Origin: Naegleria gruberi
Lineage: Eukaryota
Assembly: GCA_000004985.1 (NCBI GenBank)
Contig: GG739272.1
Direction: 5' to 3' (one strand)
DNA length: 2,310 bases
Made by a program: the position numbers and the translations under genes
Notes under the pieces: model-generated
Told to the model about the DNA's origin: nothing
What the model saw: only the letters and a program-made list of their open reading frames with translations
The model's database searches: none
Shown: positions 1 to 2,310 of the stretch, one piece after another
Layout: the number at the start of each line of letters is the position of its first letter
Numbering within the stretch: the first letter of the stretch is position 1

Positions 1-1
1 T

Positions 2-703
2 TACATTTCCAAGAGGAAACAAATTGCCATTCATACTTTTCTAAGTGAAGTATTGGAGAGGGACGATTTGTCAATCAAGTGCAATAGATGTCGTATTGAA
101 ATGGAACATTTACATGAGGTTAATGCATTCACTCTTCATCATGTCATGTATAAAGATGATGACTTTACAAAGACATTTAGGAGTACAACAAAATTCATTC
201 CCGAATTCAAAAAGTTTGGTGCTGATTGGTTCAAGAAGAATGAAAAGTTGGAAGTATTGTGTAGACCTTGTCATGGTTTGGAACATGCAAGGAATGTTGA
301 AGGTGGTTCTAATTGGCAATATTGTCATGAAAAGATGATCACCTTGATGGGAGGAAAATGTCAGGAATGTGGCCTGTCTTTTGAATCCAATTCAGAATTG
401 GGAAAGATCTTTCATGTGCATCACAAGAATAGGGATGGTGTGAAGAAGAGAGCCCAAGCAACAGAAGATATTGATGATGAAGAGAGGGAAGTAGCCCAAC
501 ATGTTAATGAGTACAAGTTAATTCTTGCAATGACTGAAGAGCAACAAGTAGAAAAGTTGAAGGAATTTGAATTGCTATGTGATGGATGCCATTATTTTGA
601 GCACATGGAAAAGCATGCAAGATCGGAAGTTATCGATTTAGGAATGAAGGAGAGAATGATGAACTTGTTGAGTTTTCAAAGAGTATTGTCTATGGAAAAA
701 TAA
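2..703 (+). CDS. Partial (5'-truncated at the window edge or by an unseen intron) CDS for a small Cys/His-rich protein with two tandem HNH / His-Me-finger nuclease-like motifs. Stop is TAA at 701-703.
   Basis: Frame 2 is open from nt 2 with no upstream stop. The track's 'M' at 53 is TTG. The first real ATG is at 101, which would delete the first CxxC. Repeat 1: C-N-R-C ... FTLHHV ... LEVLCRPCHGLEH. Repeat 2: C-Q-E-C ... IFHVHHKNRDG ... VNEY ... LLCDGCHYFEH. Both fit the CxxC / HH / N / CxxCH-x3-H architecture of HNH (pfam01844-type) domains, though the spacers are longer than usual. About 220 codons, no internal stops, codon usage consistent with the neighbouring gene. Confidence 0.6.
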   Translation, partial: YISKRKQIAIHTFLSEVLERDDLSIKCNRCRIEMEHLHEVNAFTLHHVMYKDDDFTKTFRSTTKFIPEFKKFGADWFKKNEKLEVLCRPCHGLEHARNVEGGSNWQYCHEKMITLMGGKCQECGLSFESNSELGKIFHVHHKNRDGVKKRAQATEDIDDEEREVAQHVNEYKLILAMTEEQQVEKLKEFELLCDGCHYFEHMEKHARSEVIDLGMKERMMNLLSFQRVLSMEK

Positions 704-801
704 TAAATTGTGATGATGATTTGGGACAAAGTACTGTCATACCTTGTAAAATTGTGGTAGAGTTTTCCCTCTGGTACTGCCATTTTTTTGTTGGATTTAA
801 A

Positions 802-821
802 AAAATTAAGGATCCGCAACT
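802..821 (+). repeat. Copy 3 of the core repeat, on the opposite strand relative to copies 1 and 2, in the intergenic/3'UTR region: AAAATTAAGGATCCGCAACT.
   Basis: 18 of 20 nt are identical to the AAAATTAAGGATCTGCAATT core of the intron at 1991..2046. The two T->C differences create a BamHI site and the start of an XhoI site. Confidence 0.55.
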
Positions 822-895
822 CGAGTGACTTGTTCACTACTTCAAGTATTTCCAATTACTTCATTTCCAGATATATTAGTGATATTTCCAATCAT

Positions 896-901
896 AATAA
901 A
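896..901 (+). promoter_or_regulatory. Candidate polyadenylation signal AATAAA for the plus-strand gene. An additional AATAAA sits right at the stop codon (703-708).
   Basis: Hexamer about 195 nt downstream of the stop codon, followed 45-100 nt later by a GU-rich block. Confidence 0.35.
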
Positions 902-944
902 TGATATTATTGAAGATGTCTACTCGTAGTTTGCAACATTGTTA

Positions 945-1000
945 TTATTTTGTGTTGGGTGAGGTTGTGTGCATTGAGTTGATGTTTGGTTGCATTTTTT
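945..1000 (+). promoter_or_regulatory. GU-rich downstream element candidate (TTGTTATTATTTTGTGTTGGGTGAGGTTGTGTGCATTGAGTTGATGTTTGGTTG) 3' of the AATAAA. Metazoan-style polyA site architecture.
   Basis: A strongly G+T-biased run on the plus strand, located where a cleavage-stimulating downstream element would be expected. Confidence 0.3.
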
Positions 1001-1207
1001 GTTTCAAGATTGCATCTCATTTTTAACCTGAAATTCAAGCGAAAAATCATGTACCCACTTTAGAACAGCTCATTCTCAATCATTTCTTGAATTAAAGATT
1101 GGAAAATTGAACCACATGTAGATAAACTCGTAAATGCGAGAATTTGAAAAAATAAAGTAAAAATATCAAGAAACAAAGCGAGGAATAGCAAAAGATTACC
1201 AAAAAGT

Positions 1208-1795
1208 TTATTTTTTATTCTTGAAAGGAACCTTAAATTTCTTCACAACAGCAGCAGCAACAGCAGTACCCTTAGTAATGGGTGTTTGGATTTGTTTTGG
1301 AGATTGATCAATTCTAGTGACATATCCATGAGTGAGTTCATTCCAAAATTTGCCAGATTCAGCTGGTGTTTCCTCCTTCTCTTCAAAGGCTTGCCTAATA
1401 GCATTGTAATGCTTTTTAACTCCAACGATTGACCAGTCCAACTTTACACCAATCAAAATTGGGAATTTATCTAACAAATTTCCAAGGTGGAAAAGCTTGG
1501 TCATTTTGGAAACACCTACGGAAGGGGCAAACTTGTGGAAGGCATCTTTCTTTTTCAATTGTCTGTTACTGGCAAGTTCTTTGGAAAGTTGAATGAAAAC
1601 TCGCAAGCTGATTAAATTTTTGCAATATACACTTGAATTCAATGCTTTGGAAATGTCAGTCTTTAATCTGTGGACATCACCATCAAATATTGTTCCAATT
1701 ACTTGTTCACTAGCACTAGTGATTAGATTCTGTTTCAATTTTTGTAAGGTAATCCTATTAGCTTCATCCAACTTTTGAACAGCATATTCTATTAG
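1208..1795 (-). CDS. Terminal coding exon (195 codons plus TAA stop at 1208-1210) of a multi-exon gene. Uncharacterised, likely nuclear/nucleolar protein. Sequence runs LIEYAVQKLDEANRITLQKL...KGTAVAAAVVKKFKVPFKNKK.
   Basis: Long minus-strand ORF (track 1208..1828). Its first 11 track residues (MRICNFIVPSQ, starting with TTG) are intron read-through. A 3' splice site CTCAG| lies at 1796-1797, immediately upstream, in phase with exon 2. Confidence 0.75.
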   Translation of the reverse strand, partial: LIEYAVQKLDEANRITLQKLKQNLITSASEQVIGTIFDGDVHRLKTDISKALNSSVYCKNLISLRVFIQLSKELASNRQLKKKDAFHKFAPSVGVSKMTKLFHLGNLLDKFPILIGVKLDWSIVGVKKHYNAIRQAFEEKEETPAESGKFWNELTHGYVTRIDQSPKQIQTPITKGTAVAAAVVKKFKVPFKNKK

Positions 1796-1843
1796 CTGAG
1801 AAGGAACAATAAAATTACAGATCCTCAATTTATAAATACTTAC
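1796..1843 (-). other. Spliceosomal intron (48 nt) between exon 2 and exon 3. GTAAGTATTTATAAATTGAGGATCTGTAATTTTATTGTTCCTTCTCAG.
   Basis: GTAAGT donor after AAT, and a pyrimidine-rich ...TTCCTTCTCAG acceptor. Removal joins exon 2 to the long downstream ORF in frame. Confidence 0.75.
1811..1843 (-). repeat. Copy 2 of the same repeat: GTAAGTATTTATAAATTGAGGATCTGTAATTTT.
   Basis: Direct alignment with 2014..2046 on the minus strand. Identical GTAAGTATT, AAATT, AGGATCTG and AATTTT blocks. Confidence 0.7.
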
Positions 1844-1990
1844 ATTCTTTTGCTTCTTTCCATTCTTTAAAGAGTTTCTTTTTCTCTTCTTTGATTTTGC
1901 CTTTTCCTCCTCAGAATTACTATAGGAATCATTCTCATCATGTTCATTATCGGATACATGTTCAAACTCTTCTGATAATTTATCTTGATC
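1844..1990 (-). CDS. Internal coding exon, 147 nt / 49 codons, phase 0/0: DQDKLSEEFEHVSDNEHDENDSYSNSEEEKAKSKKRKRNSLKNGKKQKN. Acidic/Ser-rich with a KKRKR basic NLS-like patch.
   Basis: Bounded by AAG|GAT at the 3' splice site (1991-1992) and AAT|GTAAGTAT at the 5' splice site (1843). Its length is a multiple of 3 and joins exon 1 and exon 3 in frame with no stops. The composition continues the acidic theme of exon 1. Confidence 0.7.
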
Positions 1991-2046
1991 CTTATTACAA
2001 TTGAAATGAATAAAAAATTGCAGATCCTTAATTTTGTAATACTTAC
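1991..2046 (-). other. Spliceosomal intron (56 nt) between exon 1 and exon 2 of the minus-strand gene. GTAAGTATTACAAAATTAAGGATCTGCAATTTTTTATTCATTTCAATTGTAATAAG.
   Basis: Canonical GTAAGT donor directly after codon GAT, and an AG acceptor. Removing it restores the frame (phase 0). Stops are present in frame inside it. Confidence 0.7.
2014..2046 (-). repeat. Copy 1 of a short dispersed repeat forming the 5' part of the intron: GTAAGTATTACAAAATTAAGGATCTGCAATTTT.
   Basis: 28 of 33 nt are identical to the 5' part of the other intron (1811..1843). Core AAAATTAAGGATCTGCAATT. Confidence 0.7.
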
Positions 2047-2154
2047 ATCATGATGGCTTTTCTCGGAAGCATCTTGTTGTTGATCATTATCATCTTCCAT
2101 TTGATCTAATATTTTCTCCTCATCATCAGAAGGTTCTGTTTCAATATCTTGTTT
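2047..2154 (-). CDS. Coding exon containing the ATG at 2100-2098 (MEDDNDQQQDASEKSHHD). The reading frame is also open upstream to a putative 3' splice site at 2155-2156 (KQDIETEPSDDEEKILDQ-MEDD...). The exon is therefore either 2047..2100 (ATG start) or 2047..2154 (internal exon).
   Basis: The real ATG at 2100 is followed by an in-frame acidic peptide ending GAT|GTAAGTAT (5' splice site at 2046). Upstream of the ATG the same frame stays open for 18 codons with the same Asp/Glu-rich composition, up to TAATAG| at 2155-2160. Confidence 0.6.
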
Positions 2155-2210
2155 CTATTATTTAAATAATATTCAATTGTATATACTTGTATTCAAATAA
2201 ATAAACAAAC
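2155..2210 (-). other. Putative 56-nt intron (GTTTGTTTATTTATTTGAATACAAGTATATACAATTGAATATTATTTAAATAATAG). Alternatively, 5'UTR if translation starts at ATG 2100.
   Basis: GT...AG boundaries, an AT-rich interior with stops in all frames, and flanking open frames in phase with similar acidic composition. Confidence 0.35.
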
Positions 2211-2310
2211 CTTAATCACTTTCGTAATTACATCATTATCTTCTTCATCATCAATTTGGATTGGATGGAGAGTACGAAATACCTTCAACTGGAATATCCA
2301 ATTGGATTCA
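2211..2310 (-). CDS. Possible further upstream coding exon (partial, runs off the window): ...ESNWIFQLKVFRTLHPIQIDDEEDNDVITKVIK, ending AAG|GTTTGT.
   Basis: There are no stops in this frame across 2211..2310. It ends with AAG followed by a GT-starting AT-rich segment (2155..2210). That segment carries stops in all frames and ends TAATAG. The acidic DDEEDND stretch matches the downstream exons. The 5' splice site GTTTGT is weaker than the GTAAGTAT used by the other two introns, so this is tentative. Confidence 0.35.

What the first reader, a model, noticed from the sequence alone, without database searches (positions are those of the whole stretch)
2..703. Intronless ORF encoding a tandem double HNH/His-Me-finger-like protein next to an intron-rich eukaryotic gene
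The protein carries two consecutive copies of the pattern CxxC - (L/F)HHV or HVHH - N - LLCxxCH-x3-H. That is the zinc-binding plus catalytic-His architecture of HNH nucleases (McrA, colicin and homing-endonuclease type). The spacers between HH and the second Cys pair are unusually long (about 35 and 50 aa), and the inter-repeat and C-terminal regions are acidic/charged. A small standalone tandem-HNH protein is atypical for a eukaryotic nuclear gene. It could be a horizontally acquired or domesticated nuclease, an organelle-targeted HNH protein, or a novel zinc-finger family that only mimics HNH spacing. The ORF runs off the 5' edge of the window, so a targeting peptide or additional domain may be missing.
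Basis: partly seen in the sequence, partly recalled or inferred. Interest (0 to 1): 0.6.

Follow-up and report, generated by a model that had tools for sequence, protein, structure and literature searches.

The report
Tandem double HNH nuclease gene, Naegleria
The ORF is real and encodes two back-to-back HNH-type DNA-cutting domains in the amoeba Naegleria gruberi; it is a divergent relative of phage and giant-virus HNH endonucleases, a modest curiosity and not a new kind of system.

Summary
Window 2-703 (+) is an open frame of 233 codons ending in TAA TAA. It carries two copies of CxxC…HH…CxxCH-x3-H.

The window appears to be an entire 2,310-bp Naegleria gruberi scaffold. The ORF is 97% identical to an N. 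gruberi 'predicted protein' on a 613-kb scaffold.

Pfam HNH scores stay just under threshold. Four other results support two HNH (beta-beta-alpha-metal) units:
- With the helical inserts removed, each unit aligns end to end with the HNH profile.
- Profile-profile comparison links both units to an abundant phage 'long-spacer' HNH subfamily that does pass Pfam HNH (97.6% and 95.1% probability).
- An AlphaFold2 model (pLDDT 81) places HH at the end of strand 1 and CxxCH-x3-H at the strand 2/helix junction in both units.
- Whole-chain fold matches go to giant-virus proteins, several of them named HNH endonuclease.

Every Cys and His ligand is conserved in the intact relatives. I therefore infer an active single-chain nuclease with two catalytic centres; this is not shown.

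The family is tiny and has been found only in Naegleria and a few metagenome contigs. The N. fowleri copy has lost half of unit 1 and the N. lovaniensis copy has lost most of unit 2, which suggests a dispensable, possibly selfish gene. Interest is low to moderate.

The parts
2..703 (+). 5'-truncated coding sequence (233 codons plus TAA) for the tandem HNH protein. A second TAA follows at 704-706. The true start lies beyond the scaffold end.
   Evidence: It is 97% identical to N. gruberi 'predicted protein' P0001. There is no in-frame ATG before codon 34.
5..52 (+). Helix before unit 1 (residues 2-17). It corresponds to the basic helix that precedes the CxxC in phage HNH units.
   Evidence: AF2 model, pLDDT 85-96 over residues 1-20. 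This is an analogy to the 'R..K.K.I.YKGG-CxxC' lead-in of the viral units.
71..298 (+). HNH unit 1 (residues 24-99). C27/C30 lie at nt 80-91, H46H47 at 137-142, C87/C90/H91 at 260-274 and H95 at 284-286. The helical insert is residues 48-82.
311..346 (+). Inter-unit helix (residues 104-115, family motif SNW..LH..VV.LLGG). It is the lead-in helix of unit 2.
326..625 (+). HNH unit 2 (residues 109-208). C120/C123 lie at nt 359-370, H140H141 at 419-424, C193/C196/H197 at 578-592 and H201 at 602-604. The acidic helical insert is residues 142-188 and contains the invariant NEY motif.
611..700 (+). C-terminal helical tail (residues 204-233).
   Evidence: AF2 helices 204-212, 216-223 and 225-232, with lower pLDDT.
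1208..2310 (-). Context, not part of the HNH gene. This is a convergent, spliced N. gruberi gene of unknown function with introns at 1796-1843, 1991-2046 and, by my inference, 2155-2210. It shows that the ORF sits on eukaryotic DNA.

Best explanation
The ORF is a 5'-truncated copy, probably an allelic or haplotype scaffold, of a Naegleria-lineage gene for a single-chain tandem HNH (beta-beta-alpha-metal, His-Me finger) endonuclease.

Each unit consists of:
- a lead-in helix;
- a CxxC knuckle;
- strand 1 ending in HH;
- a helical insert;
- strand 2 ending in the second CxxC;
- a helix carrying H-x3-H.

By analogy with McrA/Cas9-type and colicin-type HNH enzymes (established knowledge), the four Cys hold a structural zinc. 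The second His of HH acts as general base. The first His of HH plus the two helix His bind the catalytic metal. With two complete centres in one chain, the protein would act as a pseudo-dimer able to cut both DNA strands, where single HNH domains must oligomerise to do so.

The units descend from the phage 'long-spacer' HNH homing-endonuclease subfamily. The two-unit fold resembles giant-virus HNH endonucleases. The gene is compositionally host-like but dispensable: it is patchy in distribution, fast-evolving and partly decayed in N. fowleri and N. lovaniensis.

Shown here: the motifs, their conservation, homology to HNH, the predicted fold and the eukaryotic context. Inferred: catalytic activity, the double-strand cutting mode, and the viral or selfish origin.
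For: Homology to HNH:
- Insert-deleted units align to Pfam HNH positions 1-47/47 and 1-45/47 at 20.6 and 21.3 bits.
- hhalign gives unit 2 against the viral set A5 at 97.6% (E 3.3e-12) and unit 1 at 95.1% (E 3.3e-8).
- 20 of 22 A5 members hit Pfam HNH at E <= 0.01. The A5 profile finds the HNH domains of the group II intron maturase 6me0 (E 9e-4) and McrA 6ghc (E 1.2e-3).
- 12 of 19 weak PHROG hits are HNH endonuclease families.

Internal duplication: unit 1 against unit 2 gives 90.6%, E 1.3e-6.

Fold:
- The AF2 model has pLDDT 81.4 and pTM 0.70. Strands 43-47 (FTLHH) and 83-87 (LEVLC) precede helix 88-97. Strands 137-141 (FHVHH) and 189-193 (FELLC) precede helix 194-201.
- In BFVD, 7 hits have E <= 1e-3 and probability 1.00 over 196-235 aligned columns. 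They are Barrevirus, Clandestinovirus and Medusavirus proteins, five of them named HNH endonuclease, plus an unnamed phage protein. Pithovirus and Marseillevirus follow at E 4e-3 to 1e-2.

Conservation: C4, C7, H23, H24, C64, C67 and H68 are invariant in 7 unit-1 sequences. C12, C15, H32, H33, C85, C88, H89 and H93 are invariant in 5 unit-2 sequences. None of the 6 differences from P0001 touches a ligand.

Precedent: two active HNH domains are what cleave the two DNA strands in Cap5 (PMC12141522 abstract).

Context: GC is 36.5% against 34.4% for the spliced neighbour.

Decay: the N. fowleri locus keeps unit 2 and only the C-terminal half of unit 1. The N. lovaniensis locus keeps unit 1 and stops after the CxxCH of unit 2. 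The two loci share an upstream gene.
Against: - No native sequence of the Naegleria family reaches the Pfam HNH gathering score (best 17.8 bits).
- NCBIfam finds nothing.
- The Asn of the H-N-H motif is not at its canonical place. A conserved Glu (unit 1) or Lys (unit 2) sits six residues before the second CxxC.
- I could not read the model coordinates, so neither the metal-site geometry nor the spacing of the two centres was checked.
- The AF2 model rests on only 12 sequences.
- No relative was found in IMG/VR by close search or in cultured phages by tblastn, so a viral origin is not demonstrated at sequence level.
- The apparent decay in N. fowleri and N. lovaniensis could reflect assembly errors or unrecognised introns.
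Confidence: 0.6

Rival explanations
1. A domesticated, catalytically inactive HNH-derived zinc protein. On this reading it binds DNA or RNA, for example as a regulator, and the His residues serve only as structural or metal ligands.
For: The canonical Asn is missing. Long acidic helical inserts could occlude the cleft. Homologues carry extra N-terminal CxxC pairs that look like zinc ribbons, which are typical binding modules. Pfam HNH scores are below threshold.
Against: All four catalytic-site His positions per unit (HH and H-x3-H) are kept in every intact relative. Inactivated HNH domains would not be expected to retain all of them (my expectation, not tested here). The related phage subfamily also lacks the canonical Asn, having D-K-C there, yet passes Pfam HNH.
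Confidence: 0.17
2. The window copy is a non-functional remnant. On this reading it is a decaying pseudogene or a redundant haplotig of a selfish gene, with no current role in N. gruberi.
For: The scaffold is only 2,310 bp and the ORF lacks its start. The N. fowleri and N. lovaniensis copies have each lost half of a unit. Those two copies share only 28% identity over 58 residues, although they lie next to a shared upstream gene that is 59-75% identical.
Against: The frame is open for 233 codons in 33% GC DNA (P about 1e-8). All ligands are intact, and the six substitutions relative to P0001 avoid them. Truncation at a scaffold end is an assembly limit, not a lesion.
Confidence: 0.15
3. A non-HNH zinc-finger family (C2H2- or THAP-like) that only mimics HNH spacing.
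For: phmmer against PDB lists only C2H2 fingers over residues 119-141. Pfam zf-C2H2 gives E 0.46.
Against: Those hits are not significant (E 0.1-9). The C123-to-H138 loop varies by 17 residues among relatives. Spacing of C-x2-C-x14-H-x-H does not fit C2H2. Profile-profile and fold evidence point to HNH. No THAP hit appears at E <= 10.
Confidence: 0.03
4. Bacterial or phage contamination of the assembly.
For: The nearest non-Naegleria sequence relatives are phage-like (P0008, P0012, L006).
Against: The same 2.3-kb scaffold carries a gene with GT..AG introns that matches an annotated N. gruberi protein exactly. A 97% identical copy sits on a 613-kb N. gruberi scaffold. Homologues lie on N. fowleri and N. 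lovaniensis chromosomal contigs. GC matches the host.
Confidence: 0.01

Closest known systems
Phage free-standing 'long-spacer' HNH endonucleases (motif GG-CxxCG … F-HH … K … ELDKC-LLC-NCH-x3-H). Examples are the ORF between primase-helicase and DNA polymerase in IMG/VR contig L006, and the tandem forms P0008 and P0012.
   Same: The unit plan is the same: lead-in helix, CxxC, HH at the end of strand 1, a helical insert of 30 or more residues, then CxxCH-x3-H. There is no canonical Asn. Profile-profile probabilities are 95-98%. P0008 and P0012 are also two units in one chain.
   Different: Sequence identity is only about 20-33%. The Naegleria inserts are longer (39 and 51 residues against a median of 32). 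The CxNCH Asn and the DKC motif are absent. None of 80 viral loci examined was tandem. P0008's two units are 51% identical to each other, so its duplication is probably independent of the Naegleria one, whose units share only 19-24% identity. The host here is a eukaryotic nucleus.
Giant-virus (Nucleocytoviricota) proteins annotated 'HNH endonuclease' or 'Restriction endonuclease HNH', for example Clandestinovirus A0A8F8PKE7, Medusavirus A0A3T1CX78 and Barrevirus A0A3G4ZSP3.
   Same: These are the best whole-chain fold matches: Foldseek E 5.6e-5 to 3.8e-4, probability 1.00, 196-235 aligned columns covering both units. Several of the named viruses (Medusavirus, Clandestinovirus) were isolated on amoebae, by my recollection; hosts were not looked up here.
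   Different: Identity is only 14-18% and TM-score 0.35-0.47. No sequence-level link was detected. The viral proteins are longer (277-434 residues). I could not read their sequences to confirm that they carry two complete HNH motifs.
Pfam PF01844 HNH. Characterised members with solved structures include McrA, the Cas9 HNH domain, Gme HNH, T4 endonuclease VII and group II intron maturase En domains.
   Different: Native scores fall below the gathering threshold. The insert between the strands is 3-4 times longer. Asn is replaced. There are two units per chain, whereas the characterised enzymes bring two HNH domains together by oligomerisation or pair one with a second nuclease domain (established knowledge; Cap5).
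His-Cys box homing endonucleases of Naegleria rDNA group I introns (I-NjaI, I-NanI, I-NgrI; the I-PpoI family).
   Same: Same genus, and the same His-Me finger superfamily (established knowledge).
   Different: There is no Pfam hit to zf-His_Me_endon or related models at E <= 10. The gene here is a free-standing nuclear chromosomal gene, not an intron ORF on the rDNA plasmid. The ligand pattern is that of Cys4 HNH.

Membership tests
HNH endonuclease (Pfam PF01844 / His-Me finger superfamily) | Score at or above the curated Pfam gathering threshold (21.4 bits). | tested here: not met
   The native window protein scores 14.4 bits. The best family member scores 17.8 bits. Artificial insert-deleted units score 20.6 and 21.3 bits over the full profile, still just under threshold.
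HNH endonuclease (Pfam PF01844 / His-Me finger superfamily) | Homology to bona fide HNH domains by profile-profile comparison. | tested here: met
   Unit 2 scores 97.6% and unit 1 scores 95.1% against the viral set A5. 20 of 22 A5 members hit Pfam HNH at E <= 0.01, and the A5 profile finds McrA and the maturase HNH in PDB.
HNH endonuclease (Pfam PF01844 / His-Me finger superfamily) | Beta-beta-alpha-metal core, with the general-base His at the end of strand 1 and the metal-binding His/Asn on the helix. | tested here: met
   AF2 secondary structure gives E43-47 (…HH), E83-87 and H88-97 (CH…H) for unit 1, and E137-141 (…HH), E189-193 and H194-201 for unit 2, at pLDDT 81. This is at the level of secondary structure and fold matches only. 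The 3-D geometry of the sites was not inspected.
HNH endonuclease (Pfam PF01844 / His-Me finger superfamily) | Central Asn of the H-N-H motif, about 5 residues before the second CxxC. | tested here: not met
   Six residues before the second CxxC, unit 1 has a conserved Glu and unit 2 a Lys; the canonical Asn position, five residues before it, is variable. The related phage subfamily likewise has D-K-C there.
HNH endonuclease (Pfam PF01844 / His-Me finger superfamily) | Metal-dependent nucleic-acid cleavage. | not testable with these tools
   This needs biochemistry.
Homing (mobile) endonuclease | Presence/absence polymorphism at a defined target site, and a cleavage site in empty alleles. | not tested
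   Only indirect signs are available: patchy distribution, fast divergence and partial decay in N. fowleri and N. lovaniensis at a locus that shares an upstream gene. No empty site was available to examine.
C2H2 / THAP-type zinc finger | A significant profile match and fixed Cys-His spacing. | tested here: not met
   zf-C2H2 gives E 0.46 and PDB C2H2 hits give E 0.1-9. There is no THAP hit. The loop length varies by 17 residues.

The most novel reading that the evidence does not exclude
Naegleria and related heteroloboseans may carry a nuclear, free-standing, single-chain double-active-site HNH endonuclease, acquired from a giant virus or phage. It would make double-strand breaks as a monomer and would still behave as a selfish, homing-like gene that is gained, diversified and lost in eukaryotic chromosomes. 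That would make it a rare nuclear, non-intron, non-intein homing endonuclease. It would also be a compact natural scaffold with two independently mutable HNH sites, convertible between nickase and double-strand cutter.
Probability: 0.2. Interest if true: 0.55.

Novelty: new variant of a known kind. Interest (0 to 1): 0.33.

Why it matters
If the protein is active, it would be a small eukaryote-encoded nuclease with two HNH centres in one chain. I know of no biochemically characterised enzyme with that arrangement, and a full-text search for 'tandem HNH' found no paper.

It would show how HNH enzymes can achieve double-strand cutting without oligomerising. It would also add a case of phage or giant-virus nuclease genes entering and eroding in an amoeba genome.

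Two practical annotation points follow:
- The N. gruberi gene model for the main copy starts at an internal Met and cuts off the first zinc knuckle.
- The N. fowleri and N. lovaniensis models each describe only half of the architecture.

None of this bears on a long-standing open question. HNH genes are common selfish cargo, so the finding is of modest interest.

Tried and rejected
- Single-sequence AF2 gave an unusable model (pLDDT 38).
- phmmer and family-profile searches of PDB gave only insignificant C2H2, kinesin or BRCA1 noise.
- NCBIfam gave nothing.
- The look-up of encoding contigs could not locate P0001, so the 5' end on the 613-kb scaffold was out of reach.
- The afdb50 fold library was unavailable.
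- The search for homologous proteins with the family alignment returned only 3 proteins.
- The search for related loci with A1 and A2 failed for lack of conserved stretches.
- Close searches of IMG/VR with the window protein and with P0004 found nothing. The same was true of tblastn against cultured phages and a pattern scan of JGI metagenomes.
- There is no synteny between the window's neighbour gene and the loci of P0002, P0004, N. fowleri or N. lovaniensis.
- Literature searches found no paper on this gene or on 'tandem HNH' proteins.
- Considered and rejected: bacterial contamination, a C2H2/THAP finger, membership of the His-Cys box family, and special significance of the gene being intronless.

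Full report
**1. What is in the window**

Window 2-703 (+) translates without interruption into 233 residues and ends in TAA. A second TAA follows immediately.

The protein has 9 Cys and 15 His. Eight of the Cys form four CxxC pairs:
- Unit 1: C27xxC30 … H46H47 … C87xxC90-H91-x3-H95.
- Unit 2: C120xxC123 … H140H141 … C193xxC196-H197-x3-H201.

The unit pattern occurred at least once in only 2 of 200,000 shuffles of the same residues, and never twice. A 233-codon open frame in DNA of this composition has a probability of about 1e-8.

**2. Where it comes from**

The protein is 97% identical to a 200-residue 'predicted protein' of Naegleria gruberi that lies on a 613-kb scaffold (P0001).

The minus-strand neighbour, once spliced, contains the annotated 'predicted protein, partial [Naegleria gruberi]' P0020 exactly, 280 of 280 residues. 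The longest contig recorded for P0020 is 2,310 bp, which is the length of the window. The window therefore appears to be a complete small N. gruberi scaffold. It is most simply read as a second haplotype or a very recent duplicate of the 613-kb locus. This also explains why the ORF runs off the edge.

Several results place the ORF on eukaryotic DNA:
- Two GT..AG introns (1796-1843 and 1991-2046) are confirmed by the P0020 match. A third (2155-2210) is my inference.
- The ORF has 36.5% GC and the neighbour's coding sequence 34.4%.
- Homologues sit on N. fowleri and N. lovaniensis chromosomal contigs.

Contamination is excluded.

The P0001 gene model starts at the Met that corresponds to window residue 34, and so omits C27xxC30. 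Every intact relative keeps that pair, so the model is probably truncated at its N-terminus.

**3. Is it HNH?**

Direct library searches are weak:
- Pfam HNH scores 14.4 bits against a threshold of 21.4, matching only the first half of unit 2.
- NCBIfam finds nothing.
- PHROGs gives only weak hits, but 12 of 19 are HNH endonuclease families.

The weakness comes from the long inserts between the two strands. I made artificial constructs with the inserts removed. Each unit then aligns to the whole HNH profile, positions 1-47/47 and 1-45/47, at 20.6 and 21.3 bits.

An exhaustive phmmer search of 1.84 billion representative proteins found 12 hits:
- Eight are Naegleria or eukaryote-like proteins.
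- Two are tandem double-HNH proteins from phage-like contigs (P0008, P0012).
- One is a canonical short-spacer HNH (P0011).
- One is P0001 itself.

P0012 passes the Pfam HNH threshold at 21.8 bits.

An earlier scan with the unit-2 alignment (A3) had already found one member, L006, an ORF sitting between the primase-helicase and DNA polymerase genes of a T7-like contig. In a 22-unit alignment of this subfamily (A5):
- 20 of 22 members hit Pfam HNH at E <= 0.01.
- The profile finds the HNH domains of a group II intron maturase (6me0, E 9e-4) and of McrA (6ghc, E 1.2e-3).

Profile-profile comparison links both Naegleria units to A5. Unit 2 scores 97.6% (E 3.3e-12) and unit 1 scores 95.1% (E 3.3e-8). 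The two units are also homologous to each other at 90.6%, E 1.3e-6.

In this viral subfamily the gap from HH to CxxCH is already 30 residues or more, with a median of 32. The subfamily also lacks the canonical Asn. The long spacers in the window are therefore an exaggeration of a known subfamily trait, not something new.

**4. Structure**

With the 12-sequence family alignment, AlphaFold2 gave a model with pLDDT 81.4 and pTM 0.70. Without an alignment the model was unusable.

| Element | Unit 1 | Unit 2 |
|---|---|---|
| Strand 1 | 43-47 (FTLHH) | 137-141 (FHVHH) |
| Strand 2 | 83-87 (LEVLC) | 189-193 (FELLC) |
| Helix | 88-97 (RPCHGLEHAR) | 194-201 (DGCHYFEH) |

This is the beta-beta-alpha-metal topology. 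HH lies at the end of strand 1, and the inserts form helices between the strands.

Matches to solved structures are weak but one-sided:
- The Foldseek PDB list is dominated by HNH nucleases, with no E <= 1e-3.

Against predicted viral structures there are seven significant whole-chain matches: E 5.6e-5 to 3.8e-4, probability 1.00, 196-235 aligned columns. They are Barrevirus, Clandestinovirus and Medusavirus proteins plus one phage protein, and five of the seven are named HNH endonuclease. Pithovirus, Solivirus and Marseillevirus follow at weaker E-values.

I could not open the model coordinates, so the geometry of the metal sites and the relative position of the two centres remain unchecked.

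**5. Mechanism (inferred)**

In Cys4-type HNH domains such as McrA and Cas9, the two CxxC pairs hold a structural zinc. In colicin-type HNH domains, the first His of HH together with the H-x3-H pair on the helix bind the catalytic metal, and the second His of HH activates water. This is established knowledge of the family.

All of these positions are invariant in the intact relatives of both units. None of the six substitutions that separate the window copy from P0001 touches them.

I therefore expect both units to be active, giving a monomer with two nuclease centres that can cut both strands. Other HNH enzymes need two HNH domains brought together for this, as in Cap5 (PMC12141522 abstract).

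Homologues with a complete N-terminus carry extra CxxC pairs upstream that look like zinc ribbons, as do many of the phage relatives. These regions are probably DNA-binding. The equivalent region of the window protein lies beyond the scaffold end.

**6. Evolutionary behaviour**

The family is very small: eight clusters at 50% identity, from Naegleria and a few eukaryote-like metagenome contigs.
- The N. fowleri locus has an intact unit 2 but only the C-terminal half of unit 1.
- The N. lovaniensis locus has an intact unit 1. Its unit 2 stops right after CxxCH and continues as a frame-shifted remnant, HIRH.
- These two loci share an upstream gene at 59-75% identity, yet the HNH genes align over only 58 residues at 28%.

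This looks like relaxed constraint on a dispensable gene, as expected of selfish nuclease genes. Assembly errors cannot be excluded.

None of 80 viral loci carried tandem units. P0008's two units are 51% identical to each other, whereas the Naegleria units share only 19-24%. The tandem state has therefore probably arisen more than once.

**7. Verdict**

The Zn-finger and contamination rivals fail.

This is a divergent, duplicated member of the HNH superfamily in a eukaryotic nuclear genome. Its nearest sequence relatives are phage HNH endonucleases and its nearest fold relatives are giant-virus HNH endonucleases. UniProt already labels the N. fowleri homologue 'HNH domain-containing protein'. 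No paper on the gene was found.

I rate it a new variant of a known kind, with low to moderate interest.

Noticed in passing
window 1796-1843, 1991-2046 (minus strand) and 802-819 (plus strand): Two introns of the neighbour gene share their first ~35 nt at 86% identity (GTAAGTATT…AAATTRAGGATCTGYAATTTT). The core AAAATTAAGGATCCGCAA recurs on the plus strand about 100 nt downstream of the HNH stop codon, preceded by GTTGGA. This could be a shared intron element or an introner-like sequence. It was not found in L004 or L005.
   Followed up: partly
whole window 1-2310: The window appears to be a complete 2,310-bp N. gruberi scaffold, since the longest contig recorded for P0020 is 2,310 bp. Its HNH copy differs at 6 of 200 residues from the copy on the 613-kb scaffold, so it is probably a divergent haplotype or a very recent duplicate.
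   Followed up: partly
window 80-100 versus protein P0001: The N. gruberi gene model P0001 starts at the Met equivalent to window codon 34. It omits the conserved first CxxC of unit 1, so the model is probably truncated at its N-terminus.
   Followed up: yes
window 2155-2310 (minus strand): An extra upstream exon (ESNWIFQLKVFRTLHPIQIDDEEDNDVITKVIK) and a GTTTGT…AATAG intron at 2155-2210 extend the neighbour gene beyond the annotated partial protein P0020. The neighbour has a long acidic and Ser-rich region and no Pfam domain.
   Followed up: partly
L087 5845-6489 (N. fowleri VFQX01000004.1) and L088 5752-7076 (N. lovaniensis PYSW02000073.1): Probably orthologous HNH genes in sister species have lost different halves. 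N. fowleri lacks the CxxC…HH part of unit 1. N. lovaniensis has a stop after the CxxCH of unit 2, followed by a frame-shifted HIRH remnant. The annotated models (163 and 323 residues) each describe only part of the architecture.
   Followed up: partly
L001 6620-7309, L002 2007-2696, L003 4100-4789: The tandem double-HNH protein P0008 sits directly downstream of an RtcB RNA ligase gene. The surrounding array is compact and mostly same-strand, with peptide deformylase, DnaJ and a DEAD helicase, which looks like a large phage or a reduced bacterium. It has the same position in three metagenome contigs.
   Followed up: no
P0002 residues 1-70, P0004 50-120, P0007 120-215, and many IMG/VR units: Upstream of the first HNH unit, both eukaryotic and phage relatives carry one or two extra CxxC…CxxC zinc-ribbon-like segments. 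These match no Pfam family. They may form a conserved DNA-binding module of this HNH subfamily.
   Followed up: no
The search for homologous proteins: The word-indexed search with the family alignment returned only 3 proteins. It missed P0002-P0005 and P0007, although those sequences were in the query alignment. Its negative results should therefore be read with caution.
   Followed up: no

What the first reader, a model, noticed from the sequence alone, without database searches (positions are those of the whole stretch)
802..825. Third copy of the intron-core repeat in the intergenic 3'UTR region, in inverted orientation
Plus-strand 802..821 AAAATTAAGGATCCGCAACT matches 18/20 to the AAAATTAAGGATCTGCAATT core of the intron at 1991..2046, which is encoded on the other strand. 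A copy outside any intron and in the opposite orientation argues that the sequence is a dispersed repeat family that can land in introns, i.e. a small non-autonomous element or introner progenitor. It argues against a splicing signal.
Basis: seen in the sequence. Interest (0 to 1): 0.55.

Follow-up and report, generated by a model that had tools for sequence, protein, structure and literature searches.

The report
Sibling introns plus a stray fragment
In this small Naegleria gruberi contig, two short introns of one gene are copies of each other and an 18-20-base piece of their shared core also lies between the genes. Nothing I could reach shows that this is a genome-wide mobile element.

Summary
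Plus-strand 802-821 matches the core of intron 2046..1991 at 18/20. The match is unlikely to be chance: p is about 0.005 with the whole intron as query, and about 1e-4 for the core shared by both introns. The window is a complete 2310-nt Naegleria gruberi contig.

Introns 2046..1991 and 1843..1796 are true siblings. They agree at 29/35 in register from the 5' splice site, and their flanking exons are unrelated. So the intron sequence itself was copied.

The third copy is only a fragment:
- It has no consensus splice sites, terminal inverted repeats or target-site duplication.
- It lies 98 nt past the stop codon of the convergent HNH-like gene, in the sense of that gene. The 'inverted orientation' argument is therefore weak.
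- The motif is partly palindromic, and against intron 3 the orientation is ambiguous.

It is not a splicing signal. Intron 1 lacks it, as do reconstructed N. fowleri and N. lovaniensis introns and 61 kb of related DNA.

A genome census was impossible because the N. gruberi assembly could not be reached. Indirect evidence is negative: a published introner screen scored N. gruberi zero, and the metagenome hits are unrelated.

Most likely this is low-copy, local intron duplication plus a fragment. A dispersed introner-like family remains possible but unshown. Interest is modest.

The parts
802..821 (+). Third copy of the core (AAAATTAAGGATCCGCAACT). It lies 98 nt after the stop codon of the plus-strand gene and contains GGATCC (810-815); CTCGAG follows at 820-825.
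   Evidence: 18/20 to the intron-2 core and 15/20 to the intron-3 core. Chance p is about 0.005 with the whole intron as query and about 1e-4 with the shared core as query against real DNA.
779..819 (+). Largest extent of gapped similarity to the exon-2/intron-2 junction (2057..2018). Outside the core the identity is near chance.
   Evidence: blastn HSP of 41 columns, 73% identity, 1 gap, E=0.007. It is the best HSP between the intergenic region and the genes.
790..846 (+). A GT...AAG frame of 57 nt around the third copy. It is intron-like in length, but its 5' end is GTTGGA and its 3' half has no similarity to the introns. It is not an annotated intron.
   Evidence: Alignments; coordinates checked. 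Inference only; no transcript data.
1991..2046 (-). Intron 2 of the minus-strand gene (56 nt, phase 0): GTAAGTATTACAAAATTAAGGATCTGCAATTTTTTATTCATTTCAATTGTAATAAG. It is a sibling of intron 3.
   Evidence: Removing it restores the reading frame, and the junction is identical to the public gene model P0001/EFC35405.
2016..2035 (-). Core motif inside intron 2 (AAAATTAAGGATCTGCAATT), starting 12 nt after the 5' splice site.
1796..1843 (-). Intron 3 of the minus-strand gene (48 nt, phase 0, no in-frame stop): GTAAGTATTTATAAATTGAGGATCTGTAATTTTATTGTTCCTTCTCAG. It is a sibling of intron 2.
   Evidence: 29/35 identical to intron 2 in register from the 5' splice site, and about 83% over its whole length with two 1-nt gaps. 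The junction matches P0001.
1813..1832 (-). Core motif inside intron 3 (TAAATTGAGGATCTGTAATT), at the same offset from the 5' splice site as in intron 2.
2155..2210 (-). Intron 1 of the minus-strand gene (56 nt, GTTTGT...AATAG). It lacks the motif and serves as an internal control.
   Evidence: It preserves the reading frame. The motif search found nothing with at most 7 mismatches inside it except one chance-level 13/20 match.
1208..2310 (-). Host gene of the two sibling introns. It is a single-copy orphan gene ('predicted protein, partial', EFC35405). Exons are 2310-2211 (open at the contig end), 2154-2047, 1990-1844 and 1795-1208.
2..703 (+). Convergent neighbouring gene. It has two HNH-like modules in tandem (CxxC..HH..CxxCHxxxH, twice). 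The annotated CDS is 101-703 (EFC35404). It is one of four copies in N. gruberi at 95-99% amino-acid identity. The third motif copy lies in its 3' flank.
   Evidence: All Pfam HNH hits are below threshold.

Best explanation
This is a low-copy, locally propagated sequence rather than a demonstrated mobile family.

Shown:
- The window is a whole small contig of Naegleria gruberi.
- Introns 2046..1991 and 1843..1796 of one orphan gene are copies of each other along the whole shorter intron, including the 5' splice site.
- The exons on either side of them are unrelated.
- The 802-821 site shares only an 18-20-nt core with them.

Inferred:
- The intron sequence itself was copied to a second position in the same gene. 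One route is intron transposition: the excised intron reverse-splices into the same pre-mRNA, and the product is reverse-transcribed and recombined into the genome. The other route is a short DNA insertion during break repair that brought its own donor site.
- The 802-821 site is a short patch of the same sequence. It could be a by-product, for example a short templated insertion or a decayed reverse-spliced copy in the neighbour's 3' region. It could instead be the source from which the intron core was templated.

I see no evidence that the motif acts as a splicing signal, a structured RNA, or a transposon end.
For: - Organism and gene models.
- Sibling introns: 29/35 identical in register from the 5' splice site. 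The maximum among 6,497 GT-starting 35-mers in 61 kb of Naegleria-type DNA is 22/35, and among 19 GTAAGT starts it is 19/35. Identity is about 83% over all 48 nt of intron 3.
- Exon flanks are not similar: Smith-Waterman against codon shuffles gives p=0.3 for exon 2 against exon 3 and p=0.9 for exon 3 against exon 4. This is not a segmental exon-plus-intron duplication.
- The third copy is real but short.
- All three copies lie within 1.3 kb, and two are in one gene. That fits local propagation.
- Not a general signal: intron 1 lacks the motif. There are no hits with at most 4 mismatches in 61 kb from N. fowleri, N. lovaniensis and two environmental relatives. Reconstructed introns from those loci lack it.
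- No sign of a large family: the published screen scores N. gruberi and N. fowleri ie=0, and no annotated protein carries the translated intron.
Against: - The key test, a census of the N. gruberi genome, could not be run, so 'low-copy and local' is an inference from indirect evidence.
- The published introner screen relied on BLAST between introns. It could easily miss a 20-35-nt similarity in 50-nt introns.
- The contig is a small unplaced scaffold that carries a 4-copy gene. Such contigs are enriched in repeats, so a dispersed family would not be surprising here.
- The core is much better conserved (17/18) than its flanks in the third copy. That would also fit selection on a functional site.
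- Splicing of the two introns rests on gene prediction and frame logic. I had no transcript data.
Confidence: 0.45

Rival explanations
1. This is the first reader's view: a genome-wide dispersed short element, a MITE-like or introner-like family. It lands in genes, where sense copies are spliced out as about 50-nt introns, and also in intergenic DNA.
For: - Intron-to-intron similarity without exon similarity is the operational definition of introners (definition quoted).
- A related copy exists outside any annotated intron.
- The contig is repeat-associated: it carries a 4-copy gene on a 2.3-kb unplaced scaffold.
Against: - Only two introns are involved, and both are in one gene.
- No terminal inverted repeats or target-site duplications are shared by the copies. 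There is an 8-bp inverted repeat in intron 2 only, and GAT/GAT flanks at intron 2 only.
- The third copy is about 20 nt, not element-sized.
- N. gruberi was scored as introner-free in a 3,325-genome screen.
- No translated retained copy appears in any annotated proteome.
- None of the 79 metagenome hits has the intron context.
- RNA folds are no more stable than shuffled sequence, unlike what I recall being reported for fungal introner-like elements (from memory, not checked here).
Confidence: 0.2
2. The core is a functional cis-element kept by selection. It could be a protein-binding DNA site (a partial palindrome around GATC) or a sense-strand RNA motif shared by both convergent transcription units. 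On this view it is not a relic of copying.
For: - The core is conserved far better than its flanks in the third copy: 17/18 against about 57%.
- All three copies are in sense for their own gene.
- The motif is a partial palindrome, 16/22 self-complementary.
- The three copies cluster at one locus.
Against: - The two introns are homologous over their whole length, not only at the core. Shared descent explains the intron pair without any function.
- There is no Rfam match and no fold stability.
- The motif is absent from 61 kb of related Naegleria DNA.
- The right palindrome arm (AATTTT) is missing in the third copy.
- Whether 802-821 is transcribed at all is unknown. AATAAA overlaps the stop codon at 702-707, and the next one is at 896-901.
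Confidence: 0.15
3. The third copy is a chance match in AT-rich DNA, and only the intron pair is real.
For: - Half of the match is low-complexity A/T sequence (AAAATTAA), and the 3' flanks of homologous genes also carry T-run/A-run stretches.
- On an all-against-all basis, an 18/20 pair somewhere in a 2.3-kb AT-rich window is not very rare. My estimate is about 0.05. Other chance repeats of 12-14 nt at 100% identity exist in the window.
- With the whole intron as query, real Naegleria-type DNA gives 17/20 at 8 positions in 61 kb.
Against: - The match falls exactly on the block shared by both introns and includes its G+C-containing centre (AAGGATC-GCAA).
- With that block as query, no match of 17/20 or better occurs in 322 kb of real AT-rich DNA.
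- Only 5 of 1000 shuffles reach 18/20 even with the whole intron as query.
Confidence: 0.1

Closest known systems
Introners and introner-like elements (Micromonas, Aureococcus, Dothideomycete fungi; survey by Gozashti et al. 2022, PMC9860276)
   Same: Introns in one genome are similar in sequence while their flanking exons are not. The similarity starts at the donor site, and the introns are short.
   Different: Known families have tens to thousands of copies in unrelated genes. Many have transposon hallmarks (terminal inverted repeats, target-site duplications), and I recall stable predicted folds being reported for the fungal elements (from memory). Here there are two introns in one gene plus a 20-nt fragment. 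No such hallmarks or fold stability were found, and the species was scored negative in the published screen.
Intron transposition or duplication by reverse splicing. Fungal intron families are summarised in PMC3488318. Similar 'sibling' introns within the same gene were reported for Oikopleura dioica by Denoeud et al. 2010; I cite that from memory and did not check it here.
   Same: Whole-intron similarity between two positions of the same gene, with unrelated exon context. All copies are in sense for their host transcripts. Propagation is local.
   Different: There is no evidence here for the RNA intermediate. The third copy lacks intact intron ends and is only a fragment.
Intron gain through double-strand-break repair with filler or templated DNA (Daphnia pulex; Li et al. 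2009, as summarised in PMC3488318)
   Same: Short new sequence is inserted into exons and copied from elsewhere. Short direct repeats can lie at the junctions: here GAT|...|GAT at intron 2, and A[T/A]TAAGGATC repeated 35 nt apart. A nearby intergenic site shares the core.
   Different: The repeats flank only one of the two introns and are short enough to be chance. No presence/absence polymorphism data are available.
Miniature inverted-repeat transposable elements (MITEs)
   Same: Short, non-coding, AT-rich sequence found in introns and in intergenic DNA.
   Different: No terminal inverted repeats or target-site duplication are common to the copies. Copy number is unknown. The unit is shorter than typical MITEs.

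Membership tests
Introner / introner-like element | Two or more introns of one genome with high sequence similarity that does not extend into the flanking exons | tested here: met
   Introns 2 and 3 agree at 29/35 in register, against a background maximum of 22/35. They are about 83% identical over 48 nt. Exon flanks are not similar, p=0.3 and 0.9. Only one pair exists, and both introns are in one gene.
Introner / introner-like element | Many copies in unrelated genes across the genome | not testable with these tools
   N. gruberi DNA was unreachable. Indirect evidence is negative: the published screen gives ie=0 for N. gruberi NEG-M and N. fowleri, and no protein in 5.8 billion clusters carries the translated intron.
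Introner / introner-like element | Transposon hallmarks at the ends (terminal inverted repeats, or a target-site duplication that supplies a splice site) | tested here: not met
An 8-bp inverted repeat (TATTACAA/TTGTAATA) and GAT/GAT flanks occur in intron 2 only. Intron 3 and the 802-821 copy have neither.
Introner / introner-like element | Full-length copies outside genes (for DNA-transposon-type introners) | tested here: inconclusive
   The intergenic copy shares only an 18-20-nt core, or at most 41 columns at 73%. A 57-nt GT..AG frame exists at 790-846, but it has a poor donor (GTTGGA) and an unrelated 3' half.
MITE | Terminal inverted repeats and a target-site duplication flanking each copy | tested here: not met
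   No inverted or direct flanking repeat is common to the three copies.
MITE | High copy number in the genome | not testable with these tools
The degenerate 19-mer gave 0 hits in viral contigs. It gave 79 single hits in metagenomes, none with intron-like or Naegleria-like flanks; some lie in bacterial gyrB.
General splicing signal (extended branch-point or intronic enhancer consensus of Naegleria) | Present in most introns of the species or genus at a fixed position | tested here: not met
   Intron 1 of the same gene lacks it. The uniquely reconstructed N. fowleri and N. lovaniensis introns lack it. There are 0 hits with at most 4 mismatches in 61 kb. The sample is small and includes no other N. 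gruberi introns.
Structured RNA (mirtron-like hairpin, snoRNA or another Rfam family) | A fold more stable than shuffled sequence, or a covariance-model match | tested here: not met
   Fold z-scores range from -0.15 to -0.73 for the introns and for the 780-870 region on both strands. No Rfam match overlaps any copy, even at E up to 10.

The most novel reading that the evidence does not exclude
Naegleria gruberi carries a family of ultra-short (about 50 nt) intron-generating sequences. They spread by reverse splicing into sense transcripts, including the same pre-mRNA and the 3' region of a convergent neighbour. The 802-821 site would then be a decayed copy in an untranslated region. This would be the first introner-like system in Discoba/Heterolobosea and the shortest known, and BLAST-based screens would have missed it because of its length.
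Probability: 0.1. Interest if true: 0.65.

Novelty: new member of a known kind. Interest (0 to 1): 0.3.

Why it matters
Clear cases of recently copied spliceosomal introns are rare outside a few algae, fungi and tunicates. Naegleria belongs to a deep-branching lineage that is often used to infer ancestral intron biology. A pair of introns that copied themselves inside one gene gives a concrete, testable example of intron gain in that lineage. If a genome census showed more copies, it would reveal a class of very short introners that current screens miss. If the census is empty, this is a small local duplication of limited consequence.

Tried and rejected
1. Fetching N. gruberi DNA. Exact-protein look-ups for P0001-P0004 all failed, so no census and no comparison with the three paralogous HNH-like loci was possible.
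2. Degenerate core AAATTRAGGATCYGYAAYT. It gave 0 hits in viral contigs. It gave 79 single hits in metagenomes, close to the roughly 60 I estimated from pattern degeneracy under an assumed collection size. None has GTAAGTATT upstream, and several are bacterial gyrB. This was uninformative for Naegleria.
3. Peptide search with translated introns and translated copy-C frames, to catch retained-intron gene models. Two candidates appeared and none reached E of 10 or better.
4. Literature. No paper links Naegleria with introners beyond a negative table entry. Motif text searches returned only Myc-tag primers.
5. Rfam, tRNA and tandem-repeat scans found nothing at the motif.
6. RNA hairpin or mirtron idea: rejected, since folds are no better than shuffles.
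7. Segmental duplication of exon plus intron. The 203-nt spacing equals intron 2 plus exon 3, which made this worth testing. It was rejected because the exons are not similar.
8. Transposon model with 802-821 and 2016-2035 as terminal inverted repeats of a 1.2-kb element. I found no target-site duplication, and the right 'end' lies inside an intron that is needed to keep the gene's frame. The enclosed gene is single-copy. I consider this unlikely.
9. TTAA-target transposon end (TTAA|GG...). The similarity runs upstream of TTAA rather than into the putative element for the third copy. Not supported.
10. Resemblance of the reverse complement (GATCCTTAAT) to the U12-type branch site, and of the core to U6 snRNA. 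Both are short coincidences on the wrong strand or without any model match.
11. Vector contamination, suspected because GGATCC and CTCGAG lie 4 nt apart. There is no plasmid match, and the flanks are ordinary Naegleria sequence.
12. Third copy inside an unannotated coding intron of the plus-strand gene. Rejected, because all four paralogues and the distant homologues end at the same C-terminus.

Full report
**What the window is.** The 2310-nt window is a complete small contig of Naegleria gruberi. The minus-strand gene product is 100% identical to 'predicted protein, partial [Naegleria gruberi]' (P0001 = EFC35405), whose longest contig is 2310 nt. G+C is 26-41%. Two convergent genes fill the contig.

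- *Plus strand.* An ORF at 2-703 is open at the contig end. The annotated CDS is 101-703 (P0005 = EFC35404). It encodes two tandem HNH-like modules (CxxC..HH..CxxCHxxxH). All Pfam, PHROG and PDB hits to HNH nucleases are below threshold.
- *Copy number of the plus-strand gene.* It exists in four copies at 95-99% amino-acid identity in the N. gruberi assembly. They lie on scaffolds of 613 kb and 401 kb, a 3.9-kb contig and this contig. Distant homologues occur in N. fowleri, N. lovaniensis and environmental contigs.
- *Minus strand.* An orphan gene runs 2310..1208 with three GT..AG introns that keep the frame: 2210..2155 (56 nt), 2046..1991 (56 nt) and 1843..1796 (48 nt). The public model P0001 uses exactly my junctions for the second and third.
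- *Limit.* Splicing is therefore predicted, not verified by transcripts.

**The observation.** Plus-strand 802-821 (AAAATTAAGGATCCGCAACT) matches the intron-2 core (AAAATTAAGGATCTGCAATT, 2035..2016) at 18/20. It matches the intron-3 core (TAAATTGAGGATCTGTAATT, 1832..1813) at 15/20. I tested chance in three ways.

- With any 20-mer of the entire intron 2 as query against 1..1790, both strands, 5 of 1000 dinucleotide shuffles reach 18/20.
- With real DNA as null (61 kb of N. fowleri, N. lovaniensis and two environmental relatives), the whole intron reaches 17/20 at 8 positions and never 18/20. Those matches probably fall on the T-rich tail of the intron; I did not inspect them.
- With the 26-nt block shared by both introns as query, 322 kb of AT-rich real DNA gives 56 loci at 15/20, 4 at 16/20 and none higher. 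This puts 18/20 within 1.8 kb at roughly 1e-4.

The match is real. It is also short. The best gapped extension is 779-819 against 2057-2018 (41 columns, 73%, E=0.007), and outside the 18-nt core identity is about 57%.

- The copy lies 98 nt downstream of the plus-strand gene's stop codon and reads in that gene's sense. All three copies are therefore in sense for their own transcription unit.
- The motif is also a partial palindrome (AAAATT-nnn-GATC-nnn-AATTTT, 16/22 self-complementary).
- Against intron 3, the same-strand alignment (16/20) beats the inverted one (15/20). Only intron 2 decides the orientation (18/20 against 14/20).
- Whether 802-821 is transcribed is unknown. AATAAA overlaps the stop codon (702-707), and the next one is at 896-901.

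**The two introns are siblings.** This is the more solid and more interesting result.

- In register from the 5' splice site they agree at 29/35. The maximum among 6,497 GT-starting 35-mers in 61 kb of Naegleria-type DNA is 22/35, and among 19 GTAAGT starts it is 19/35.
- With two 1-nt gaps the similarity runs through all 48 nt of intron 3, at about 83%.
- The exons on either side are not similar. Smith-Waterman against codon shuffles gives p=0.3 for exon 2 against exon 3 and p=0.9 for exon 3 against the start of exon 4.
- The 203-nt spacing equals intron 2 plus exon 3, but this is not a tandem exon-plus-intron duplication. The intron sequence itself was copied to a second site in the gene.

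This is the operational signature used to call introners (definition quoted). It is also what intron transposition by reverse splicing, or insertion of the same short DNA at two sites, would produce (mechanisms reviewed in PMC3488318).

**What it is not.**

- *Not a general splicing signal.* Intron 1 of the same gene lacks it. The introns I could reconstruct uniquely from N. fowleri and N. lovaniensis gene ranges lack it. The 20-mer has no hit with at most 4 mismatches in 61 kb of related DNA.
- *Not a structured RNA.* Fold z-scores run from -0.15 to -0.73, and no Rfam family overlaps any copy at E up to 10.
- *Not a recognisable transposon.* No terminal inverted repeat or target-site duplication is common to the copies. 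Intron 2 alone has an 8-bp inverted repeat near its ends, GAT/GAT flanks, and a 10-nt direct repeat A[T/A]TAAGGATC that reaches its 3' junction.
- *Not vector contamination.* This is so despite GGATCC and CTCGAG lying 4 nt apart in the third copy.

**The census I could not run.**

Exact-protein look-ups failed for all four N. gruberi proteins tried, although N. fowleri and N. lovaniensis loci could be fetched.
- The degenerate core gave 0 hits in viral contigs. It gave 79 single hits in metagenomes, close to the roughly 60 I estimated from pattern degeneracy under an assumed collection size. None has the intron context, and several lie in bacterial gyrB.
- A search for proteins carrying the translated intron, which would reveal retained-intron gene models, found nothing.
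- The 3,325-genome introner survey lists N. gruberi NEG-M and N. fowleri with ie=0 (Supplementary Table 4 of PMC9860276). That pipeline could miss a 20-35-nt similarity in 50-nt introns.
- One caution for any future census. The plus-strand gene has four near-identical copies, so the 802-821 version may recur simply as part of that duplicated unit or of allelic contigs. Such hits must not be counted as dispersal.

**Best reading (confidence about 0.45).** This is a low-copy, locally propagated sequence: two sibling introns created by copying an intron, or a short intron-forming insert, within one gene. The 18-20-nt patch of the same sequence in the adjacent intergenic or 3' region is either a by-product or the source. 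Candidate mechanisms for a by-product are a templated repair insertion or a decayed reverse-spliced copy. The clustering of all three copies within 1.3 kb, the fragmentary nature of the third copy and the negative indirect evidence favour this reading.

**Rivals.**

- A functional cis-element kept by selection (0.15). The sharp contrast between core and flank conservation and the all-sense arrangement favour it. Whole-length homology of the introns and absence of the motif from related DNA count against it.
- Chance for the third copy (0.1).

**Verdict.** I class it as a new, small example of a known kind of event (duplicated or transposed introns) in a lineage where none has been reported. 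Interest is modest unless a genome census turns up a family.

Noticed in passing
window 2-703 (+); P0002-P0005; L080-L083: The plus-strand gene encodes two tandem HNH-like modules (CxxC..HH..CxxCHxxxH). It is present in four copies at 95-99% amino-acid identity in N. gruberi. Homologues at 26-41% identity occur in N. fowleri, N. lovaniensis and environmental contigs. No curated family matches above threshold; the best hits are Pfam HNH at E=0.04 and McrA in the PDB at E=0.31. It looks like a lineage-specific, possibly mobile nuclease family.
   Followed up: partly
window 1208-2310 (-): The host gene of the sibling introns is a single-copy orphan. I found no homologue among the 5.8 billion protein clusters in the word-index search. 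It has acidic low-complexity N-terminal exons, a KSKKRKR nuclear-localisation-like stretch and a 195-aa C-terminal domain, with only a sub-threshold DUF7625 hit.
   Followed up: partly
window 1796-1843 (-): Intron 3 is 48 nt, phase 0 and has no in-frame stop. If retained it would insert 16 residues (VSIYKLRICNFIVPSQ) without breaking the frame. Its status as an intron rests on GT..AG ends, its similarity to intron 2 and the gene model.
   Followed up: no
window 810-825 (+): A BamHI site (GGATCC) and an XhoI site (CTCGAG) lie 4 nt apart inside and next to the third motif copy. A search of the plasmid collection found no match, so vector contamination is unlikely.
   Followed up: yes
window 1987-2032 (-): Within intron 2 the 10-mer A[T/A]TAAGGATC occurs twice, 35 nt apart. 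The second copy spans the 3' splice junction (AAG|GATC). This could be a repair or duplication scar, or chance. Intron 3 has nothing similar.
   Followed up: partly
window 821-861 (+) and 1693-1712 (+): Two exact 12-mers just downstream of the third copy (ACTTGTTCACTA and TTCCAATTACTT) both match one 20-nt stretch of the last exon of the minus-strand gene, in permuted order. Each alone is at chance level. Their co-location is unexplained.
   Followed up: no
window 702-707 (+) and 1207-1219 (-): In both convergent genes an AATAAA hexamer overlaps or abuts the stop codon. About 500 nt of intergenic DNA lies between the two stop codons, with no detectable RNA gene.
   Followed up: no
L082 10515-10599 (-): In N. 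fowleri, a tRNA-Leu(taa) gene lies about 20 nt downstream of the stop codon of the HNH-like homologue.
   Followed up: yes
L022, L043, L046, L048, L051, L054 (metagenome loci): Several metagenome hits of the degenerate 19-mer fall in the conserved ..ITDPQFEGQTKTK.. motif of bacterial gyrB on the opposite strand. This shows that the pattern's metagenome hits are unrelated coding sequence.
   Followed up: partly

What the first reader, a model, noticed from the sequence alone, without database searches (positions are those of the whole stretch)
1796..2046. Two introns of the same gene share a near-identical 33-nt core including the 5' splice site (intron duplication or introner-like element)
On the minus strand, intron 1991..2046 begins GTAAGTATTACAAAATTAAGGATCTGCAATTTT. 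Intron 1796..1843 begins GTAAGTATTTATAAATTGAGGATCTGTAATTTT. The similarity is 28/33 identical and continues into an AATTTT(TT)ATT segment. The 48-nt intron is essentially homologous along its whole length to the first 40 nt of the 56-nt intron. The flanking exon sequences are not similar, so this is not a tandem exon duplication. Unrelated short introns do not normally share more than the 6-8 nt splice consensus. Sequence-similar introns at different positions are the hallmark of recent intron gain by insertion of introner-like elements, or of intron transposition. The third putative intron (2155..2210) lacks the motif, so the motif is not simply this genome's branch-site consensus.
Basis: seen in the sequence. 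Interest (0 to 1): 0.7.

Follow-up and report, generated by a model that had tools for sequence, protein, structure and literature searches.

The report
Two look-alike introns in one Naegleria gene
Two tiny introns 203 bases apart in one orphan gene of the amoeba Naegleria gruberi really are near-copies of each other, most likely because one was duplicated from the other. Whether they belong to a genome-wide family of intron-making mobile elements could not be tested here.

Summary
The window is a complete 2310-bp scaffold of Naegleria gruberi.

The similarity is real:
- 28/33 ungapped and 30/35 including two exon bases.
- 19/24 beyond the 9-nt 5' splice-site block (P about 1e-5; 1 of 20,000 shuffles).
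- Flanking exons are unrelated, and neither intron resembles any exon.
- There are no TIRs, no TSDs, no stable RNA fold and no Rfam match.

- A third copy of the 17-18-nt core (AAAATTAAGGATCYGCAA, 17/18) lies at 802-819 on the plus strand, outside any annotated intron (p about 0.007).
- The putative third intron has an in-frame alternative 5' site and weakly resembles intron 1 (p about 0.009).

No tool here reaches N. gruberi DNA, so the genome census could not be run. Scans of metagenomic, viral and prokaryotic collections gave only unrelated hits. A published survey scores N. gruberi introner-negative, but its BLAST cut-off would probably miss a 35-nt match.

My best reading is paralogous introns from a local duplication (0.45). 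The rivals are a dispersed short introner family (0.2), a shared cis-motif (0.2), chance (0.1) and an annotation artefact (0.05). Interest is moderate.

The parts
1991..2046 (-). Intron 1 of the minus-strand gene (56 nt, phase 0, GTAAGT...AAG). It must be removed to keep the reading frame.
   Evidence: Sequence. The deposited protein P0001 joins ...SHHD to DQDKL... exactly here. 56 is not a multiple of 3, so retention shifts the frame (ORF 1867..2100).
1796..1843 (-). Intron 2 of the same gene (48 nt, phase 0, GTAAGT...CAG). It is in frame and free of stop codons, so retention would add VSIYKLRICNFIVPSQ.
   Evidence: Sequence. P0001 joins ...KQKN to LIEYAV... here. Its read-through translation is open: in the ORF 1208..1828, which starts inside the intron, and in my reading of the sequence.
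2014..2048 (-). Shared block, copy A: 2 exon bases (AT), the 5' splice site GTAAGTATT, and the core ending in AATTTT.
   Evidence: the repeat finder family D1, 30/35. 28/33 within the intron. 19/24 beyond the splice-site block, P = 1.2e-5.
1811..1845 (-). Shared block, copy B.
   Evidence: Same evidence as copy A.
802..819 (+). Third copy of the 18-nt core, AAAATTAAGGATCCGCAA. It matches intron 1's core 17/18. It lies 99 nt downstream of the stop codon of the plus-strand ORF, in that gene's sense orientation, and outside any annotated intron. The flanks are not similar.
   Evidence: Inverted repeat I9, 94%. Pattern AAATTRAGGATCYGYAA matches exactly 3 times in the window. A 17/18 match was reached in 2 of 300 dinucleotide shuffles. 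Local alignment I1-C3 was reached in 0 of 3000 shuffles.
2155..2231 (-). Putative intron 3. An in-frame alternative donor, GAT|GTAATTAC, sits at 2231 (77 nt). It is not part of the deposited model, which starts at 2154.
   Evidence: P0001 starts KQDIETEPS at 2154. Weak resemblance to intron 1, including ATTAAGG: 26 of 3000 shuffles.
2047..2154 (-). Exon between putative intron 3 and intron 1 (acidic, low complexity: KQDIETEPSDDEEKILDQMEDDNDQQQDASEKSHHD).
1844..1990 (-). Exon between introns 1 and 2 (DQDKLSEEFEHVSDNEHDENDSYSNSEEEKAKSKKRKRNSLKNGKKQKN).
1208..1795 (-). Last exon (195 aa plus stop). It encodes a conserved C-terminal domain shared with one N. gruberi paralogue, EFC36291.
   Evidence: 39% identity over 100 aa, E = 2e-18.

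Best explanation
The two segments are genuine short U2-type spliceosomal introns of a Naegleria-specific orphan gene, and they are paralogues. One was copied from the other, or both from one local source, and inserted 203 nt away in the same orientation in the same gene.

The copied unit is essentially the whole functional intron:
- the donor site GTAAGTAT, which is a perfect U1 complement (established knowledge);
- a core of about 21 nt, AAATTRAGGATCTGYAATTTT;
- a pyrimidine-rich tail.
Within the core, CTGYAAT lies 19 nt (intron 2) and 27 nt (intron 1) upstream of the acceptor, the right distance for a branch region. This is an inference and the sequence fits the yUnAy consensus poorly.

Because the unit brings its own splice signals, it is removed from the mRNA wherever it lands. 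Both insertions fall in a low-complexity charged region where a phase-0 insertion is easily tolerated.

The likely routes, all inferred and none shown, are:
- templated insertion during double-strand-break repair, copying a nearby sequence with AT microhomology at the 5' junction;
- reverse splicing of the excised intron into the same transcript, followed by reverse transcription and recombination.

About 15-20% divergence outside the splice site argues that the event is not very recent.
For: - The intron boundaries equal the deposited model.
- Intron 1 is needed for the frame.
- The C-terminal exon is truly coding, being conserved with paralogue EFC36291.
- Similarity is 30/35 and is the top repeat in the window.
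- 19/24 beyond the splice site, P = 1.2e-5, 1 of 20,000 shuffles. The gapped alignment spans nearly all of intron 2, 0 of 3000 shuffles.
- The core sits at the same offset (+13) from the donor in both introns, as seen directly in the sequence.
- Similarity ends 2 nt into the exon. The flanks are unrelated (8/30, 12/30; p = 0.16, 0.89), and the introns match no exon. This excludes exon-intron tandem duplication and intron creation from duplicated exon sequence.
- TRF finds no long-period tandem array.
- Intron gain by intron duplication or transposition and by DSB repair are documented routes (review PMC3488318).
Against: - There are only two clear copies. With roughly 10^4 same-gene intron pairs in a genome (my estimate), a per-pair P of 1e-5 to 5e-5 under a simple shuffle null is not negligible.
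- No transcript evidence could be consulted. Intron 2 is in frame and stop-free, so its splicing rests only on the deposited prediction.
- A third core copy outside annotated introns and the weak copy at putative intron 3 are not predicted by a single local duplication. They fit a dispersed element or a functional motif better.
- In the 18-nt core, intron 1 is closer to the intergenic copy (17/18) than to intron 2 (15/18).
- The exon junctions (GAT|GAT, AAT|CTA) are not MAG|R proto-splice sites, which is unexpected for reverse splicing.
Confidence: 0.45

Rival explanations
1. Both introns, and perhaps the 802-819 copy and putative intron 3, belong to a dispersed family of very short (about 50 nt) introner-like elements in N. 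gruberi. Such elements insert at the DNA or RNA level and carry their own splice signals.
For: - Similarity spans nearly the whole intron and stops at the boundaries, which is the operational introner criterion (for the criterion, for the alignment).
- The flanking exons are unrelated.
- A further core copy lies in non-intronic DNA 1 kb away in inverted genomic orientation. Known introner families also have copies outside genes (the 'Blast Back Outside Genes' column of PMC9860276 Suppl. Table 5).
- Introner families with median lengths down to 30 nt, and 64-bp families, are reported.
- The host scaffold is itself part of a multi-copy region.
Against: - No copy in an unrelated gene has been seen.
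- There are no TIRs or TSDs (sequence; the 7-nt ATTACAA/TTGTAAT pair in intron 1 is at chance expectation and is absent from intron 2).
- There is no stable fold: z = -0.15 and -0.29.
- The systematic survey scores N. gruberi NEG-M and N. fowleri as ie = 0.
- The third copy shares only 18 nt and lacks the donor site.
- Divergence of 15-20% argues against recent activity.
Confidence: 0.2
2. The introns are of independent origin, or old, and share a selected cis-element. The 17-18-nt core AAAATTAAGGATCYGCAA would be a protein- or RNA-binding site, for example an intronic splicing element overlapping the branch region or a transcriptional control site. The rest of the similarity would then be splice consensus and T-richness.
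For: - The core is the best-conserved part and recurs without any intron context at 802-819, always in the sense orientation of the local gene.
- The identity profile is uneven: 11/11 at the donor, 0/3 at +10..+12, and 19/21 at +13..+33.
- The core is partly palindromic (AAAATT..GATC..AATTTT) (I1), as dimeric binding sites often are.
- CTGYAAT lies at branch-point distance from the acceptor.
Against: - The identical offset from the donor in both introns is unexplained unless position matters.
- The palindrome arm is missing in copy 3.
- No such motif is described for Naegleria in the searched literature.
- The third copy is only p about 0.007.
Confidence: 0.2
3. The similarity is chance. It would arise from the strong donor consensus, AT-rich low-complexity intron composition, and selection of this pair from a very large scan.
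For: - 8-9 of the 28 matches are the U1-complementary donor.
- The tail is T-rich.
- A simple shuffle null ignores shared compositional structure of introns.
- The first-stage scan looked at many windows.
- After removing the donor, the candidate branch region and the T-run, 10/11 remains (my estimate, P about 2e-4).
Against: P = 1.2e-5 anchored, 1 of 20,000 with offsets, and 0 of 3000 for the gapped alignment. The G/C-containing centre AGGATCTG is shared exactly in a context of about 20% G+C.
Confidence: 0.1
4. Annotation artefact. One or both segments are not spliced: the gene predictor inserted short introns into a decaying or misassembled repeat copy. The similarity would then be a short repeat in non-coding or coding DNA.
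For: - The scaffold is tiny (2310 bp), both genes are partial, and the region is multi-copy.
- Intron 2 is in frame without stops.
- No transcript data were available.
Against: - Both have perfect GTAAGTAT donors and AG acceptors.
- All junctions are phase 0.
- Removing intron 1 restores a charged low-complexity frame. This frame resembles the architecture of paralogue EFC36291: a charged N-terminal region followed by the conserved domain.
Confidence: 0.05

Closest known systems
Introner-like elements of fungi (Dothideomycetes; Torriani et al. 2011, as reviewed in PMC3488318) and the short introner families of the Gozashti et al. surveys (PMC9860276, PMC12130899)
   Same: These are sequence-similar spliceosomal introns at non-homologous positions. 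Similarity runs from donor to near the acceptor and stops at the exon boundary. The length class is comparable (families with median length 30-654 nt; 64-bp families in Alternaria/Parastagonospora).
   Different: Only two clear copies are seen here, and both lie in one gene. There is no evidence of copies in unrelated genes, no stable secondary structure, and 15-20% divergence. N. gruberi is scored introner-negative in the survey.
DNA-transposon-derived introners (Micromonas, Aureococcus, Polarella and others; PMC9860276)
   Same: An element that carries or creates splice sites on insertion. Copies can also lie outside genes.
   Different: No TIRs or TSDs are present at either intron (read from the sequence). 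The unit is far shorter than typical elements of this kind.
Intron gain during double-strand-break repair (Daphnia pulex; reviewed in PMC3488318)
   Same: A new short intron arises at a novel site with short junctional homology. Here AT is shared just upstream of both donors.
   Different: Daphnia gains are flanked by short direct repeats and are not copies of a neighbouring intron. No flanking direct repeat is seen here.
Intron creation by internal gene duplication (Gao & Lynch 2009, cited in PMC3488318)
   Same: It is an intragenic, short-range event.
   Different: That model predicts similarity between the intron and the adjacent exon. This was tested and not found.

Membership tests
U2-type spliceosomal intron | GT...AG boundaries with a donor complementary to U1 | tested here: met
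   Both introns start GTAAGTAT and end AG. The U1 complementarity is established knowledge, not computed here.
U2-type spliceosomal intron | Removal restores a continuous reading frame that agrees with a gene model | tested here: met
   The P0001 sequence joins the exons exactly at both introns. Intron 1 (56 nt) is required for the frame. Intron 2 (48 nt) is frame-neutral.
U2-type spliceosomal intron | Spliced transcripts observed | not testable with these tools
   No N. gruberi transcript data are reachable. RNA-seq exists as PRJEB23822.
Introner / introner-like element family | At least four sequence-similar introns in non-paralogous genes at non-homologous positions (criterion of PMC9860276) | not testable with these tools
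   No N. gruberi genomic DNA beyond the window is reachable. The window holds two clear copies, both in one gene. The published survey gives ie = 0 for N. gruberi NEG-M, but at a threshold that would probably miss this pair (my estimate of E about 2e-5 for the pair).
Introner / introner-like element family | Similarity extends to within a few bases of both intron boundaries and not into the exons | tested here: met
   The alignment runs from exon -2 to position 47 of 48 of intron 2. The 3' third is compositionally weak. The exon flanks are unrelated.
Introner / introner-like element family | Terminal inverted repeats and/or target-site duplications (DNA-transposon introners) | tested here: not met
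   Junctions are CATGAT|GT...AG|GATCAA and AAGAAT|GT...AG|CTAATA. No direct repeat is shared by both, and no TIR is conserved between the two introns.
Introner / introner-like element family | Stable predicted secondary structure (fungal ILEs) | tested here: not met
   MFE -4.0 and -4.8 kcal/mol, z = -0.15 and -0.29 against shuffles.
Introner / introner-like element family | Lineage-specific presence: absent at the same position in orthologues or paralogues | not testable with these tools
   The only relative found is paralogue EFC36291.
Tandem exon-plus-intron duplication | Flanking exon sequence similar in the same register as the introns | tested here: not met
   8/30 and 12/30 anchored identity; local alignment p = 0.16 and 0.89. 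TRF finds no long-period repeat.
Known structured RNA (e.g. intronic snoRNA) | Match to an Rfam covariance model | tested here: not met
   Only two sub-threshold snoRNA hits (E = 0.3-0.4), both in the upstream exon and neither in the introns.

The most novel reading that the evidence does not exclude
Naegleria gruberi (Discoba, Heterolobosea) carries a family of ultra-short (about 50 nt) intron-generating elements. Each would consist of a perfect donor site plus the core AAATTRAGGATCYGYAA. BLAST-based introner surveys would have missed the family because the elements are too short and AT-rich. On this reading the window holds two intronic members, one degenerate member at putative intron 3, and one non-genic copy at 802-819. 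This would be the first introner family in Discoba and among the smallest known.
Probability: 0.15. Interest if true: 0.65.

Novelty: new member of a known kind. Interest (0 to 1): 0.35.

Why it matters
Clear cases of paralogous introns are uncommon outside a few fungi, algae and marine protists. According to the review read here (PMC3488318), the mechanism of intron gain is still largely unresolved.

Reports cited in that review say that many N. gruberi introns occupy the same positions as introns in orthologous genes of other eukaryotes, which is taken to mean they are ancient. The systematic survey scored N. gruberi as introner-free. A demonstrable recent intron duplication there would therefore be a useful data point.

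If the block proved to be multi-copy, it would extend introners to Discoba. It would also show that current BLAST-based screens miss very short elements. As it stands the evidence is one pair in one orphan gene, so the value is that of a specific lead that is cheap to test.

Tried and rejected
- Reaching N. gruberi DNA. The look-up of encoding contigs has no record for P0001, P0002 or P0003. Protein searches returned only NCBI gene models and no assemblies.
- Collection scans for the motif.
  - Viral contigs: 0 hits for both patterns.
  - Metagenome contigs: 9 hits, all unrelated. By my reading, four look like a conserved bacterial coding sequence (gyrB-like). None has a donor site upstream.
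  - Genome contigs: one chance hit in an Anaerobiospirillum MAG.
- Searching the proteome for read-through translations of the block (VSIxKLRICNF). I abandoned this, and the third protein search was left unused.
- Structured-RNA or snoRNA hypothesis. The folds are no better than shuffles and Rfam gives nothing.
- Tandem duplication and exon-derived intron hypotheses. Both were rejected.
- Viral origin of the locus. There are no relatives of the multi-copy ORF in IMG/VR or PDB. The single-sequence AlphaFold model was unusable (pLDDT 38), so no fold search was run.
- P0007, a 2235-aa NACHT-LRR protein from an ENA metagenome, matched the C-terminal domain at E = 2e-9. I judged it spurious (repetitive LRR protein).
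- Literature. No paper links Naegleria with introners or describes an intronic motif. The N. gruberi genome paper is not held.

Full report
**Source and gene context**

A protein search with the last minus-strand exon returns a single hit at 100% identity. It is 'predicted protein, partial [Naegleria gruberi]' (EFC35405.1 / XP_002668149.1, 280 aa), on a contig of exactly 2310 bp. The window is therefore a whole small scaffold of the N. gruberi NEG-M assembly.

The deposited protein reads ...SEKSHHD|DQDKLSEE... and ...NGKKQKN|LIEYAVQK....

The C-terminal 195 aa form a real, conserved domain. An exhaustive HMMER search of 1.84 billion representatives finds one relative, N. gruberi EFC36291 (39% identity over 100 aa, E = 2e-18 pairwise). 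It has the same architecture: a charged low-complexity N-terminal region followed by the conserved domain. A second hit, a NACHT-LRR protein from a metagenome, I judged spurious. The host gene is thus a Naegleria-specific orphan.

On the plus strand, the ORF at 2..703 is a truncated copy of a Cys/His-rich gene. At least four near-identical copies are annotated in N. gruberi, and the full length is 456 aa. The scaffold is therefore a piece of multi-copy DNA.

**The observation**

- Identity is 28/33 ungapped. It is 30/35 with the two exon bases AT, and this is the top-ranked direct repeat in the window.
- GTAAGTAT is the perfect complement of the U1 5' end (established knowledge), so I discounted the first 9 nt. 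The remaining anchored comparison is 19/24, binomial P = 1.2e-5 at the introns' own composition.
- Allowing offsets, 1 of 20,000 shuffles reaches the observed best window.
- A gapped local alignment covers 40 of 49 columns, nearly all of intron 2, and is reached by 0 of 3000 shuffles.
- The 3' third is T-rich and carries little information. Secure similarity runs from -2 to +33.
- The exons on either side are unrelated: 8/30 and 12/30 anchored, p = 0.16 and 0.89. Neither intron resembles any exon on either strand.
- TRF finds no long-period array.

The exon-duplication explanations are excluded.

*A third copy of the core.*
- AAAATTAAGGATCCGCAA at 802-819 on the plus strand matches intron 1's core 17/18 (I9).
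- The degenerate 17-mer AAATTRAGGATCYGYAA occurs exactly three times in the window.
- The copy lies 99 nt past the stop codon of the plus-strand ORF, in that gene's sense orientation, and outside any annotated intron. Its flanks are unrelated to the introns.
- In a test that is not circular (any 18-mer of either intron against shuffled remainder), 17/18 is reached in 2 of 300 shuffles. This is suggestive, not compelling.
- In the core, intron 1 is closer to this copy (17/18) than to intron 2 (15/18).

*A weak copy at the putative third intron.*
- The proposed donor of putative intron 3 is GTGATTAAG|GTTTGT, which sits on an ATTAAGG.
- An alternative donor, GAT|GTAATTAC, lies 21 nt upstream at 2231 and is in frame.
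- With that donor, the 77-nt intron aligns weakly along its length with intron 1 (26 of 3000 shuffles).
- The statement that the third intron lacks the motif is therefore only partly true.

*A recurrence at the acceptor junction.* TAAGGATC recurs at the acceptor junction of intron 1 (AATAAG|GATCAAG). By my estimate an 8-mer like this is expected by chance.

**Anatomy**

- All three introns are phase 0.
- Intron 1 shifts the frame if retained. Intron 2 is frame-neutral and stop-free.
- The core is partly palindromic (AAAATT..GATC..AATTTT, I1), but the right arm is absent in copy 3.
- CTGYAAT within the core lies 19 and 27 nt upstream of the acceptors. That is a plausible branch-region distance, although the sequence fits yUnAy poorly (inference).
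- Neither intron folds better than shuffles (z = -0.15 and -0.29), and Rfam finds nothing in them.
- No TIR is shared by the two introns and no TSD flanks either. The junctions are CATGAT|...|GATCAA and AAGAAT|...|CTAATA.

**Genome-wide test**

This is the decisive test, and it could not be run.
- The contig look-up has no N. gruberi record.
- The protein databases hold only the NCBI models.
- Motif scans of IMG/VR (0 hits), JGI metagenomes (9 unrelated hits) and GTDB genomes (1 chance hit) gave nothing relevant.
- A proteome search for read-through peptides is not feasible, because the E-value cap excludes 11-residue matches.

**Literature**

- Gozashti et al. 2022 included Naegleria_gruberi_strain_NEG-M and N. 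fowleri and scored both ie = 0 (Suppl. Table 4).
- Their pipeline needs blast e <= 1e-5 and families of at least four introns.
- By my rough estimate this pair would score about 42 bits, or E about 2e-5 against the intron set. The negative result therefore argues only against a large, young family.
- Introner families as short as 30-64 nt are known elsewhere.
- The 2012 review lists intron duplication or transposition, DSB-repair-associated gain, and internal duplication as candidate routes. It stresses how little direct evidence exists.
- No paper links Naegleria with introners or with an intronic motif.

**Interpretation**

The most economical reading is that the two introns are paralogous (about 0.65 overall). 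I split this into two parts.
- A local, intragenic duplication of a self-sufficient intron unit (0.45). It would arise by templated DSB repair or by reverse splicing plus reverse transcription. Both routes are inferred.
- Membership of a dispersed short introner-like family (0.2).

The rivals are:
- A shared cis-motif (0.2). This is kept alive by the non-intronic core copy and by the uneven identity profile.
- Chance plus splice consensus (0.1). This matters given how many intron pairs and windows a scan covers.
- An annotation artefact (0.05).

About 15-20% divergence outside the donor indicates that the event is not very recent.

**Verdict**

In kind it is a new member of a known phenomenon. 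Interest is moderate (0.35), because a single inexpensive census of the public assembly, plus one RNA-seq mapping, would settle the question.

Noticed in passing
window 2-703 (+): This is a truncated Cys/His-rich ORF with motifs CRPCHGLEH, HVHHKN and CDGCHYFEH. Its only Pfam signal is a sub-threshold HNH hit (E = 0.029). It is a multi-copy N. gruberi orphan with four annotated copies at about 97% identity: EFC35404 on this scaffold, EFC47221, EFC35473, and EFC43390, the 456-aa full-length form. It has no relatives in IMG/VR or PDB. It could be the gene of an uncharacterised mobile or repeated element.
   Followed up: partly
window 802-819 (+): A third copy of the intron core, AAAATTAAGGATCCGCAA (17/18 to intron 1), lies 99 nt downstream of the plus-strand ORF's stop codon and outside any annotated intron. 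A GT lies 13 nt upstream of its AAATT (790), against 12 nt in the introns. AG acceptor-like sites lie at 846 and 870, so an unannotated 3'-UTR intron is conceivable but unsupported.
   Followed up: partly
Using it would drop VITKVIK from the protein and gives a weak full-length resemblance to intron 1 (p about 0.009).
   Followed up: partly
window 810-826 (+): A BamHI site (GGATCC) and an XhoI site (CTCGAG) lie 4 nt apart in otherwise AT-rich DNA, overlapping core copy 3. This is probably coincidence. It is worth a glance for cloning-linker contamination in a tiny Sanger-era scaffold.
   Followed up: no
window 1796-1843 (-): Intron 2 is 48 nt, in frame and without stop codons. Retention would insert VSIYKLRICNFIVPSQ. 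Read in the same frame, intron 1 begins VSITKLRICNF, and two of the five nucleotide differences between the introns (TTA/TTG, TGC/TGT) are synonymous in that frame. The numbers are too small to interpret.
   Followed up: no
window 1984-1994 (-): TAAGGATC, the centre of the core, recurs across the acceptor junction of intron 1 (AATAAG|GATCAAG). By my estimate an 8-mer recurrence like this is at about chance expectation.
   Followed up: partly
window 1208-1795 (-): The C-terminal domain of the host protein has a weak sub-threshold DUF7625 hit (E = 0.006). It has a single paralogue, EFC36291, sharing the motif ESGKFWNEL. The family appears restricted to N. gruberi at phmmer sensitivity.
   Followed up: partly
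window 1246-1265: A short (CAACAG)x3.3 microsatellite lies inside the last exon, coding an Ala/Val run.
   Followed up: no
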